Assembly (NCBI GenBank): GCA_045863295.1
Contig: BTWA01000001.1
Location: 96,001 to 160,000 of the forward strand
From: Candidatus Hydrogenedentota bacterium
GTDB taxonomy: Bacteria; Hydrogenedentota; Hydrogenedentia; Hydrogenedentales; SLHB01
Reading direction: 5' to 3'
Length of the DNA: 64,000 nucleotides
Positions 1 through 64,000 of this stretch are shown here, piece by piece. Under the pieces are notes generated by a model, which worked only from the letters and a program-made list of their open reading frames with translations, did no database searches and was not told where the DNA came from. The position numbers and the translations under genes are program-made. The number at the start of each line of letters is the position of its first letter. The stretch's first letter is position 1.

Positions 1-1
1 G

Positions 2-343
2 GGTCTTATCTCTCAACGCCCCGGCGATGACCCGGCATCCGTGCTCCATGAAGTCCTGCGCGTTGGTGATAAGCGTAGGTATCCAACGCGACACGCCAGT
101 GGCCGCGAGACCGTCGTTAACGGTCAACACGTCCTCCGGCGTCGTGGCGATGCCTTGCAAGTCCGTGCCTTTATAGCCGTTCACCTGAATGTCGAAAAGT
201 GTGGGCCCGATAATGGTGGCCGCGGAGCCCGCGTCAGGTTTTGCCTTTCCGGGCGGCCCCATTGACTTAACGACGCCATTTTCAATTTGCAGATCAACGG
301 GCTTCTTCGCGCCCATTGGGACGCCGCGAATGATGGTCTTCAT
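2..343 (-). CDS. nagA: N-acetylglucosamine-6-phosphate deacetylase (amidohydrolase), 5' part; runs off the window edge
   Basis: Manual translation from ATG at 343 gives MKTIIRG...GPTLFDIQVNGYKGTDL...GVSRWIPTLIT, matching the NagA PGxxDxQVNG and GxTxxxPTLIT motifs. Not in the ORF track. Confidence 0.8.
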   Translation of the reverse strand, partial: MKTIIRGVPMGAKKPVDLQIENGVVKSMGPPGKAKPDAGSAATIIGPTLFDIQVNGYKGTDLQGIATTPEDVLTVNDGLAATGVSRWIPTLITNAQDFMEHGCRVIAGALRDKT

Positions 344-499
344 GAGCAGATTATAACCGGGACGCGAAAGCGAACCAACGTGACCGCCTTCCTCGCCTGA
401 CTGTCACGAAAGGCGTTGCTCTACCGGAGCCATGCGCCGTTGAACCCCGTGTCCGACGCGAGAGCGCATTCCCGGGCATTGGAGTGAAAGAAAGGATAG

Positions 500-2044
500 T
501 CATTCTTGTTTCAAAGGTGCTTCCAATACCCGCGCGGTGCAGTTGATGACGCGGCCAGTGAGCGGCCCATATACACCCTTGCCCAGACGAATTGCGGCAG
601 GTATGCGATTCGCGAAGTCTTCCGGAATCTGGATTGCGTGCTTCGCCAGCAATGCGGCGTCCTGATAAATGAAGAGTCCTTCCCGATCGCAAACGAATCG
701 AAATGTGGTACTCGGTTTCCACACGATTTGGCCGGAAGCTTGCGCTGGCCCCGTCAATCGATGGATAGCGCCGTATTGGCTTACCACCTCGGGCGTCAGG
801 AAATCGTACACAGCGGGATCCCACGCGTCGCCTCGTTTGTTCATGGTGGAAATATACAGACCGTGACTGGTGCCGACGAGGTTCATGATACGCTGTCCCC
901 AGAGATTGTAGTCGCCGGGTTTGCCTTGCATGGCGTCGCGGTAAGGTACATCGTTGCCGTCTATCACGGGAGAATGAAACACACGGCCCGCGAGACTCCA
1001 CTGCCTGGAATTGCAGTCAAGGCGCCACAATTCGCCCCAGGGCCACACACCGACGTAGAGGTCTCCTCCGTAAAACCCAAAAATCTGCGCCTCGCGGTTG
1101 GCGTCAATGGCGCCGGGTGCGCGCGGCACCGGCGGCGTGATAAGGGCCAGGTCTTTGCCCCGATACCCGTAGATGGATCCCGAAGGATAGTGGCCGATCC
1201 ACAACTCGTCGTACCAATAACTGACTGCGTACCCTTGCCAGCTTGTGCCATCCGATGCTCGAATGGTGCGGAGCTCGCCACTTTTATAGGCATAATTGTT
1301 GCCGATGTTTGACGAGATGAAGACCTCGTCGTTATATGCGCCAAAGACAAACAGAGTTCCGGCTACGTCGAATTGCTCTGGCGTCCCCTTCACCTGTGTC
1401 TGGGATGTGGGATCCCAATCGTAGATCCACAATTTCTGCGGCGCATCGTTCAGGTAGACATACAGCTTGCCGTTCACGAAGTAATAAAGCGCGGGCCGTT
1501 CCGGTTGGTATGCGATTTCGTCACCCAGCCAAACGTTGTTACCAGCAAACACGATGCGCCGGTTATCGACGAACTGCAGCCCGTTAAATTTCTCGGCTTG
1601 CATTCCAGTAAGGCCGTCATAGGGTTCGAACCCACCTTCTTTCACCTCTTTCAACTGGACAGGGACGCCGCCGCGAAAATAGGTGAGGAGCTTGTTGCTG
1701 TCGAGAATCAAACAAGAGGCATTGCGGTCGGGTCCGAACGGTTTTCCGACGACTTCAATAGTCGATCGGAAATCCTCTGCTTTGTAATAGAAATCAAGGG
1801 TGCGGTTGTTTGCCCGAGTGTAGAGCGAGTGAATATCGCTTGCGCCTGCGCCAAAGAGGACGTGTCCATTGGCGTCGACAACTTCAAACAGAGTTCCAAT
1901 CCGTTGCCCGCAATCCCGGCCGAGATCCAGGTGAACAGAGGCTTCGAACAACGGCGCTGCCATGGCGGACATCGCGAAGCCGAGAACTGTGAACGCCCAT
2001 ACTGCCAGGCTCGATGCAATCGAATAAGGCGATCGATTACGCAT
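500..2044 (-). CDS. Secreted hypothetical protein, probably beta-propeller rich
   Basis: 514-aa ORF with a signal peptide (AMSAMA|A) and propeller-like strings (YGGDLYVGVWPWGELWRLD); overlaps the upstream gene stop by 8 nt. Confidence 0.65.
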   Translation of the reverse strand: MRNRSPYSIASSLAVWAFTVLGFAMSAMAAPLFEASVHLDLGRDCGQRIGTLFEVVDANGHVLFGAGASDIHSLYTRANNRTLDFYYKAEDFRSTIEVVGKPFGPDRNASCLILDSNKLLTYFRGGVPVQLKEVKEGGFEPYDGLTGMQAEKFNGLQFVDNRRIVFAGNNVWLGDEIAYQPERPALYYFVNGKLYVYLNDAPQKLWIYDWDPTSQTQVKGTPEQFDVAGTLFVFGAYNDEVFISSNIGNNYAYKSGELRTIRASDGTSWQGYAVSYWYDELWIGHYPSGSIYGYRGKDLALITPPVPRAPGAIDANREAQIFGFYGGDLYVGVWPWGELWRLDCNSRQWSLAGRVFHSPVIDGNDVPYRDAMQGKPGDYNLWGQRIMNLVGTSHGLYISTMNKRGDAWDPAVYDFLTPEVVSQYGAIHRLTGPAQASGQIVWKPSTTFRFVCDREGLFIYQDAALLAKHAIQIPEDFANRIPAAIRLGKGVYGPLTGRVINCTARVLEAPLKQE

Positions 2045-3191
2045 ACAGATTGTCCGACAAATCGCACGTGCGATGGTTCACCTGCGCGAGCGGCGGCAAT
2101 CCATTCTCGGGATTGTCGAGATAAAAGAAACCAACCGCAGACAGGTCATCACGGCGGTACATGTTCACCCACGTGTCCCACGGCGACTCAAATTTGGTGA
2201 TGTCGATGGGCGGGTTCGGATCGAGTAAGTTGGTGTATGTATTTGGGTAGTCCGCGCTGACGGGCATAATTTCGACGCCCTTCTGAAGCATGACAAGCAA
2301 CTTTGCCTTCTCCGTGCCACCGATTTGCTGCAATGTGACGCGAATGTCCTTTTGAAAATAGATGGGCTCGGGAATGTGGTAGCGATAGAACGTGTAGTGC
2401 CGGTTCACGGGATCGCAGACGGGACACCCCTGGAAACGATTGAAGAACGTAGCTTGCTCCCAGCCGGAGCCGATGTAGTCTTCGGTGCCCGTGCCAACGA
2501 TGGTCGGATATTCCGAATCGCCATCCATATACATTTTCACTTCGCCTTCTCCCCACCAACCCACGTTGTCGGGATGTTCAATCAGTCCGACGTGCGCGCC
2601 GAGGTAACGTCCCCTTCCGGATATCTTCGGAAGCAGTTCAAAATCCTCTTTCAGCTTTGTATAGCGGACACGATGCCAACCGGCGTGTAAATACATCACA
2701 TCGTCAGGGTGTTCCGGCACGGTGGTGATGTCGATGTCGTAATACATTTTGTCAATGCCGACAGTGTTTTCATTCGTGATGGTCACTTTGGCGCTTTTGC
2801 GGAAGGGCATCTGCAAGAGGCAGTTGAACGACCGGCCTTCGGGATTGCTGAAGAGTTCGTTCTCGAATACAGCCGTGCGGCCGAGGATCGCACAAAAGAA
2901 ATCGCCGAAGGGCACGGACACGGCGGGCGTCGGGGCTCCGTCCCAATACATATCCAGGCGGAGCGAGCGGAGCATTTTGGGATCGCGTTCGCGAAACGTA
3001 AACCAAATTCGGTGGATCGTGCCCGCGCCTTTAACATCCATCAGCACGCGGGTCTGCCCGGGGTGCAATCGGTCGAAGGCGTGGCCTTTCGCGCCCTGGT
3101 TTTCCTTGGCTCCTTCGCCCTTGGCCCCGGTGGGGTTTTCAAACGTAAACCATCTGGACTCGACCCCTTTGGGCATTCGATAGATTTCCAT
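2037..3191 (-). CDS. DUF2961 / glycoside hydrolase family 172 protein
   Basis: Motifs FENPTGAKG, GAGTIHRIW, VPFGDFF, WWGEGEVKMYMDGD, GTGTEDY and YRYHIPEPIYF. Start reassigned to ATG 3191 with AAGGAG RBS. Confidence 0.88.
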   Translation of the reverse strand: MEIYRMPKGVESRWFTFENPTGAKGEGAKENQGAKGHAFDRLHPGQTRVLMDVKGAGTIHRIWFTFRERDPKMLRSLRLDMYWDGAPTPAVSVPFGDFFCAILGRTAVFENELFSNPEGRSFNCLLQMPFRKSAKVTITNENTVGIDKMYYDIDITTVPEHPDDVMYLHAGWHRVRYTKLKEDFELLPKISGRGRYLGAHVGLIEHPDNVGWWGEGEVKMYMDGDSEYPTIVGTGTEDYIGSGWEQATFFNRFQGCPVCDPVNRHYTFYRYHIPEPIYFQKDIRVTLQQIGGTEKAKLLVMLQKGVEIMPVSADYPNTYTNLLDPNPPIDITKFESPWDTWVNMYRRDDLSAVGFFYLDNPENGLPPLAQVNHRTCDLSDNLYA

Positions 3192-3327
3192 GTTGCGGGA
3201 CTCCTTCCAATAGCGATTGTTTGTGGGATCATAGCGCGCCGCAGGTTTGGAATCCCATTGCCGAATTTGATCCCATGGCACCCATCCTGTCATTAAATGC
3301 AATGAACATAGTTTGAGAGGAAGCATC

Positions 3328-5487
3328 GTGAACGGATATCAGAAAGCAATTGCCGCGTGTTTGGGCATTCTCGCGGCCCTGTTGACGCTGCTTGTGCTGT
3401 ATGCCGGGGGCGTGCGTGAGGCGGTGGAGACTGTGTCCGAAAAGGTTCGCCAGGCTGCGCCGGAGCAGAAGGCTGCTTCCGTGTCCTTTACATCTCCCGC
3501 GCCGGAGGTGACCGCGGAGGCGGCCGCTGTGCGGCCTGCATCGCCGCGTGACACCGGCGTTGTCTCGGGCGTTGTGTACACCATGGCGCATGAGCCGGTA
3601 GCCAATGCGGACGTGCGTCTGGTGCGCAAGGCGTGGGCCGAAGGTATACAACGCGTGCACCCGCCTGGTGCGAGCCAGACAACGTTGACCGGATCCGACG
3701 GCCGGTTCGCGATTTCGGGACTGGAATGGGGACGTTACGATGTTGAGGCGAGCCTGCCCGCAGAGAAAGGCACGGCGATGGCAGAGATACAACTTGCCTA
3801 CCCGCTGGCGCATGTGACGATTCACCTACGCGAAAAAGGGGCGATTGCCGGGCGCGTAGTCAACGAGCGAGGCGCACCGGTTCCGGGAGCAGAATTGCTG
3901 GCGTACAGACACGACAAACAGGCCATTGACGGCATGTTATGGGAATTGCCGTTGGCGATATCGGGTGGTGGCGGCGAATTCCGGATAGACAATTTGGAAG
4001 CGAGTACCTGGAGTTTCCTTGTGCGAGCGCCGGAGTATGCGCCCCTCGTGACTGATCCCTTGCCGGTGGGTGGTTCCCTTGAGACCATTACACTAAAGCG
4101 GGGCACGATCATCCGGGGGCTTGTTGCGGAAGTGGAAAGCGGTGCGCCTGTGGCGGAGTTTCCCTTGGTAATTGACTTGATTCATTACTTAAAGACTGAT
4201 GCACAGGGGCGCTTTGAGACGCTACTTGCCGACTGGTCCGGCGAGACCATACCGATACACGGCGTGGACGAGCGTTTTGTGCTTCCATCGGCGCACTTGA
4301 TCGATCAGAGCGATGCGGTGGAAGGCATTATCGCGGTGGAATTAAAAGTCTCCAAGGCGGCATCGGTGAGTGGGTATGTGTTGGGGGAGGCTACCCAGGA
4401 GCCATTGGCCGGGTGTGTGGTGGAAGCTCATGGACCTTCCAACGGGTACGCGGACACATGCGATGCCGAGGGATTTTATGAGATCCACGGACTGGCGCCG
4501 GGCGCCACGACCATCAAAGTGACCCAGACGCCGCGTGGCTACAGCGCGAGTGCGGCACGCGCGAATCCCAGAGAACTCACGACAGCGCCGGGAATGGTTC
4601 TTGAGAACCTGGATTTCGTATTGCCCGAGGGCATCTCGATTCGCGGTGTGGTGGTCGATGCCGAGGGTAGTCCCGTGCCCGGTGCAGAAGTGATTGCAAC
4701 GTCCGACGAGTATCTTACGTCCGGTACCGGCATTCATGCGTGGGAGGAGCGTGACGTGAGCGACGAGCGCGGCGCATTCGAAGTGATGCACTCGCTGGAA
4801 GGAGCGCACGTATACTTTAGCGCACGCGCCGAGTCAGGGTACGTTGTGAATGCGGGGCCGATGGAAGTGCCACCCGGCGGATTGGCCGGCGTTCGACTTG
4901 TTCTGGCGGAACCGTTGGACCGGGTTATCTTCGGTCAGTGTGTCGACGAGCAGGGCCGTCCCGTGGCGGCTCTTGTCACGATATGGCCATATTCCGACGT
5001 GCCCGCGTATGAGCGCTGGATGCCGGATAGGCGCTGGCCCACAGACCTGCAAGGCTACTTTACAATCTCGGAGCTGCCGCGAGGGGCCTACTCCCTTTGG
5101 GCGCAGTCGACGGGCAAAGGGACCTTCAGTATCCAGTATCGTGCGAGCACCCTGGACGCTCTGGGAGATCATGAATACGGCGTCGATCTCGCTAACCATC
5201 CGCAGCGAGGAGGCATTCGGCTGGTGTTGGCACGGAGAAGCGACTTGTCAGGGCAGGTTCTGGACGCCTCCGGCAATCCGATAAGCGGCGCAAAGCTAAC
5301 CATTCCTGTCCGCGAAGACGAACGGAATTACTCCATTGTGAAATACACAGGTCAAGACGGCGGCTACATGTTTAAGAATTTGCGCGACGGTGAATACACC
5401 GTAACCCTTGAAGCCAACGGAACGCAGACGACAGATCGCGCTACGATTGCAAACGGTGATGGCAAGTTGGATTTTATGGTGCAGTAG
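3328..5487 (+). CDS. Membrane-anchored protein with multiple carboxypeptidase-regulatory-like (transthyretin-fold) repeats
   Basis: N-terminal TM helix, then repeated IxGxVxDxxGxPVxGAxV...TDxxGxFxIxxLxxGxY units. GTG start after GAGAGG. Confidence 0.85.
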   Translation: MNGYQKAIAACLGILAALLTLLVLYAGGVREAVETVSEKVRQAAPEQKAASVSFTSPAPEVTAEAAAVRPASPRDTGVVSGVVYTMAHEPVANADVRLVRKAWAEGIQRVHPPGASQTTLTGSDGRFAISGLEWGRYDVEASLPAEKGTAMAEIQLAYPLAHVTIHLREKGAIAGRVVNERGAPVPGAELLAYRHDKQAIDGMLWELPLAISGGGGEFRIDNLEASTWSFLVRAPEYAPLVTDPLPVGGSLETITLKRGTIIRGLVAEVESGAPVAEFPLVIDLIHYLKTDAQGRFETLLADWSGETIPIHGVDERFVLPSAHLIDQSDAVEGIIAVELKVSKAASVSGYVLGEATQEPLAGCVVEAHGPSNGYADTCDAEGFYEIHGLAPGATTIKVTQTPRGYSASAARANPRELTTAPGMVLENLDFVLPEGISIRGVVVDAEGSPVPGAEVIATSDEYLTSGTGIHAWEERDVSDERGAFEVMHSLEGAHVYFSARAESGYVVNAGPMEVPPGGLAGVRLVLAEPLDRVIFGQCVDEQGRPVAALVTIWPYSDVPAYERWMPDRRWPTDLQGYFTISELPRGAYSLWAQSTGKGTFSIQYRASTLDALGDHEYGVDLANHPQRGGIRLVLARRSDLSGQVLDASGNPISGAKLTIPVREDERNYSIVKYTGQDGGYMFKNLRDGEYTVTLEANGTQTTDRATIANGDGKLDFMVQ

Positions 5488-5589
5488 CGCGGTTCGGAGA
5501 GATGTGTCGCCACAACGGCTTGAGTTTCGCATTCTGGATGCAAATGCTTTTCACTTGTCGACGATGTACTCTCCATCCTTGGGGACTAG

Positions 5590-7527
5590 CTAGTCGTACT
5601 GCGTCCGATCGGACCGGCGCTTTCGCCCATCTCGAATTGCGGAAATATCACCGTATGTGTACGGGCCCGAAACCGAAACGCTTCCAGCGGCCTCTTTCTT
5701 GAGGGGTACGTTCGAAATGATGCGCCACTGATAAGGCCGCATGTAATACTCGATATACTTTGCGTCCGACGCTTTCAAGCCGTCGACACGCGCGGTCATG
5801 TAATGCATCCAGTCACCGGATGTGAGTCGATCGATGATTTTGCCTTCGTGCCGATCGCCTGATTTGTCGATTATGCAGACACGGTCTGCAAAAGGCTGGT
5901 CCATGCGATTTGTCATGATGTTGAATTCGAGGCCGTATTCGGAGTCGCGCACGGGGGTGGTGACAATCTCGTACCCATCCATTCCCGTGGTTGTGTAGCC
6001 GTTTGCCATGGTCTCATTGCCTTGCTGCTTCCATGGTCCGACCGTAACAGCAAGATAGAGGTCAATCGCAGCGAGGCTATTCGACGTTGGCTTGCATATC
6101 ACCTCCCGCAGTGTATTTGATCCTTCCAAGAGACTACGACTTCCGCTCGTGTCACCACCTTCCTCCGCGAAGGATGTATAAACCTGAACATCCCTGTCCA
6201 CGAGATGGTGGCGAAACAGCACATAGCGCATGGGATTCGGGTCAGATTGGTCCGACATCGAATTTCCTGGGTCCAGGCCGGGCGGCAAGACTACGATGTC
6301 TCCGTTCGCTGAGCGCCAGACATTGGATTCCGGTTCGCGGACTCCCACCAGTTCAATCAAGCCTACAGAAGGGATGTCGATTGTAAAACTTGAAGGAAGT
6401 GGAATGGCGTCACTCGTACGGTCGAGCGGAGGTGTGCCGGAAACAAAAGGAACGGCCTCCGCTTCGGCGACTACCGGCAGGGTGCGGCGTACACCCAATC
6501 CAGACACACATAGCGAGACGGCAACGGCGGCAAACACCATGACCAACTTTGTGCGCAGGCTGATGCTGCTTCGGCTGCGGGTAGTCTGCAGCAGATAGCG
6601 AATGCGGCTTTCCAGCCGCGTGGTATGCGCCATGCCAACTGCAACCACTCCGTACACCACCGGGTTACTTTCACGCGCCGCCCGTACGAGGTGCTCCGCG
6701 TATGCGCTCGGGGTCGCGCCTAGCCGAAGCACCGTATCGTCGCACGCACGCTCGCGCTCCACGCGCATCCGGTGTGCCACGTACCAGACGAACGGATTGG
6801 GCCAATGGATTGCGCACGCCAGCGCGGCGAACCATTGCGACAAGAAATCGTTTCGACGTATGTGCGCCAGTTCATGCTGCACCACTGCAAGCATCATCTC
6901 GTCCGTCCAGGTTTCCGCCGTCGCAGGCAACAAAATTACAGGGCGCCAAGTGCCCCATGTCATAGGCGTTGATGCTGAGCGGCTGAGAAGTATGCAGACA
7001 TTCCGCCTCATGCCCATCCGTTGGGCTTCAGCGCGCCCCACTTCGGCGATGTGCTCTGGAGCTGGCGCCGCGTCGATTCGCCAACGCCGCAGTCGCGCGG
7101 TAGCGACCAACAGACGGGCGAGCAGAGCAAGTGTGCCAATTGCGAAGAGCCACAACGTTGCATTCGGCACGAAATGGACAAACCATCGTGCGTCCCATGG
7201 CGTTCCCTGCGCAATCGCGACGTTTGCCGTAGCCGTCACATCCTGTGCCGTTGCTTCAGACAATGTGGATAGCGGCGCAACAGACTCCAAAGGAACAGCC
7301 ACGGACCAATCTGGCGCGGTTGCAGGTAGGGGCACTTCGAGCCAGGCGTCGTTGAAGGAAAGGATCGGGAGCACGACAAGGGCCACGACGGCACACAGCA
7401 ATACCGCGTGCCGCTTTGCCGCCGACGATCTGTACAGGGGCACGGAAACCAGCAACGCCACCGTCGCCACGATCATACCCTTTCCAATAAGTGCCCACCC
7501 CGCCAGATTCGACTGGATAAAGTCCAT
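5590..7527 (-). CDS. BlaR1-type M56 family metallopeptidase sensor/transducer
   Basis: TM helices, TPMTWGTWRPVILLP, HELAH zinc motif, WPNPFVW and RERACDD; immediately downstream of a BlaI-family gene. Confidence 0.92.
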   Translation of the reverse strand: MDFIQSNLAGWALIGKGMIVATVALLVSVPLYRSSAAKRHAVLLCAVVALVVLPILSFNDAWLEVPLPATAPDWSVAVPLESVAPLSTLSEATAQDVTATANVAIAQGTPWDARWFVHFVPNATLWLFAIGTLALLARLLVATARLRRWRIDAAPAPEHIAEVGRAEAQRMGMRRNVCILLSRSASTPMTWGTWRPVILLPATAETWTDEMMLAVVQHELAHIRRNDFLSQWFAALACAIHWPNPFVWYVAHRMRVERERACDDTVLRLGATPSAYAEHLVRAARESNPVVYGVVAVGMAHTTRLESRIRYLLQTTRSRSSISLRTKLVMVFAAVAVSLCVSGLGVRRTLPVVAEAEAVPFVSGTPPLDRTSDAIPLPSSFTIDIPSVGLIELVGVREPESNVWRSANGDIVVLPPGLDPGNSMSDQSDPNPMRYVLFRHHLVDRDVQVYTSFAEEGGDTSGSRSLLEGSNTLREVICKPTSNSLAAIDLYLAVTVGPWKQQGNETMANGYTTTGMDGYEIVTTPVRDSEYGLEFNIMTNRMDQPFADRVCIIDKSGDRHEGKIIDRLTSGDWMHYMTARVDGLKASDAKYIEYYMRPYQWRIISNVPLKKEAAGSVSVSGPYTYGDISAIRDGRKRRSDRTQYD

Positions 7528-7529
7528 GA

Positions 7530-7916
7530 TCAGCGGCCCTCCTGTTTGGCCTGTTCAATAACAGCGATGATGCGACGATACTCATCCTCGCTCATGTCCT
7601 TGTCAGATACGTCGAGCAGCGCCGCGACGGCACGCTCGGGCGATCCACTGAAAAAGGTGTCAAGAACGCGCTTCATGGCCGCGCGCGCGGCGCGGGTTCT
7701 GGGGCGTGTGGCTTGATAGACATAGCGCGCGCCTTCCTTCTTGTGTTTGAGGTGGCCCTTGTCGACAAGGATGCGCAGCAGCGCACGTACGGTGGAATAG
7801 CTGGGAGGATCCGGGAGCGCGGCGTGTACATCCGCGGCCGTGACGTTGCCGTTGGCGTAGACGATATCCATGATTTGGCGTTCGCGTCGGCTGAGACGTT
7901 CGGCGGATTCGGGCAT
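7530..7916 (-). CDS. BlaI/MecI/CopY family transcriptional repressor
   Basis: LSRRERQIMDIVY, SYSTVRALLRILVDKG and LDTFFSGS; start at ATG 7916. Confidence 0.93.
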   Translation of the reverse strand: MPESAERLSRRERQIMDIVYANGNVTAADVHAALPDPPSYSTVRALLRILVDKGHLKHKKEGARYVYQATRPRTRAARAAMKRVLDTFFSGSPERAVAALLDVSDKDMSEDEYRRIIAVIEQAKQEGR

Positions 7917-7933
7917 TAGGTGTCCCCTATTGT

Positions 7934-7994
7934 ATGCTAATTTTTTAGCACATGTTCGATAGGGTGTCAAGAGGAAATGCTAAAAAATTAGCAT
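7934..7994 (-). promoter_or_regulatory. sigma70-type promoter of the blaI-M56 operon with two palindromic operators
   Basis: Minus-strand TTGACA (7970-7965), 17 nt, then TAAAAA preceded by TG. TGCTAA-N4-TTAGCA palindromes at 7935-7950 and 7978-7993. Confidence 0.8.
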
Positions 7995-8166
7995 CGATCC
8001 AAGGGGCGTCGCTAGGAACTGGCTGGCTGGCGGCGGGCTCAGTGACAAAAATTGTCACGAAGCGGCGTTTTTCCTGATTTTTCCGCTATTTGCAATCAGG
8101 TACGGGAAAAAGCCATGATGGCTTAAGCGATTGTGGCCGTAGCGTTTAGCGAAGTGGGAGCGGCGG

Positions 8167-8182
8167 TGGTACGGTTTGTGCT
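8167..8182 (+). promoter_or_regulatory. Candidate sigma54 (-24/-12) promoter of the pilin gene
   Basis: TGGTACGGTTTGTGCT has exact GG-N10-GC spacing and ends about 67 nt before the pilin ATG. Confidence 0.65.
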
Positions 8183-8249
8183 GCTTCCTTGGCAACGTAA
8201 AGGAGCCCAAGGCCTGAAGACGGCCTTGAAAGGAACAGGAGACACCGCC

Positions 8250-8738
8250 ATGAGCCGGAACCGAGGATTTACCCTCATCGAACTGATGATTGTGGTGGCT
8301 ATCATCGCGATCATTGCCGCGATCGCCATACCCAACTTGCTGCGGTCGCGCATGAGCGCGAACGAAGCCAGCGCATCCGGGTCGATGCGCACGATTTCTT
8401 CGGGAGAGGCCGCGTTCCAAACCGCGGCTTTTGTGGATGCCGACAGCGACGGAACCGGGGATTACGGTACACTGGCGCAATTGGCCAATCCGGACGGATC
8501 CGGCGCAACGGCTCCCTTCATAGACGGCGTGCTTGGCAACGGCACCCGCTACGGCTATGTGTTTACTGTTACCGTGACACTGGGCAGCAATACGGCCGTG
8601 GCCGCGTACACATGTACCGCCACACCGTCGTCAGCAGGCCGGACCGGCTGGCGTCAATATTTCGTAGACGATTCGGGCGTAATCCGATACACCTCGGATG
8701 GATCCGCCGCGAGCGTATCTTCGCCGCCATTGGATTAA
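8250..8738 (+). CDS. pilA: Type IV pilin, likely the major pilin
   Basis: Class III signal MSRNRG|FTLIELMIVVAIIAIIAAIAIP with Glu+5; AGGAG RBS; 162 aa; has its own promoter and terminator. Confidence 0.85.
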   Translation: MSRNRGFTLIELMIVVAIIAIIAAIAIPNLLRSRMSANEASASGSMRTISSGEAAFQTAAFVDADSDGTGDYGTLAQLANPDGSGATAPFIDGVLGNGTRYGYVFTVTVTLGSNTAVAAYTCTATPSSAGRTGWRQYFVDDSGVIRYTSDGSAASVSSPPLD

Positions 8739-8750
8739 CGTGTTGTCTTC

Positions 8751-8792
8751 TAACTGGCGGATATCCCTGCGACTTCCGCCGGTTATTTTTTT
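8751..8792 (+). terminator. Rho-independent terminator after the pilin gene
   Basis: TAACTGGCGGA...TCCGCCGGTTA stem followed by a T run. Confidence 0.75.
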
Positions 8793-8795
8793 GTG

Positions 8796-10106
8796 TTACT
8801 GCTCTGGAGCGATGTATCCGGCGTAACGGCCCAACCAGTACGCCATGAGGTAGTCGTGCCCATTGAATTCCATCGGCTGATCCTGCGTGCGGTCACCGGC
8901 GCTCTTGTAAGGGTCCTGCACCCAAGTGGACCAGGTTTTCTCCCGCAAGTCGATGGGTACGACGCCGGGACCCGCCAGGGCGGCCGACTTTGGCGCGGGA
9001 TCAAAGGAAAATTCGAACGCCTTCTCGTACTCGCGAATGGTGCTGCTATTCCACTTGATGTCGAACGGAAACAGCTGGAGCGTCTCTATTGATGCCGCGG
9101 TAGTCGAGGCATCCTGTATGAACGTGTTTGCCATGAACGCATAGAACGGATTGTTTTCAGGTTTCACGCCGGGAAAACGATCGTCGCCGGTCCACGCGCG
9201 TTTGAAACTGGCGAGGTAGGTTTCGCGCAAAGTTGGGTCCTCTTCGAGCACCAGCAACGGGTAATAGGCCAAGAAAATCAACACATCGTCGCTGTGATTG
9301 ATGCCGCGGCGTCCCAGCGGATCAGCGAGGCGGCGCGCTTTCACAGCTTCCCCGGCATATTCCTTTTCGATGGCCCAGGTCTTGTAAACCGCCTCGCTCG
9401 CGGGTTCGCCGGTTAATGCAGCGGTAACTTTCAGATGTTGCAGCAGCAGTAACGCGTTCATGGACTCCCGTCCCATTACATATTCCGGATAGTAGCTTCC
9501 CCATTGCGTTGGTTTTCCGTCATGGTCAATGATTCGGAGATTGTTACGCAGCAGGTGATCGGAAAGCGGCTTGACGTTACGTACTGCAATTTCCTTTGCT
9601 TCATCGTCGAGGTGCAGGTAGGCCAGTGCGAACCCATAGAACACGCCGGTCATCTGATCGCTGCTGACATCGTCGCGCCATTTGTACTTGCCGTCCCTGG
9701 AGAGGTTCCAGCCTCCGTCGTCTTCCATGGGCTCGTCGGCGGGCCATGCGGCGCGTGCCAGCAGACCGGGCTCGCCCGAGACCGTACACAATAGTTCCAG
9801 CGCACGAAGGCATTGCTTGGCCTCGGCGAGGGCCTCCGGGTCCTTCGTGGACGCATATTTGAGGCTGAGTGTGCCTGTGTGGATTCCGGTCATGTAGGCA
9901 TTGTCGGGCATGTTGTACGCATTGAACGTGCGCGATCCGGACGGTAACTTGAGTTTGCAGAGGACTTGTCCGTCTTTCATAAAACGTACACGCAGATCAT
10001 GCTCAAATATGGAGGCCTTCTTTGCCAGTGTCAGCGGATCTTGTGCCCATGAAGCGAGGCACGCCGCAGCCACCGCCAGAGTGGCCGACAGGATTCTCAT
10101 GCTCAT
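8796..10106 (-). CDS. Secreted hypothetical protein, possibly an (alpha/alpha)-toroid carbohydrate-active enzyme
   Basis: Signal peptide (ASWA|Q); helical; motifs SGEPGLLAR, WRDDVSSDQ and DYLMAYWLGRY. Confidence 0.65.
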   Translation of the reverse strand: MSMRILSATLAVAAACLASWAQDPLTLAKKASIFEHDLRVRFMKDGQVLCKLKLPSGSRTFNAYNMPDNAYMTGIHTGTLSLKYASTKDPEALAEAKQCLRALELLCTVSGEPGLLARAAWPADEPMEDDGGWNLSRDGKYKWRDDVSSDQMTGVFYGFALAYLHLDDEAKEIAVRNVKPLSDHLLRNNLRIIDHDGKPTQWGSYYPEYVMGRESMNALLLLQHLKVTAALTGEPASEAVYKTWAIEKEYAGEAVKARRLADPLGRRGINHSDDVLIFLAYYPLLVLEEDPTLRETYLASFKRAWTGDDRFPGVKPENNPFYAFMANTFIQDASTTAASIETLQLFPFDIKWNSSTIREYEKAFEFSFDPAPKSAALAGPGVVPIDLREKTWSTWVQDPYKSAGDRTQDQPMEFNGHDYLMAYWLGRYAGYIAPEQ

Positions 10107-10141
10107 TTTGAAGTCACTCCCGCCGCGTTTACGCGTGTGTG

Positions 10142-10960
10142 TCAAATCACTGTTTCCTGCCCGCCGGTTCCACCCGCTTTTGTATCGCCCATGGCCTCGC
10201 GAAAACGCTTGAAATCGTTCCCCAAGGTTTCATGTACGATGGCCACATCGCTGGAATGCGTAATCATATTTGCGCCTTCCCTGGCCCATTCAATCTCCAT
10301 ATCCATGTTCCAAGAGAAGTGAATTCCAACACCCAAATTGTGCGCGCGGGACTTTGCGATGATGGTGGAGATGGCATTTTTAAACACCGGATGCGTGTAT
10401 TGCTCAGGGATGCCGAGATTGACGGACAAGTCGTGGGGACCGACGAGTGCGGCATCCAGATCCGGTACGGCAAAAAGGGCATCCAGACTTTCCAGCGCGG
10501 GTACGCTCTCGATATTGATGAGGAACACATGATCCGCGTTCTTCTGCTCGATGTAGGTCGCGAGGTCTCTTTCCAATCGCTCCTCGCCATTCAGGTACCT
10601 TTCGAGTCGCTTGCCCTTCAGCGGCCGGCACTTGATAGCACCCCGCAATCCCTTCACTTGCTCGATAGTTTCTATGTATGGCGCCACAATGCCGGCCGCG
10701 CCGCCATCGAGTGCCATGCACGCGAGATTCGGGTTTGGCTCCGGAATCCGGACAATGGGAGGAATACCCAAACCGGCAAACGAGCGGCACATCCACGAGA
10801 GTTTCTCGCGATCGATGGGAATGTGTTCCGTGTCGATAAATGCGAAATCCGCGCCGGTCCGCGCAATCATCTCGGGCCATCCGGCCGCGGTGCTGGTGAC
10901 CGCGGTGCCGTAAACCCGCCTACCGGCCCGCAATGCTTCGGCCAATTCCCTTCCGCGCAT
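10142..10960 (-). CDS. HpcH/HpaI aldolase/citrate lyase family protein
   Basis: DFAFIDTEH, PIVRIP, LDGGAAGIVAP, NIES and VGPHDLS. Confidence 0.9.
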   Translation of the reverse strand: MRGRELAEALRAGRRVYGTAVTSTAAGWPEMIARTGADFAFIDTEHIPIDREKLSWMCRSFAGLGIPPIVRIPEPNPNLACMALDGGAAGIVAPYIETIEQVKGLRGAIKCRPLKGKRLERYLNGEERLERDLATYIEQKNADHVFLINIESVPALESLDALFAVPDLDAALVGPHDLSVNLGIPEQYTHPVFKNAISTIIAKSRAHNLGVGIHFSWNMDMEIEWAREGANMITHSSDVAIVHETLGNDFKRFREAMGDTKAGGTGGQETVI

Positions 10961-11125
10961 GGTATTGATCCTTTCCGCCCAATTCGCGTTGATGCGCCCG
11001 CCGGATCAGAGTAGCAAACCCCGGCGCCATGACCCAAGCAAACGGTGTGGGAATGCAAACAAAAAGCGGCTCCGCGTCCCGGATAACCGGTCGCGGAGCC
11101 GCGTGGATTGCCTATTGTGAGGCCG

Positions 11126-12817
11126 TCAGCGCGGGCGGGCTTCTTCGCCAGCTGGCGGGGCCGCGACAGGCGCCGCTGGAGCCGCCGGCGGGGCTGCGCC
11201 GGGAGCAGCCCCGGGCTGATTCTGCATGTTCTGTTGGTCGGTTTGGAATCGCATCTTGGCGAGTTCCGCGTCTTCGACCTTGGTTGCGGAATCCTTGATG
11301 AGCTGTTCCTTTTGCTGTGTTTGCGGACCCGCGTCATCGGGCACCACGGATACAATGGCGGGAATGCTGCTGTAGGCGGCAATCGCCTCATCAAAGCGGT
11401 TTTCCTCGACCATCGTATCTCCCTGGTCGATCTGATCTTCAGCGGCATTAAGCACGTCGTTGATGATGTCGGTAATATTCCGCTTGCTGGACTCGATGCC
11501 GTCCTGTGCGGCCAGATGCTGTTCCTCGAATTCGTCGCCGACGGATTCAAAGACGAGCACAGCCTTGTTATACAGCGCAATGGACTCTGCGTACTGTGCA
11601 TTCACCTTCCGGTCTTCGGCCTCACGCATCACGCTCTCGGCGGCGGCGACTGTGCGCAATGCAACTTGAAGGCGTTCATTCCGTTCGGCAATCGCCACCT
11701 GGGTCTGATTGATCAGGCTGGCGGCTTCGTCGTTGGATCTGTCGATTTCCAGTGCCTGGGTAAAATTCCTAAGCGCTACTTCGAGCGCGTCTTTGGGCGC
11801 CTCTGGTTTTCCCGCCATGTCGAACGACTTCTTACCCGCGGTCAGATAGTGCCCCGCGAGTTTGCTGTTGATCCGGTTCCGCTCCGGACCCTCCGCATTG
11901 TCCAACGCGACCATCCAAATTTGGACACCTCGATCCTTGAGGTCGTCGCGAGAGTAGTTGTAGTAAACGTCGCCGACTTTTTCAAAGGCATCGGCAATGC
12001 CCGGATTCGACTCGGCGAAGATACGATAGACGCGTTCGGCCTCTCGCGTATTGTGCTTTTCATTCAGGAGATGGCTGATCTCGTCCACGTAATACCAAGT
12101 AATGGCCTTGTCGGATGGAGCCGAGTGCGTGGGGTCGGCTTCGTTACGCAGCACGGTGTACCAGACATCGGAGATGGCCTGTACGGATTTCTGGAAAAAG
12201 AGTCCGGTGCCATTCTTGAGGTAGCCGTTATAATTCTTGCCCTGTTTGTAATCGGCGGCGATCAAATTGTGGGCTTCTTTGTAAGGGAGCAGGAGATCGT
12301 TGAAATACATGGGCACGTTTCGGACGTAATAGAGAGGTCTCGCCCGATCGTCGAAAACGATGGATTCGAGATTCTTATCCACGTCGGCATTGATTCGTGC
12401 AAGCAATTCCTTGCTCGCGGCGGACTGATCGTAGGAGTAGGGAAACAAAACGTCCGAAACGATGCGGGCAAGCGTGCCCATACGAAAGGCGAAGTAACTT
12501 CCAACGCCTTCTTTGCGCACATAGCGCAAGAGCTGGATTTCGGCGCCGATGCTTCCAATGGCCTGGCTCACGTTCTCGGTCGGAGGAGGCGTACCAAGCC
12601 CTGCGGGCCCGATCAGGACTCCGCGGAGCACGTCGGTTTCGAAATTGGTTTCATTGTCGCGTGTCTTAAACGGGTCACCGATTTGGCGGCGCACCACCTG
12701 AAACGACGTGCCAATGATGGCGCGTTGCGCGTCGGGTCCCCAGGCCCAGGCGGCATCGGAGATCAGCATGATTGCTGCCGCGCACAGCAGGACATAAGCA
12801 AGGTGTTTGGCGTTCAT
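11126..12817 (-). CDS. Secreted protein: degenerate S1/P1 nuclease or Zn-phospholipase-C-like N-domain plus TPR/helical repeats
   Basis: Signal AWA|WG; TPR-like segments (AFEKVGDVYY, ALRNFTQALEIDRSNDEA, YAESIALYNKA); Pro/Ala-rich tail. Confidence 0.65.
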   Translation of the reverse strand: MNAKHLAYVLLCAAAIMLISDAAWAWGPDAQRAIIGTSFQVVRRQIGDPFKTRDNETNFETDVLRGVLIGPAGLGTPPPTENVSQAIGSIGAEIQLLRYVRKEGVGSYFAFRMGTLARIVSDVLFPYSYDQSAASKELLARINADVDKNLESIVFDDRARPLYYVRNVPMYFNDLLLPYKEAHNLIAADYKQGKNYNGYLKNGTGLFFQKSVQAISDVWYTVLRNEADPTHSAPSDKAITWYYVDEISHLLNEKHNTREAERVYRIFAESNPGIADAFEKVGDVYYNYSRDDLKDRGVQIWMVALDNAEGPERNRINSKLAGHYLTAGKKSFDMAGKPEAPKDALEVALRNFTQALEIDRSNDEAASLINQTQVAIAERNERLQVALRTVAAAESVMREAEDRKVNAQYAESIALYNKAVLVFESVGDEFEEQHLAAQDGIESSKRNITDIINDVLNAAEDQIDQGDTMVEENRFDEAIAAYSSIPAIVSVVPDDAGPQTQQKEQLIKDSATKVEDAELAKMRFQTDQQNMQNQPGAAPGAAPPAAPAAPVAAPPAGEEARPR

Positions 12818-12926
12818 TCGTTACCTCGTTTGTGGCTTATCCGTCCACGGACAAGCACGTTCTAACACCGTCCGGCTTCACGCGAACGGGGATTGCCTCT
12901 ACAAGTACCCGTATGTCCACCCGCCA

Positions 12927-13958
12927 TCAGAAATACAGGCCACTATACCATGGGTCATTCGGATAATACCGGTAGCGGGGAACAAACGGCGTTTCCGGCA
13001 ACCGGTTGCTGCACCACGGCGGAATATTCAACAGCGGTTCATTCGTATATACGTTCAAACGCATCCAATCCGCGAGCAATTCGGTATACGGAGGCTTGTT
13101 CTGCGGGTTACGGTAGCGCACGAATTCCACGTGACCGTCTTTGTAAAGTACGTTGCCGCCGTATGGCAACTGATGATTGGCATTGAATTCGCCGGCTATT
13201 GTAAACGTATCGAACAGCACGGGAATCTGCGATTCGGCTACCGCGCCCCGGGCCGGGTTGTTGGCATCGACCGAAAACAACCGGTCCACACCGTCCCGCA
13301 ACCGGAACAACATCGGCGCGCCGCCGGGGCCATGCGGCCCAGCCAGCGGGATGTTGTCCTGCATGAAGTCGACCGCGCCCCGGGCCATTAAATCGTCGAG
13401 GGCTTCAAACATGAACACGAAGTTCTCCTCGGTGACGGCCGCATAGGGAAGGTAGACATATTGTTGGCTGGTGACACATTCCACGTCGGGATAGGTGCCG
13501 ATAAACCGTTCGATGATGGCTGCGTTTCTGGGGTCGCTGGTCATGATGGGTTCGAGGTGCAATTGCCGCTCAAACGTCATGTCCAGATACCAATCCCGCT
13601 CGCCCTCGGCCATGCGTGCAGTATTGGCCGGGCATTCCATGAGGCGGAGATCCGGCAGGTAATCGGGATAAAGCAAACGCAAATCGACGGCATAGTTGTT
13701 TCGCATCAACGGATTTAACGAATTCCATCCCCAATACGGATTGGGATGGCCGGGCGGGTATATGCTCTGGTTGTCGTGGGCGAACATTTGAAAGGCGATG
13801 GCCGCCTGCCGCATGTTGTTCTGGCAGTATGCCTTTCGCGCGGCCATGCGTGCGCGCGCCAACGCCGGCAATAGCAATGCGGCGAGGATGGAGATGATAG
13901 TAATCACCACCAGCAATTCGATAAGACTGAAGCCGTGCCTGGATTTGGGGCGGATCAT
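12927..13958 (-). CDS. DUF1559-type prepilin-like protein with an H-X9-DG-like C-terminal motif
   Basis: [40 protein letters not shown] and NH...[11 protein letters not shown]. Confidence 0.88.
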
Positions 13959-14141
13959 GAGTGTCCTGTCAGAAGCCAGCGAGCCCACGGCGCTTCTTAC
14001 CCCCCGCGTGACGCCGTCAACTAGGTCTAAATACGCGCGGTACAGTAGCATAAGAAGGGTGTGCGATCAACCGTTCACCACGGCTTACCGGCCCTGGAAG
14101 GGTGGGTGAATTGGTACTCAATCCTGGAGTAGACTCTGCTC

Positions 14142-15125
14142 ATGTGGAATTTTAGCTTGGTCCTTATCAGCGTCTTGGCTGCTTCCGGCGAAGTTGCATT
14201 TCTAGCCGGCACCGAACAGGAAGATCGTTGCGTACACGTTCTTTCGGTCGAAACCGGCGAAGTGACACGGGTCGGCCTCGGCGAGCGCGATGGCGCACCC
14301 GTATGGTCGCCGGAGGGGGACCAGATTGCCTTCTCGGCACAATACCCAGACGGGCTGGGAATATATGTTATTCACTATCCCGGCGGTACGCCTCAATTGG
14401 TTCCGGCAATAGGCACTTGGAACCAGTACCCGCGATGGTCTCCCGACGGTAGCAAGCTGGCGTTTCAAGTGGGAGGACTGCTTGAGGCAAGTATTGAGGT
14501 TTTTGATGTAACTAAAAACGCGTCAGTTCGTTATGGCGGTGAAGCTAAAGGACTGATGCGACCGGTTTGGGAAGCCAACGACCGCTTGATAACCGTAGGA
14601 ATTCGAGGGCTGCCCGACGAATTGACGTCTGGATTGACCTTGGTGACCGAAAACAATACCGAGAAGACCAATCGTTCCAGCGACGCCTATACGGTCTGGG
14701 CCGTTGAGCCCAGCGCACCGTTGGAAGCGGTTGCGTTTGAGAGCAACGACGGCGGCGATCGGGAAATCATTGTATATACCGCCCGGTCCGGTGCGGTGGA
14801 TGTATCCAATCATGCCGCAGCTGACCTGAATCCCGTGTGGTCACCGGATGGACAGTGGATCGCATTCGAGTCATTTCGGGGGGGCACGCGTGGCCTATAC
14901 CAAGTGAAACCTGCGCAGTTACTGGTTAAGACTATTGCCGCCGACCCGGGATACAACAATTGGTCACCTTCCTGGTCGCCGGACATGACCCAAGTTGCCT
15001 TTATTACTGATCGCAGCGGCTCGCCGAAGTTGGCGATTGTCGACCTCGCCAGCGGCGAAACCCGGTTATTCGATGCCATTCCGGGCGATCACGCCGCGCC
15101 CGCCTGGAGGCCCAAGGGAAAATGA
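14142..15125 (+). CDS. TolB-like beta-propeller (PD40 repeat) protein
   Basis: Repeated PxWSPDGxxIAF motifs; N-terminal signal peptide. Confidence 0.88.
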   Translation: MWNFSLVLISVLAASGEVAFLAGTEQEDRCVHVLSVETGEVTRVGLGERDGAPVWSPEGDQIAFSAQYPDGLGIYVIHYPGGTPQLVPAIGTWNQYPRWSPDGSKLAFQVGGLLEASIEVFDVTKNASVRYGGEAKGLMRPVWEANDRLITVGIRGLPDELTSGLTLVTENNTEKTNRSSDAYTVWAVEPSAPLEAVAFESNDGGDREIIVYTARSGAVDVSNHAAADLNPVWSPDGQWIAFESFRGGTRGLYQVKPAQLLVKTIAADPGYNNWSPSWSPDMTQVAFITDRSGSPKLAIVDLASGETRLFDAIPGDHAAPAWRPKGK

Positions 15126-16147
15126 CGTCGCGTATAGGACTTGTGCTGATATTGGCGCTGCCGGCTGTGTGGGCACGGTCGGCCGACGGGTTGTTGGACG
15201 TGGTGATCACGCCGAACAACGGCATGCCCGCCCTCGTAAAGCCGGGCGAAAGTTTTTCCATTACTTCGAAATCCGAGGCGACTTTCGCCATCCAAAACGA
15301 TTTGGGCACGTATCCGGTTGCCGTCGAATGGGCACCGCTTCCGGGAGGCCGGTTCCGGGGCACGGCAACGGTGCCCGATGCGGCTGCGCCCGGCGCATAT
15401 GCCATAACGGCCTCGACAGGCGACAAAAGCGATACGACGGTCCGATCGGTGTATGTCCTCTCGGAATTTCCGGAGAGCTATTCCGTCGCGCACGTATCGG
15501 ACACGCACGTCGGATCGGGAAGGCACCCGCGCCCTTCCGAAGCGATTGTTCAGGATGTTTTCAACGCGGTTAATGCAACGGGGGCGGCGTTTTGTCTGGT
15601 CACGGGCGATGTGACGGAAAACGGAGAAGTGGAGCAGTACCAGAATTTCGTGAAGCTGCTTGACACGTGTACGCTCCCCACGTTTGTTGTCTCCGGCAAC
15701 CACGATCGCAAGGCGCTTAACTACGAAAACTTTTTTGGACCGGATGCCTACTATTTTTGGTTTGGCAACGACGGATATCTTGGATTCGACACGAAGGATT
15801 TCATCGTTGCGGATGATCTCAGCCCGCAGGTGAATTTACTGTATCCCTACCGCCGCGCTATCAAACCGGCCCGTTGGGCGATTGGTTTTTCGCATCGCTA
15901 CGAAGCCGATATGGGGATGAACGCGCAATTGACGTTGTTCGTGGACGACCCGCTCGATCATTTCTTCTTCGGCCATTGGCACCGGGAAGCGCGCGCGCAC
16001 GAAAAGGAAGTGCCCTGGAATGCGCCGGGAGGGGCTGTGCCCTACACGGTGACCCCCGCGGCTATTAACGGCGCCATGCGCGTGTTCAAGGTAGATGCCA
16101 ATGCCATTACACCGGAACCCACGCAGAAGGTGGCCGCGATCGAATAG
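15122..16147 (+). CDS. Secreted calcineurin-like metallophosphoesterase
   Basis: SDTH, TGDV, GNHD and GHWH metal motifs; ATGA overlap with the upstream gene. Confidence 0.88.
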   Translation: MTSRIGLVLILALPAVWARSADGLLDVVITPNNGMPALVKPGESFSITSKSEATFAIQNDLGTYPVAVEWAPLPGGRFRGTATVPDAAAPGAYAITASTGDKSDTTVRSVYVLSEFPESYSVAHVSDTHVGSGRHPRPSEAIVQDVFNAVNATGAAFCLVTGDVTENGEVEQYQNFVKLLDTCTLPTFVVSGNHDRKALNYENFFGPDAYYFWFGNDGYLGFDTKDFIVADDLSPQVNLLYPYRRAIKPARWAIGFSHRYEADMGMNAQLTLFVDDPLDHFFFGHWHREARAHEKEVPWNAPGGAVPYTVTPAAINGAMRVFKVDANAITPEPTQKVAAIE

Positions 16148-16172
16148 CGGCCGCGGCGCGCTCCACCCCGAA

Positions 16173-16904
16173 TTATTCCGGTTCCGGCGCCAATACCAGT
16201 TCGCGTCTTAACAACAGGGTATCGCGCAGAGCCCAAGGGGCATAAGCGATCACAAAGAACACCACCATAAGCGCGGCGAGCACGCCCAGATACCAAGGCC
16301 ACGGTCCGAAGTAATCCATAAGGCCTGCACCTGTGGGTTTGGCGCGCAGAAACAAATAGTTTACGTCGAGTCCGACATTTATCGGCGTGATGAGACCTGC
16401 GTAGATGACGGTCGCGACCATGGCCTTTGGGATGGATGCCCACGTGGGCCGATACCCGTATATAACCGCCATGTACGCCGCGCCGTAAACGATGTATACA
16501 TGGCCCGTGAAGTACAGCAGAAAGAAATAGTGTGGAAAATCATATTCGACCTCCGGCATCAGCATCCCCAGCACGGTGCCGATGAACCCCCAGAAATAAA
16601 GCACTTCGAATACAAGTCGCTTGTGCGCGATGAGCAGAACGATAGTTAGGATCGTGGATATGCCGCACAGGTGAAACGGCAGCACTTCACGGGCCTCGTA
16701 GTCGGTAAGCCAGACATACAGAACGCGTTCGATTAAGTACTGAACAGCGATCAACACGGCGAAACTGATTTCAAACCGGCGACACGCTTGTGGACCGGCA
16801 AAACGCTTCATGCCCCAGCACAAAAGAAACCCCACTAACGCGAGGACGAGCAACGTGCCCACGTGGGTCGAACTGAACAGCGTGAACGGACGTTCGTTGT
16901 GCAT
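16173..16904 (-). CDS. YwaF/TIGR02206-type integral membrane protein
   Basis: LPFHLC, YFTGH, NYLFLRAKP and LMDYFGPWPWY; multiple TM helices. Confidence 0.88.
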   Translation of the reverse strand: MHNERPFTLFSSTHVGTLLVLALVGFLLCWGMKRFAGPQACRRFEISFAVLIAVQYLIERVLYVWLTDYEAREVLPFHLCGISTILTIVLLIAHKRLVFEVLYFWGFIGTVLGMLMPEVEYDFPHYFFLLYFTGHVYIVYGAAYMAVIYGYRPTWASIPKAMVATVIYAGLITPINVGLDVNYLFLRAKPTGAGLMDYFGPWPWYLGVLAALMVVFFVIAYAPWALRDTLLLRRELVLAPEPE

Positions 16905-16956
16905 ATGACGTATTCCCCGTGAATGGCCAAGGCCAGGCTTTAGCAAACCGCCCTGT

Positions 16957-18360
16957 TTACCGATTCCGCGCGCGAATCAAGAACGCCCAGTCCAACTTGT
17001 CCGGTTTTGTCAATACCAGTTTCCCAGTGGAATTGTGCCACACACCCCACTCACCGTTTCTGGGATTGTACGAACGCCACTCGTGCTCCACCTCTTGGAC
17101 ATCCACGGCCAACACGACCTCCTGTGGAGCGTCCCGCTTGATGAACACGGCATATTCATGCCCCGGGTTGGCAAGGCAATAAGCGCCCTCGGTAACCAGG
17201 TCATTATGCGGTTTCATCGCATCAAGAGTGATTAAATTCGCGTTAAAAAACCGGCTGGCATGGCCGAGCCAATCCCGTTTGATCATGCCCTTGTCGCCTT
17301 CGGGCACGTGCGGATCATATCCCATGATGCCGGTACGAACAGTCTCTTGATCGGCGTCCGCATGGAAGGCGTAGTGGCCTCCCCCCATGGCAAACGTCCA
17401 GATGGCCGTGCGCACCCCTTCGCCTTGGTACGGCGGTCCTTCCAGAAACAGATAAGGCCGGGCCGGTGTGCCCTTAAACCCGTTGACGGCCAGCGTGTTC
17501 TTCTCATCGCCGGCTACAGTGTCGCTGAACACCCAATCCACGGAATCACGGCGCGCGTTCCAGTCTACCCACACCGCGCCGCGCGACTTGAAGAAAGTCA
17601 GAAAATGGTCGCCGATGTTGCCTTCGGGATACGAATGCTCGTCCAGGAACACAAAGAAGACGTTGCCCAGTCCATTGAGTTGATTGATGTATTCGAGGGA
17701 GAGCCGTTCCCACACCCATTGCGTCTTGCGCGCCGGCGGCCAATCCTCTGACCATTCCATCTTGCAGACCTCATTTCCCGGCGACTCAATTCGCACGGCG
17801 TCCTTCACGTCGGTGAGGTGACCTCCGTTGTCCGCGTGCAATGGATGATAAGCGAAATCTTGCGAGTGCTTTGCCCATCCCGTGAACACGGTAATGCCGA
17901 CAATTATGCCTTTTTCTTCCGCGTATCGGCAGAGATCGCGCAGGCGCGGCCAATACCTGTCCAAGGAATCATTCGGACCATCGTCAAACGTCCGCAGGTC
18001 CCACTGCGAAAGCTGATCGCGCGCCTGCGAGCCGTCATTTTTCCGTGCCCAAGGTGTAATGCCGGGATATACATATCCCCACCGGTCTTCGATGTCCGAC
18101 CCATCCTGCAATTGCCTGGGCGGCGTAAATGACCACACATGCACCATGGGAATGCCTCGGTCGTGGCAATCGTCGACCCACGCGCGGTAGTCGAGGTTTG
18201 CATTTTGAGTGACGCACTGTGTACCGGAATCGCCAAATAGCATGAGCGTCCGGCCCTTGTACACGATGTAGTGCCCGCTTGGACTCACGGAAAGGCCTGA
18301 GGCGGAACAGGCGGCAGCAACCAGCATCGCGGTCGACAGCAAGGCGCCAGATGGCTTCAT
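16957..18360 (-). CDS. Secreted putative glycoside hydrolase (DUF4038-like) with a C-terminal small beta-sandwich
   Basis: Signal peptide from ATG 18360; LSVSPSGHY...LFGD; C-terminal YCLANPGHEYAVF, WRSYNPRNG and DWAFLI. Confidence 0.65.
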   Translation of the reverse strand: MKPSGALLSTAMLVAAACSASGLSVSPSGHYIVYKGRTLMLFGDSGTQCVTQNANLDYRAWVDDCHDRGIPMVHVWSFTPPRQLQDGSDIEDRWGYVYPGITPWARKNDGSQARDQLSQWDLRTFDDGPNDSLDRYWPRLRDLCRYAEEKGIIVGITVFTGWAKHSQDFAYHPLHADNGGHLTDVKDAVRIESPGNEVCKMEWSEDWPPARKTQWVWERLSLEYINQLNGLGNVFFVFLDEHSYPEGNIGDHFLTFFKSRGAVWVDWNARRDSVDWVFSDTVAGDEKNTLAVNGFKGTPARPYLFLEGPPYQGEGVRTAIWTFAMGGGHYAFHADADQETVRTGIMGYDPHVPEGDKGMIKRDWLGHASRFFNANLITLDAMKPHNDLVTEGAYCLANPGHEYAVFIKRDAPQEVVLAVDVQEVEHEWRSYNPRNGEWGVWHNSTGKLVLTKPDKLDWAFLIRARNR

Positions 18361-18443
18361 TGCAGGCCTCCCCCGGCATGTGAATTTGATCAATCTGTTG
18401 ACGTCACCGCTGCGACTTCGAGATTTGGGCCGGAAAGACGGAA

Positions 18444-18519
18444 TGGTGAACGGGGTGGGGATCGAACCCACGACCTCCGGATTAAAAGTCCGATGCTCTA
18501 CCAACTGAGCTACCCGTTC
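18444..18519 (-). tRNA. tRNA-Lys(UUU)
   Basis: 76 nt GAACGGGTAGCTCAGTTGGTAGAGCATCGGACTTTTAATCCGGAGGTCGTGGGTTCGATCCCCACCCCGTTCACCA; forms a cloverleaf with anticodon TTT and encoded CCA. Confidence 0.97.
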
Positions 18520-18582
18520 ACGAAAACGAGGCAAACTAAAAGCGAGCCCTTGACGGGCTCGCGTCCGTTTTTTGCGGTCAGA

Positions 18583-18612
18583 AGTGTATCGAATGGCTGT
18601 AAGACAAGTCAA
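18583..18612 (-). promoter_or_regulatory. Candidate sigma70 promoter for tRNA-Lys
   Basis: Minus-strand TTGACT-N18-TACACT. Confidence 0.55.
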
Positions 18613-18770
18613 GAAAAGTACCGGAATTTGGCAGCGAAACGGTGACAATTGAGCGTGGTGTGGATAAACGCCACTGAATTTGCTCGATTTACGGAACGTG
18701 GAACACAAGGTCAAGCAGAATCACAACGCGCGGGCGAGGCAATCCAAGCCAAAAGTGGTAAACTGAATTC

Positions 18771-21700
18771 ATGGACGTGCGCCCCCCAACGAAAATCCCA
18801 CGATCGCCGCTACGCAAGTGGTTGTGGCCAGTTGTCGCTCTTGGAATCCTTGTCATTGTAATCAAAGGCGGCGAATGGGCCATGGGCGCCGATCGGTATC
18901 GTCCGTTGTTGGAAGAGCGCCTCACCCGGTGGACCGGGCAACCTGCCTCAATAGCGCGCTTGGACATTGATCTTCTGCCAATCCCGACGCTGACCGCTTC
19001 CTCCGTATCGCTGGGAAGCGGAGATTTTCGTGCCGAATCCCCCATGGTATCCGCCCGCATTGACCTGACGGCGTTGGCGCGTGGCATTCTGGATATTTCC
19101 CGGATCCACGTCTACGACTTGATAGTTGTTCTACCGGAAAAGCCTGCAGACGCCGCGGAAAAACTAAAGACCCTTGGCCCGGAAAAGCAGTCCCAGCCGC
19201 AAGGACAATCGCCTTTCGACGTGACTCTGACTCGCATCGAGGCCGATGCTGCGAAACTCTTTCTTGGCCAACAGGCAAAAGAGCCGGTGCTTGTGGCCGA
19301 AGTCGCGGTGGAGAACGTGCTCGAACCTGCAATTTTCATCCACGGAGATGGCGCGCTAATCGGATATGGGGAAGGCGCGAGGATTCGCACGGATCTTCAA
19401 ATCGATACGAAGGCCGGTGGCGAAATCAAGGTTGGGGTGAGCGGTACTTTCTCCATAGACCGGATCGACACAGGCATGCTGTTACCTGATTCGCCGGCGC
19501 CGGCGCTGGTGGCGAACATGTATGGAACCATTGAGCGAACGGGCCCGGCGTTGGTGGCGCTCACCATTGGCGGTTCCGCGGCTCCGGTTCAAAAGGATCC
19601 ACGCCTCGATGCATTGTCCGGAGCTTTTGAAGGCGCAAAGGCGTGGTGGGACAATGGCGACATCATTGTCAATGATTTTCACTGGGCATCGCCTGGCATG
19701 GACGCCGTGTCGGATATTACGGTGGGTATCGATCAGAATACGTCCGTGCTTGTGAACACGTTCTCCATGAATGCGGCAGGCATTGAAGCCGTACTTTCTG
19801 CAAATCCGCCGGGCAATTTCACGGTCACCGCCGATCCCGGGGCGGTTTTTACCGCACGGGACATCACCTTCGACATCGACCCCTCGCGTCATTTAATCCT
19901 CGGATCCGGTACGGGAGAGTTCTCGGGCATCCATTTGGCCATCGACGATGGTGCCCGGGCCTTCAGCGATATCCATGGAAGGCTGTCGGTTGCCAATCGG
20001 TCACTTGTGATCGAAAATCTCGTGAGCGAGGGGTTTACGATAAGCGGTACGGTTACACCCGACTTTGCTGACCAGTCCTACGGCCTTGACCTGAAGGGCG
20101 AACTCGTATTGACACGAGAGCGGGTCTTGGGCTTTGTCGATGCCAACGGACTCAGCGAGGCGCAGGGTACGCTGCGGGTGTCGCGGTTTACGGCCTCTGT
20201 CGTTTCCGGTGAAGGGGCGCCAAATGACTTGCGGATCGAAGGGGACATTTCCGGGGGCGTGCTGGGTTTCGATACAGAGGGTTGGAAGGATCGGCTTACT
20301 CAAATAGAAGGCACGTTCGCAGCCGAGGCGGATTCGGTGGCCACGCAACTTGCGGCCAAGTCCCAACAGCTTGGGGATGTGTCGGTCAAAGGCAGCTACC
20401 TGATTGAACAAAAGAGATGGGACGGCACGGTATCTGGCGACCTCACAGCGGTAAAGGTGTCGTTTGGCGAAAGCGATGCCGCGAAGAAAATCACGCCTGA
20501 CGTGCTTAGGGCATTTGGTTCGTCTACGTTTCACACGATTGTGACGTTACCTGAATCCGAGAATGGCCCCATTACCCTTGAGGCGGCGCGTAGTGGTGTG
20601 CCGCGTCTCAATGCCGATATCACATGGTCGTATCTCGACGATGCGTATGGCTTGGGCGAACTTAGTCTGGACGCTGACCTCCCGGCGGATGCCGTCCGGA
20701 GCGTGTTACCCGAGAGTCTTATTGCGAGCGGCCCGGTGGCTGTGCAAGTTGATGCGCAGGTGACACAGGAGACCCTGGCGGCAACAGTTGATATGACGGA
20801 GGCCAGCCTCGAGATAGGATCTGATTTTCAAAAGGAGACCGGCACGCCGGCAGTCCTGCATTTAACCGGCACATCCGGGGCGGGCCAGTGGGCAGCCGAT
20901 ACGCTCACCCTTGATCTCGATGGGCAGACGATCTCGGGCCGGATGGAAAAAGATCGGTTTGTATCCGACGATATCCACGTCGACCTCTCTGGATTGAACA
21001 GCCTGCTCAGGGATGGACGCAAGACATCGGGCACAATCTCCGGGCGCTTTACTTCCGCACCAGCCACTGCCGACTTGACCCTGTCCAACGCGCACCTCGA
21101 TTGGTCACAGGATGTGGGTCTAGGTCCTGTAAACGGTCGCATTGTATTGGGTGAGAACGGAGTGGCTTTTCACAGTCTTGTGGTACACGGCGCTAATTCC
21201 GATTGCGAACTGAACGGCGAAGAACGCGCCGGCGCTTGGTCGGGATCGCTGCAGGGCGACCAGCTTGACCTCAATGCCATCGAAGCCTTGTACACGGCAA
21301 TTACGAAACTGACCGTCGAATCCGAAGAGACAGCGGAAACCGCGACCACAAAGCCAGCCTCACCGCCGAAGCGCGGTTCCTTTACGGTTAACCTCGGCAG
21401 AGTTCTCTATCGCCGGGCTCAATTCACCGACGCAAGCGCGACCGTGCGATTCGACGAAAAGGGATTTCACATAGACAAGCTCTCCGCGGTTCCCGGCTCG
21501 GGTTCATTGCACGGCAACGTGGATTTCTCAAGAGGAACCAAGGGAGCACCGGGCCAAATCCGTACAGTCGTCTCCCTCGACCACGTGGATGCCCGGACGC
21601 TGGATGGCCTCGCCTTTGCCGAGTCGAGGGACATCGCGGGACAATTGACCGGCAGTATAGATCTGGTGATGCCGGCCGGCGGAGGAGCGACGCCCATCCA

Positions 21701-22325
21701 TGGTGCGAACGGTGTCATTCGGTTTACGGGAGAATCGGGTTCCTTTGGCAAATTGGGTATCGCCACCAAAGTGGTGACCCTTCTGCGCACAACAGAAATT
21801 ATCAAGTTGCGTCTGCCATCCGTGCGCGACAAAGGTTTGACCTTTGATACATGCCAGGGGGAGTTGGTATTTGAAAACGGAGTCATGCGTTTGGCGCATT
21901 TCGAGGCACGTACCCCGAGCTATGAAATCAAAGCGGCGGGTCAGACCGATTTTCCCCGTGATGCTATGGACCTTGAGATTGTTTTCAATCCCATGGAAAC
22001 AGTAACCGGTGTCGCCAAACCAATACCCATATTGGGCGAAATCATCGGAAAAGTCGGTGCCATTGGCGGCATTCCCATCAAGGCCACCGGGCCGATAGCC
22101 GACCCCAAGGTGGGAATATCTGCCGTTGGAATCCTCACACGGGCACTGCCAACGGGCAAGGTAGAGTCCGCAGAACCACCGGCTGGCGAGTTCGAAACCC
22201 TGGATGCGGGAGCAACGCCACCGGCCGTCGAAGCGCCCACCGGTGGCGAAGCAGGCGTAGAAAACTCACTGAGCGATGAATTGATCGAAAAGGCCTCGGA
22301 AGCCGTACGCGACTTGGTTCGATAG
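18771..22325 (+). CDS. AsmA-like / YhdP-type envelope protein
   Basis: 1184 aa; N-terminal TM helix, beta-rich body; C-terminal TFDTCQGELVFENGV...IPILGEII...IKATGPIADPKV is typical of AsmA-like C-termini. Confidence 0.8.
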   Translation: MDVRPPTKIPRSPLRKWLWPVVALGILVIVIKGGEWAMGADRYRPLLEERLTRWTGQPASIARLDIDLLPIPTLTASSVSLGSGDFRAESPMVSARIDLTALARGILDISRIHVYDLIVVLPEKPADAAEKLKTLGPEKQSQPQGQSPFDVTLTRIEADAAKLFLGQQAKEPVLVAEVAVENVLEPAIFIHGDGALIGYGEGARIRTDLQIDTKAGGEIKVGVSGTFSIDRIDTGMLLPDSPAPALVANMYGTIERTGPALVALTIGGSAAPVQKDPRLDALSGAFEGAKAWWDNGDIIVNDFHWASPGMDAVSDITVGIDQNTSVLVNTFSMNAAGIEAVLSANPPGNFTVTADPGAVFTARDITFDIDPSRHLILGSGTGEFSGIHLAIDDGARAFSDIHGRLSVANRSLVIENLVSEGFTISGTVTPDFADQSYGLDLKGELVLTRERVLGFVDANGLSEAQGTLRVSRFTASVVSGEGAPNDLRIEGDISGGVLGFDTEGWKDRLTQIEGTFAAEADSVATQLAAKSQQLGDVSVKGSYLIEQKRWDGTVSGDLTAVKVSFGESDAAKKITPDVLRAFGSSTFHTIVTLPESENGPITLEAARSGVPRLNADITWSYLDDAYGLGELSLDADLPADAVRSVLPESLIASGPVAVQVDAQVTQETLAATVDMTEASLEIGSDFQKETGTPAVLHLTGTSGAGQWAADTLTLDLDGQTISGRMEKDRFVSDDIHVDLSGLNSLLRDGRKTSGTISGRFTSAPATADLTLSNAHLDWSQDVGLGPVNGRIVLGENGVAFHSLVVHGANSDCELNGEERAGAWSGSLQGDQLDLNAIEALYTAITKLTVESEETAETATTKPASPPKRGSFTVNLGRVLYRRAQFTDASATVRFDEKGFHIDKLSAVPGSGSLHGNVDFSRGTKGAPGQIRTVVSLDHVDARTLDGLAFAESRDIAGQLTGSIDLVMPAGGGATPIHGANGVIRFTGESGSFGKLGIATKVVTLLRTTEIIKLRLPSVRDKGLTFDTCQGELVFENGVMRLAHFEARTPSYEIKAAGQTDFPRDAMDLEIVFNPMETVTGVAKPIPILGEIIGKVGAIGGIPIKATGPIADPKVGISAVGILTRALPTGKVESAEPPAGEFETLDAGATPPAVEAPTGGEAGVENSLSDELIEKASEAVRDLVR

Positions 22326-22437
22326 CCGCCGGTGGTTGCGCCAAGTCCGGCGATTGGCTCCAAAATGACCTGAACCCAGCAACCTGTTATACTTGCGGCC
22401 GCCCGAATCCGGGATGTGCTGATTCCGCGCGCACCGG

Positions 22438-23406
22438 GTGCAACGAGTATTCAACGAGGACTTCACAACCATGAATGGTGTGGCATATCCACTGACCGAC
22501 GGCCCCCCCAGGGTTCAAATTCAAACCCAGGCCGGGTGCAATGGCCGTTGCGTGTTTTGTCCCAACGAAGAACTCCTGGCCACGGACATGCCGCACGGCA
22601 AGATGTCGTGGGAACTGTTCACAAAGATCATTGACGAATTGGCCACAATGCCGCCGCGACGGATCGGGCTGTACATGATGAACGAACCGCTCTCCGACAA
22701 GCGCATGCCGGAGTTTGTGAGGTACGTGTCGGAGAAGATCCCGAGCACCAAATCGCAGATTATCACCAATGGCACTGCATTGAATGAAACCATGGCGGAA
22801 GCCCTGATCGACGCGGGGCTCAAGGAATTGAAGTGCAGTCTGCAATCGCTCGACCCTGAGACCAACAAGCAAATCATGGGATACGAGAGCACGAAAGTCA
22901 TCGAAAATTGCATCAATTTCAAGAAGGCGTTGAAACGCAAGCGGTCCAAGCTTGAGTTCCGTGTTTCGATGGTGGTGCAAAAGAGCAACGTGGACGACAT
23001 TCCAAAGATACGAAAGTTTTGGGACCGGCACCGGGTGCGGCTCGTAACCTCTGCCTTGGAGAATCGCGGCGGAAACATCAAGGCGGCGTCCGAGATGAAC
23101 ATCGGCGAAATGAAATCCATGGGCAACTGCATCCGTCCTTCGCGGGACCTGATGATACTTTACAATGGTGACGTGCCGTTGTGTTGTGTGGATTGGTTCC
23201 GAACCACCATTCTGGGGAATGTGGAGCGGCAGTCTATCCGCGAGGTTTGGCACGGAGACGCGGTGCAGCGGATTCGTGACGGATTGCGGGAAGGCGATGT
23301 GACCAAGTTGCCGGATATATGCCGTAACTGCGGCGAAAGTGCGGTGCCTCATATGCATCGCCGGGGATTGAAGGGCATCCTGAGCCGGCTGGCTGCGGCA
23401 TTCTGA
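22438..23406 (+). CDS. Radical SAM protein with SPASM/twitch domain
   Basis: CNGRCVFC, NEPL and ITNG; C-terminal CIRP...NGDVPLCC...LGNV...CRNC. Start may instead be ATG 22471. Confidence 0.92.
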   Translation: MQRVFNEDFTTMNGVAYPLTDGPPRVQIQTQAGCNGRCVFCPNEELLATDMPHGKMSWELFTKIIDELATMPPRRIGLYMMNEPLSDKRMPEFVRYVSEKIPSTKSQIITNGTALNETMAEALIDAGLKELKCSLQSLDPETNKQIMGYESTKVIENCINFKKALKRKRSKLEFRVSMVVQKSNVDDIPKIRKFWDRHRVRLVTSALENRGGNIKAASEMNIGEMKSMGNCIRPSRDLMILYNGDVPLCCVDWFRTTILGNVERQSIREVWHGDAVQRIRDGLREGDVTKLPDICRNCGESAVPHMHRRGLKGILSRLAAAF

Positions 23407-23566
23407 ATCCGCGCGCGTAGGTCGTTCGGATGGGTGGGCGTGCCTCAGGCAACAGCCGGCACAAGTTCGATGTCACTCGCATTACGTTATTCGCCGTCAA
23501 GAAGCGTTAGGGCATGCGTCGCCGGACACAAACAGTGACCACGTTACAAGGCGAAAGGGGAATCTC

Positions 23567-23842
23567 ATGAGCAGCGAAGACCTGGATATGCGATTTGCGC
23601 AGGCCGCCGAAGACGTGACGAAGCTGCCCGAAGCGCCAGATAACACGATTATGCTGCAACTATACGGATTGTTTAAACAAGCAACCAAGGGCGATTGCGA
23701 TGGAAAGCGCCCTGGAATTCTCGATTTAATCGGGCGCGCCAAATACGATTCCTGGGCGGAAAACAAGGGGACACCCCAGGAAACTGCCAAAGAGAAGTAC
23801 ATTGCATTGGTCGCTGAATTGAAAAGCAACGTGGGAAAGTAA
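23567..23842 (+). CDS. Acyl-CoA-binding protein (ACBP)
   Basis: LQLYGLFKQATKGD, RPGILDLIGRAKYDSW and AKEKYI. Confidence 0.95.
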   Translation: MSSEDLDMRFAQAAEDVTKLPEAPDNTIMLQLYGLFKQATKGDCDGKRPGILDLIGRAKYDSWAENKGTPQETAKEKYIALVAELKSNVGK

Positions 23843-23865
23843 TCCACCGGGGAAGGAATCGCGAC

Positions 23866-24708
23866 ATGAAAGTGGGCGTCAATCTGTTGCTGTGGACGGG
23901 CGTGGTGACGGAGAAAGAGTTGGACTTATTGCCGGTCATCAAATCTTGGGGCGCAGATGGCGTGGAACTGCCGATGTTTTCGCCTGATGCGTCTCCCTGG
24001 AAGACCGTGGCCAAGGCGTGTGATGACCACGGCCTGGGCAGGTCGACCGTGGCGGTGTTGCCTCCGGGCGCCAATCTCATTGGAGACGAAGCCGCCGAAC
24101 GCAAAGCGGCGGTCGATTTCCTGAAGGCCTGTGTCGATGCCAGTGCAAGCATGGGCGCCGACGTGTTGTGCGGTCCGGTATACAGTCCGGTGGGACGTCT
24201 TGTAGGTCGTGGCCCGACTGATGAAGAGCGTGCCCGGTGCATTGAGGGGTTGAAGTCGGTCGGCGAGCATGCCAAAGGCACTGGCGTAAAAGTCGCCGTC
24301 GAACCGTTGAACCGGTTCGAGACCTACTTTCTCAACACGCAGTCTGATACCGCAAAAATCGTTGACGCGGTGGGCCTTGATTCCATCGGTCAAATGTTTG
24401 ACACCTTTCATGCAAACATAGAAGAGAAAGACGTGGCAAAGTGCATTGCCGATGGCGGCAAACGCATCGTGCATGTGCATATTTCGGCCAACGATCGCGC
24501 CACCCCTGGCGAAGATCATATCGATTATGTCTCGCCAATGAAGGCGTTGAAAACCATCGGATACAACGGATGGCTGACCCTGGAGGCGTTTGGACAACGC
24601 CTGCCCGAGCTTGCCGCGGCTACGTGCATCTGGCGCAAGATGGCGCCGAGTGAAGAATACATCGCCGAACACGGCGCGAAGTTCATCAAGAAGTTGATTC
24701 AATCGTGA
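23866..24708 (+). CDS. D-psicose/D-tagatose 3-epimerase family sugar epimerase
   Basis: DGVELP, EPLNRFE, DTFHANIEE, HVHISANDR and LEAF. Confidence 0.9.
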   Translation: MKVGVNLLLWTGVVTEKELDLLPVIKSWGADGVELPMFSPDASPWKTVAKACDDHGLGRSTVAVLPPGANLIGDEAAERKAAVDFLKACVDASASMGADVLCGPVYSPVGRLVGRGPTDEERARCIEGLKSVGEHAKGTGVKVAVEPLNRFETYFLNTQSDTAKIVDAVGLDSIGQMFDTFHANIEEKDVAKCIADGGKRIVHVHISANDRATPGEDHIDYVSPMKALKTIGYNGWLTLEAFGQRLPELAAATCIWRKMAPSEEYIAEHGAKFIKKLIQS

Positions 24709-24847
24709 CCGCTTGAACCTGGATTTGGTGGACCGTCGTCGTGTTTCTCAGCTCATTGATCTCCCGTCCCGCGCACTTTCGCGCGGAGCAGGGTAGTGAG
24801 GATTTCCATCCGTAGCGAGTACTCCCCCCGTTTAAGGAGTTTTTACC

Positions 24848-26851
24848 ATGTTCCGACTGTCGTGCATCTGCCTCGTAGCGTATGCCGTGGGTGCCGCACT
24901 TGCCGCCGCGCAGCACACAATTCACGTTTCACCGGATGGCGCCAATGGAGCGCTGACAACGGTTCACGCTGCGCAAGAGGCTGTGCGCGCTTTGAAGAAG
25001 GACGCACCCCTGACACAGCCGGTACAGGTCGTCATCCATGCGGGAACTTATCCGCTGGATCAACCGTTGGCCTTTACCCCTGACGATTCCGGCACGGCTG
25101 ATGCCCCGGTCACGTATGTCGCCGCGCCAGGCGCGAAGCCGGTGCTGAGCGCGGGACGAGTCATCACTGGATGGCGCGAAGTGGACGGCAAATGGGTTGC
25201 CGATCTGCCAGAGACAAAGAACGGCGCCTGGGTGTTCAGCTCGCTGTGGGTGAACGGCAAGCTACGTACACTCGCTCGCACTCCCAACGAAGGATTTCAT
25301 CTCACGGCCGGAAAAGTCGCGGGTGCGCAGGATGCCGAAGGAAAATGGACCGATGTGGCCTACCGTGCGTTCGTGTTCAAGCCCGGCGATATTCAACACT
25401 GGGAAGGCGGCGGGAATGCGCGCGTGGTGGCTATCCATTCCTGGGATACCTCGCACTTCCGCATCGAGTCGATCGACAATGCCACAAACACAGTAACTCT
25501 CGCCGGAAAGACGTCGTGGCCCTATGAACATTGGGGACCGGAGCAGCGGTACTTTGTGGAAAACTTTCCGCAAGCACTGGACGCACCGGGCGAATGGTAT
25601 CTCGACACTGTTAATGGAGTGGTGACCTATATTCCGATGCCGGGCGAGACCCTCGATAACACAACGATAGTGGCGCCAAAGTTGGCGAGCGTGGTCACCT
25701 TCTCCGGTGATGCGGCCAACGCCACGCACGTAGAGCATGTGACGTTGGACGGACTTGTTCTAAAGCACGCGGATCACACGATCGGGCCGGATGGTTTTAC
25801 GAACCAACAAGCAGCCTGGAGCGTGCACGGAGCGATTCAAGGGCAAGGCGCGCGCAACGTAGCGATCAAAAACTGCGAGATAACGGAGTCCGGCACGTAT
25901 GGGATTTGGTTCCAGCAGCAATGCGAAGACATTGCCATAGTCCACAACAACATCCACGATATGGGGGCCGGTGGCGTTCGTATCGGGCACATGGGCAACG
26001 ATCCCACCGTGCGCGCGACCATCGACAATAATTGGATTCACGACCTTGGCCAAATCTATCCGGCCGCGGTGGGCGTCTGGATCGGGCGAAGCTCGCACAA
26101 TACTATCTCGCACAACCGGATTCACGACTTCTATTACACCGGCATTTCGATCGGCTGGTCGTGGGGATACGACGAATCGTCGGCTAACCACAACGTCATC
26201 GAATACAACCACGTGTACAATCTCGGGAAAGGCCTGCTGAGCGACATGGGCGGCATTTACTTGTTGGGCATTGCGCCCGGCACAACTGTGCGCAACAACG
26301 TCTTTCACGACATTGAATCGTTCTACTACGGCGGATGGGGCATCTATCCCGACGAAGGAAGCAGCGAACTGCTGATCGAAAACAACATCGCATACAACAC
26401 GAAGACTGGCGGGTTTCACCAGCATTATGGCCGCGAAAACATCGTGCGCAACAACATTTTTGCTTTCTCCAAGAATGCGCAAATCATGCGAACCCGCGAA
26501 GAAGATCACATCTCGTTCCGGTTTGAACGGAACATCGTCTATTTCGACAACGGCAACCTGCTCGGAAGCAACTGGAAGAATGAAAAGTTCGTCATCAACA
26601 ACAACTGCTATTGGGACACTTCCGGAAAAGGATTCACCTTTGCGAATGCCACGCTGGACGAATGGCGGGCCCGCGGCCACGACGTGAACTCCATTATCGA
26701 AGATCCGCTGTTCATCAACGCCGAAGCCCGTGATTTCAGCCTGAAGCCCGAATCGCCGGCGATCAACACCATTGGTTTTGCCCCCATCGATACCTCCAAA
26801 GTGGGTCTCTACGGCGAAGCGGAATGGGTCAACGCACCGAACGGGAAATAG
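24848..26851 (+). CDS. Secreted right-handed beta-helix protein (GH141-like)
   Basis: Signal peptide; LARTPN, LDAPGEWYLD, YTGISIGWSWG, DMGGIY and GIYPDEGSS; parallel beta-helix repeats. Confidence 0.85.
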   Translation: MFRLSCICLVAYAVGAALAAAQHTIHVSPDGANGALTTVHAAQEAVRALKKDAPLTQPVQVVIHAGTYPLDQPLAFTPDDSGTADAPVTYVAAPGAKPVLSAGRVITGWREVDGKWVADLPETKNGAWVFSSLWVNGKLRTLARTPNEGFHLTAGKVAGAQDAEGKWTDVAYRAFVFKPGDIQHWEGGGNARVVAIHSWDTSHFRIESIDNATNTVTLAGKTSWPYEHWGPEQRYFVENFPQALDAPGEWYLDTVNGVVTYIPMPGETLDNTTIVAPKLASVVTFSGDAANATHVEHVTLDGLVLKHADHTIGPDGFTNQQAAWSVHGAIQGQGARNVAIKNCEITESGTYGIWFQQQCEDIAIVHNNIHDMGAGGVRIGHMGNDPTVRATIDNNWIHDLGQIYPAAVGVWIGRSSHNTISHNRIHDFYYTGISIGWSWGYDESSANHNVIEYNHVYNLGKGLLSDMGGIYLLGIAPGTTVRNNVFHDIESFYYGGWGIYPDEGSSELLIENNIAYNTKTGGFHQHYGRENIVRNNIFAFSKNAQIMRTREEDHISFRFERNIVYFDNGNLLGSNWKNEKFVINNNCYWDTSGKGFTFANATLDEWRARGHDVNSIIEDPLFINAEARDFSLKPESPAINTIGFAPIDTSKVGLYGEAEWVNAPNGK

Positions 26852-26894
26852 CGGGTTCTGGCTCCAGTGGGAAAGCGGGAAAAGAGGCACCCGC

Positions 26895-26923
26895 TTGCGG
26901 GATCGTGGTTTTTGCAGTATAGT
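26895..26923 (+). promoter_or_regulatory. Candidate sigma70 promoter ahead of the structured leader
   Basis: TTGCGG-N17-TATAGT. Confidence 0.5.
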
Positions 26924-26940
26924 CACTATGGTACGTTATA

Positions 26941-27070
26941 GGCGGATCGGGGTTAGGGTACCGCCTTAAGTACCGGGTAATGGCAAGGACCGTGCCGGGC
27001 AATGCACACGGCCCGACTCCAGCAATGGAATGAAGGTTGCGGCTTTCCCCTCTCTTCACTCCGTCCGCCA
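26941..27070 (+). ncRNA. Candidate structured RNA or cis-regulatory leader, family unknown
   Basis: Closing stem GGCGGA/TCCGCC plus CGGGGT/ACTCCG; inner CCGC/GCGG, CGGG/CCCG and CCGTG/CACGG helices; TCCA-GCAA-TGGA GNRA hairpin. Confidence 0.4.
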
Positions 27071-27161
27071 TACGCAGAATGCCGGTCGATTTGAATTCGG
27101 AGCCGGGCCTGAAGAAGGGCCGGGCGAATGACATAGTTATGGCGGATGCGACAGAGTTGCT

Positions 27162-29456
27162 ATGAGTGCAATTGCCGTTAAATCGACGAAGTGGACGTTG
27201 GACATTATGTCCAAGCTCAGCAAGGCGAATGTTCGAGTTCGGAACACTGAGCACATCACGGACGACATGGCCATTGTCTTTGTCGTGAACCATTTCACGC
27301 GGCTCGAGACTATCCTCCTCCCCTACTACCTCAACAAACACACCGGCCGAGAAGTTTGGTCGCTTGCCGCCGCCGAACTGTTTCGTGGCCGCATCGGACA
27401 ATATCTGCTCACCATGGGCAACGTGTCCACCAAGGATCCCGACCGGGACAGAATCATGGTTCGCACACTGATCCTCGGCGAACACCCCTGGATCATTTTT
27501 CCCGAAGGCGCCATGATGAAGAACAAGAAGGTCGTGGACCGTCGGGGCATGTTTCAGATTTGCCTGCAAGGCAAGTGCCGGTTACCCCACACCGGCGCGG
27601 CAGTGATTGCGCTTCGCGCCGAGTTTTACAGGCGCAAATTGCAGCACCTGAAAGACGATCCGGCTTATGAGTCCGTTTTGAAGGAAGTCTCAGAGCAGTT
27701 CGACCTGCAGGATCTCGGCAGCGCGCTGACAAAGCGCACTGTAATCGTGCCAGTGAACGTAACCTATTTCCCTATCCGCGCCGAAGACAATGTTGTGTTG
27801 CGCGTTGCGCGCGGCGTAGCCAAGGATTTGAGCAAGCGGGCACTCGAAGAGCTTTCCGTAGAAGGTACGGTGTTATCGCAGAACACCGACATCGATATAA
27901 CCTTGGGGCCTCCCATCGACATCGGAGAATACCTGGATGCGGCCGAATTCCAGGATCTCTTGACGGAATCCGGGGACCCTGTCGGACTTCAGGAAGAAGA
28001 TGTCCGATCAAAGTTCAGCGAAGCAGGCCGCAGGCTCATGGTCCGCTACATGACGGACATCTATAACATGACGACGGTCAACTATGATCACGTCATCGGG
28101 ACCGTGGTGCGCAATCAGCGGGCGCGCCGATCCTCGGAAAGAACCTACGGCCATCGGATCTATTTGGCTACAGAGCGGCTGCGAAAGGTCAGTGGTTTAC
28201 GGCTGCATCCCGGACTCGAGAAGACGTACCGCGACCTCGCCTACGACGAGCCCTGTCCTTACTTTCAAGACTTTATGGAGGTCTGCATCAAGGATGGGGT
28301 GTTGGAGGAATCCGGCGACGGATACATCAAGCGAATCGGATTGCGGGAGAACGAGGCGGACTTTCACACCGTGCGTCAGGACGACCTGCCTTCGGTAATA
28401 GCGAACGAAATCGAGCCCATGCCGCTGGTCACATCCATCATTCAGAATGTGGCGTATATGCCGCACAAGGTGCTTGGGCGGCACATCCGGGATCAATTTC
28501 AACGCGAAGACGAGTGTAACTTCGAATTGGACTATGCCGAATACGCCATTCCCGGCGAAAGCAAACCTCCCGCCGTCGGAAGGCCGTTTCTTCTGCTTCC
28601 GGAACGGGTGAAAGGCGGTATGGTGCTCATTCACGGCTATATGGCAGCGCCGCTCGAAGTCCGAAACCTCGCCGAATATTTTTATCAGCGCGGTTACGCC
28701 GTCTACGGCGTGCGGCTGAAGGGGCACGGAACGTCGCCCGAAGATCTTGCGCAGACCCGTTGGGAGGAATGGTATGAATCGATGAACCGCGGTTATGCGA
28801 TCATCAAGACGTTGACGGATAATATCGTGATTGGCGGCTTTTCAACCGGAGGCGCCCTGGCGCTGCTGGCAGCGGGCCGCAAGCGGGACAAGGTGAAGGC
28901 GGTCTTCAGCATTTGCGCTCCGCAAACGCTACGGAATTACATGGCCCGTTTCGCTTCCTCTATCGTTTCCATGAACACGTTGATGTCCAAGATCACCGGA
29001 GGTGGAAAGAACTGGGAATACGTCGAAAACAATCCCGAGAATCCCCACATCAATTACACGCGGAATCCACTTCGTGGCGTGAAACAATTGGGCGAGTTGA
29101 TGAAGGCGACCGAGACCGCCTTGCCGGATATTTGCGTGCCGACCTTAATCGTTCAGAGCTACGGCGATCCCATTATCAATCCGGTTAGTGCGATGAACAT
29201 TTTTGAGGGCGTGGGAACGCATCTCAAAGAACTGACAGTTTTCGACCGGCCCAATCACGGAATCATCAACGGAGCGCACTCGGAAGAAGTGTTCGACCGG
29301 GTCGAAAGGTTCCTTACGTTCGCCAGGTCCAAATCCGATGCCGCACTGGCTTCCGAAGCAGCGCGAAAGCGCGTACCCGAAACACCCCGACCCCAACGCT
29401 TTGCAAAGCCGGCCCCTGAAACCGGCGACGCGGAACCGGTGGCCGCACCCGCCTGA
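27162..29456 (+). CDS. Glycerolipid acyltransferase-like domain fused to an alpha/beta-hydrolase (carboxylesterase)
   Basis: N-terminal NHFTRLE and IFPEG; C-terminal LIHGY, RLKGHG, GFSTGG, YGDP and NH (Ser-Asp-His triad). Confidence 0.85.
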   Translation: MSAIAVKSTKWTLDIMSKLSKANVRVRNTEHITDDMAIVFVVNHFTRLETILLPYYLNKHTGREVWSLAAAELFRGRIGQYLLTMGNVSTKDPDRDRIMVRTLILGEHPWIIFPEGAMMKNKKVVDRRGMFQICLQGKCRLPHTGAAVIALRAEFYRRKLQHLKDDPAYESVLKEVSEQFDLQDLGSALTKRTVIVPVNVTYFPIRAEDNVVLRVARGVAKDLSKRALEELSVEGTVLSQNTDIDITLGPPIDIGEYLDAAEFQDLLTESGDPVGLQEEDVRSKFSEAGRRLMVRYMTDIYNMTTVNYDHVIGTVVRNQRARRSSERTYGHRIYLATERLRKVSGLRLHPGLEKTYRDLAYDEPCPYFQDFMEVCIKDGVLEESGDGYIKRIGLRENEADFHTVRQDDLPSVIANEIEPMPLVTSIIQNVAYMPHKVLGRHIRDQFQREDECNFELDYAEYAIPGESKPPAVGRPFLLLPERVKGGMVLIHGYMAAPLEVRNLAEYFYQRGYAVYGVRLKGHGTSPEDLAQTRWEEWYESMNRGYAIIKTLTDNIVIGGFSTGGALALLAAGRKRDKVKAVFSICAPQTLRNYMARFASSIVSMNTLMSKITGGGKNWEYVENNPENPHINYTRNPLRGVKQLGELMKATETALPDICVPTLIVQSYGDPIINPVSAMNIFEGVGTHLKELTVFDRPNHGIINGAHSEEVFDRVERFLTFARSKSDAALASEAARKRVPETPRPQRFAKPAPETGDAEPVAAPA

Positions 29457-29727
29457 GCCGGCATTCCTTTGATCCGATGATCCGCGTGCCGATCGAAATT
29501 GAACAGCAACTCCTGTCTTTTCCAACCCATGATGCACCACCTCCAGAGCCTTACGTAGAGCGGGTGAAATCAGCAGAAGCGTTACACATGCGCAACAAAA
29601 CCGAGCACATGTGTTCGATTCGACGCCTATACTCCAGTCGGATAGACATACAGGCGTCGATTGGGCATATGCCCTAAGATTCTTTTGGACAAACACTTAT
29701 ACATAGCTGTTCCGCCGGATGCGCCGC

Positions 29728-29742
29728 TGGCACGCAGTTTGC
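29728..29742 (+). promoter_or_regulatory. sigma54 (-24/-12) promoter of the respiratory operon
   Basis: TGGCACGCAGTTTGC is an exact match to TGGCACG-N4-TTGC, 47 nt before ATG 29790. Confidence 0.85.
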
Positions 29743-29789
29743 CTATCAGAACCCAACCCTTGTAGCCATGGTGTCTCCGGAGGTGCTGA

Positions 29790-30893
29790 ATGGACGTTTT
29801 TCCCGCTCTCGATCCGATACCCCTTCCCGCACCGGTGTGGGTCTTCAAGGGGTTGCACACGGCGACCCTTGCACTTCATTTTCTTGCAGTTCACTTTCTT
29901 GTGGGGGGGCTCATGTTGGCCACATGGTGGTCACTACGGGGACGACTGCAACGCGATCCCATGATGCTGACGGCGTCCGGGTTGGTCGTACACCGCCTTC
30001 CTCTGGTCATGACCTTTGTCATCAACCTGGGTGTACCGCCGCTCCTCTTTACACAAGTTCTTTACGGCCGAGCTTTTTACACGGGCAGCGTGCTCATCGG
30101 GTTTTGGTGGCTGAGTGTTGTGCCCTTCGCAATAATCGGTTACACAATGCTTTACATCATGGAAAAGATGGCCGCGGGGCGCCGCTTTACGGCGTGGGTT
30201 GGCCTTATAGCCATTGTCGTGGTCCTCAAAGTCGGCATGATTTTTAGCCGGACAATGACCCTCATGCTCCAACCCGAAGGCTGGAACGACATGTATCGAT
30301 CCAGCGCCTTGGGCATGCACTTTGGCGCAACCAGCGACATGTGGGCGCGATGGAGCTTCATGACACTGGCCGCGGTAGGCGTCACTGGCATTGCTTTGAT
30401 GCTAATGGCGTTGAAGAGTGGTATTACACCGGACGTGGCTACGTTCCTGCGCAAGCGAGGGGGTTGGGTGCTGGCCGTGTTCTCCGGTGTGCAACTCATA
30501 CTGGCCGTTTGGGTTCTGCAGACCCAACCTGCGCCCGTGCGAGAAGCACTGATGGCGAGCACAGGCTACAAGATTATTGCGGGACTCTGGGCGCTTAGCG
30601 CCGTAGGCCTGATCGCGATGGGTCTATGGAGTGTCCGATCGGCGTCACCATGGCTCGCATGGGGAGCATTGGCCAAGGGCTTTGTAAACACCGTGTTGCT
30701 CGTTCTCTTTCGCGACGGTATCCGCGATGTAACCCTGACTCAAGCAGGCTTCAACGTGTGGGATCAGCCGGTTGTTACAAATTGGTCCACGGTGGGTCTG
30801 TTTCTCATTCTGTTCGTGGCCGCTGTCGCAATTGTGTTGTGGATGAGTTGGGTGATGCTTCGGGCCAAACCGGCGGAGGAACGCTACGCATGA
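29790..30893 (+). CDS. Polytopic membrane protein, divergent cytochrome bd subunit I (CydA)-like
   Basis: About 9-10 TM helices; LHFLAVHFLVGG parallels IHVLISHFAIGG of 32556..34043; GGAGG RBS. Confidence 0.6.
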   Translation: MDVFPALDPIPLPAPVWVFKGLHTATLALHFLAVHFLVGGLMLATWWSLRGRLQRDPMMLTASGLVVHRLPLVMTFVINLGVPPLLFTQVLYGRAFYTGSVLIGFWWLSVVPFAIIGYTMLYIMEKMAAGRRFTAWVGLIAIVVVLKVGMIFSRTMTLMLQPEGWNDMYRSSALGMHFGATSDMWARWSFMTLAAVGVTGIALMLMALKSGITPDVATFLRKRGGWVLAVFSGVQLILAVWVLQTQPAPVREALMASTGYKIIAGLWALSAVGLIAMGLWSVRSASPWLAWGALAKGFVNTVLLVLFRDGIRDVTLTQAGFNVWDQPVVTNWSTVGLFLILFVAAVAIVLWMSWVMLRAKPAEERYA

Positions 30894-30906
30894 AGGAAGA
30901 CTTCCG

Positions 30907-31380
30907 ATGAGCAAACCAGCCAAGACGCCGCCGCACGGTGAGCCGGTTGGCCGCCGCCGGTTCGTGCAAGTCAGCGTTGGAGCTGTTGGCGCCTGCTACG
31001 CGGCGGTCATTGGATACCCGGTGTACCGCTACCTGGCCACGCCGGCGGTGCGTGCCGAAGCATTGGGGGCGATCACCGAAGTCGCCATTCCTGAGAGCGA
31101 CCTGCCCAAGGCGGGCAGCGTGCTCCGGTTCATGTTTGGTTCCCGGCCAGCCATGTTGATCCACCACACCACCGGCGAGATGGTGTGCTTCGACGCGCAA
31201 TGCACGCATCTCGGTTGCACTGTGCAATTCCAAGCAGAGCAAAATCGCATCTACTGTGCTTGCCACGGCGGCGTGTACGACATGCACACCGGCAAGAATG
31301 TGGCTGGGCCGCCCCCAAAGCCATTGAAACAATACAACGTGGAGGTCGCCGATGGGCAAGTCGTCATCTCTCGCGCATAA
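30907..31380 (+). CDS. Rieske iron-sulfur subunit of a quinol:cytochrome c oxidoreductase
   Basis: Tat-like RRRFV plus TM helix; CTHLGC and CACHGG boxes; GPPPKPL. Confidence 0.95.
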   Translation: MSKPAKTPPHGEPVGRRRFVQVSVGAVGACYAAVIGYPVYRYLATPAVRAEALGAITEVAIPESDLPKAGSVLRFMFGSRPAMLIHHTTGEMVCFDAQCTHLGCTVQFQAEQNRIYCACHGGVYDMHTGKNVAGPPPKPLKQYNVEVADGQVVISRA

Positions 31381-32458
31381 GCCGAGCGGGTCTCCGCTTT
31401 ACGACTGGTTGAACGACCGCCTCGATTTGGATGCGGCGATGGAACTCGCCAAGGCAAAACAGGTGCCGCTGCACAAGCACACTTACTGGTACTATTGGGG
31501 CGGGATCTCTCTCTTCTTCTTCCTCGTTCAACTGGTAAGCGGCGTATTGCTTCTGGTGTACTACAGACCGGGACCCGAAGCCTACGATTCCGTGCGGCAA
31601 ATTACGTACGACATTGAATTCGGCTGGCTCGTCCGATCCGCGCACTCCTGGTCCGCCAATTTGATGGTCGTGGCCATTTTTGTGCACATGTTTTCGGTCT
31701 TCTTCATGAAGGCGTATCGAAAGCCACGGGAATTCGGCTGGTGGAGCGGACTCGCCCTCGCTGGACTGACGCTTGTTTTCGGATTCAGCGGCTATCTGTT
31801 GCCGATGGACGAACTGGCATACTTCGCCACCAAAGTTGGGCTTGAGATTCCACAGGCGATCCCGGGCGTGGGGCAAGCTATCGTTACGCTTGTGCAAGGT
31901 GGAGAGAATGTAACCGAGGTGACCATCCAGCGGTTCTTCGCGTTGCATGCCGTTGTGTTGCCGCTGCTCTTTATTCCGCTGTTGGCGTTTCACTTGTGGC
32001 TTGTGCAAAAGCACGGCAACGCCGTGCCGCCAAGCGAAGAGCAGATTCCTGAGTCCAAACGGCGCTCGATACCGTTCTTTCCCAACTTTCTAACCAAAGA
32101 TCTCGCCATGTGGCTGATCGCGCTGAACGTGATGGCCATTCTCGCGTCGATGTATCCGTGGCAACTCGGCATGCAGGCGGACCCTGCCGCGCCCGCTCCG
32201 GAAGGCATACACCCGGAATGGTATTTCATGAGTCAGTTCCAAGTGTTGAAAGTGCTGGGCCGGTGGTTTCCCGGACTCCTCGGCGAATACCTCGGTATTG
32301 CCTTGTTCACCGCCACCGGCTTGTTGTGGGCGTTGATTCCTTTGTACGACAAGAGCAGCGCGCGGGCGCGTCAGGCACGCAACGCGACATGGGCCGGCGT
32401 GGCCATGCTCCTGGGCCTCATCCTGTTCACATGCTGGGGCTATATTGAAGTCTTATGA
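31352..32458 (+). CDS. Cytochrome b subunit of a Rieske/cytochrome b complex (single chain)
   Basis: Four heme His (RSAHSW...FVHM; FALHA...AFHL), FSGYLLP, PFFP and PEWY. Alternative start at 31439. Confidence 0.95.
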   Translation: MGKSSSLAHKPSGSPLYDWLNDRLDLDAAMELAKAKQVPLHKHTYWYYWGGISLFFFLVQLVSGVLLLVYYRPGPEAYDSVRQITYDIEFGWLVRSAHSWSANLMVVAIFVHMFSVFFMKAYRKPREFGWWSGLALAGLTLVFGFSGYLLPMDELAYFATKVGLEIPQAIPGVGQAIVTLVQGGENVTEVTIQRFFALHAVVLPLLFIPLLAFHLWLVQKHGNAVPPSEEQIPESKRRSIPFFPNFLTKDLAMWLIALNVMAILASMYPWQLGMQADPAAPAPEGIHPEWYFMSQFQVLKVLGRWFPGLLGEYLGIALFTATGLLWALIPLYDKSSARARQARNATWAGVAMLLGLILFTCWGYIEVL

Positions 32459-32555
32459 TTCTGAACATCACCGCCACTATCGGGAACGAGTGCAGGGAGC
32501 CGGCCTTTGCCGCAACGAGGCGGCTCCCCACGCACTCCATTGAGGAGATCGCACC

Positions 32556-34043
32556 ATGAATTACCCCGTGTGGGACGTTCCCATTCTCGGAAGCGGCTGG
32601 GTGATAGGGATCATCGCCATCATCCACGTGCTCATCTCCCACTTTGCGATAGGCGGCGGATTCTATCTTCCCATGGCCGAGCGCAAGGCGCTTCGCGAAG
32701 GCCGCGACGATTGGATGGCGCAGGTCAAGAAGCACGCGAAATTCTTCCTGATTCTTACCGGAGTCTACGGCACGATGACCGGTGTCGGCATATGGTACGC
32801 GATTGGTCTTGCAAGCCCGGAAGCCACGAGCACGTTAATTCACAACTTTGTGTTTGGATGGGCCATCGAATGGACCTTCTTCTTCGTTGAAGTGGCGGCC
32901 GCCGCCGTCTATTACTACACGTGGGGAAGGGTTTCCGACAAGACACATCTCACCATCGGCTGGATCTATGCGGGATCCGCCTGGTTGAGCCTTGTCATCA
33001 TCAACGGCATTCTGACGTTCATGCTGACTCCGGGTGAAGGCTGGTTGTCTGTCGCGGGCACAGGCGCGGAGGCCAGCAAGTTCTGGCACGCCTTCTTCAA
33101 CCCTACCTATTGGCCAAGTCTTGTGTTGCGCACGCTCATCTGCATAACGCTCGCGGGTGTGTGGGCGCTGGTCACCGCCAGCCGCATCGACGGATATGAG
33201 AAGCCCCAACTAAAAGCCGAAATCATTCGCTGGTCGGCAAAATGGCTCATTCCCGGATATCTACTGCTTCCCTTTGCGTTCGCGTGGTATTTGTACATGG
33301 TTCCGGAAACGCAGCGTGCGTTATTGTCGTTGGGCATGGCGACCATCGGGCAGGGCGTGTTCACGCAGGTGACGCGCGCTGCCCTGGTCGCTGTGATGTC
33401 ATCCGCGACGATTCTGGCGATCGTGTATTTCCTGGCCTACCGTAATCCCCGCGACTTCTATCTTGGCCATGCGCTTTCCGTGTTGTTTCTAGCGCTCGCG
33501 GCCACGGCGTCGACCGAGCAGGCCCGCGAAATGCTGCGCAAACCCTATGTGATTGGCCGGCACATGTACTCAAACGGGATTCGAGTGAACGATGTGAAGC
33601 GGTTTAACGAAGAAGGCTATCTGACCCGCACCGTATGGGCGTCGGAAGTGGATCGCGAAGCGTGGGCTCGAATCGATGCGAGCGCTGTGGAAGGGAGAGT
33701 GGCTTTTGCATCGCTCGCGGCAACAGATCGCACAGCCCACCTCAACCGAGGCCTCTTGATGTTGCGCGGCCAATGCTATTCCTGTCACACGGTCGATGGC
33801 TACCGTTCACTGCGAAAACTGCTTTCCGGACGCGATCGTGACGCGATCGGAAATATCCTCGGCATGCTGCATAATTATGCGGACGACTCTCCCTACAAGA
33901 AATACATGCCGCCACTGGTGGGCACGGAAAAGGAGATACAAGCGCTCGGCGACTACCTGAACACGTTGGTCAATGGCGACAATGCAAACAAAGAGCCGTT
34001 ACCGGCTCTGGCCCAACTGCCGGCTGTTCCCACGCAGCCGTAA
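32556..34043 (+). CDS. Cytochrome bd subunit I (CydA)-like protein with a C-terminal cytochrome c domain
   Basis: WAIEWTFFFVE, WLSLVIINGILTFMLTP, FFNP and EQAREMLRKPYVI (GRQPW-equivalent); CYSCH heme c motif and distal MPP; GAGGAG RBS. Confidence 0.82.
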   Translation: MNYPVWDVPILGSGWVIGIIAIIHVLISHFAIGGGFYLPMAERKALREGRDDWMAQVKKHAKFFLILTGVYGTMTGVGIWYAIGLASPEATSTLIHNFVFGWAIEWTFFFVEVAAAAVYYYTWGRVSDKTHLTIGWIYAGSAWLSLVIINGILTFMLTPGEGWLSVAGTGAEASKFWHAFFNPTYWPSLVLRTLICITLAGVWALVTASRIDGYEKPQLKAEIIRWSAKWLIPGYLLLPFAFAWYLYMVPETQRALLSLGMATIGQGVFTQVTRAALVAVMSSATILAIVYFLAYRNPRDFYLGHALSVLFLALAATASTEQAREMLRKPYVIGRHMYSNGIRVNDVKRFNEEGYLTRTVWASEVDREAWARIDASAVEGRVAFASLAATDRTAHLNRGLLMLRGQCYSCHTVDGYRSLRKLLSGRDRDAIGNILGMLHNYADDSPYKKYMPPLVGTEKEIQALGDYLNTLVNGDNANKEPLPALAQLPAVPTQP

Positions 34044-34076
34044 GAGGCCAAGTGCCTTCATTGGGAGGTCACAATC

Positions 34077-34415
34077 GTGGACCCCGCAGAAGCGTTGTTC
34101 CCTGATTTGGTGATTGGGCTGGTTATCATTGCTGTCAGCTTGCCGCTCATTCTTAACAAGATTCCACCCAATCACTTCTACGGGGTGCGAATTCCGAAGG
34201 CGTTTGAATCGGAACGGAATTGGTATGACATCAACGCATACGGCGGCCGAGCGCTGTGTAGTTGGGGTGCAGTCATTCTTCTGGCCGCATTCGCGAAAAA
34301 CCGGCTCGCCGCGGCGGGTGTACTCGACGGGAATTTGATCACTTTGGCGCTGCCTGTTTTTGCGTGCGTGGCCGCAGCGATCATTCAAATCCTATGGTAC
34401 GCGCGCAAGCTTTAA
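34077..34415 (+). CDS. SdpI/YhfL family membrane protein
   Basis: KIPPNHFYGVR...SERNWYDINAYGG; three TM helices; GGAGG RBS before GTG. Confidence 0.85.
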   Translation: MDPAEALFPDLVIGLVIIAVSLPLILNKIPPNHFYGVRIPKAFESERNWYDINAYGGRALCSWGAVILLAAFAKNRLAAAGVLDGNLITLALPVFACVAAAIIQILWYARKL

Positions 34416-34422
34416 CCTGCTT

Positions 34423-35382
34423 CTATAACTTGGATCGCGCCGACACCCATCCGCTATCGATATCCGCCTGTAGACCTGCGCCGCGATACGTATCCTCCGA
34501 AGCAAGATTGCCTTTGAGGTAAACGTCGAACCACGCGACCATATAGCGTTGCGCCAAGGCGCGCACTTCGTTCTGATCGCGAGTACCGCCGCCACAGAAG
34601 ATCTGGCCCAGGCTGTTGGGTCCCGGGCTTGACTCTAGGAAGTCGATGTGGGCCGAGCCCAATACGGTGACCTCAATGACCGGGGCTACTGCATAGTCGA
34701 ACAATCGTATGGGGTATGGGCTGTATTCGCGACCGGCGCAATATCCAATTTCCGACATGAGCCACATGACCGGCACGGCCGTATGGGCAAATCCCGTGCC
34801 CAGTTCATAGCCCGGCTGCTCGTAGCCGTTGTCGAGACTCACGACCGCGTCAAATCGTGGATTGCGGAATGCGGATGCCAACGCCAGTTGCCCGCCTTGC
34901 GAATGTCCGGTGACGCCAATGTGATCCATGTCGAGCAAGCCAAAAAGCGGCGACTCAGGATTGACGTTTTCGGCGTCTGCCCAGTCCAACAAGGCATCGC
35001 CTTGCTCGAGTTGCGCGTCCCGAGTCGAAAAACCAATTCCGAACAGGGCAGGCTCCGGGAATGCGCGGATGATACATACATAGCCCCATTGCGCGAGTGT
35101 TTGGGCATACCGGTAGTAAGCGCCGCGAGGCTGATTCCAACCGCTGTGCAATACCACCAGGGGAAACGGTCCCTGATCCTTTTCCGCGGGATAGGCGATG
35201 GTCAACGGGAGATTATGAGAAAGAAATGTAGTCTCATACTGGACCACGGTAAGTGGCCCGGGATAGCCAACCACAGCGGGTTCCACTGTGGGACAGCCCT
35301 GGCCCGGCAAAAGGGTTGCCATCAGGGCCAGCCAAGCGAACCCCGCGATTTCCCTGGATCGGCTCCGATTCCATTTCATCAT
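34423..35382 (-). CDS. Secreted or lipoprotein alpha/beta hydrolase (chlorophyllase/cutinase-like)
   Basis: Signal ending GQGC; PLVVLHSG, LAQWGY, GHSQGG and SAHIDF. Confidence 0.82.
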   Translation of the reverse strand: MMKWNRSRSREIAGFAWLALMATLLPGQGCPTVEPAVVGYPGPLTVVQYETTFLSHNLPLTIAYPAEKDQGPFPLVVLHSGWNQPRGAYYRYAQTLAQWGYVCIIRAFPEPALFGIGFSTRDAQLEQGDALLDWADAENVNPESPLFGLLDMDHIGVTGHSQGGQLALASAFRNPRFDAVVSLDNGYEQPGYELGTGFAHTAVPVMWLMSEIGYCAGREYSPYPIRLFDYAVAPVIEVTVLGSAHIDFLESSPGPNSLGQIFCGGGTRDQNEVRALAQRYMVAWFDVYLKGNLASEDTYRGAGLQADIDSGWVSARSKL

Positions 35383-35664
35383 CAATTCCCGCTTTCCTTC
35401 TGGAGGGATTGCCCGCACCAACGCGAGTCCCAGCCGCCCCCCAGCTTTCAAGAATACATTTACGCTTCCCAAATATCACGGAAGTTGTTGATCTGTCACG
35501 TGGTTACGTTGCCCGGGTGGTGTGCTCGCCCACAACCCAATAGTGCGCTTTGTAGGAACCGGTTTTCAAGAAGAGCAGGACCGGTCAAATTCGCGTAACC
35601 AACGTGGTTGGCATAACTTCCGGCAAGTGCTACAATTCGGATTGCGACGATGGGAGAACCAGCG

Positions 35665-35859
35665 ATGCCAACTTTCGAATACCATGCGATTCGTGCCGAG
35701 GGTGACGAAGAAAAGTCGTTTGTGGGGGGTGTGGTGGTGGCCCGGTCGCGCCACGAGGCCAAAGAAAAATTGCGCGAGCGGGGTCTGAAGGCGACCATGC
35801 TCAAGAAGGCCCGTGGCATGATGAGCATCGTGAAATGGATCGACGCGGATATCCGCTGA
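35665..35859 (+). CDS. 64-aa protein resembling the N-terminal domain of PilC/GspF
   Basis: MPTFEYHAI...GVVVARSRHEAKEKLRERGL; GGAG RBS. Confidence 0.65.
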   Translation: MPTFEYHAIRAEGDEEKSFVGGVVVARSRHEAKEKLRERGLKATMLKKARGMMSIVKWIDADIR

Positions 35860-35944
35860 TTGCGGCATCTGATTCCGCTGTTCCAGGGGGCCACAGGGGC
35901 GGCACCGCATCCAGCGGCCGGCACACTCAGGAGATTTGTAAAAC

Positions 35945-36649
35945 GTGGAATGTGCAGTCTGCGAGGTCCGCAGTTCTGTCGGATACTGCATCGAATGTCA
36001 AAAACTCCTTTGCGAAACGTGCAGCACTCCGTGTGAACAATGCGGCAAATTGTGCTGCGAAGATCATGCCTACGAGACGCGCAGCGGCCGGATCCTCTGC
36101 GTAAACTGTTACGGCGAGCGCGAAGAGAAGCGTGCCCGGGTTAAGGCTGCCAAGACAGGCAAGGGCGACGATGAAACCAGCTTCGGTGCGCTGGAGGGCG
36201 TGGATGCACCGCCGGAGGCCGAAGGCGAAGGCGCCGCCCTGGTGGCCAGCGCTGCGCGCACGGTTGAGCCTTGGAAGGTCAGTCTCATTACCGCCAGTGT
36301 TGGATTGCTGGTGATGTTGGTTGTCGCTTTTGTTCCGGCCTTGCGATCCATCCCTTTATTGCTTGTAGTGGTACCCACTCCTTTGGTGCTTCTCATTATT
36401 CCTCTTATTGCGCTTTTCTGGGGCGTCTATGGTTACTTCCGGGAAGAGTTCTACGAAAACCGGCCCAAGTGTTTGGCCGGCGTCGGAATAGCGGGTTTAA
36501 CCATTCTGATCGCCGTTGCATCCATTTCGAATGCCCCCGTGGATGAAGAACGCAAACAGATCGAAACCGTCGCGGAACAACGCGAAGAGATGACGAAGGA
36601 CGACGTTAAGGGCTATCGAGAGCAAGTTCTACAACGCTTTCAACAATAA
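35945..36649 (+). CDS. B-box-like multi-zinc-finger protein with three TM helices
   Basis: CAVC, CIEC, CETC, CEQC, CCEDH and CVNC, followed by hydrophobic helices; AGGAG RBS before GTG. Confidence 0.8.
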   Translation: MECAVCEVRSSVGYCIECQKLLCETCSTPCEQCGKLCCEDHAYETRSGRILCVNCYGEREEKRARVKAAKTGKGDDETSFGALEGVDAPPEAEGEGAALVASAARTVEPWKVSLITASVGLLVMLVVAFVPALRSIPLLLVVVPTPLVLLIIPLIALFWGVYGYFREEFYENRPKCLAGVGIAGLTILIAVASISNAPVDEERKQIETVAEQREEMTKDDVKGYREQVLQRFQQ

Positions 36650-36669
36650 GCCGCCGTGAGGAGTCGCAT

Positions 36670-36783
36670 GTGTTCGATTTTGCGGATGTGTACGTCTGGT
36701 TCCTGCACAATAAATGGTGGATGTGGGGCGTCTTGCCGTTTATAGTTCTCGTAATCATTGTCCGGTCGATCCAGGGCCGTTGA
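36670..36783 (+). CDS. 37-aa single-pass membrane microprotein, not in the ORF track
   Basis: GAGGAG 6 nt before GTG; translates MFDFADVYVWFLHNKWWMWGVLPFIVLVIIVRSIQGR*. Confidence 0.6.
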   Translation: MFDFADVYVWFLHNKWWMWGVLPFIVLVIIVRSIQGR

Positions 36784-36971
36784 ATCGATCGCGCAACTCC
36801 CTTCACCTTCCCTTGGTGCTGTGCCGTGCCGATTCGCGCCTCAGTGGGCTTGCTTGCAGCCTCTATTGACTTACCTCCAATCCTGCGTAAATTTGACAAG
36901 AACCCGCGAAATTAAGGTACTATTTGCGGTTTCATGTTGGGTCGGATTCCACTTTTTGGAGATTGGTTTTC

Positions 36972-38750
36972 ATGCATCCTTATCGCAGTCACACGTGCGG
37001 CGAATTGCGGAAGTCCCACGTGGGACAAGGCGTACGAATGTCCGGATGGGTTCATCGCAAGCGGGATCACGGCGGCGTCATCTTTATTGACTTGCGTGAC
37101 CACTATGGGATTTCACAAGTGGTAGTCAATCCGGATTCCCCCTGCTTTTCGGAAGCGGACCGCGTGCGTGTCGAGAGCGTAATCGTGCTTTCCGGCCAGG
37201 TAGTCGCGCGGACCGAAGGCACGGTAAACGCCAACTTGGCCACCGGGGAAATCGAAGTGGTGGCCGATGCACTGGCCATCGAATCGCAGTCGGAAGTCAT
37301 ACCGTTTCCCATTAATCAGGAGATGGATTACCCGGAAGAAACGCGTCTGACGTACCGGTTTCTGGATTTGCGCCGCGAGCGGTTGCACCAAAATATTCTC
37401 CTGCGAAGCAAGACGGCCCAATTGACGCGCAAACACTTGACCGACCGCGGATTCGTCGAATATCACACTCCGATTCTCACGAGTTCTTCCCCGGAAGGCG
37501 CACGCGACTACCTGGTGCCAAGCCGCCTGTATCCCGGTCAGTTCTATGCGCTGCCGCAGGCGCCACAACAGTTCAAGCAATTACTTATGATCGGCGGGTT
37601 TGATCGGTATTTTCAGATTGCACCCTGTTTTCGCGACGAGGATAGCCGGGCAGACCGCAGCCCCGGCGAGTTTTATCAGATCGATATGGAAATGTCCTTT
37701 GTTACCCAGGAAGACATCTTTCATGAGGTGGAACTCGTGCTCGTACGGCTGTTCAAGGAACTCTCCACAACAACGATCGTCTCGGAATCGTTCCCCCATA
37801 TCCCCTATCGTGTGTCCATGGAGAAGTACGGTACGGACAAGCCCGATCTCCGGTTTGCCATGGAGATGGTCGAGGTATCCGATCTCTTCGGCGGCAGCGG
37901 CCTGAAGGTATTCGCCGACGCGGTTGCAAAAGGCGGCGCCGTGAAAACGATTCTCGTCGAAAAAGCGGCCGACCAGTCCAGAAAATTCTTTGATCAGGCC
38001 GAAGAATTTGCCAAGGGTGAAGGCGCGAAAGGGCTTGCGTGGGTCGCCCTCCGCGACGGCGAGATGAAAGGACCCATCGTCAAGTTCTTCTCGGATTCCG
38101 AGAAGCAGGGAATTATTGAACGTACCGGCGCCAAGGAAGGCGATGTGCTCTTTTTTGGGGCGGGTGACCGCAAGACAACCAACGAACTTCTTGGCAAAGT
38201 GCGCGTATACCTCGCGAAACAGCTTGATCGCATCGATTCCAAACTTGCGGCATTTTGCTGGATCGTCGACTTTCCCATGTTTGAGTACAACGAGGAAGAA
38301 AAGAGAGTCGATTTCTCCCACAATCCGTTTTCGATGCCGCAGGGCGGTATGGATGCGCTGATAGCGAAGGATCCGCTGGAGGTACTCGCGTTTCAGTACG
38401 ACGTGGTATGCAACGGCATTGAGTTGTCGTCCGGCGCGATTCGAAACCACCGGCCGGATATCATGATGAAGGCATTTGAAATTGCGGGATACGATGCCAC
38501 GATTGTAAAGACAAAGTTTCCCGCCCTTTGGAACGCGTTTCACTTTGGCGCTCCACCCCACGGCGGTATTGCGCCGGGATTCGATCGGATAGTCATGTTG
38601 TTGGCCGACGAGCCGAATATTCGCGAAGTGATAGCATTCCCGCTCAATCAGAAGGCGCAAGATCTCATGATGGGCGCACCCGGAGAAGTGACGAAGAAGC
38701 AATTGGATGAGTTGCACTTGCAAGTAAAGTATCCGCCTGTGAAGGCCTGA
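36972..38750 (+). CDS. aspS: Aspartate--tRNA ligase, likely non-discriminating Asp/Asn
   Basis: YRSHTCGEL, RDHGGVIFIDLRD, PEGARDYLVP, ALPQAPQQFKQ, FRDED and GAPPHGGIAPG. Confidence 0.98.
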   Translation: MHPYRSHTCGELRKSHVGQGVRMSGWVHRKRDHGGVIFIDLRDHYGISQVVVNPDSPCFSEADRVRVESVIVLSGQVVARTEGTVNANLATGEIEVVADALAIESQSEVIPFPINQEMDYPEETRLTYRFLDLRRERLHQNILLRSKTAQLTRKHLTDRGFVEYHTPILTSSSPEGARDYLVPSRLYPGQFYALPQAPQQFKQLLMIGGFDRYFQIAPCFRDEDSRADRSPGEFYQIDMEMSFVTQEDIFHEVELVLVRLFKELSTTTIVSESFPHIPYRVSMEKYGTDKPDLRFAMEMVEVSDLFGGSGLKVFADAVAKGGAVKTILVEKAADQSRKFFDQAEEFAKGEGAKGLAWVALRDGEMKGPIVKFFSDSEKQGIIERTGAKEGDVLFFGAGDRKTTNELLGKVRVYLAKQLDRIDSKLAAFCWIVDFPMFEYNEEEKRVDFSHNPFSMPQGGMDALIAKDPLEVLAFQYDVVCNGIELSSGAIRNHRPDIMMKAFEIAGYDATIVKTKFPALWNAFHFGAPPHGGIAPGFDRIVMLLADEPNIREVIAFPLNQKAQDLMMGAPGEVTKKQLDELHLQVKYPPVKA

Positions 38751-38792
38751 CAACCCATCAACAGTGAAGCTAACGCCAGACAGGTTGACACT

Positions 38793-39302
38793 ATGAGCGC
38801 GAAGCCAAACGTTCCCGTGGTCCGGCCCGTTGCGTGGGCCAGCGCGCTCATTCAGATTCCCGTGGTCGTGGGGTTCATACTCCTGTTTCGTCCGATGGGG
38901 TATCCACTGGGGATTGCCGTCGCGGCCGTCACCTATGTAGTGCTCTCGTACTCATTCCGGACTTACGTCAACCGCCACCACAGTCGCGGCATGCGGCGAA
39001 TCTGGGCAGGCGATCATGCAGGAGCTATTCCCGAGTTCGAAAAGGCCTACGACTATTTTTCACGCCATTCCTGGATCGACAAATACAGATACGTCTGGTC
39101 CTCGTCGCGTTTGGCCTACCGGGAAATGGCGTTGTGCAACGCTGCGTATTGCCACATGCAGTTGGGAAACGTCAGCGCGGCCAAATCCAGTCTCCGCAAA
39201 GCCGTTGAGGAATTCCCCAAAGGCCATATGGCATCGGCCACGTTGAACATGATCGAGACTATTGAGAAATCCAATGGGGACCAGTTAGCGGACTCCCACT
39301 AG
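38793..39302 (+). CDS. Small membrane protein with TPR motifs
   Basis: Two TM helices, then GDHAGAIPEFEKA and ALCNAAYCHMQLG...LRKAVEEFP. Confidence 0.75.
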   Translation: MSAKPNVPVVRPVAWASALIQIPVVVGFILLFRPMGYPLGIAVAAVTYVVLSYSFRTYVNRHHSRGMRRIWAGDHAGAIPEFEKAYDYFSRHSWIDKYRYVWSSSRLAYREMALCNAAYCHMQLGNVSAAKSSLRKAVEEFPKGHMASATLNMIETIEKSNGDQLADSH

Positions 39303-39787
39303 CCCTGCCACCGGTATCGCAATACCGATGCGGTGTCACCCGGAAACTCGGCGGTCTGTACAAAGCCGACGCGCTCGACCAGAGTCCGTGACGCTTGGTT
39401 GAGGGCGTCAACTCCCGCCACAAGCGTCGTTTGTTTTAGTGTACGGACTGCGTAGTCCATCAGAGCCCGTAGCGATTCCTCGCCATATCCTTCGCCCCAG
39501 TAAAACGGATAGAAACCAATCAGCGGTTCTACCTCGTCGCACCAATCCGCCTTTCGTAACCCCGCGAAGCCGATGGTATGGCCGTAGTCATGTGGCCGAA
39601 TAACCCAGAGCCCCAATTCATTCTCGAACCGCGCCACGACTTGTTCCGCTTCTTCCAAAGGAAGAATCCGATCGTCCCATAGATACCGCCGCACGTCCGG
39701 ATCGATCCAGAGCACCCACAAGTCATACGCATCCGCTGCGCTGGCAGGCGTCATGCGCAGCCGGGTCGTAATCAAATCGTTCTTCAC
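39299..39787 (-). CDS. GNAT family N-acetyltransferase (RimJ/RimL type)
   Basis: TTRLRM, YWGEGYGEE and NQASRTLVERVGF. Confidence 0.9.
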   Translation of the reverse strand: MKNDLITTRLRMTPASAADAYDLWVLWIDPDVRRYLWDDRILPLEEAEQVVARFENELGLWVIRPHDYGHTIGFAGLRKADWCDEVEPLIGFYPFYWGEGYGEESLRALMDYAVRTLKQTTLVAGVDALNQASRTLVERVGFVQTAEFPGDTASVLRYRWQG

Positions 39788-39976
39788 AATCTACGGCTCC
39801 TGCATTCCTCCGAGAAGTATGCGCAATGGGAGATTCCGGGACAACCCCGTGGCAGCCCAAAGCGCGATTTTCGGTTGGGGAATGCGGGTCATGCGGTTAC
39901 ATGCGCTCGCGAATATGACGGCGTGGCGCTGACGCATATTTCGCGGTACAATGAATGCACTCACTGGCGGTTACTC

Positions 39977-42900
39977 ATGCGGAAGCGTCGACTCACACAT
40001 TCCTTACTTGTGCCGGCCGTTTTTCTGTCCGTGGCCCATTGCGCCTGCGGACTGGAGTTGCTTTGGAAAACGGATTTGGTTTCTTCTTCCCGCGGTTTGC
40101 CTTTGGCCGCTGATTTTGACGGCGACGGACTGCCGGAAATCATCGCCACCACACGGTTCGACGGCGCCGTATGGGTGCTCGACAACGTCGGGCGGGAAAT
40201 TCACAAGTTTACCCGTGACGCCTGGCTGGAAGGCGGCCTTGCGTCCAGCACTTCGTCCCCAGGCCGCCCGCGAATGCTGGCATACCAGCAGTCGGATGGA
40301 CGTGTTGTTTTGTTCAATGCGTCCACCGGATTGAGCGTGTATGCGGACGTTCCGGGAAACCCGGCCATCGGATGCGCTCCCGTGTTCGCCAATCTGAATG
40401 GCAAGGGCGCGGAAGAGATTCTGATTACCCGTAAGGACGGTGTCCTCTCGGCGTTTAACAATGCGCTTGAGCCCATCTGGCTCTACAGTGCCGGGAGCCC
40501 AATCGAGTCCGCACCTTCCGTCGCCCTTCTCTATACCGAGTTCGCGAGCGTCTACGTTTTGACCGCCGATGGCGTTCTTCATGCCGTTCGCGGCGACGGC
40601 ATGCCCATGTGGCGAGTTGCCCTGGCAAATGCCGCTCCGCGTTTCCCGTCCGTAACCGATGTCACGGTCGTGGAGATTGGCCGGGACGAACCGGCGGTAC
40701 TGGTGTCGGACGCGGCCGGTATCCTGTATGCCTTTGGTGCCGCCACTGGACGCGAGTTTTGGCGTGTCCAAGCCGCGGCCAGTCCAATGGGCGCACCCGC
40801 CTATATCACCATTTCAGGTCACCAGGACAACGCATTCGTTCTAATGAGCGAATCAGGCGAATTGGCAGTCGTTGACCGCGACGGCACATTGACTGCAACC
40901 GGCACATTGCCCAAAGGTCGGTACATTGCAAGGCCGTTGGTGGCCGACGTGGACGAGGATGGCGAACTTGAAATTGTGGCCGCGACCAACAACTGGCAAA
41001 TTGTAGTAGCCAATCGGACCGGCGAAGTCGAGGAATGGATTGATTTGCGCGGGAGTGCCCGCGAAGGTCTGATTATGGCTGACGTCAACGACGACGGCCG
41101 CCTGGAATTGCTGGCGGCCACGGATTGCGCCGCTGTCTACTGCTTTGCCACACGTGCACGTTCCGGTTGGGCGCACCCGCGATGTGGCGCCGCGAATACG
41201 GGCGTCGCCTCGGTCATCACGCCACGCCCAGTCCCCACGGACGCCATTGCCGTTTCTTCCCTGCGCTATACACCCAAAGTAACCGTAGCACCTCACACTA
41301 CAGGATCCACGTATACAACCGCCGTCTTGGAGTTTCAGCGCGGACACGGTGATCGCCATGTAGTGGCGACCATCCGGCAAGAAGGCCGCATAGTCGGCAG
41401 TACCGCAAAATCGCCGGAATCCGGAGAACTCGCGGTGACCGTTGCGCGGCGTTTTCCCGTAGAATTGACGTGCGATGTAATTGTGTATGGTTCCAGCGGG
41501 CGGCCCATAGGGCAGATGTTGGGAATTCCTGCCCTGCCCCCAAAAGACGACACCGTGCGGATGCATTCCGCCGAATCGTTACTGACATTAATGAACAGCC
41601 GTGGCGATGCATACCGTGTTCCTGCTTCATGGATGTTGCCCTCCGTTTCCGGCCGGTCCATGTGGCATGTGGCAAGTCACGCGCCTGAGGTATGGCGGGC
41701 GTTGCATATCCAAGACGATCCATTCATCGCGGATGCGGGAATGCGGGTCGTGGGGTCCGCGGCGAAGGAGCAGTCCGTTATTCGTGCGGGACATCCCGTC
41801 TGGGAAGTTCTTAAGCACAGTGAAAAACCGTTTGTAGTAATGAACGACTATTTCCGGCCACGCCAAGCCTACAGCAATGCCGATTATCAGGCCCTGGTCG
41901 AGATGGGCGGCGATCGGTTTCTCGGGTTTCAAGTACATGAGTGGGCCTATCCCATCTGGAAGCAACAACTCGAAGGCGCGGCTCAACCGCCATCCACACG
42001 CGATCAAGCCGCTCAAATCGTTCGCGACGGATACGCCACGGTCGCCGCGTTGGCGAACAACCACATGTTTCCGGGAGAAGGGTACGGACTTTTTCATCAC
42101 GTCGCCTACGAACAAGGCGCCGGCATGGCCTATCTGGAAGTGGGTGAAAATATACCCTGTGCTCCCCTGCTTACTGCTGCAATACGGGGGGCGGCGCGAC
42201 AGTTCGGGGGCCGGCCGTGGGGCGCATATATCTCGAATTGGTTTCGCGGTTCGGTCACTGACGGTCGTCTGGAAAACGCGGATTCCATAGGTTGGCGCAA
42301 GCCGGAAGACAGCATGACTCGATTTGGCGGTCATTCGCCTTCGCTCGAATTTCGGTTGGCCATGGCCGCATACCTCGCAGGCGCCTCAATCTTGCAGCAC
42401 GAGTCGGATCACTATCTCGGATCGGTGTATGCAACCGAGTACTCGAACACTTCCGTCGTTCTGTCCCGCCACGGCGCGGCCATGAAGCGATGGTTTGATT
42501 TCGCACACAACGATCGGGATCGCGGTATCCCTTATACGCCCGTCGCGTTCATGCTGGACGCAAACCATGGATGGCGGCCCCGCGAACTTATCTTTGGGCT
42601 ATGGCCTCCCACACGCGCGGAACAATCGATCGAGCGCATCTTGTTTCATACCTACTCGTTTAGCGGCCGGCTGGATTTCGAATCCGGCTATCTGACCAAC
42701 GGACGGTATGGCGATATCTTCGACATCGTGACCAGTGCTATCTCCACAAAGGGGCTCGAAGGGTATGGCGTGCTCTGGCCGCTGGGCGATGTTCCGCTTT
42801 CGGTCACACAGCGCCAATCCATTATGACGTATGTGGAACGAGGCGGAATCGCTGTACTGGATGGTTCCATCGCGCGGCAGTTTACACCTCATTTCACCGG

Positions 42901-43504
42901 CGTCCGCCTTGCCGATGGGTTTCTACACGATATCAGCATCCGTTCCTCCATTCAGGAACTGCCGCCATTAACTGATCCGTACCGGCATCGCCCCATGGCA
43001 ATTGGGCAAGAGGCCGTGCCGATAGCGTGGTCTGGACAAGGACGCCCGGTCATGGTTTGGAAGCAAGTGGGCCAGGGCGCACTGATCATTTCAGGGTTGG
43101 ATCATTGGCTTGATGTGCGCGGACAAATGCTTCCGGTCACAGGGCTCATTCTGCAAATGATTGAGAAGGCCTTTGTACCATTTTCAATCACGGGCGAAGT
43201 AGAGCGAATTCTGTCGAAGACTCGGGATGGCTGGATCATCGGCCTCATCAACAACAACGGAATTCGCAAAGTGCCGACACAGCAGGAAACCGTGGATCCC
43301 GCGGAAACCCGGTCATGCCTCATTCAATTTCGCGGATCGGCCCCCGCCCATTTCACGCCGCTGATGGGATCGTTCTCGTGGAACGAGTCCGCGGGGGCTG
43401 TTGAAGCAAGAATACCGCCCGGTGAAGTAGCGATAGTGCGTTTTGTGGACCCTGGCGCTGAGACTGCGGTACACGGCCCGCCGATTGCCACCCCGGCCTT
43501 GTAA
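39977..43504 (+). CDS. Large secreted modular protein: FG-GAP/PQQ-like propeller plus putative glycoside-hydrolase-like C-terminal region
   Basis: ADFDGDGLPEII, ADVDEDGELEIV and ADVNDDGRLELL repeats; C-terminal RGAARQFGGRPWGAYIS, RGIPYTPVA and YVERGG. Confidence 0.75.
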   Translation: MRKRRLTHSLLVPAVFLSVAHCACGLELLWKTDLVSSSRGLPLAADFDGDGLPEIIATTRFDGAVWVLDNVGREIHKFTRDAWLEGGLASSTSSPGRPRMLAYQQSDGRVVLFNASTGLSVYADVPGNPAIGCAPVFANLNGKGAEEILITRKDGVLSAFNNALEPIWLYSAGSPIESAPSVALLYTEFASVYVLTADGVLHAVRGDGMPMWRVALANAAPRFPSVTDVTVVEIGRDEPAVLVSDAAGILYAFGAATGREFWRVQAAASPMGAPAYITISGHQDNAFVLMSESGELAVVDRDGTLTATGTLPKGRYIARPLVADVDEDGELEIVAATNNWQIVVANRTGEVEEWIDLRGSAREGLIMADVNDDGRLELLAATDCAAVYCFATRARSGWAHPRCGAANTGVASVITPRPVPTDAIAVSSLRYTPKVTVAPHTTGSTYTTAVLEFQRGHGDRHVVATIRQEGRIVGSTAKSPESGELAVTVARRFPVELTCDVIVYGSSGRPIGQMLGIPALPPKDDTVRMHSAESLLTLMNSRGDAYRVPASWMLPSVSGRSMWHVASHAPEVWRALHIQDDPFIADAGMRVVGSAAKEQSVIRAGHPVWEVLKHSEKPFVVMNDYFRPRQAYSNADYQALVEMGGDRFLGFQVHEWAYPIWKQQLEGAAQPPSTRDQAAQIVRDGYATVAALANNHMFPGEGYGLFHHVAYEQGAGMAYLEVGENIPCAPLLTAAIRGAARQFGGRPWGAYISNWFRGSVTDGRLENADSIGWRKPEDSMTRFGGHSPSLEFRLAMAAYLAGASILQHESDHYLGSVYATEYSNTSVVLSRHGAAMKRWFDFAHNDRDRGIPYTPVAFMLDANHGWRPRELIFGLWPPTRAEQSIERILFHTYSFSGRLDFESGYLTNGRYGDIFDIVTSAISTKGLEGYGVLWPLGDVPLSVTQRQSIMTYVERGGIAVLDGSIARQFTPHFTGVRLADGFLHDISIRSSIQELPPLTDPYRHRPMAIGQEAVPIAWSGQGRPVMVWKQVGQGALIISGLDHWLDVRGQMLPVTGLILQMIEKAFVPFSITGEVERILSKTRDGWIIGLINNNGIRKVPTQQETVDPAETRSCLIQFRGSAPAHFTPLMGSFSWNESAGAVEARIPPGEVAIVRFVDPGAETAVHGPPIATPAL

Positions 43505-43509
43505 TAGAA

Positions 43510-43550
43510 AGCCGCCGCGCGGAGGTTGCCACGCGGCGGCTCAGCAAAAA
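43510..43550. terminator. Hairpin terminator between convergent genes
   Basis: AGCCGCCGCG (43510-43519) pairs with CGCGGCGGCT (43532-43541). Confidence 0.7.
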
Positions 43551-43562
43551 CGAGGTAAAACG

Positions 43563-43904
43563 TCAGGACCCCTGGCCGGGCGACGGGTCGAGCAAATCCA
43601 ATTTGCTTTCCTTGTCCTTGAACTCCTCGGCCGTATCCAAGGCTCCCTTGGTTTCGTTAATCACGGGCCATTCCGCAGCCAACTTGATATTCAACGCCTT
43701 AAACGAATCCCATTTCTCCGGCAAGTCTTCTTCCGGATAAATGGCATGCACTGGACATTCGTCCACGCACGCACCACAATCAATACACTCGTCGGGGTCG
43801 ATTACCAGCATGTTTGCGCCTTCGTGGAAACAGTCCACTGGGCAAACCGCCACGCAGTCTGTGTACTTGCACTTAATGCAAGGCTCCGCAACAATGTGGG
43901 CCAT
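43563..43904 (-). CDS. fdxA: 7Fe ([3Fe-4S][4Fe-4S]) ferredoxin
   Basis: [18 protein letters not shown] and [12 protein letters not shown], with an Azotobacter FdI-type C-terminal extension. Confidence 0.93.
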
Positions 43905-44178
43905 AATGCACGCTCTCCCTGAATCAAATCCGCCGGACCCCGTTCCAACAACTGGCGCCAAACGGCTTTACCATACACTGAAACAGACACCGCAACCCGC
44001 CCGAAAGGCGGACGGTTGGGCCTAGTGACTATCACTACGGCGCCGACATTGTCAAATTCAGTATACAGATAAATAGTTTTAAACGCGAAAGCACGCCGAA
44101 TTCAATGTCTAACACGGCGGCGCGCTAGATTTTCGAGGACGGCCACAGCCCCAGCCACGATAAGGAGCCAAAGTCTCT

Positions 44179-44652
44179 ATGTCTGTGCGACCCTTGACCC
44201 GCGACTCCCTGCCCTACTTTCATGATGCCTTGAACCGCCTCGCGCCGGAGACAGCCCGCCAATGGGGTCAGCTCACGGCAATTCAAATGGTCTGCCACCT
44301 ACGACGGACCTTTGAGATCTCGCTCGGAGAAATCAACGACCCGCAGTTGCGGGACATGAGTTATCCCGTCTTACGCTCGGTCATCTACTGGTTTTTCTTC
44401 GTCCAATTCACGAACTGGCCGAAGGGGAAGATCAAGGCTCCGGAGGTCTTCACGCCGGAAGCCGAAGGATCACTTGAAACAGAGCGGCGAATCCTCTTCG
44501 AGTGCATCGATCGGTTTGTCGCCGAGCATACAGACCATCCGGATCGGCGCACCTTGACGCCGCTATTGGGCTACATCACGCTTCGCCGGTGGAGTCAGGT
44601 GCATGGAGTTCACCTCCACCATCACCTTAGGCAGTTCGGACTCATCCCGTAA
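44179..44652 (+). CDS. DUF1569 / DinB-like protein
   Basis: QWGQLTAIQMVCHL and C-terminal HLHHHLRQFG; AAGGAG RBS. Confidence 0.85.
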   Translation: MSVRPLTRDSLPYFHDALNRLAPETARQWGQLTAIQMVCHLRRTFEISLGEINDPQLRDMSYPVLRSVIYWFFFVQFTNWPKGKIKAPEVFTPEAEGSLETERRILFECIDRFVAEHTDHPDRRTLTPLLGYITLRRWSQVHGVHLHHHLRQFGLIP

Positions 44653-44675
44653 TTCACAAAGATCGCGGACTCTTC

Positions 44676-44722
44676 ATACTATATTTGGTGGCACTTACCT
44701 TTGCGAAGTCGATATGTTGCGC
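44676..44722 (+). promoter_or_regulatory. Tandem NrdR-like boxes
   Basis: ATACTATATTTGGTGG (44676-44691) and AGTCGATATGTTGCGC (44707-44722) compared with consensus acaCwAtATaTwGtgt; 31 bp start-to-start. Confidence 0.6.
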
Positions 44723-44813
44723 TACTCCGTCAGTCCGGAAAAGTAGATGCGTGGAAAGGAATTGGCAACTCCGTCAAGCATATGCAGCGATTAATGTTAC
44801 GCACGGTTAATTG

Positions 44814-44843
44814 TTGACGAGAATCCCGTGGCGGTGGTAGAAT
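44814..44843 (+). promoter_or_regulatory. Candidate sigma70 promoter for the MshEN-DnaA/pil cluster
   Basis: TTGACG-N18-TAGAAT with an extended TG motif. Confidence 0.6.
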
Positions 44844-44906
44844 ACCTGTTGTGACATGTGAAAGCTTCACCACGGAATTCCCCGTGTACTGGTTCGAGTG
44901 TAACGA

Positions 44907-47198
44907 ATGCTTTCTTGGCGCCGAGACAAAGATAAAGACAAGGACAAAGCCCCGGCGGTACCCGCTCCACCGGAGCCGCCGCCCCAGGCGTTCGCGCGTC
45001 CTCGAACTGGCACGCGCCCCAACCGGGGACGCTTGGGCGAAGTCCTTGTAGACGAAGGAGTTATCTCCCAGGCTCAACTCGACGATGCCCTTCGCCGCCA
45101 AAAGGAAACAGGCGGCTTCATTGGCAAAGTCCTGGTCGACGCCGGATTCATTGACCAACGCACCCTAATCGCATTTCTTGTCAAGCAATGCAAGATTCCC
45201 CATATCAGCCTGCTGGACTATGAAATCAACTCGAAATTGTTTGAGCTCGTCCCAAAAGAGTTGTGCTCGAAGCACCACCTACTGCCGATCGACAAATTGG
45301 GAAAGATTCTGACTCTGGCGATGGTTGACCCGCTGGATGTTGACGCCTTGGAACAGGTCCGGTCTACGTGCCCCGACCTGAAGATCAAACCAATCTTGTG
45401 CGATTGGTCGCATTTTGAGTCGCTATCAAAGCGATTGTTGGAAGAGGGACCGGCGCAGAGTGCGCAAGAGTGGTCCAGCCCAGCCTACACGCTCCCGTCC
45501 AAACCGGTCGCCAAGGCCGTCCCCGCGCCCGACAAGTCCGCTTCCGCGTCGCCGCCCGTCCCCGAGAAGAAGCCAGATGCGGAGGAGGGACACCTCGATC
45601 CCTCGGTCATCGACCAGTTGGTAAAAGCCGCACAGGTAGAGGCAACGAAAACCGACGCTCACGCACCTGCGGAAATGCCACCCAAACCGGTGAAATTACC
45701 AGACATGGCTGCCGGTACGAACGTGGACGCCGTAGCACGCCGTTTAGAAGCCGGTATCGAAAGCCGTATAGCTGCGGCTATCGAATCGGCTTTGAGCAGG
45801 CAAGCGGCCACTGCCGAGCCCAATCCCGTTCCTGTGGCGAGCGACACACTGGAACTCGAGGAACGGATTTCAATTGCGGTGGCGTCTGCCATGGCCCAGC
45901 ACGCTCAGGTAGCCGCAGTTTCTCAAGAAGCGCTAAGCCGCATTGAGAAAACGCTCCAAGAACAAGCCGGGCTCCATGCGTCCGCGATTGTTTCCACAGC
46001 GACAGACGAGTCGTCCCGCGAAAACTTGTTGTTGCAGCTGGAACACCGGCTCCGCGACCACCTTGACCAGACCGTCTCCGAAGCACTCGAGCGACATGCC
46101 CACTTGGCCGCCGAGCATCAGGAGGCTCAAGATCGCTTTGAACACCAGCTGAAGTCACATCTGGAAACTGCGGTTACCGAGGCCGTTGAGCGTCAAGTGC
46201 AGTCGACGCTCGAACGTGAGGAGACGCTGCTACAAACGGCGGCTCAGCGGGCCGCCGATGCCGCCGCAGCGGTTGAAAAAGCTCTGGAGGAGATCAAGGC
46301 GCTCGAAAAGCCCGCGGAACCGGAATACGACAATGTCATGGCGTTTCCCGTTAGCCAGCCCACCCCGCTCGAACTTCATCTGGATGGCGGTGTACCGGAA
46401 CCGGTGCTGGATACGCCAGGCATGTCTATTGCCGCCGAAGGCCTTTCCGTCCATTTTCCGGACCTACCCAAGTTAAAGACGCGCCTGACCTTCAAGCGTT
46501 TTCTGTGCGATAGTCATAACCATTTTGCATGGACATTGGCCCAAGCCGTCGCCGATAACCCTGGCAACGCATTCAATCCACTTTACCTGCACGGTGGTCC
46601 CGGCTTGGGGAAGAGTCACCTCCTGAATTCCGTGGGCCTCCGCCTGGCGGGACGAAACGATGCTTCTCGTATCGTGGCTTTGACAGGGAACCGGTTTTTG
46701 CAGGGTTATCGTAAGGCTTTACAAGATAACAGCTTAGAGAGTTTTCGCCACCTGCTGATGCAATGCGAGATGGTCTTGTTTGACGATCTCCAAGCCTTGG
46801 CAAATCATCATGAGGCCCAAGAAGAACTGATCGACTTTCTCAATGCCATGGAGTCCAGTTCCCGGCAGTTGGTGCTTGCTGGGGATAAGCGGCCCGACCA
46901 TATGGCCGGCTTCGATCCCCGTATAATATCGCGACTGAGCGGCGGAGTGACGGTGCGGCTGCAAGCTCCCGATTTGGAGACGCGGATGGGCCTCCTGCAA
47001 CGGCAAGCGCGCGAAGAGAAAACGTTGGTCCCGGAAGAGACGATAGCCCTTATTGCCGACCGGATCCCCTCCGACATACGGGCGATGATGGGTGCATTGA
47101 GAAAACTCACCGCGTATGCGAAACTGATGAAGCAGGAACTCACCGCCGATACGGCCGTTGAGTGGCTCCGCCGTTTGGGCGTAGTGGACGCGGCCTGA
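44907..47198 (+). CDS. MshEN/T2SSE-N domain fused to a DnaA-type AAA+ domain (no DnaA domain IV)
   Basis: RLGEVLVDEGVISQAQLDDALRRQ and LTLAMVDPLD at the N-terminus; TFKRF...FNPLYLHGGPGLGKSHLL, LFDDLQ, QEE, RIISRL, PDLETR and DIRAMMGAL at the C-terminus. Confidence 0.9.
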   Translation: MLSWRRDKDKDKDKAPAVPAPPEPPPQAFARPRTGTRPNRGRLGEVLVDEGVISQAQLDDALRRQKETGGFIGKVLVDAGFIDQRTLIAFLVKQCKIPHISLLDYEINSKLFELVPKELCSKHHLLPIDKLGKILTLAMVDPLDVDALEQVRSTCPDLKIKPILCDWSHFESLSKRLLEEGPAQSAQEWSSPAYTLPSKPVAKAVPAPDKSASASPPVPEKKPDAEEGHLDPSVIDQLVKAAQVEATKTDAHAPAEMPPKPVKLPDMAAGTNVDAVARRLEAGIESRIAAAIESALSRQAATAEPNPVPVASDTLELEERISIAVASAMAQHAQVAAVSQEALSRIEKTLQEQAGLHASAIVSTATDESSRENLLLQLEHRLRDHLDQTVSEALERHAHLAAEHQEAQDRFEHQLKSHLETAVTEAVERQVQSTLEREETLLQTAAQRAADAAAAVEKALEEIKALEKPAEPEYDNVMAFPVSQPTPLELHLDGGVPEPVLDTPGMSIAAEGLSVHFPDLPKLKTRLTFKRFLCDSHNHFAWTLAQAVADNPGNAFNPLYLHGGPGLGKSHLLNSVGLRLAGRNDASRIVALTGNRFLQGYRKALQDNSLESFRHLLMQCEMVLFDDLQALANHHEAQEELIDFLNAMESSSRQLVLAGDKRPDHMAGFDPRIISRLSGGVTVRLQAPDLETRMGLLQRQAREEKTLVPEETIALIADRIPSDIRAMMGALRKLTAYAKLMKQELTADTAVEWLRRLGVVDAA

Positions 47199-47312
47199 CG
47201 CCGAATCAGAGTGCGTTGGGTCCACCCCGGACGGGCTTCGTAGCAGCCAGAGAGTCCCGCCTCGGTTGAACGAGCCGGCATGGCGTAGTATGCCAAACAA
47301 AGGAGGCGGAAC

Positions 47313-49034
47313 GTGCCCCCAAAAATTGCCAAACGCCGCTTAGGCGACGTACTCCTCGAACAAAACCTAATCACCCGGGAACAACTGGACGAGTGCCTGA
47401 ATGTTCAACGGCAAACGGGCCAGAGCCTTGCCCACGTGCTTCTCACCAAGAAGTATTTGAGCGAGGAAGATCTAGTCATCACGCTCAGCGAACAGCTTGG
47501 AATTCCCCACATCCGCGTTGCGAACTACAACATTCACGAGGAAGTCCTGAAGGAAGTGCCCGAGACGCTCGCGCGTCAATACCTGATGCTTCCGGTCTCC
47601 GTGACCGGGGATGTCCTGACGCTGGCCATGGCCGATCCGCTGAACATCATGGCGCTCGATGATCTCCGAATGTTGACCAGTTACGAGATTGAGCCGGTGG
47701 TGGCCGTGGAATCCGAGTTGATGGAGGCCATTAACAAACACTATGGCGGCAACAAATCGGCCGAATTGTACAACGAATTAGTAACGGACGATCGCCAGGA
47801 CAGCCTCGAAGTACTGGAAGAGAAAGACACGATTGAAGATATTGCCTCCAACGAAGCGGAAGCCCAGGACGCGCCAATTGTCCGGCTTGCAAATCTAATA
47901 CTCGTGAATGCGCTTGAGGCGAGGGCAAGCGATATCCACATTGAACCGTTTGAAAAAGTATTGCGTGTCCGGTATCGCATCGATGGCATGCTTGAAGAGA
48001 CGAAAAGCCCGCCCAAGTCCATGCAAGCGGCGCTTATTTCCCGCCTGAAAATCATGTCGAATCTCGATATTGCCGAACACCGCTTGCCGCAGGACGGGCG
48101 ATTCAGAATCAAGTACCGTGCAAAGGAAGTCGACTTCCGCGTATCAATTCTACCCTGTTACTATGGCGAAAAAGTTGTGATGCGCGTGCTCGACAAGAGC
48201 AGCCTGACACTCGATTTGGATGGACTGGGTTTTGAGCAGCAGCCGATGGATGCGTTTCGCGACGCACTTCAACGGCCTTACGGCATGATTCTAGTTACCG
48301 GTCCCACGGGCAGCGGCAAAACGACCACGCTCTATAGCGCCCTGCATAAATTGAACGATCCCGACACCAATGTCGTGACGGTTGAGGACCCCGTTGAATA
48401 CGAACTTTTCGGCATCAATCAGGTGCAATGCAAGCCAGAAATCGGCCTAACCTTTGCCGCTTCCCTACGAAGCATTCTCCGCCAGGATCCGGATATTGTC
48501 ATGGTCGGTGAAATCCGCGACGAAGAAACGGCGGATATCGCGATTAAGGCAGCTCTGACGGGGCACCTTGTGCTGAGCACGTTGCATACGAACGATGCGG
48601 CCAGCGTGTTTACCCGTCTGGTTGACATGGGCATGGAGCCCTTCCTCGTGCAGTCGTCAGTGGTACTGGCGTCCGCGCAGCGGCTTATGCGGCGCATTTG
48701 CCCGGAATGCAAAGAACAGATTCGCGTACCGGACGAAGTTCTGGAACGGATTCAATTCAAGCCTGAGGCGGGATCGCCCACGCCAACGTGGGTGCGCGGC
48801 CGAGGCTGCAGCAAATGTAAGAATACCGGCTACCGGGGCCGTCTGGCGGTGCTTGAAGCCATGCCGGATTACCTTGAGTTGCAGGAATACATTATGAAGC
48901 GCGCGCCATCGTCCGAAATCAAACGGATTGCCATGGAGTGCGGCATGCGTTCGCTGCGTCAAAATGCCTTGACCAAAGCCGCGAACGGCCACACTACCAT
49001 TGAAGAAGTACTGCGAATTTCCGCCGCGGACTGA
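47313..49034 (+). CDS. pilB: Type IV pilus assembly ATPase
   Basis: N-terminal MshEN; ASDIHIEP, RLPQDGR, GPTGSGKTT, LRQDPD, TGHLVLSTLH and CPEC/CSKC zinc motif; AAGGAGG RBS before GTG. Confidence 0.95.
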   Translation: MPPKIAKRRLGDVLLEQNLITREQLDECLNVQRQTGQSLAHVLLTKKYLSEEDLVITLSEQLGIPHIRVANYNIHEEVLKEVPETLARQYLMLPVSVTGDVLTLAMADPLNIMALDDLRMLTSYEIEPVVAVESELMEAINKHYGGNKSAELYNELVTDDRQDSLEVLEEKDTIEDIASNEAEAQDAPIVRLANLILVNALEARASDIHIEPFEKVLRVRYRIDGMLEETKSPPKSMQAALISRLKIMSNLDIAEHRLPQDGRFRIKYRAKEVDFRVSILPCYYGEKVVMRVLDKSSLTLDLDGLGFEQQPMDAFRDALQRPYGMILVTGPTGSGKTTTLYSALHKLNDPDTNVVTVEDPVEYELFGINQVQCKPEIGLTFAASLRSILRQDPDIVMVGEIRDEETADIAIKAALTGHLVLSTLHTNDAASVFTRLVDMGMEPFLVQSSVVLASAQRLMRRICPECKEQIRVPDEVLERIQFKPEAGSPTPTWVRGRGCSKCKNTGYRGRLAVLEAMPDYLELQEYIMKRAPSSEIKRIAMECGMRSLRQNALTKAANGHTTIEEVLRISAAD

Positions 49035-49107
49035 TGCCGGTTACTGTGTAATGTCCTAGTCACGATCGGGTGCGAAGGGTTGCGTCACTATTGCGAGGTA
49101 GGGGTGA

Positions 49108-50181
49108 ATGGCCGACATCAGCATGAAAGAACTCCTGGTCCAGATGATCGAGTTGGGGTCCAGCGACCTGCATATTGTCGTTGGATCTCCGCCGATAGTC
49201 CGCGTCAACGGATCGTTGGAGCCGCTCCCCGGGTATCCCCGCCTTCGGCCTGACGATACGCAGGAAGTAATCTACAGCGTAATGAACGAGGATCAGGTGG
49301 CGACCTTCGAAGCCACGCGCGAATGTGACATGTCTTTCGGTTTGGATGGACTGAGCCGATTCCGCCTAAATGTTTACCGCGACCGCGGGTCGGTTGTCGG
49401 GGCATTTCGTTCCATTCCGTTTGAGATTCGGACCTTTGAAGAACTGGGATTGCCTCGCGTCGTCGCCGATTTCGCGCACCGTCCATTGGGATTGATACTC
49501 GTGTGCGGACCCACCGGCAGCGGTAAATCGACAACGCTGGCGGCCATCATCGACCGCATCAACACAGAGCGGCCAGTACACATCATCACGGTCGAGGATC
49601 CGATCGAGTACCTGCACAACCACAAGACGGCGACCATCAACCAGCGAGAGGTGAACGCGGACACCAATTCGTTCGCGGCCGCACTGAAACACGTGTTGCG
49701 GCAGGATCCCGACGTGATTCTGATCGGTGAAATGCGCGACCCGGAGACCATCTCCGCGGCGCTGACCGTTGCGGAAACCGGCCACTTGGTGTTCGCCACG
49801 TTGCATACGAATGATGCGGTGCAGACCATTAACCGCATTGTGGACGTGTTTCCTTCCAATCAGCAGGCCCAGATCCGCACGCAGTTGTCATTCGTGCTGG
49901 AAGGCGTGTGCGTGCAACAGTTGATTCCGCGAGCAGACGGCATGGGCCGCGCGCTCGCCATGGAAATCATGTTGCCGAACACCGCCATACGTTCGTTGAT
50001 TCGCGAAGAAAAACTGCAGCAAATTCCGTCCATGATTGAAATTGGCGCGGGCGACGGCATGATGACCATGAACCAATCGCTGTATCGCCTGATCCGGCGC
50101 GGCGTCATCTCGCTCGACATCGCATTCAAGCGGACGATGGATCCGGAAGGGCTGCAGCGGCTCCTCGACAAAGGGAATTGA
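49108..50181 (+). CDS. pilT: Type IV pilus retraction ATPase
   Basis: SDLHI, GPTGSGKST, NQREV, AETGHLVFATLH, AIRSLIRE and GMMTM. Confidence 0.96.
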   Translation: MADISMKELLVQMIELGSSDLHIVVGSPPIVRVNGSLEPLPGYPRLRPDDTQEVIYSVMNEDQVATFEATRECDMSFGLDGLSRFRLNVYRDRGSVVGAFRSIPFEIRTFEELGLPRVVADFAHRPLGLILVCGPTGSGKSTTLAAIIDRINTERPVHIITVEDPIEYLHNHKTATINQREVNADTNSFAAALKHVLRQDPDVILIGEMRDPETISAALTVAETGHLVFATLHTNDAVQTINRIVDVFPSNQQAQIRTQLSFVLEGVCVQQLIPRADGMGRALAMEIMLPNTAIRSLIREEKLQQIPSMIEIGAGDGMMTMNQSLYRLIRRGVISLDIAFKRTMDPEGLQRLLDKGN

Positions 50182-50188
50182 CGCCTCT

Positions 50189-51811
50189 GTGATACGCACA
50201 ACCCGCACTGAGCCACTCCGGCCTTCCCTGGAAGAATCGGCGGCGTGGCTGTGGGTTGTGGGCGTAATCCGCTTGGTGCTCATCGCCATCATCGCCTTGG
50301 GCGCCTACCTCGTGGGTGGCTTCACGCCCGGTGCGACCCCCTACCTGCTTGGCTTCTATGGCTTCGGCATTGCTGCCGGTGCCTGGTCCATTTATTCCAT
50401 CCGAAAAACGCACGCGTACTCGGATCTTCAAACAGTAGCGCAGATGCTGGTGGACTTTGGAGTGGTCGCCGCAACCGTTAGCTTCACCGGCGGATCCGAA
50501 AGCTTTTTTTCATTTCTATTTGTGGTGGTAATCCTGGAGTCCGGCGTACTGCTGGGGCTGGCCCAGGGATTCGCCATTGCAACGCTCGCCATGGGCATCA
50601 TGGGTGTGCACGTGATGACAGCAACGCCGCCGGATGAGTTGCCGGGGGCGCCCGCAGCGTTTGTCAATTCGGCGACGCTCTGGTACGACTTCTTTGTGCA
50701 AACGCTTGCCTATTACCTGACCGCATCGATCAGTGGGTACTGGAACCAACAGGTCCGCCGGTTGCAACAATTTCAGCGCGAAATTCTGGACAACATGAAC
50801 AACGGATTTCTCATCGCCGACAACAGCGGCAACGTGGTGGTCCTCAACAAGGCCGCGGCCCGGATTCTTGAATGCAGCGAACAGGAAGCCCTGGGAAAAC
50901 CCGTTCAAAGCATCTTGCGCGATGCATCCGGCGGAGAGTGCCCCGTGGTGACCGCCCTTCGATCCAACCGAGATTTCACCCGATACGAATTTAACCTGAT
51001 TGCGCCTTCGACGGCCATCAAGATACTGGGGTTAAGCACCAGCCGGATGTTGGATTGGCGAGGCCGCGCGACGGGCATCATTGTCATCTTCATGGACCTC
51101 ACTGAATTGAACCAGATGCGCGAAGATCTAAAACGCCAGGATCGGTTGGCGGTCGTGGGCGAACTGGCGGCAGGACTCGCGCATGAAATCCGCAACCCGG
51201 TGGCCGCGATACGCGGAGCAGTCGACGAATTGCAGGACAATCTGCAGAACACGGCCATCGCGGAGAAGCTTGCACGGCTGGGTCTGCGCGAATGCGATCA
51301 TTTAAACAAGATCGTGACCGACTTTCTTGAGTTCGCGCGCGAACCCAAATTGCGCCGCGACGTATTCGACGTGCGATCGCTCGCGCAAGAAACCGTGGAC
51401 TCGTTGATGCGTCTGGACAATGACGATGAAGCATTTAAGGTGGCAACCACCTTTCCAAAATCACCCTGCTACGTATCCGGCGACGCGGCTCAAATCAAGC
51501 AAGTGTTCCTGAATCTGGGAAAGAACGCAGTAGAGGCCATGGGCGGTAAAGGCCAGTTGACCGTCGTTGTCGTGCGTGACACGGTTTCAATCGAAACTCG
51601 TTTTGAAGACACGGGCCCCGGCATCGATCCGGACAAGGTTGCGCGCATTTTTGAGCCTTTCTATACTACAAAAGCATCCGGTGTGGGCATGGGGCTTGCC
51701 ATTTGCCACCGCATCGTTACAGCCCATGACGGAACCATTCGCGCCACGTCGCGCGAAGGCGGGGGGACCACCCTGAGCGTCCGCCTGCCCGCAACCCGGA
51801 TCGAGGAGTGA
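50189..51811 (+). CDS. pilS: PilS-type sensor histidine kinase (about 6 TM, PAS, HisKA, HATPase)
   Basis: TGGSESFFSFLF membrane motif, LAHEIRNP, QVFLNLGKNA and GVGMGL; located between pilT and a sigma54 response regulator. Confidence 0.82.
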   Translation: MIRTTRTEPLRPSLEESAAWLWVVGVIRLVLIAIIALGAYLVGGFTPGATPYLLGFYGFGIAAGAWSIYSIRKTHAYSDLQTVAQMLVDFGVVAATVSFTGGSESFFSFLFVVVILESGVLLGLAQGFAIATLAMGIMGVHVMTATPPDELPGAPAAFVNSATLWYDFFVQTLAYYLTASISGYWNQQVRRLQQFQREILDNMNNGFLIADNSGNVVVLNKAAARILECSEQEALGKPVQSILRDASGGECPVVTALRSNRDFTRYEFNLIAPSTAIKILGLSTSRMLDWRGRATGIIVIFMDLTELNQMREDLKRQDRLAVVGELAAGLAHEIRNPVAAIRGAVDELQDNLQNTAIAEKLARLGLRECDHLNKIVTDFLEFAREPKLRRDVFDVRSLAQETVDSLMRLDNDDEAFKVATTFPKSPCYVSGDAAQIKQVFLNLGKNAVEAMGGKGQLTVVVVRDTVSIETRFEDTGPGIDPDKVARIFEPFYTTKASGVGMGLAICHRIVTAHDGTIRATSREGGGTTLSVRLPATRIEE

Positions 51812-51817
51812 GTCCAA

Positions 51818-53209
51818 TTGGGCGCGAAACACCGCGTGCTTGTAGTTGACGACGAAGCCGGCGTGCGCGAACTGCTGGAAATTGTGCTGTCCAATGCAGG
51901 TTACGACGTGGTTGTGCTCGATAGTGTCGTGCCGGCGCGTGAACGGTTGGAGAAAGAAGCCTTCGATCTGGCCATTACCGATTTGCGGATGGGCAGTGAA
52001 CGCGACGCTGGCATGCAATTCCTGTCGTGGCTGCAAGAACATGCCCCCATGACCCCCGCCATCATGATGACTGCTTACGGATCGGTCGAGACCGCCATTG
52101 AAGCCATGAAACGGGGCGCCGCCGATTACATCATGAAACCGTTCAAAAACGACGAAGTCCGGCTCGTCGTGCAGCGCGCCATCGAGCAGCGCAACCTCCG
52201 GCGCGAAAATCAGGCGCATCGGCGTGAACAGGCCGCCCGCGGCGACATCAGTAACATTATCGGCACCAGCAAAGCCATTGAAGAAGTGCGCGACATGATT
52301 CGCCGCGTGGCCAAATTGCCGAGCACTGTGGCCATCCACGGTGAAAGCGGTACGGGCAAAGAACTGGTAGCGCGCGGAATCCACCAGCTTAGCGATCGCG
52401 CCACGAAACCGTTTGTCGCCATCAACTGCGGCGGTTTTCCAGAGACCCTCCTCGAGAGCGAGTTGTTTGGACATCGCAAAGGCTCGTTTACCGGCGCAGT
52501 GGATGACAAGGAGGGGTTGTTCGTTGTGGCCGACGGCGGCACGCTGTTTCTGGACGAAGTAGGCGAGATGCCGCTCTCGCTCCAAGTGAAGCTATTGCGC
52601 GTGTTGGACAATAACACCGTGTTGCCCGTGGGCAGCACAACGCCGATCCACGTGGACGTGCGCATCATTTCGGCGACCAACCGGAACCTGGAGAAGATGG
52701 CCCAGGAAGGCACGTTTCGTGAAGACCTGTTCTACCGTTTGAACGTCATTCCAATCACCGTTCCGCCATTGCGCGAACGTTCAGACGACATACCACTCCT
52801 GGCGCGCACTTTTGTGGAGCGTCACGCCCGAAAAATGTCCCGTGCCGCCGTTGAGCTTTCGCCTGAGGCCGAATCGGCCTTGCAGCAGTACAACTGGCCG
52901 GGCAATGTGCGCGAATTGATGAACGTACTCGAACGCGCGGTGGCGCTGTGCCGGGACAGCCGAGTGGACGCCGTGGATTTGCCGAAGAATATTCAGACCT
53001 ATCTGGCACCCACGGAAGCGGCCAAGACAAAGCTGCCGGACGTGGGGTTCGATCTTGAAGCCCATATCTCGGACATCGAAATCAATTTTATCGAACAAGC
53101 ACTGCGGAACGCCAAGTATTCGCAAAAGCGCGCCGCGGAATTGCTTGGACTCACGTCGCGATCGCTGCGATACCGACTGAAGAAATACGGCCTGAGCGAC
53201 GAAGATTAA
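51818..53209 (+). CDS. pilR: PilR-type sigma54-dependent response regulator (REC, AAA+, Fis HTH)
   Basis: [33 protein letters not shown] and RSLRYRLKKYG. Confidence 0.85.
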   Translation: MGAKHRVLVVDDEAGVRELLEIVLSNAGYDVVVLDSVVPARERLEKEAFDLAITDLRMGSERDAGMQFLSWLQEHAPMTPAIMMTAYGSVETAIEAMKRGAADYIMKPFKNDEVRLVVQRAIEQRNLRRENQAHRREQAARGDISNIIGTSKAIEEVRDMIRRVAKLPSTVAIHGESGTGKELVARGIHQLSDRATKPFVAINCGGFPETLLESELFGHRKGSFTGAVDDKEGLFVVADGGTLFLDEVGEMPLSLQVKLLRVLDNNTVLPVGSTTPIHVDVRIISATNRNLEKMAQEGTFREDLFYRLNVIPITVPPLRERSDDIPLLARTFVERHARKMSRAAVELSPEAESALQQYNWPGNVRELMNVLERAVALCRDSRVDAVDLPKNIQTYLAPTEAAKTKLPDVGFDLEAHISDIEINFIEQALRNAKYSQKRAAELLGLTSRSLRYRLKKYGLSDED

Positions 53210-53213
53210 CCAC

Positions 53214-54524
53214 TTACGCCAGATAGTTCAGCAAGGCGTTCGCCACGCGCCCGTTGCGGCCGTCCTCGTAGTAGAACTTGGCAGTTTGTGTCAGCCGGTT
53301 GCCGCCGGAAGTCTTCTCGTTGATGTTGGTGTACCCCAAGTCAATGGTGGATACGCCTGCATCCTTCAGAGAGATGAGTTCGCCTTCTTCCGTGCTGCCG
53401 TCGCCATCGTCGCGCCATAGCCGCAAGTCGCCGTATTTCTCGTCGTTCCGATCGATGCGGCCATCGTTGTTGCTATCCAGTTTTCGCAACTCTTCAAATC
53501 CATGCGCCGCGCCACGCTGATCGCCGAACAGTTCCGTGCCGTCATCGATTGTCCCGTTGCCGTTCCGGTCAAGCGCGAGAAAAGCGTCGCCGCCGTTCAC
53601 AAAGCCGGTTCTAACCGCCGCGCCGCTCCCCAACAGATCGAAATTTGCGCCGTTCCTGTAATTCGTGAGCTCAATACCGTCACCGTCCAAATCGAACACA
53701 ATGGGATCGGATTCCTGCACTTTTCCCTGTGTCACTTCGACGGAAGTAAATTCAAACTCCAATTGAATCTGAAATCCGGCCGCCTGAACCGTTGTGCCGC
53801 CTCCGTTTGCCGCTGGCGAAGCAAATAGCGGATTGTCCAGCAGGCCGCCCTCCTGCAAGCCTTTCAACAAGTTGTTGAAGCGCGTTTCAAAATCGCCTTC
53901 GCCTTTGAAGAAACCATCCAGCAACTCCAATAACTTATTGAGTACTTCGTCGGCCTTGCTCAGTGCATCATCAGCGAAAGCGAGAAACGAATCGAATGCC
54001 TCATCGGCATTCACCGATTGCTCCGCGCCCGTCGCGAACCCGTTCAGGGCTGCGCCCGATATCGAGACAGACAGCGAGAATCGTTGAGCCGTCAAACGGC
54101 CTGCTTCCACCAAACGGTTTCCACGCGCACCGTCCAGATTTTCCGCCGCATTCTGTATGCGTTGAGAAAACCTGGCAACTTCAATCTCGCGCGATTCAGC
54201 GTAGAATTCGAAGGTAAGCTGGTTGGCCGAGGCCGCGCTCGATGCGGCCCCCTCGTCTCCCGAGGATGCAGCCTGCTTGGAATTGTAGGAGAACGAGAGC
54301 TTTTCCACCAACGATCGGTAGACGAAGCCTTCGAACTGTTCCGCGATTTCACCGGCTTGATCCGGCCCGAACGAATCCGACGGTTCGGACGCAGACCCGG
54401 ATGCTGGCGTGGTGCTTCCCTTCGATTGGGTCAGCAGGTTGGTCAAGGCCCGAGCCGATCGGTTGAACAACGATTCCACCGATGCGCCAAGCGGAGACAA
54501 TACGCCTCCCGTAGAACTCCCCAT
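53214..54524 (-). CDS. Hypothetical protein with a C-terminal calcium-binding DxDGDG/EF-hand-like domain
   Basis: DPIVFDLDGDGIE, LALDRNGNGTIDDGTELFG, LDSNNDGRID and LWRDDGDG; GGAGG RBS; no signal peptide. Confidence 0.78.
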   Translation of the reverse strand: MGSSTGGVLSPLGASVESLFNRSARALTNLLTQSKGSTTPASGSASEPSDSFGPDQAGEIAEQFEGFVYRSLVEKLSFSYNSKQAASSGDEGAASSAASANQLTFEFYAESREIEVARFSQRIQNAAENLDGARGNRLVEAGRLTAQRFSLSVSISGAALNGFATGAEQSVNADEAFDSFLAFADDALSKADEVLNKLLELLDGFFKGEGDFETRFNNLLKGLQEGGLLDNPLFASPAANGGGTTVQAAGFQIQLEFEFTSVEVTQGKVQESDPIVFDLDGDGIELTNYRNGANFDLLGSGAAVRTGFVNGGDAFLALDRNGNGTIDDGTELFGDQRGAAHGFEELRKLDSNNDGRIDRNDEKYGDLRLWRDDGDGSTEEGELISLKDAGVSTIDLGYTNINEKTSGGNRLTQTAKFYYEDGRNGRVANALLNYLA

Positions 54525-54585
54525 GGTTCACCTCCAGTGGGTCAAGTCCCCTCGTAAAAAAGTCGAATCTGAATGCCCGTTCCGT

Positions 54586-54614
54586 CTATCGGCACAAGGC
54601 TGGAAAAGCTTTAG
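54586..54614 (-). promoter_or_regulatory. Candidate sigma28 (FliA/SigD) promoter
   Basis: Minus-strand CTAAA-N16-GCCGATAG, about 60 nt upstream of ATG 54524. Confidence 0.55.
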
Positions 54615-54790
54615 CCCCGACGCTGCCCGTACACCCTGCCCAACACGTTTACCCAACCCAGGGAGGCGGGCTCTGCCATAGGAGAGACCAAAGGGCGGTA
54701 CTCGCGAAAGCCCGGGTGGATGCGATGCGGCGGCTGGTCTATGGAAGGCGTAATCCGTTATAATCCCCGATCTTTGTCAGAACGGAAACC

Positions 54791-55972
54791 ATGGCCACAT
54801 CATCCTTTACAACGCCCCTCCGAAGGGAACCGCCCCAGTCCGTGAGCTGGAATGGGCGACGCCATTTTGTCCTTCACCGCTACGTGGTGTGGGAAGTGAT
54901 GACGCCGGCCGTGCTCGCGATGGTGGTCCTGAGCCTGATTGGACCCATCAACGAAATGCGGGAGCGCACGCGCGAGCTTCCGCTGGAATTCCTGGAGCTG
55001 TGGGATGTGGTTCGGCTCATCGCCTACTTCTTGCCGACCATTGTCTCGTACGTCATTCCCATCACCTACATGTTGGGAATCTTGATGGCTTTCGGCCGTT
55101 TGGCACAGAACAATGAAATCACCGCCATGAAAGCCGCGGGCATTCCACTGAAACAAGTGGTCATGCCAGTAATCGCGCTGGGTGCGGTGCTGAGCGCATT
55201 CTGCTTTCTTCTGCAAGACAGGGTTCAGCCGGCGGCATTTGCACGCGTCAACGCGCTGATATTTCAGGAGTTGCCAAAGCGCATCACGTTGGAAGTACTG
55301 CCGCCGGGCGTCATGCACGAATTTGGCAATTGGCGCATCTATTACAGAGACCGCGACGTGGCGACCAAGACGCTCCTGAACGTCGAGATTATGGACCAAG
55401 TGACCGCGGGCGAACGTAAAATCTACCTTGCCGAGTCCGCCCAGTTCAGCGATGGCGACACTTCGACCGCCCTCCTGTTACGGAACGGACAATACATACA
55501 CCTTCGGAGCAGCACTCGCCCGATCAGGGGAATGTTCGAGACGACCGAGATCATGATGCCGAAAAAGGGACTTCCCACGGAAACCGGCCGGAAAAGAACC
55601 CTGCAGTTGGGAGAGCTATTCACGGAAGAACAGGCAATTGCCCAGCGATATGAGGCTCAGCCGTCTCAGTCATTGGGGAAACGAGTCTTAAGTCTGCGGG
55701 TGGAAATCGCTGACCGCATAAGCCTTTCGTTGGCCTGTCTGATGGTGAGTCTGGTGGCTGCGCCACTCGCTGTACGCGGATCGCGCGCCGGCCGGGCTCA
55801 CGGCTTCGCCCTGGGCTTTGGGATTCTTCTGGTGTATTACACCCTCAAGCTGGGCCTTGAGCCACGCGCGGGTGTGCCCGGCCTGACCGAAACCGTACTG
55901 CGCGCGATGACACCTAATCTCGTGCTTGGCGCCGCCGGCGTATGGGCATTGTGGCGAGTGGACCGGATATGA
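54791..55972 (+). CDS. lptF: LPS export ABC transporter permease, LptF/LptG family
   Basis: FGRLAQNNEITAMKAAGI; 3+3 TM architecture; paired with the next gene. Confidence 0.85.
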   Translation: MATSSFTTPLRREPPQSVSWNGRRHFVLHRYVVWEVMTPAVLAMVVLSLIGPINEMRERTRELPLEFLELWDVVRLIAYFLPTIVSYVIPITYMLGILMAFGRLAQNNEITAMKAAGIPLKQVVMPVIALGAVLSAFCFLLQDRVQPAAFARVNALIFQELPKRITLEVLPPGVMHEFGNWRIYYRDRDVATKTLLNVEIMDQVTAGERKIYLAESAQFSDGDTSTALLLRNGQYIHLRSSTRPIRGMFETTEIMMPKKGLPTETGRKRTLQLGELFTEEQAIAQRYEAQPSQSLGKRVLSLRVEIADRISLSLACLMVSLVAAPLAVRGSRAGRAHGFALGFGILLVYYTLKLGLEPRAGVPGLTETVLRAMTPNLVLGAAGVWALWRVDRI

Positions 55973-57048
55973 AAACCGTCGATCGATATCTGGTTATTCG
56001 GTTTATGGGCGCCATACTCAAAACATTGATCAGCATGATCTCGCTCTACATCGTGGTGGATTTGTTGACCGCCCGTAATGCGGCGATCCTGAGAAATGAC
56101 ATACCCATCGCGGTGGTTGTTCAATACTACGCGGCGTTGACACCGTGGATTGTGGGTCAGATTGCCCCGTTCGCCGTACTCGTTGCCGGGCTGATGGTCA
56201 TTGGCGATACAGCGCAGAACAACGAAGTCGTTGCCATGATGTCTGGCGGAATCAGTCTGCGGCGGTTTGTGCTTGGGCCGATTGTGGTGGTCGCGGCGTT
56301 TGCCGTTGCCACCTTCCTAGTGACCGAAACGATTGGTGTGACAGCCGCCCGCACGACTGAATCGTTGTACAAATCCTACTTCTCCCGCAATCCCGATTTC
56401 GATCGACATGGCATTAGCTGGGGCAATTTGTCCGGCGGATGGACCTGCCATATCCGAAAATTCAATCGGATCGCCCTGACCGGCGAAGATGTCTTTATTC
56501 ACATTGCAACCAAGGAGCGCACCGAACAAATCGAAGCGCACCGAATACTTTGGGACGACTCCACTGGACAGTGGCTGATTGAAGACGGAAGGTGGTACAC
56601 GTGGGCAGCCGATCAGTCTACCGTGCGATGGGAGCCCATTTCCCAACGGCCAGCGCCGTTCACGGAAACCCCAGAGACCTTGTTTTCTGTATTCGACGAA
56701 GCCGATACCAAGACGCCGGAGCAATTGAAAGAAGACATCGAAGCGGCGGAATCCCGCAACATGCAATCTTCCGCGTTGAAAGTCGCTTATCAAGCCAAGT
56801 TCGCCAGACCGGCCATGTGTTTTGTCATGATCTGGCTTGCAATACCCTTCGCGCTGCGCCTGCGCCGGGGCGGTCTTGCGATCAGTTTTGGGCTGGGCAT
56901 CTTGATTGGCACGGCCTATTTGCTCGTGTTTCTTGTGTCCATGCGCATTGGCGAAGCCGGGCGCCTTTCGCCAGTGCTCGCGGCGTGGCTTGCCAATGTC
57001 GCCTTTCTTTGCGGAGGGCAGGTTTTATTCTGGCGCACGCCCACCTGA
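55969..57048 (+). CDS. lptG: LPS export ABC transporter permease, LptF/LptG family
   Basis: MKTVDRY, NNEVVAMMSGGIS and LSPVLAAWLAN; ATGA overlap with lptF. Confidence 0.85.
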   Translation: MKTVDRYLVIRFMGAILKTLISMISLYIVVDLLTARNAAILRNDIPIAVVVQYYAALTPWIVGQIAPFAVLVAGLMVIGDTAQNNEVVAMMSGGISLRRFVLGPIVVVAAFAVATFLVTETIGVTAARTTESLYKSYFSRNPDFDRHGISWGNLSGGWTCHIRKFNRIALTGEDVFIHIATKERTEQIEAHRILWDDSTGQWLIEDGRWYTWAADQSTVRWEPISQRPAPFTETPETLFSVFDEADTKTPEQLKEDIEAAESRNMQSSALKVAYQAKFARPAMCFVMIWLAIPFALRLRRGGLAISFGLGILIGTAYLLVFLVSMRIGEAGRLSPVLAAWLANVAFLCGGQVLFWRTPT

Positions 57049-57081
57049 TTGGAAACGGGGGAATTCTGGAGGGACCTATTC

Positions 57082-58320
57082 ATGAAACCGAATTCAGAGG
57101 CCTACCTGCGATCCGCATTGGCCCAGTTGGAAGACCGCGTCGGATCGCTGGACTCCATCAAAAATCGCATTAAGCATCACCGCATAGAGACGCCCTCCTG
57201 GGGGTACGGCGATTCCGGCACGCGTTTCAAAGTATTCACTCAGCCCGGCGCGGCCCGCACGGTATGGGAAAAAATTGACGATGCCGCCACGGTGCATAGG
57301 TTTACGGGCGCGGCTCCTTCAGTGGCGCTGCACATTCCCTGGGACAAAGTGGACGATTACGCTGCGCTAAGCGCGTTCGCCCTCGAACGTGGCGTGTCGC
57401 TGGGAGCCATCAATCCCAATGTCTTTCAAGACGACTGCTACAAACTCGGCAGCTTGACCCATGAAGATCGAGCCGTTCGCAAGAAAGCGGTCGACCACCT
57501 GATCGAATGCGTTGAGATCGCAAAGGAAGTACGATCCTCGCTGCTCAGTTTGTGGTTCGCGGACGGAACCAACTACCCCGGTCAGGGCGACATCCGCCGC
57601 CGCAAACGCTGGATGCAAGAAGGGTTGGCCGAGACCTACGCCGCCATGCCTCCAGGGATGCGCATGCTAGTTGAATACAAATTCTTCGAACCTGCGTTTT
57701 ACCATACTGACATCGCGGACTGGGGAATGTCGTTTGCCTACTGCAAACATCTGGGCGAACAAGCACAGGTGCTGATCGATCTCGGTCACCATCCCCTCGG
57801 CACCAATATCGAACATATCGTCGCATTCCTGTTGGACGAAGGTAAGATGGGCGGGTTCCACTTCAACAACAAGAAATACGCTGACGACGACGTTACAGTG
57901 GGCAGCGTGAATCCGTACGAGCTCTTCCTGATTTACAACGAGCTCGTTGCCGCCGAAGACGATCCGGAGATTCACGCCGATGTGGCGTACATGATCGATC
58001 AGAGCCATAACGTAAAGCCCAAGATCGAAGCCATGATCCAATCCATCCAGAATTGCCAAACCCAATATGCGAGAGCCTGCCTCGTCGATCGCAAAGCCCT
58101 GAAGGAGGCACAGCAATCGGGCGACATCGTGCGCGCGGAAGAAGTCTTGCAGGACGCCTACCAAACCGACGTGCGTCCGCTGCTGGCGCAGGTGCGCGTA
58201 GAACAAGGCCTCGATCCCGATCCGTTGCAGGCATACCGCGGCAGCGGACACCAAGCTGGCATCGAAGCGTCGCGAGGCAAGCGCGGCGCCGACAAGGTGA
58301 CCTCGGGTTATCCGGGCTGA
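57082..58320 (+). CDS. rhaI: L-rhamnose isomerase (RhaI type)
   Basis: ETPSWGYGDSGTRFKVF, LHIPWD, WFADGTNYPG, EYKFFEP, DLGHH and MIDQSHN. Confidence 0.92.
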   Translation: MKPNSEAYLRSALAQLEDRVGSLDSIKNRIKHHRIETPSWGYGDSGTRFKVFTQPGAARTVWEKIDDAATVHRFTGAAPSVALHIPWDKVDDYAALSAFALERGVSLGAINPNVFQDDCYKLGSLTHEDRAVRKKAVDHLIECVEIAKEVRSSLLSLWFADGTNYPGQGDIRRRKRWMQEGLAETYAAMPPGMRMLVEYKFFEPAFYHTDIADWGMSFAYCKHLGEQAQVLIDLGHHPLGTNIEHIVAFLLDEGKMGGFHFNNKKYADDDVTVGSVNPYELFLIYNELVAAEDDPEIHADVAYMIDQSHNVKPKIEAMIQSIQNCQTQYARACLVDRKALKEAQQSGDIVRAEEVLQDAYQTDVRPLLAQVRVEQGLDPDPLQAYRGSGHQAGIEASRGKRGADKVTSGYPG

Positions 58321-58447
58321 TTCATCGAAGGGTGAAGGTGTGTACGTGGGCGTCCGCTGAATGGCCGCCCGGCCATCATTGTCATACGGCGTTTTGTGAG
58401 GATTAGGTTAGGCCGGCGGTTGGGTCGGAAGGGGAAGCGTGATTTGC

Positions 58448-59272
58448 ATGTACCGGCGCACTCTAATTAAAACATTGATTTACCTGGTAGGACCACTCAC
58501 GCTTACTGGAGTCCTGCTTGCTCTCTATTTTTCAGGCGACATCTTTCTCCAGCGGTTGGTCAGTCCCAAGCTGCCTCCCTTGCCTCCAGATTCGTGGCGG
58601 GAATTTGGCCTTTTGGAGAACTTCCAAAATCTTCTTCTGATATGCATGGCAGCGGTTGCGCTGAGGTCCGCGCTGACCAAACCTACAAAGCGGGAGAGGC
58701 GCATTTTCGCTTGCGTAACTCTTCTCTCAGCGTTCGTGCTACTGGAAGAGATAGATTACGGAGCACACTTTGTGCGCTACTGGAATTCGGACCACGACAT
58801 CGAATGGTTTCGCCCAGTCTCGGAATGGCCGGTGGAACTTACGGATGCCATCGACATCAAGACCGAGCCATTCAATTTGCATAATATTGATGATGTAACC
58901 GACCACATGAAGCTGGCCGCAAATGTCGTACTTGCGATGCTGTTTGTTGTCGCCCCCATTTTTGTCCACCGCATCCGAAACCCATGGATGCGCTATTTCG
59001 TGCCCGACCGATTTGCGGTAGGAACGGTGGTGTGTCTCGTGGCGGTTCGATACGTGACACATCACCTCGGCGAATTGGAACGTGCCGCGGTTGCGGCCCA
59101 CCCGGGAAATCGGGAACTTGGATCGATTAGCAGAAACCTCTCCGAGTTCCGGGAACTGGGTATGTACTATCTCTGGCTCATTTACTTGATCGATATGGCG
59201 TTTTTCCGGCAATCGCCCACGTTGAGTCCAAACGAACAGATTCAAACGTCTCGCGATGACTGTTCCCCGTGA
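58448..59272 (+). CDS. Hypothetical membrane protein
   Basis: Multiple TM helices; REFGLLENFQ, LEEIDYG and NLHN motifs. Confidence 0.7.
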   Translation: MYRRTLIKTLIYLVGPLTLTGVLLALYFSGDIFLQRLVSPKLPPLPPDSWREFGLLENFQNLLLICMAAVALRSALTKPTKRERRIFACVTLLSAFVLLEEIDYGAHFVRYWNSDHDIEWFRPVSEWPVELTDAIDIKTEPFNLHNIDDVTDHMKLAANVVLAMLFVVAPIFVHRIRNPWMRYFVPDRFAVGTVVCLVAVRYVTHHLGELERAAVAAHPGNRELGSISRNLSEFRELGMYYLWLIYLIDMAFFRQSPTLSPNEQIQTSRDDCSP

Positions 59273-59342
59273 GTGGGAGACGTTTGTGTCAGGCATGGTG
59301 TCGAATATGTCAGGATGGTTGTCAATACAGCAAGAGAGCATT

Positions 59343-60392
59343 ATGAATCGACGTTCCTTTCTTGTAAGTCTGGCAGCCGCAGCCAACGCATTGGAAAACG
59401 TCGGGCAAGACGTCGCGCCGACGTCCACTCCCGGCCGCTGGCGCGGTTTCAACCTGCTTGAGAAATTTATCGCGGAATCAAAGAGTCCGTTTGTCGAGCG
59501 CGATTTCGCATGGATGCAACAGTGGGGCTTCGATTTTGTTCGCCTGCCCATGGATTACCGGTGCTGGGCGCGCCAGGACGACTGGCTTACACTTGATGAG
59601 CCCGAATTGAAAGAAATCGACGATGCAGTAACGCTGGGTGGCAAATATGGTGTGCATGTGAGCATCAATTTCCATCGCGCACCGGGTTACAGCGTAAATC
59701 CAAATCCCCCCGAGCCGGTTTCCCTTTGGGAGGACGAAAATGCACAAGCGGCATTTGCTCAACACTGGCGCCATTTCGCTGCGAGATACGCGGGTGTGCC
59801 CAACGACCGTGTGAGTTTCAATCTGTTGAACGAACCCGCAAAGATTTCCGAAGATCGCTACGTGCGTGTCGCCTTGAGGGCTATTGAGGCAATTCGCGAC
59901 GTAGACGCCGATCGCCTCATCATTTCGGATGGCCTGCATTGGGCGCGCCAGCCGGTAAAGTCGCTGGCGGTCGAGGGCGTGGCGCAGAGCACCCGCGGGT
60001 ATGACCCTATGCCTATCAGCCATTATCAGGCATCGTGGGTGAATGGATCGGACAAGTGGCCCCTGCCCGAGTGGCCTAGCGAGGATGGAGAGAATTCGTG
60101 GAACCAGGATCGTTTGCGCACGATGTATGATGCTTGGCGCGACTTGGCCGAATCGGGCGTGGTCGTGCACGTTGGCGAATTCGGCGCGTTCAACCGAACG
60201 CCCCATGCCGTGGTCATGGCCTGGATGAAAGACAATCTGGAGATATGGAAAGAAGCCGGATGGGGCTGGGCGCTGTGGAACTTGCGGGGCTCGTTCGGGG
60301 TTGTCGATTCCGGACGGTCCGATGTCGTCTACGAGGAGTTTGACGGCCACAAACTTGACAAGGCAATGTTGGATCTGTTGCGCAACTTCTAA
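59343..60392 (+). CDS. Glycoside hydrolase family 5 protein, Tat-exported
   Basis: MNRRSFL; WRGFNL, GFDFVRLP, LNEP (acid/base), VGEFG (nucleophile) and GWALWN. Confidence 0.92.
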   Translation: MNRRSFLVSLAAAANALENVGQDVAPTSTPGRWRGFNLLEKFIAESKSPFVERDFAWMQQWGFDFVRLPMDYRCWARQDDWLTLDEPELKEIDDAVTLGGKYGVHVSINFHRAPGYSVNPNPPEPVSLWEDENAQAAFAQHWRHFAARYAGVPNDRVSFNLLNEPAKISEDRYVRVALRAIEAIRDVDADRLIISDGLHWARQPVKSLAVEGVAQSTRGYDPMPISHYQASWVNGSDKWPLPEWPSEDGENSWNQDRLRTMYDAWRDLAESGVVVHVGEFGAFNRTPHAVVMAWMKDNLEIWKEAGWGWALWNLRGSFGVVDSGRSDVVYEEFDGHKLDKAMLDLLRNF

Positions 60393-60437
60393 ATCTGCTT
60401 TGACGGTCACAAAATTCTCCATGGGAGTTCTTATCAC

Positions 60438-62489
60438 ATGTACTGTCGTCCTGCCGCTTTTCTGGTCGTCTGGGCATTGCTGGAGATGACGGATCCTTCC
60501 GTGCACGCGCAGACTTCCGCGCCGGTCACGCGCGTGTCAGTCGTACTTGACACGGACGCTACCCCTCCGGAGATTCTTGCGGCCGGTGTACTGAAACGGC
60601 GAGTAGAGCAAGTGAGCGAGGTGACTGTAGAAATCGGCCAAACCGCCGGCGCAAATGCAGTCATGTATCTGGGCGTCTCGCGTGAAGCCGGTACGGTGCA
60701 TGATCAGTTTGCGCGCCTGAACGGAACATTGCCTGGGCGCAAGGAGGAATTGTTTCCAGAAGGCTATGCTGTGAAGTCCGATGGAAACGTAATTGTAGCC
60801 GTTGGAGTGGATGCGCGCGGCGTGTTGTATGCGGTGGGTGAAATCGTGCGGCAACTGAAATACGCGGCGGACTCCATTGCAATACCTGTTATCGACGTGC
60901 AGACCGCGCCCGCATTCCGTTACCGCGGTTTCTCCGCGAATCAAGGCGGCACGATGATGAAGATTACGGGTGCGCGCGGTTGGACCGAAGACGAATTGCA
61001 CGACGTGATCATGGAATATGCGCTCGCCGGAGGTAACACATTCTATGCCTCGGACCAACCCAGTCCATTCTATGATTGGCAGAAATCCCACGGGTTTATG
61101 ACCGTCACCGGCGCAAGGCCGAATCAGTTGCGCAGCGAGTTTCCACCGGAATGGAAGGCAGCGGGCCGCGAGGGCTGGGAAGGAAACACGTGGGTATGTC
61201 CTTCGATACCCGAGGCGCGCGCAGCCCTGATAAAGCAATGGGAAGAGGATTTCGGCTCGAGCGCGTTTCATGATGTGATGCGTTTCTATGCCGGCGATCC
61301 CGGCGGATGCACCTGCGACCAATGCACGCCGTGGGGTAAGACCTTTGTGGAGTTCTGCGAAGAGCTGGCGGCGATTTGGCTAAAGCACCATCCCGGAAGC
61401 ACTGTGCAGATCGCGAACCAAGGCTTGGACAACGCCGGCGATCAGGCCATCTTCGATTATCTGAATGAGAAGCCGCGGACATGGTCGTACGGAATTTGCT
61501 ACGGTCCCGGCAGCAACGCTATGTCGCCATACTTCCGCGATATTGACATGCGAGACGACCTGTTCGCCTATCCCGGCCAAGGACCGGTGAACCGCTACGT
61601 GGCGGAAATCGTTAGTGAATTGCCAGCCGATCAGCGTCTGGTTCACTACTCCGATATTACCCATTGGATCAGTGCGCAGTATATGGTCGAGCATCCGGAA
61701 CCACACATAGTGAAAGCATATGGCCGCCGCACGTTTCATGCACGCCCCAAGGCGATGTATTGGACATTTCAGGCAATCATGCCATTCTCCGAAGGCGATA
61801 TCATCTATTCCGAGGGCAATCACGACGAGTTTCATCAGTACTTGTGGGCACGGCTTCTATGGGATCCGAACCGCTCTCTGGACGATGTCATGACGGAATA
61901 CTGTACGCTCTACTTCGGCGAAGAGGCCGCCCCGGAGATGGTACAGGCGCTTTTCCAATTGGAGAGCAGTCTTGAAGCGTCTTTGGCGGAAAACCCTGGC
62001 ATCGAAAAGTACTACGCACTCGTCAAGTCGGCCGGCGAAAAGATGCCCGCATGGCGCAAAGAAAAGGATTATCGCTGGCGGCTTCACATGCAAAAAGCCG
62101 CGCTTGACCGCTACAATCAGTGGAAGCTTCGCGCGGAGTTGGACAAAGAAGCGCGAATCCGGAGTGTACTTGAGCCGGCGATTGCAAAAGGGCCGCTGGA
62201 TGAAGCAATCGAAGCCGCGCAGTCCATACTCAACGAATCAAACGAGATGCCTGAGATGGCCGCACTGCGAGAAGAAGCGCGAGTGTTGGGCGAGGAAACC
62301 AATGCGCGCCACGGCGATAGAAACCCCGGTTACTTCAAATTGGACCAGCCGTTCCGCGACCTTCCGGGAATCCAGCGCAGTCTCGATGCGGCCAAGTCGG
62401 CACAAGGCCGCGAACAAAAGCGCGAGCACCTGAAATTCACACTTAAACTCACGGAAAAACCAACCGTGCACGGCAACATCTTCTGGTAA
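60438..62489 (+). CDS. Secreted protein with a GH67/GH20-type N-terminal domain and an uncharacterised catalytic-like domain
   Basis: PEGYAV...GVDARGVLYAVG, PAFRYRG, GDPGGC and LLWDP...YCTLYFG. Confidence 0.7.
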   Translation: MYCRPAAFLVVWALLEMTDPSVHAQTSAPVTRVSVVLDTDATPPEILAAGVLKRRVEQVSEVTVEIGQTAGANAVMYLGVSREAGTVHDQFARLNGTLPGRKEELFPEGYAVKSDGNVIVAVGVDARGVLYAVGEIVRQLKYAADSIAIPVIDVQTAPAFRYRGFSANQGGTMMKITGARGWTEDELHDVIMEYALAGGNTFYASDQPSPFYDWQKSHGFMTVTGARPNQLRSEFPPEWKAAGREGWEGNTWVCPSIPEARAALIKQWEEDFGSSAFHDVMRFYAGDPGGCTCDQCTPWGKTFVEFCEELAAIWLKHHPGSTVQIANQGLDNAGDQAIFDYLNEKPRTWSYGICYGPGSNAMSPYFRDIDMRDDLFAYPGQGPVNRYVAEIVSELPADQRLVHYSDITHWISAQYMVEHPEPHIVKAYGRRTFHARPKAMYWTFQAIMPFSEGDIIYSEGNHDEFHQYLWARLLWDPNRSLDDVMTEYCTLYFGEEAAPEMVQALFQLESSLEASLAENPGIEKYYALVKSAGEKMPAWRKEKDYRWRLHMQKAALDRYNQWKLRAELDKEARIRSVLEPAIAKGPLDEAIEAAQSILNESNEMPEMAALREEARVLGEETNARHGDRNPGYFKLDQPFRDLPGIQRSLDAAKSAQGREQKREHLKFTLKLTEKPTVHGNIFW

Positions 62490-62492
62490 GTG

Positions 62493-63911
62493 CTATTCGC
62501 CCGGTTCAAGCGGGATGCCCAGCGCCTTCATGCGACGCCAGACCGAAGTCCGAGTAAGGCCCAGCCGCCGCGCGGCCTCGGCCTTGTTCCAGTCGCACTC
62601 CCGCAAGACTTCGATCAACTGATCCTTGGATGCGGACCGGTGCCTGCCGTGGCGCACCGCGCGCGCATACGGCAACGCGGCGGGCAACTCGGGCGCCGCG
62701 CACATTTTGCTCCGGAGTTCCATGCGCCGGATTTCCAGCGGCAAATCGAACGGTCCAATCAACGGGCCGGGGCAAGTGACGAATGCATGCTCCACCGCAT
62801 TCTCCAACTCTCGCACGTTGCCCGGCCAGCAATAGTCCATCATGATGCGCATGGCCTCCGGCGAAAATCCACGAATGTCCTTGTTCGTCGATCGACGGAA
62901 CAGACCGATGAAGTGGTTCAACAGCAGCGGCATGTCTTCCTTGCGCTCCCGCAGCGGAGGCAGAACGACGGGAAAGACCTTCAACCGGTAGTACAGGTCT
63001 TCCCGGAAATTGCCTTTCTTCACCTCCGCCAGCAAATCCTTGTTGGTGGCCGCAATGATGCGCACGTCGACTCTCCGGGAGATCGATTCGCCGACGCGTT
63101 CCAGTTCGCGCTCCTGCAGAACGCGCAACAACTTCACTTGGATCAAGGGCGGAATCTCGCCAATCTCATCCAGAAAAATGGTGCCGCCGTCCGCGCGTTC
63201 GAACCGGCCTATGTTGTCGCGAATCGCGCCCGTAAACGCACCCTTGACGTGCCCAAACAGTTCGCTTTCCAGAAGCGACTCGCTGAGCGCCGAACAATTG
63301 ACCGTGACGATGGGTTTCCCCCGCCGGTCGCTGTTGAAGTGAATCGCTTTGGCAACCAGTTCCTTGCCGGTACCCGTCTCTCCATAAACAAGCACAGTCA
63401 CGTTGGAGGCCGCCGCCATCTCCACGAGGTTGTAAAGTTCCTGCATGGGCCGGCTCTTGCCAATCAGACTGTGGAATTCGTACCGCTCGGCCACGTGGCG
63501 CTGCAGACTGCTGACTTGCTCCTGGAGCTCGCGCACGGGGCTGATATCGGTGAGCGTAATGACCGCCCCCACAGCCTCGCCATCGGCATCGCGGAGAACC
63601 CGGCCATTTGCAATCACCGGCACCTCGGTTCCGTCGCGACGCGCGATCACCGTCTCCACGCGGTTGGCCTCTCCCCGCGCAAACAATTCGCAATCCATGT
63701 TCTCGAAAGGCACGGCCGTCCCTGCGTCGCCTGCTTTGAGAAACGAGCAGGGTTGGCCATACGCTTCATCGCTGGAATATCCCGTGAGCCGCTGCATGGC
63801 CCGGTTCCATCGTTGAATCCGATGGTCGTTGTCAATGACAAAAACGCCGTCGGCCATGGTGTCCAGGATGGCCGCCAATTCCAACGCTTCCCGTTCGAAT
63901 GACTCAATCAC
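62493..63911 (-). CDS. PAS-domain sigma54-dependent Fis-family transcriptional activator
   Basis: PAS ([13 protein letters not shown]...WNRAM), [22 protein letters not shown] and [14 protein letters not shown] start is tentative. Confidence 0.92.
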
Positions 63912-64000
63912 GGCACGCCCCCTTTCTCCGCAAAGACTCCTTAGTATACAACGAAACCAGGCGCTGTGTACCCCTGGTTTCAAACCGGACGGAAATGCGC

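What the first reader, a model, noticed from the sequence alone, without database searches (positions are those of the whole stretch)
29790..34043. Rieske/cytochrome b complex sandwiched between two CydA-like proteins: candidate bc-bd hybrid respiratory supercomplex
Seen: a four-gene operon of CydA-like, Rieske, cytochrome b, and CydA-like with CxxCH; there is no separate cytochrome c1/f or CydB. By eye, the second CydA-like protein keeps the helix-I His and the two helix-III Glu, has Arg where the b558-ligating His follows NP, and lacks a Q-loop. The cytochrome b has PEWY but reads YYWGG where b6 carries the heme ci Cys. Known: canonical bd oxidases oxidise quinol directly, and divergent bd-superfamily members with heme c and no quinol site have been described bioinformatically. 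Inference: electrons flow quinol > cytochrome b/Rieske > fused heme c > bd-like site, adding Q-cycle energy conservation to a bd-type reductase whose acceptor (O2, NO or other) is unknown.
Basis: partly seen in the sequence, partly recalled or inferred. Interest (0 to 1): 0.78.

Follow-up and report, generated by a model that had tools for sequence, protein, structure and literature searches.

The report
Rieske/cytochrome b operon with bd-like oxidase
Four tightly packed genes join a quinol-oxidising Rieske/cytochrome b unit to a two-subunit, copper-free relative of cytochrome bd oxidase that carries its own haem c, a cassette found in many bacterial phyla that probably forms a self-contained quinol-to-oxygen chain nobody has yet purified.

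Summary
Window 29790-34043 (+) holds four genes. They encode P1 (367 aa), a Rieske protein (157 aa), a fused b6-type cytochrome b (368 aa) and P4 (495 aa).

- **P4** is a cytochrome bd subunit-I relative. It keeps the equivalents of E. coli H19, E99, E107 and H126 and the E445-x-x-R-x-P motif. It has Arg in place of the b558 His, no Q-loop, and a C-terminal class-I monohaem c domain.
- **P1** has no Pfam hit, but profile comparison (hhalign 96%) and predicted fold show it is a paralogue of the P4 membrane domain.
- **Family:** P4 and P1 match the OR-C1a/OR-C1b pair described in the main text of Murali, Gennis and Hemp (2021 preprint).
- **What differs:** a Rieske/cytochrome b pair sits between them. 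This order is kept in every locus with enough flank, and titles name 11 phyla.
- **Subclade:** linked P4s form one clade (SH-aLRT 100) and are monohaem (72 of 74). Unlinked relatives are mostly dihaem.
- **Complex prediction:** weak support only.

The most likely path is quinol, Rieske, P4 haem c, bd-type dihaem site, then O2. No biochemistry exists for it. This scan has already found the same cassette on other genomes. Verdict: new variant of a known kind, interest moderate to high.

The parts
29790..30893 (+). P1: 367-aa membrane protein, the CydB-like / OR-C1b-like partner subunit. It is a paralogue of the P4 membrane domain, with an invariant His30 in helix 1, no proton-channel glutamates, and a ninth C-terminal helix.
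   Evidence: ORF. No Pfam or NCBIfam hit. hhalign A2 against A1: 96.3%, E 1.5e-9, P1 residues 4-315 to P4 residues 3-331, with H30 on H24. AF2 pLDDT 94.2 with helices including 332-358. Foldseek top hits are bd oxidase subunits. Invariant H30, W107, Y118, R187 and R308 in 68 sequences.
30907..31380 (+). Rieske 2Fe-2S protein (157 aa) with a twin-arginine N-terminus and both cluster boxes (C99-T-H101-L-G-C104 and C117-A-C119-H120).
   Evidence: Pfam PF00355, E 6.3e-14. Best NCBIfam similarity is to b6f PetC, below its cut-off. C99, H101, C104, C117, C119 and H120 are invariant, and R16 and R17 are conserved in at least 90% of 61 sequences.
31352..32458 (+). Cytochrome b (368 aa), a b6-like N-half fused to a subunit-IV-like C-half. 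It has four haem His (H98, H112, H199, H214), PEWY at 288-291, and Trp49 at the haem ci Cys position. It overlaps the Rieske gene by 29 nt.
   Evidence: Pfam PF00033, PF13631 and PF00032. phmmer to cytochrome b6 1q90_B, E 8e-53, with W on the Cys of FYCIGG. Invariant columns in 61 sequences.
32556..33545 (+). P4 membrane domain (residues 1-330), an eight-helix cytochrome bd subunit-I-like (OR-C1a-like) domain. It has H24, E105, E112, H131 and the E325-x-x-R328-K-P330 motif, Arg192 in place of the b558 His, and no Q-loop.
   Evidence: Pfam PF01654 on residues 15-203. Alignment to Geobacillus CydA 5doq_A and E. coli CydA. Motif comparison with E. coli E445-Y-G-R-Q-P-W. AF2 model pLDDT 89.1. Foldseek top 10 hits are all CydA chains.
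33546..34043 (+). P4 C-terminal periplasmic class-I monohaem cytochrome c domain (residues 331-495). CxxCH lies at residues 407-411 (nt 33774-33788), and the invariant Met451-Pro-Pro is the likely sixth ligand.
   Evidence: The A1 profile hits CcoP, c555, c6 and QcrC haem c domains in the PDB. C407, C410, H411 and M451 are invariant in 63 sequences. 72 of 74 linked P4s have one CxxCH.

Best explanation
The four genes encode one respiratory module. The Rieske/cytochrome b pair oxidises membrane quinol by a Q-cycle. It has no cytochrome c1 or f of its own, so the Rieske cluster passes the high-potential electron to the single haem c fused to the periplasmic C-terminus of P4. From there the electron goes to the bd-type dihaem site in P4 helices 1-4 and 8. 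That site reduces O2 with protons drawn from the cytoplasm through the conserved Glu105/Glu112/His131 channel. P1 is the catalytically silent partner subunit, taking the CydB-like place.

The module would be a copper-free quinol:O2 chain. By the established bookkeeping of bc complexes and bd oxidases it would conserve about twice the charge per electron of a canonical quinol bd oxidase.

Shown here: gene anatomy, folds, conserved ligands, and obligate gene linkage. Inferred: electron path, physical complex, O2 as acceptor, and energy yield.
For: 1. **Linkage from the P4 side.** The 22 closest loci (54-72% identity) were examined. 19 have all four genes in the same order, 2 begin inside cytochrome b at a contig end, and 1 is a 1.75-kb contig holding P4 alone.
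2. **Linkage from the cytochrome b side.** 77 of 77 new loci carry P4 directly downstream, and 71 show the plain four-gene order.
3. **Translational coupling.** In 74 non-redundant loci the median gaps are -4, -26 and +27 nt.
4. **Spread.** Record titles name 11 phyla among 75 linked loci.
5. **One enzyme.** P4 and P1 lie adjacent, with no Rieske/cytochrome b, in 56 of the 58 more distant loci.
6. **A separate clade.** All 75 linked P4s, plus one of unknown context, lie on one side of a branch with SH-aLRT 100 and stem length 0.90.
7. **Haem count.** Linked P4s have one CxxCH in 72 of 74. Unlinked P4s have two in 45 of 58.
8. **Catalytic residues in P4.** The equivalents of E. coli H19, E99, E107 and H126 and the E445 motif are invariant in 63 sequences.
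9. **Rieske and cytochrome b look functional.** Cluster boxes, four haem His and PEWY are invariant in 61 sequences.
10. **The genome's other Rieske/cytochrome b.** It lies on another contig, its cytochrome b is 36% identical, and it has its own monohaem c gene beside it.
11. **Cassette without a haem-copper oxidase.** 6 of the 34 cassette-bearing genomes of the phylum have no COX1 match at E 1e-20, one of them 100% complete. In those genomes the cassette cannot simply be feeding a haem-copper oxidase.
12. **Complex prediction: weak support.** The job was cytochrome b + Rieske + P4. The score was 0.40, the median of runs at 0.22, 0.40 and 0.41, and the best of 3 controls was 0.01. The mark was reached by 116 of 157 solved complexes and 2 of 215 mismatches. 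At 0.60 or under it was reached by only 18 of those 157 and by both mismatches that passed. The runs agree in at least 70% of contacts, and partner pLDDT is 80.
Against: - There is no biochemical, spectroscopic or expression datum for any member, and no RNA run was listed.
- The complex prediction is only 'weak support', which the tool states is more often wrong than right without a strong prior.
- A missing cytochrome c gene in a Rieske/cytochrome b operon does not prove the acceptor is encoded next door. In green sulfur bacteria the monohaem cytochrome c-556 is the product of its own gene, CT0073 (abstract of PMC10172866, seen in the listing). That this gene lies away from the Rieske/cytochrome b genes is recalled and comes from no call.
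- The equivalence of E325 with the E. coli haem ligand E445 rests on a shared motif and helix position. No profile alignment reached that region (one search stops at residue 147).
- The genome also has a canonical CydA and three COX1 homologues, so the module is not needed to explain aerobic growth here.
- O2 as substrate is assumed from family resemblance only.
Confidence: 0.55

Rival explanations
1. The operon encodes two separate enzymes that are only co-regulated. The Rieske/cytochrome b complex reduces a cytochrome c encoded elsewhere. The OR-C1-type bd-like oxidase takes electrons from that or another soluble or tethered cytochrome c through its fused haem c. There is no fixed supercomplex and no direct Rieske-to-P4 transfer.
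For: Unlinked OR-C1 pairs work without any neighbouring Rieske/cytochrome b (56 of 58 loci), so the oxidase can accept electrons from other donors. In green sulfur bacteria the cytochrome c that serves the Rieske/cytochrome b complex is the product of its own gene (abstract of PMC10172866 in the listing). The complex prediction is only weak.
Against: The gene order is invariant across 11 named phyla, with overlapping reading frames. The linked P4s are a separate clade that has shed the second haem c typical of unlinked relatives. That pattern is what one expects if a soluble-donor entry haem became unnecessary. Controls scored 0.00-0.01 against 0.40.
Confidence: 0.22
2. The module is wired as proposed, but its physiological acceptor is not O2. 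The bd-like site could reduce NO, H2O2 or another small oxidant, so that the operon serves detoxification or anaerobic respiration.
For: No member has been assayed. The authors who defined OR-C infer O2 reduction only from conserved residues (main text of the preprint). 6 of 34 cassette genomes in the phylum lack a COX1 match, so some carriers may not be conventional aerobes.
Against: P4 keeps all the canonical bd oxidase residues that I could align: the equivalents of H19, E99, E107 and H126 and the E445 motif. 28 of 34 cassette genomes also carry COX1, against 46 of 101 genomes without the cassette (related genomes are not independent).
Confidence: 0.15
3. P1 and P4 are not catalytic. They are degenerate bd-fold scaffolds that merely anchor a cytochrome c1-like haem c to the Rieske/cytochrome b complex, which then reduces a downstream soluble acceptor.
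For: P4 lacks the b558 site and the Q-loop. P1 lacks the channel glutamates.
Against: About 54 columns are invariant in P4 across 63 sequences from many phyla. They include the active-site His, both channel Glu, H131 and the E-x-x-R-x-P motif. This is hard to explain for a mere anchor. The same pair also exists as a stand-alone two-gene unit.
Confidence: 0.05

Closest known systems
[quoted passage not shown]
   Same: The a-type subunit has eight helices, no quinol site and a C-terminal periplasmic haem c. It keeps His19 and both channel glutamates, with the one-residue deletion between them. The b-type subunit is a paralogue without the channel. Both are predicted, not assayed.
   Different: Here the two genes are separated by a Rieske and a cytochrome b gene. 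The linked P4s form their own clade (SH-aLRT 100) and are monohaem. P1 has a ninth helix. The passages I read describe OR-C1b as 'adjacent' to OR-C1a and do not mention Rieske/cytochrome b. The figure and supplement were not visible, and the journal version is not held.
Canonical cytochrome bd quinol oxidase CydAB(X) (for example E. coli bd-I 6rko, Geobacillus 5doq)
   Same: The fold matches (Foldseek). So do the equivalents of H19, E99, E107 and H126 and the E445 motif, and the pseudo-symmetric two-subunit design.
   Different: There is no b558 ligand (Arg192 replaces the His), no Q-loop, and so no quinol site. Electron entry is through a fused haem c. The partner is a CydA paralogue, not CydB. 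The genome has a separate true CydA on another contig.
Cytochrome b6f and Rieske/cytochrome b (bc) complexes
   Same: The cytochrome b is 8e-53 to b6, with b6-type spacing of the helix-D histidines (H199 and H214) and PEWY. The Rieske protein has a Tat signal and both cluster boxes.
   Different: b6 and subunit IV are fused into one 368-aa protein. There is no haem ci Cys (Trp49), and no cytochrome f, c1 or fused c in the complex's own genes.
Obligate complex III-IV supercomplexes (actinobacterial bcc-aa3; bc1-cbb3)
   Same: The idea is the same: a quinol-oxidising bc unit hard-wired to a terminal oxidase through a bound haem c, with no soluble carrier.
   Different: In those, the oxidase is a haem-copper enzyme and the haem c belongs to the bc side. 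Here the oxidase would be bd-type and copper-free, and the haem c is fused to the oxidase. Physical association is not shown.
OR-N 'bd-like oxidases' of Nitrospira, Nitrospina and anammox bacteria (passages of PMC3578206 read; PMC10839748)
   Same: These are also bd-superfamily members that lack the quinol site, sit in operons with other electron-transfer proteins, and are uncharacterised.
   Different: They have 14 helices and no fused haem c, lie next to nitrite oxidoreductase genes, and belong to a different family of the superfamily.

Membership tests
Cytochrome bd superfamily (CydA fold) | Sequence or fold match to cytochrome bd subunit I | tested here: met
   P4: Pfam PF01654, E 1.4e-18 on the N-half, and its Foldseek top 10 hits are all CydA chains. 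P1: no Pfam hit, but hhalign to the P4 family gives 96.3% and its Foldseek top hits are bd subunits with TMq 0.65-0.70.
Cytochrome bd superfamily (CydA fold) | Helix-1 His (E. coli H19), kept by all superfamily paralogues according to the preprint | tested here: met
   P4 H24 aligns to E. coli H19 and is invariant in 63 sequences. P1 H30 aligns to P4 H24 and is invariant in 68 sequences.
Quinol-oxidising bd oxidases (qOR) | Haem b558 ligand His186 and the Q-loop quinol site | tested here: not met
   Arg192 aligns to the b558-type His of Geobacillus CydA and is invariant. The TM6-TM7 loop is about 22 residues in the model. Pfam matches only profile positions 4-191 of 418.
OR-C1a (Murali et al.) | [quoted passage not shown] | tested here: met
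   The model has eight long helices followed by a c-type domain. CxxCH lies at residues 407-411 with an invariant Met451. The profile hits class-I cytochromes c.
OR-C1a (Murali et al.) | Proton-channel glutamates kept, with a one-residue deletion between them as in Geobacillus | tested here: met
   E105 and E112 have 6 residues between them, against 7 between E. coli E99 and E107.
OR-C1 (a+b pair) | The OR-C1b paralogue is encoded adjacent to OR-C1a | tested here: not met
   In the window and in all linked loci two genes (Rieske and cytochrome b) lie between them. The pair is adjacent only in the more distant relatives (56 of 58 loci). The window is therefore a variant of the family's operon, not its described form.
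OR-C1 (a+b pair) | Placement by the authors' HMM classifier or tree | not testable with these tools
   The authors' HMMs and alignments are in supplements that I could not open. My tree holds only OR-C1-like sequences.
Rieske/cytochrome b complex | Four bis-His haem ligands, a Qo PEWY motif, and Rieske CxHxGC / CxCH boxes | tested here: met
   H98, H112, H199, H214 and P288-Y291 are invariant. C99, H101, C104, C117, C119 and H120 are invariant.
Cytochrome b6f | Haem ci Cys, split b6 and subunit IV, and cytochrome f | tested here: not met
   Trp49 sits at the Cys position. There is one fused 368-aa protein. No cytochrome f gene lies in the operon. The NCBIfam b6 and PetC models score below their cut-offs.
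Respiratory III-IV type supercomplex | Stable physical association of the quinol-oxidising unit and the terminal oxidase | tested here: inconclusive
   Complex prediction gave weak support: score 0.40 against a best control of 0.01. At 0.60 or under the mark was reached by only 18 of 157 solved complexes and by both of the 2 mismatches (out of 215) that passed. No experiment exists.

The most novel reading that the evidence does not exclude
The cassette encodes a third kind of hard-wired respiratory end-piece, alongside bc-aa3 and bc-cbb3. It would be a copper-free bc-bd hybrid supercomplex in which the oxidase's own fused haem c has replaced cytochrome c1/f. This would give bd-type high-affinity O2 reduction with Q-cycle energy conservation. 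It would be spread by transfer of the whole four-gene unit across at least 11 phyla, and in some genomes it would be the only oxidase working at the cytochrome c level.
Probability: 0.45. Interest if true: 0.8.

Novelty: new variant of a known kind. Interest (0 to 1): 0.62.

Why it matters
Cytochrome bd oxidases are textbook quinol oxidases with a low energy yield, and they are thought to bypass complex III. A widespread bd-type enzyme fed by a Rieske/cytochrome b complex would change that picture in several ways:
- It would give bacteria a copper-independent, probably high-affinity oxidase that still gains the Q-cycle's charge separation.
- It would show that cytochrome c1 can be replaced by a haem c domain borne by the oxidase.
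- It would add an unrecognised terminal oxidase to metabolic reconstructions of Acidobacteriota, Verrucomicrobiota, Hydrogenedentota, Chlorobiota relatives and others. There, P1 is annotated 'hypothetical protein', and P4 matches only half of the bd Pfam model.

The hypothesis is directly testable by purification from a cultivable carrier.

Tried and rejected
- **Direct P1/P4 similarity.** BLASTP of P1 against P4 found nothing significant (best E 0.37). Only the profile comparison showed the relationship.
- **P1 against the PDB.** The P1 sequence and its profile both gave 0 hits.
- **P4 profile against E. coli CydA.** The alignment reached only residues 15-147 (probability 46%). The E325/E445 equivalence therefore rests on a motif, not on an alignment.
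- **Promoter and terminator scan.** The scan of 29300-34700 found 0 sigma-70-like sites (2.1 expected). It found 8 terminator-like sites against 6.0 expected, none convincingly placed.
- **Expression.** No RNA holder was listed, and read laying was not used.
- **SdpI-like gene.** This gene lies 33 nt downstream (34077-34415). It gave no hit of 60 residues or more at E 1e-5 in the 80 loci, so I do not count it as part of the cassette.
- **First tree count.** It needed 3 label changes. This traced to two rows that my script mislabelled. L015 has all four genes, and L019 is a 1.75-kb contig. With those corrected and the root placed on an unlinked row, the linked set lies on one side of a branch.
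- **Rows dropped before the tree.** I dropped P4s shorter than 420-440 aa and those without an R-[KRQ]-P-aromatic motif.
- **Literature.** Searches, and reading passages of six papers, found no text that describes the Rieske/cytochrome b-linked form. One search term was rejected for syntax. The journal version of the Murali paper is not held.
- **Melainabacteria 'complex III/IV fusion'.** The fusion reported in PMC6349859 involves a C-type haem-copper oxidase, so I rejected it as the same thing.

Full report
**1. What is there**

- P1, 29790-30893, 367 aa
- P2, 30907-31380, 157 aa
- P3, 31352-32458, 368 aa
- P4, 32556-34043, 495 aa

They are separated by 13 nt, a 29-nt overlap and 97 nt. Upstream there is a 333-nt gap after an unrelated acyltransferase/hydrolase gene. 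Downstream lie a small SdpI-like gene and then a convergent gene.

Pfam and NCBIfam name P2 a Rieske protein. They name P3 a cytochrome b whose N-half is b6-like and whose C-half is subunit-IV-like. P4 matches cytochrome bd subunit I only over its first 200 residues. P1 matches nothing.

**2. The two flanking proteins**

*P4 residues.* P4 aligns to Geobacillus CydA and to E. coli CydA, with these equivalences:
- H24 to H19
- E105 to E99
- E112 to E107, with 6 rather than 7 residues between the two Glu
- H131 to H126
- R192 at the position of the b558-type His after the NP motif

Further on, P4 has E325-M-L-R-K-P-Y. E. coli has E445-Y-G-R-Q-P-W with the same spacing at the end of helix 8. That E445 is a haem ligand is my recollection of the E. 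coli structures, and the equivalence is an inference.

All these residues are invariant in 63 family members, as are C407, C410, H411 and M451.

*P4 model.* The AlphaFold2 model has pLDDT 89.1. It shows eight long helices, a TM6-TM7 loop of about 22 residues (so no Q-loop), and then a helical c-type domain. Its best ten PDB matches are all CydA chains. The C-terminal profile matches class-I cytochromes c such as CcoP, c6 and QcrC.

*P1.* P1 shows nothing by BLASTP against P4. Its family profile, however, aligns to the P4 family profile over 291 columns, at 96.3% and E 1.5e-9, with H30 on H24 and no glutamates at the channel positions. Its model has pLDDT 94.2. Bd oxidase subunits are its best PDB matches, with TMq 0.65-0.70. 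It has an extra ninth helix at residues 332-358. Public clusters of P1 relatives are all labelled 'hypothetical protein' and carry no Pfam family.

**3. The middle pair**

The Rieske protein has a twin-arginine N-terminus and invariant C-x-H-x-G-C and C-x-C-H boxes.

The cytochrome b has four invariant haem histidines and b6-type spacing in helix D (H199 and H214). It has an invariant PEWY. An invariant Trp49 aligns with the Cys of 'FYCIGG' in C. reinhardtii b6.

No cytochrome c1 or f gene is present. The only CxxCH of the operon is in P4.

**4. Relatives**

*Search from P4.* The scan of one genome per species found 201 relatives, and 80 were kept. They fall into two sets.
- The 22 closest loci are 54-72% identical. 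Of these, 19 show P1-Rieske-cytochrome b-P4, 2 start inside cytochrome b at a contig end, and 1 is a 1.75-kb contig.
- The other 58 are 36-52% identical and have no Rieske or cytochrome b within about 6 kb. In 56 of them a P1 homologue lies directly next to P4 (downstream in 50, upstream in 6). The remaining 2 end at a contig edge.

*Search from cytochrome b.* This search found at least 591 relatives. All 77 new loci among the best 80 have P4 downstream, and 71 show the plain four-gene order. L103 carries, in addition, an unlinked P4'-P1' pair right behind the cassette.

*Features of the linked set.* In 74 non-redundant complete cassettes the median gene gaps are -4, -26 and +27 nt. P4 has one CxxCH in 72 of them. 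The 58 unlinked P4s have two CxxCH in 45, one in 6, eight in 5, three in 1 and none in 1.

*Tree.* I built an IQ-TREE (quick mode) of 134 membrane domains. It puts all 75 linked rows, plus the short-contig row, on one side of a branch with SH-aLRT 100 and length 0.90. This holds once two script mislabels are corrected.

*Distribution.* Record titles of the 75 linked loci name these phyla:

| Phylum | Loci |
|---|---|
| Acidobacteriota | 18 |
| Verrucomicrobiota | 17 |
| Hydrogenedentota | 13 |
| Chlorobiota | 6 |
| Nitrospirota | 2 |
| Planctomycetota | 2 |
| Sumerlaeota | 2 |
| Omnitrophota | 2 |
| Lentisphaerota | 2 |
| Armatimonadota | 2 |
| Actinomycetota | 1 |
| No phylum named | 8 |

Some MAG labels may be wrong.

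In the window's own phylum, 34 of 135 genomes have a linked-type P4 (58-76% identity).

**5. Genome context**

The window's genome is 6.3 Mb and 96% complete. It also has:
- a canonical CydA
- three COX1 homologues
- a second cytochrome b, 36% identical to P3, which sits beside a NarI-Rieske fusion protein and its own monohaem cytochrome c next to NarH/NarJ-like genes

So the genome's other Rieske/cytochrome b unit brings its own c-type cytochrome, and the cassette's does not.

Across the phylum, 28 of 34 cassette genomes also have COX1, against 46 of 101 genomes without the cassette. Six cassette genomes have no COX1 match, and one of these is 100% complete. These genomes are related, so this is description and not a test.

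**6. How it most likely works**

P4 and P1 are the a and b subunits of one bd-like enzyme. They travel as a pair with or without the middle genes.

In the linked clade a Rieske/cytochrome b unit without its own c-type cytochrome has been fixed between them, and P4 has a single haem c. The simplest reading is this path: quinol, Qo site, Rieske cluster, P4 haem c, bd-type dihaem site, O2. Protons for water would come from the cytoplasm through E105, E112 and H131.

By the standard bookkeeping, a bc complex moves about one net charge per electron and a bd oxidase one. The module would therefore move about two charges per electron, against one for a quinol bd oxidase.

A three-chain prediction (cytochrome b, Rieske, P4) gave weak support:
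- The score was 0.40, the median of runs at 0.22, 0.40 and 0.41, and the best of 3 controls was 0.01.
- The mark was reached by 116 of 157 solved complexes and 2 of 215 mismatches.
- At 0.60 or under it was reached by only 18 of those 157 and by both mismatches that passed.
- The runs agree in at least 70% of contacts, and partner pLDDT is 80.

It raises my odds a little and proves nothing. No interface was given.

**7. What is known**

The main text of Murali, Gennis and Hemp (bioRxiv 2021) defines OR-C. In their description, OR-C1a has eight helices and C-terminal haem c, and OR-C1b lies 'adjacent'. Both are predicted O2 reductases that use cytochrome c (passages read).

The passages I read do not mention Rieske/cytochrome b next to OR-C. 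The figure, the supplement and the journal version were not available to me, so I cannot exclude that the linked operon is shown there. Six full-text searches and passages of five further papers gave no description of it.

This scan has already reported the same cassette on at least six other genomes, with the same reading. Those are unchecked AI notes. I reached the points above from my own calls.

**8. Verdict**

The feature is a new variant (a distinct, widely spread, Rieske/cytochrome b-linked monohaem subclade) of a bioinformatically known but biochemically untouched family. Interest is 0.62.

Noticed in passing
own genome, contig C39:37231-43974 (locus L087 covers 36759-40319): The genome's second Rieske/cytochrome b unit is unusual. 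A 439-aa protein fuses a nitrate reductase gamma (NarI) domain to a Rieske domain. It is followed by a 370-aa cytochrome b (36% identical to P3) and a 197-aa monohaem cytochrome c, directly downstream of NarH- and NarJ-like genes.
   Followed up: partly
L103:3430-10321: One genome, titled Omnitrophota, carries the linked four-gene cassette. Immediately behind it lies an unlinked P4'-P1' pair (36% and 27% identical to the window's proteins). Both forms of the bd-like enzyme therefore sit in tandem.
   Followed up: no
window 34077-34415 (+): A 112-aa SdpI/YfhL-family membrane protein starts 33 nt after the P4 stop. No counterpart was seen next to the cassette in the 80 loci, so it is probably not part of the module.
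   Followed up: partly
window 27162-29456 (+): The upstream gene encodes a 764-aa fusion of an acyltransferase domain with an alpha/beta-hydrolase (S33-type) domain. It is unrelated to the operon.
   Followed up: no
genomes G112, G008, G009, G010, G011, G032 (same phylum): Six genomes have the linked-type P4 but no COX1 match at E 1e-20. G112 is given as 100% complete. In these the cassette may be the only oxidase that works at the cytochrome c level.
   Followed up: no
G062:C22:15419-16861, G068:C704:7308-8765, L010:2774-4288: Three P4 orthologues carry one in-frame stop each. It is TAG in the two G genomes, and one stop in L010. These may be sequencing errors, pseudogenes or something else. 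I did not examine them.
   Followed up: no

Follow-up and report, generated by a model that had tools for sequence, protein, structure and literature searches.

An MshEN–DnaA fusion gene heads a pilus-motor operon

The window analysed here is a stretch of 64,000 nucleotides from a Candidatus Hydrogenedentota contig (BTWA01000001.1). On its plus strand we detected an open reading frame (44907..47198) that starts with ATG and encodes 763 aa, in which an MshEN domain is followed by a 340-aa linker, part disordered and part long helices, and then by a complete DnaA domain III; the strand opposite 44907-47198 is stop-rich. Four pilus genes follow on the same strand: pilB, encoding the type IVa pilus extension ATPase (47313..49034; TIGR02538, 689.5 bits, cut-off 675.65), pilT, encoding the retraction ATPase (49108..50181; TIGR01420, 472 bits), a pilS-like sensor histidine kinase gene (50189..51811; PilS-type 6TM, PAS, HisKA and HATPase_c), and a pilR-like gene for a sigma-54-dependent response regulator (51818..53209; Pfam). 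The pilB gene lies 114 nt 3' of the fusion gene behind a strong AAGGAGG ribosome-binding site, and we found no terminator-like site on the plus strand from the fusion gene to pilB.

The best plus-strand promoter site near the gene is a candidate sigma-70-type element (44814..44843; TTGACG, 18 nt, TAGAAT, with TG before the second hexamer) that matches 10 of 12 consensus positions and would lie about 64 nt 5' of the ATG. A sigma-54 promoter was considered and dropped: TGGCAC-N6-TTGC at 44689-44704 is one base off the canonical spacing, of the 79 orthologous upstream regions just one held a sigma-54-type site, and the canonical pattern occurred 41 times across the window against 35 expected, a chance level that does not count the 44689-44704 element. 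No conserved partner gene was found upstream of the fusion, the biggest upstream cluster being an oxidoreductase (13 loci) and the next a PpiD-like rotamase (8 loci).

A preliminary description, made from the letters of this stretch, had linked the fusion to pilB and pilT, and the public loci bear out that link. The MshEN and DnaA modules stand in one open frame at 72 of 80 public loci. The next gene is pilB at 67 of these 72, three more have a pilB whose N-terminus is cut at the contig end, and the remaining two have no downstream DNA, which places pilB directly downstream at all 70 testable fusion loci. A full pilB was present at 69 of the 80 loci, with pilT next at 56 and pilT, pilS and pilR all next at 51. 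At nine loci the fusion and pilB occur together without pilT, pilS or pilR, so the constant partner of the fusion is pilB. An ATPase-free form consisting of MshEN and a helical tail was found at three loci, with pilB directly next at two. Together, the loci show that the fusion gene is the first of a conserved fusion-pilB-pilT-pilS-pilR block across the phylum; no competence genes were found in this conserved block.

The fusion is genuine and not an assembly chimera, because it recurs in one frame at those 72 of 80 loci and a fusion-level C-domain is found in 112 of the phylum's 135 genomes. The same counts contradict a fusion unique to this contig, which had been named with the chimera as fatal to the original proposal. 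The search that had been suggested for proteins sharing this pair of Pfam domains found both in all 119 others among the matches listed, in proteins of 419-1336 aa. The gene is also tiled by contig pieces at least 99% identical to it from runs of three other studies, though the pieces are short, of low depth and none gene-spanning. One of the runs from other studies is labelled RNA and is probably DNA.

The MshEN half and the adjacent PilB

The protein begins with a basic, Pro-rich tail (residues 1-41; 44907..45029, plus strand) that is predicted to be disordered (AlphaFold pLDDT <50). It starts, as is typical of the family, with ML(S/G/N)(W/R)(R/K)(K/R), which the members most commonly show as MLSWRR, MLGRRK, MLSWRK or MLNWRK. 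The tail leads into MshEN_N, a putative c-di-GMP-binding module (residues 42-94; 45030..45188, plus strand), in which we found the two 24-residue motifs and 5-residue spacer that define MshEN over 53 residues (motif I 42-65, spacer 66-70, motif II 71-94) and which scores 62 bits over the same residues on the NCBIfam c-di-GMP_motif model NF053729 (cut-off 38). The MshEN_C or T2SSE_N subdomain (residues 95-180; 45189..45446, plus strand) is paralogous to N1 of PilB and is modelled with pLDDT >90; Pfam MshEN (PF05157) matches residues 96-177 at 55.6 bits (cut-off 23.1). The N-terminal motifs align without gaps to Vibrio cholerae MshE (5htl), in a gapless alignment that covers MshE residues 7-128, with both glycines and the leucine set common to the two proteins. 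The motif at 42-65 and the PilB-like N-domain reported in the preliminary description were both recovered by profile search and alignment.

Residue conservation was followed in the structure-prediction alignment, which covers 110 of the 120 listed proteins. The equivalents of MshE G11 and G40 are G44 and G73 in this protein and are Gly in 107 and 109 of the 110 members, and substitution of either glycine in MshE abolishes binding (PMC5013675). The equivalents of L25, L58 and Q61 are kept in 106, 110 and 107 of 110, respectively. At the R38 position, where the relaxed motif has R, K, P or N, this protein has F71, and Phe occupies the column in all 110 members; Phe may be tolerated there, since our alignment places Leu at the same position in PilF GSPII-B, a high-affinity c-di-GMP binder. 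Judged by these residues, the fusion's motif for binding c-di-GMP is intact, and the genome holds 17 GGDEF matches.

The N-domain of the fusion is 33% identical to that of the adjacent PilB and colinear with PilB residues 9-154. Among the 69 adjacent PilBs, the G40 equivalent is never Gly (A in 34, P in 19, Q in 12, S in 3 and V in 1), and the R38 equivalent is S in 51 or N in 15. Because the operon's own PilB has lost this key motif glycine, the fusion may supply the sensing, and a transfer of sensing from PilB to the fusion may have taken place. As a counter-point, the PilB of this window passes the NCBIfam c-di-GMP motif model with 55.7 bits (cut-off 38). By the published account, consensus residues put back into PilF did not regain binding, which indicates that motif residues alone do not decide c-di-GMP binding.

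The two motifs, the spacer and the T2SSE_N subdomain are shared with the MshEN/GSPII receptors V. cholerae MshE, Thermus thermophilus PilF GSPII-B and Myxococcus xanthus PilB. Unlike these pilus and secretion ATPases, the fusion has no match to the T2SSE motor ATPase domain (PF00437, for which the neighbouring PilB scores 468.6 bits), has Phe at the R38 equivalent, and carries a DnaA-type AAA+ domain as its output. MshEN without a motor ATPase is also found in the stand-alone proteins PA3740 of Pseudomonas aeruginosa and FrgA of M. xanthus, which have been connected with swarming and motility (PMC5013675); their C-terminal parts differ from that of the fusion, being a diverged T2SSE_N1 or a domain of unknown type together with HEAT repeats, with no AAA+ domain. 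Supplementary Table 4 of the same paper (PMC5013675) lists no MshEN–DnaA architecture.

The linker

Residues 181-312 (45447..45842, plus strand) form a Pro/Ala-rich linker that is mostly disordered (mean pLDDT mostly <50), with two short predicted helices at 233-244 and 274-296, poorly conserved columns and a length that varies within the family, in which proteins span 553-993 aa. Two long helices follow (313-364 and 368-466, within residues 313-466; 45843..46304, plus strand) with Ala/Glu-rich amphipathic repeats and pLDDT 63-87. For this region the Pfam search returned a weak DUF445 match under the cut-off and no other family, and a tail like these helices is what remains in the ATPase-free forms. 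A disordered connector (residues 467-519; 46305..46463, plus strand; pLDDT 39-47) then leads to the AAA+ domain, just before which the family carries the motif D-E-R-V-R-x-A-L. The motif has been lost in this copy, where its near-invariant D and A columns are occupied by E511 and F517.

The DnaA-type AAA+ half

Residues 520-757 (46464..47177, plus strand) form a complete DnaA-type AAA+ domain III, comprising IIIa and the lid IIIb, as indicated by Pfam, phmmer and AlphaFold. Pfam Bac_DnaA matches residues 523-683 at 140.7 bits, phmmer aligns residues 522-755 without gaps over 234 residues to Bacillus subtilis DnaA domain III (8bv3; E 1.3e-46), and the AlphaFold model of 520-757 (pLDDT >90) superposes with TM 0.90 on 8bv3 and 0.93 on Thermotoga maritima 2z4r. 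We detected Walker A GPGLGKS (K569), Walker B LFDD (D626, D627), sensor I D660, box VII R672 and R676, and sensor II R725, so that the DnaA domain III with all its named motifs, placed after a linker of about 340 aa in the preliminary description, is confirmed. The C-terminal tail (residues 758-763 and the stop codon; 47178..47198, plus strand) ends in Ala-Ala, a dipeptide present in 97 of 110 members that may be a degradation tag. The stop at the start of domain IV and the lack of domain I likewise held: the C-terminus corresponds to B. subtilis DnaA residue 343-348, where the linker between domains III and IV spans 333-346 (PMC10721633), and the Pfam search gave no match to DnaA_N (PF11638) or Bac_DnaA_C (PF08299). 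The check that had been suggested for a canonical dnaA elsewhere found one, with all three Pfam domains, on another contig of the genome.

We compared DnaA residues between 72 fusions and 21 canonical DnaA proteins of the phylum. All 72 fusions retain the Lys of Walker A, the Asp-Asp of Walker B, the arginine finger and sensor II. In B. subtilis DnaA, residues E183, N187, I190, I193 and E223 capture or contact ssDNA (PMC10721633); their equivalents are present in 21 of 21 canonical proteins but the 72 fusions carry other, varying residues there, this copy having N595, Q599, R602 and L605 at the first four positions. Three other DNA-contacting positions are kept, the R202 equivalent in 71 of 72, the E228 equivalent in 72 of 72 and K222 as a basic residue or His in 69 of 72, which suggests that some contact with nucleic acid or with DnaA could survive. 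These retained positions, together with DNA uptake by the type IV pili of many bacteria and the binding of ssDNA by DnaA domain III (PMC10721633), would suit a factor that handles incoming ssDNA at the base of a DNA-uptake pilus. We consider such a role very improbable, and this variant of the original proposal is disfavoured: the base-capturing residues E183, N187, I190 and I193 have been replaced, the conserved block lacks competence genes, and forms without the ATPase exist.

Against the curated models, the protein scores 246.6 bits on TIGR00362 (DnaA; cut-off 343.9) and 91.3 bits on TIGR03420 (Hda; cut-off 194.8), and is under the cut-off in both cases. Hda/HdaA, the domain-III-only inactivator of DnaA, resembles the fusion in being a DnaA-related AAA+ protein with an arginine finger and without a DNA-binding domain. 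The fusion is nearer DnaA, as these two scores indicate, and Hda structures superpose less closely (TM 0.64-0.77, rmsd 3.6-5.4); it further differs from Hda by an N-terminal extension of 520 residues. None of 110 members matched QL[SPD]L[PF]L or QL[SDE]LF, the patterns used here for the N-terminal Hda-type beta-clamp motif, in keeping with the earlier remark that no clamp-binding motif is apparent. Compared with DnaA itself (B. subtilis 8bv3 and 8btg, T. maritima 2z4r), the fusion keeps the whole of domain III with the lid and the nucleotide-site and arginine-finger residues, but lacks domains I, II and IV, has lost the initiator-specific residues that capture ssDNA, is encoded in a pilus operon and forms its own clade.

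The preliminary description had offered a c-di-GMP-responsive modulator or decoy of DnaA. Such a protein would join or cap oligomerised DnaA at the origin, or insert its arginine finger into the ATP site of DnaA as Hda does, so that pilus or surface signals tune initiation. The invariant arginine finger, sensor II and Walker motifs and the gapless alignment to domain III are compatible with such a protein, as is a tree that joins the fusions to the phylum's own DnaA (p-AU 0.949), and a link from the pilus through c-di-GMP to the cell cycle is known in Caulobacter (PMC7196804). We nevertheless judge the modulator distinctly unlikely: the gene is tied to pilB and not to dnaA at every testable fusion locus, residues invariant in the canonical initiators are not kept, ATPase-free MshEN-linker forms occupy the same operon slot before pilB, and neither the clamp motif nor the curated models place the protein with Hda or DnaA. 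A complex prediction for the fusion C-domain, domain III of the genome's DnaA and two ATP, run without folded controls, scored 0.31 and 0.15, the mark being 0.32, and points neither way. We found no positive evidence for this part of the earlier proposal; its other part, in which the pilus machine has taken over the ATPase for its own use, is better supported.

Spread and origin of the family

A fusion-level C-domain (at least 309 bits) was detected in 112 of the 135 genomes of this uncultured phylum, as counted from the best E-value of each genome with the cut set between 3.9e-92 and 4.0e-87, and 19 genomes gave only matches at the level of canonical DnaA. The phylum's canonical DnaA scores 283-293 bits on the fusion profile among the matches listed, which reflects a high likeness of the module to DnaA. 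A tree was built from 24 fusion domains (of 72), 11 canonical proteins (of 21) and 40 of 120 other DnaA sequences of suitable length. The fusion domains came out as a separate, long-branched clade (SH-aLRT 100), the attachment of which was unresolved in the free quick tree. A constrained tree that joins the fusions to the phylum's own DnaA exceeds the free quick tree in log-likelihood by 41.96 and is not rejected (p-AU 0.949). In view of this result, an origin unrelated to the phylum's dnaA is not assumed for the module, and a duplication within the phylum is allowed. We found no published description of an MshEN–DnaA domain III fusion in a literature represented partly by titles and abstract openings, which accords with the earlier statement that no protein of this architecture has been characterised; the fusion is an unstudied family.

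The copy in this window has the most divergent C-domain of the family, at 313 bits compared with mostly 342-462 bits among the matches listed, and its end branch in the tree measures 2.21 where the median is 0.45; family-wide properties may hold less well for it. This lowest full-length C-domain score, the long end branch and the missing D-E-R-V-R-x-A-L motif are what would be seen if the gene were decaying in this genome under relaxed selection on its ATPase half. Such decay seems to us hardly credible, as the frame of 763 codons is intact, the catalytic K569, D626, D627, D660, R676 and R725 are all kept, the AlphaFold model has pLDDT >90 in both domains, and other samples contain pieces that match it at 99% identity or more.

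A second protein found phylum-wide, with a DnaA-III-like head and a long coiled coil, is present in 114 of 135 genomes and suggests that the module has been put to repeated use in the phylum as a unit of assembly. This protein, the long helical repeats of variable copy number in the fusion, and the presence of pilS and pilR in the same block at 51 loci would fit a c-di-GMP scaffold or adaptor off the motor that feeds PilS/PilR, organises the cell pole or controls an exopolysaccharide-type output, with the DnaA module as its polymerising unit. We regard this as unlikely, though worth keeping in view: the fusion-pilB pair persists at nine loci that have none of pilT, pilS and pilR, and the N-domain is paralogous to the N1 domain of PilB.

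A candidate accessory sensor of the pilus motor

Regulation of pili is more likely than regulation of replication because the fusion has been kept phylum-wide as the first gene of a pilus-motor operon. From its sequence and genomic setting, the second of which does not by itself establish function, we lean slightly towards an accessory role at the type IVa pilus motor, in which the protein senses c-di-GMP and switches with ATP. The MshEN domain of the fusion would bind c-di-GMP and, being paralogous to N1 of PilB, would contact the motor or the PilM/PilC docking site. The DnaA-type module would act as an ATP-dependent self-assembly switch, multimeric with ATP and monomeric with ADP, that sets the number of sensor domains presented and has given up the handling of origin DNA. 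Through its conserved Ala-Ala end, the fusion may be a protease substrate and so have a limited lifetime. The net effect would be that c-di-GMP level and ATP state gate pilus extension versus retraction.

Known cofactors of PilB that sense c-di-GMP include FimX and PilZ (PMC11656802). By our reading, the fusion would do the job that FimX and PilZ do in Xanthomonas and Pseudomonas, as a separate c-di-GMP receptor on the extension motor where PilB itself is non-sensing (PMC11656802). The folds are unrelated, EAL/GGDEF and PilZ as against the MshEN and AAA+ domains of the fusion, and FimX and PilZ have no ATP switch. DnaA or AAA+ cofactors go unmentioned in that review of PilB cofactors (0 occurrences of either term; PMC11656802).

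Implications for the phylum

Many members of the family are labelled 'chromosomal replication initiator protein DnaA' in databases, and such labels on fusions could distort the number of dnaA copies counted for metagenome-assembled genomes. Were the c-di-GMP-bound fusion to co-assemble with DnaA, capping the oligomer or triggering ATP hydrolysis in the manner of Hda without the clamp, a coupling of pilus and replication for which we see little likelihood, surface contact or pilus activity would set the start of replication in an uncultured phylum, with Ala-Ala making the signal short-lived. As an accessory of the pilus motor, the fusion would instead represent reuse of the ATP-driven assembly core of the universal replication initiator outside replication, phylum-wide and in a pilus-motor operon. 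The N-domains of the fusion and of the adjacent PilB form a testable pair, of which the first is expected to bind c-di-GMP and the second is not. Our findings suggest that the phylum may have a new route for c-di-GMP control of the type IV pilus motor, in which a separate sensor paralogous to the motor's N-domain would operate where the motor's own motif has decayed.

A family of MshEN–DnaA fusion proteins

The 763-aa protein encoded at 44907-47198 (+ strand, ATG start) joins an MshEN domain to DnaA domain III through a long linker, and the strand opposite contains many stops throughout. The NCBIfam c-di-GMP motif model matched residues 42-94 with 62 bits (cut-off 38) and the Pfam MshEN model matched residues 96-177 with 55.6 bits; the two motifs (I, 42-65; II, 71-94) and the 5-residue spacer between them aligned without gaps to Vibrio cholerae MshE, which on sequence grounds identifies the N-terminal module as MshEN. 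The C-terminal module is DnaA domain III: Pfam Bac_DnaA covered residues 523-683 (140.7 bits), the DnaA model TIGR00362 scored higher than the Hda model (246.6 versus 91.3 bits, both below their curated cut-offs), and Bacillus subtilis DnaA domain III aligned to residues 522-755 with zero indels (E 1.3e-46). The motifs listed in the preliminary description were all found, and the protein does stop, as stated there, at the onset of domain IV, its C-terminus corresponding to the passage from the III–IV linker (residues 333-346; PMC10721633) into domain IV of B. subtilis DnaA.

An AlphaFold model, with an alignment of 110 family members as input, predicted two folded regions with pLDDT above 90 (residues 41-180 and 520-757), separated by a mostly low-confidence segment with two short helices (181-311), two long helices (313-364 and 368-466), and a disordered stretch (467-507). 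Foldseek matched the modelled C-domain to DnaA domain III structures with TM scores of 0.90 and 0.93 (rmsd 2.0 and 1.6 Å) and the modelled N-domain to c-di-GMP-bound MshE with a TM score of 0.69. An Ala-Ala C-terminus is shared by 97 of the 110 members (47178-47198 in the window copy), most commonly as Glu-Ala-Ala (64) or Asp-Ala-Ala (20). We take this ending to be similar to C-terminal tags read by ClpXP; it may be a degradation signal, which would fit a short-lived regulator.

A protein search recovered 314 relatives among 8000 candidates scored, and all 119 other proteins among the matches listed carried both Pfam domains, MshEN and Bac_DnaA. Relatives are named "ATP-binding protein", "DnaA/Hda family protein", "hypothetical protein", or "chromosomal replication initiator protein DnaA", the last of which is wrong. 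A canonical dnaA with DnaA_N, Bac_DnaA, and Bac_DnaA_C is present elsewhere in the window's genome. Scanning one genome per species yielded 445 related stretches. Both halves, tested with separate HMMs, lay in a single open frame at 72 of the best 80 loci, with five cut by contig ends and three containing the N-half only. Depositors had titled 58 of these 80 records as Hydrogenedentota or synonyms. Of the other 22 operon-bearing records (within loci L034-L113), 15 were titled Nitrospiraceae or Nitrospirales, 5 "uncultured bacterium", 1 FCB group, and 1 Rhodothermaeota; either the family extends beyond this phylum or such titles should be read as provisional. Within the phylum, a C-domain profile matched at fusion level (309 bits or more) in 112 of 135 genomes and only at canonical-DnaA level (293 bits or less) in 19, with no match at E 1e-60 in four. 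The ESM Atlas holds two clusters with this architecture (72 and 56 members, both "hypothetical protein"), and sludge and bioreactor runs from other studies contained near-identical pieces of the gene, none covering its full length. The fusion is real and a member of a family.

Conserved linkage to pilB

Conservation across loci was confined to the downstream side. In the window, pilB begins 114 nt downstream of the fusion with a strong ribosome-binding site and is followed by pilT, a PilS-like kinase, and a PilR-like sigma-54 activator; no terminator-like site was seen on the + strand of the fusion–pilB interval, and the fusion ATG is preceded, at a distance of 64 nt, by a good sigma-70-like site. 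The next gene was pilB in 67 of the 72 fusion loci and a pilB N-terminus truncated by the contig end in three, with no downstream DNA in two, placing pilB downstream in 70 of 70 testable loci. Full pilB was present in 69 of the 80 loci; pilT followed it in 56 of these and pilT, pilS, and pilR all followed in 51, while nine had no pilT next, although at least 1.5 kb of sequence was available there, and four lacked testable sequence. No upstream gene was conserved across loci, so the fusion is the first gene of a conserved block, and these counts make pilB its constant partner.

The surrounding genes are unrelated, both upstream (a DinB-like gene, a 1209-aa FG-GAP protein, and aspS) and farther downstream (LptF/G and others). 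The FG-GAP protein (39875-43504, two genes upstream), which also has beta-propeller repeats, is not conserved beside the fusion in other loci. A 436-aa frame convergent with pilR (53214-54524, - strand) gave only sub-threshold EF-hand matches in Pfam. A sigma-54-like TGGCAC-N6-TTGC element about 200 nt upstream of the fusion (44689-44704), with spacing one base off canonical, is not conserved: a comparable site was present in 1 of the 79 orthologous upstream regions.

The c-di-GMP motif in the fusion and in PilB

We found that the c-di-GMP motif is retained in the fusions and degenerate in the adjacent PilB. Among 110 fusion N-domains (V. cholerae MshE numbering), the equivalents of G11 and G40 are kept in 107 and 109, those of L25, L58, and Q61 in 106, 110, and 107, and at the R9 position 87 have Arg and 5 have Lys. 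The sole systematic departure is at R38, where all 110 carry Phe; PilF GSPII-B, which binds with high affinity, has Leu there. In contrast, none of 69 adjacent PilB proteins has Gly at G40 (Ala 34, Pro 19, Gln 12, Ser 3, Val 1), only 33 have Gly at G11, and R38 is mostly Ser (51) or Asn (15). Substitution of G11 or G40 abolished binding in MshE, according to PMC5013675. The second motif is degenerate in the window PilB N-domain (47313-47798), and operon PilB there shares Ser and Ala with the first GSPII domain of Thermus thermophilus PilF, a non-binder; binding was not regained when consensus residues were put back into the non-binding PilF domain. The window PilB still scores above threshold with the NCBIfam motif model (55.7 bits). 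Seventeen GGDEF matches indicate that c-di-GMP is made in this genome, and the pattern of residues suggests that sensing may have moved from PilB to the fusion.

Twelve open frames in the window's genome encode an MshEN domain. Of these, three form a second cluster outside the window on the same contig (G000:C1:259357-272103), close to a PilM-like gene, and several frames of 457-514 aa look too short for motor ATPases.

A putative ATP switch with a variable DNA-contact surface

Residue conservation in 72 fusion domains was set against that in 21 canonical DnaA proteins of the same phylum, using residue roles from PMC10721633 (B. subtilis numbering, a gapless offset of 412 below fusion numbering). 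All 72 fusions carry the Walker A Lys, the two Walker B Asp residues, the sensor II Arg, and the arginine finger (R676 in the window copy), and 61 carry the sensor I Asp; the equivalents of R202 and E228 are kept in 71 and 72, and that of K222 is basic or His in 69. By contrast, E183, N187, I190, I193, and E223, which capture or contact the DnaA-trio strand (PMC10721633), are invariant in all 21 canonical proteins and substituted and variable in the fusions, with Ala (27) and Glu, Met, Gly, Ser, and Lys (6 each) at I190, and N595, Q599, R602, L605, and H635 at the five positions of the window copy. The invariance of the one set and variability of the other indicate, at the level of sequence, that selection acts on the ATP-driven assembly switch and not on the grip on origin DNA. 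The DnaA modulator proposed in the preliminary description retains the assembly residues in its favor, though beside the lost strand contacts and the constant link to pilB we consider it improbable; an ssDNA factor of a DNA-uptake pilus would have to act with those same contacts lost, and is very unlikely.

The window copy combines a well-conserved N-domain (best segments 45-67% identical to relatives at most loci) with the most divergent C-domain of the family (31-40% identity to other fusion C-domains; 313 bits, the family mostly 342-462), an end branch of 2.21 (median 0.45), and absence of the family motif immediately N-terminal of the AAA+ domain. Decay of this copy could be read from such divergence, but all of its catalytic residues are kept, and we give that explanation very little credence.

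Fusion domains are monophyletic (SH-aLRT 100) on a long branch away from all canonical DnaA, and a free quick tree did not place the point where this branch attaches. Constraining the tree to group fusions with the phylum's own DnaA raised the log-likelihood by 41.96 relative to the free quick tree (p-AU 0.949), thus permitting duplication of the phylum's dnaA, an origin that is favored, not shown. The fusion N-domain is colinear with that of neighboring PilB at 33% identity, and in the simplest history a dnaA fragment would have joined a duplicated 5' part of pilB.

A third DnaA-type protein of this genome, outside the window (L003:1-1953, - strand; G000:C57:9429-12425), joins a degenerate domain III head (Bac_DnaA 49-52 bits) to a coiled coil of about 750 aa, with a weak, below-cut-off match to the crescentin rod. 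The head was matched in 114 of 135 phylum genomes, where the open frames span about 190 to 1600 aa; all 10 genomes of family f8 lacked a match. Canonical DnaA's nearest relatives in a 50% representative library also include odd architectures (P0123, P0126, P0124, P0129), among them proteins of 1876 and 1990 aa and others of 670-700 aa with the domain III match at the extreme N- or C-terminus or in two stretches.

A candidate accessory sensor of the pilus motor

Some family members lack the ATPase. At three loci (L082, L086, L090), MshEN is followed by an Ala/Glu-rich helical tail and a stop, and at least seven of the 19 genomes without a fusion-level C-domain (G008, G035, G036, G040, G057, G073, G090) have N-domain matches (45-51% identical) that lie within 336-642-aa open frames. 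Each of the 19 has a single DnaA-type match, so the module has not simply split off; MshEN and linker are the constant core and the DnaA module a losable addition. In L086 and L090, pilB directly follows the ATPase-less gene. A scaffold or adaptor acting elsewhere than at the pilus motor is an alternative that we regard as unlikely. The preliminary description knew of no characterized protein of this architecture, and the literature searched likewise yielded no published description: MshEN–DnaA fusions are absent from the architecture list in the PMC5013675 supplement, and a 2024 review of PilB cofactors (PMC11656802) does not mention DnaA or AAA+.

The architecture, motif conservation, and synteny of the fusion lead us to favor, with modest confidence, an accessory c-di-GMP sensor of the pilus motor whose DnaA-type module is an ATP/ADP-dependent multimerization switch. 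Its PilB-like N-domain, the MshEN domain, would sense c-di-GMP and would contact PilB or the PilM/PilC socket, the presumed docking place of the PilB N1 domain (PMC11656802). The DnaA-type module would multimerize under the control of ATP and ADP, and the fusion may act, in a direction that we infer, on the pilus motor encoded in the operon that it leads.
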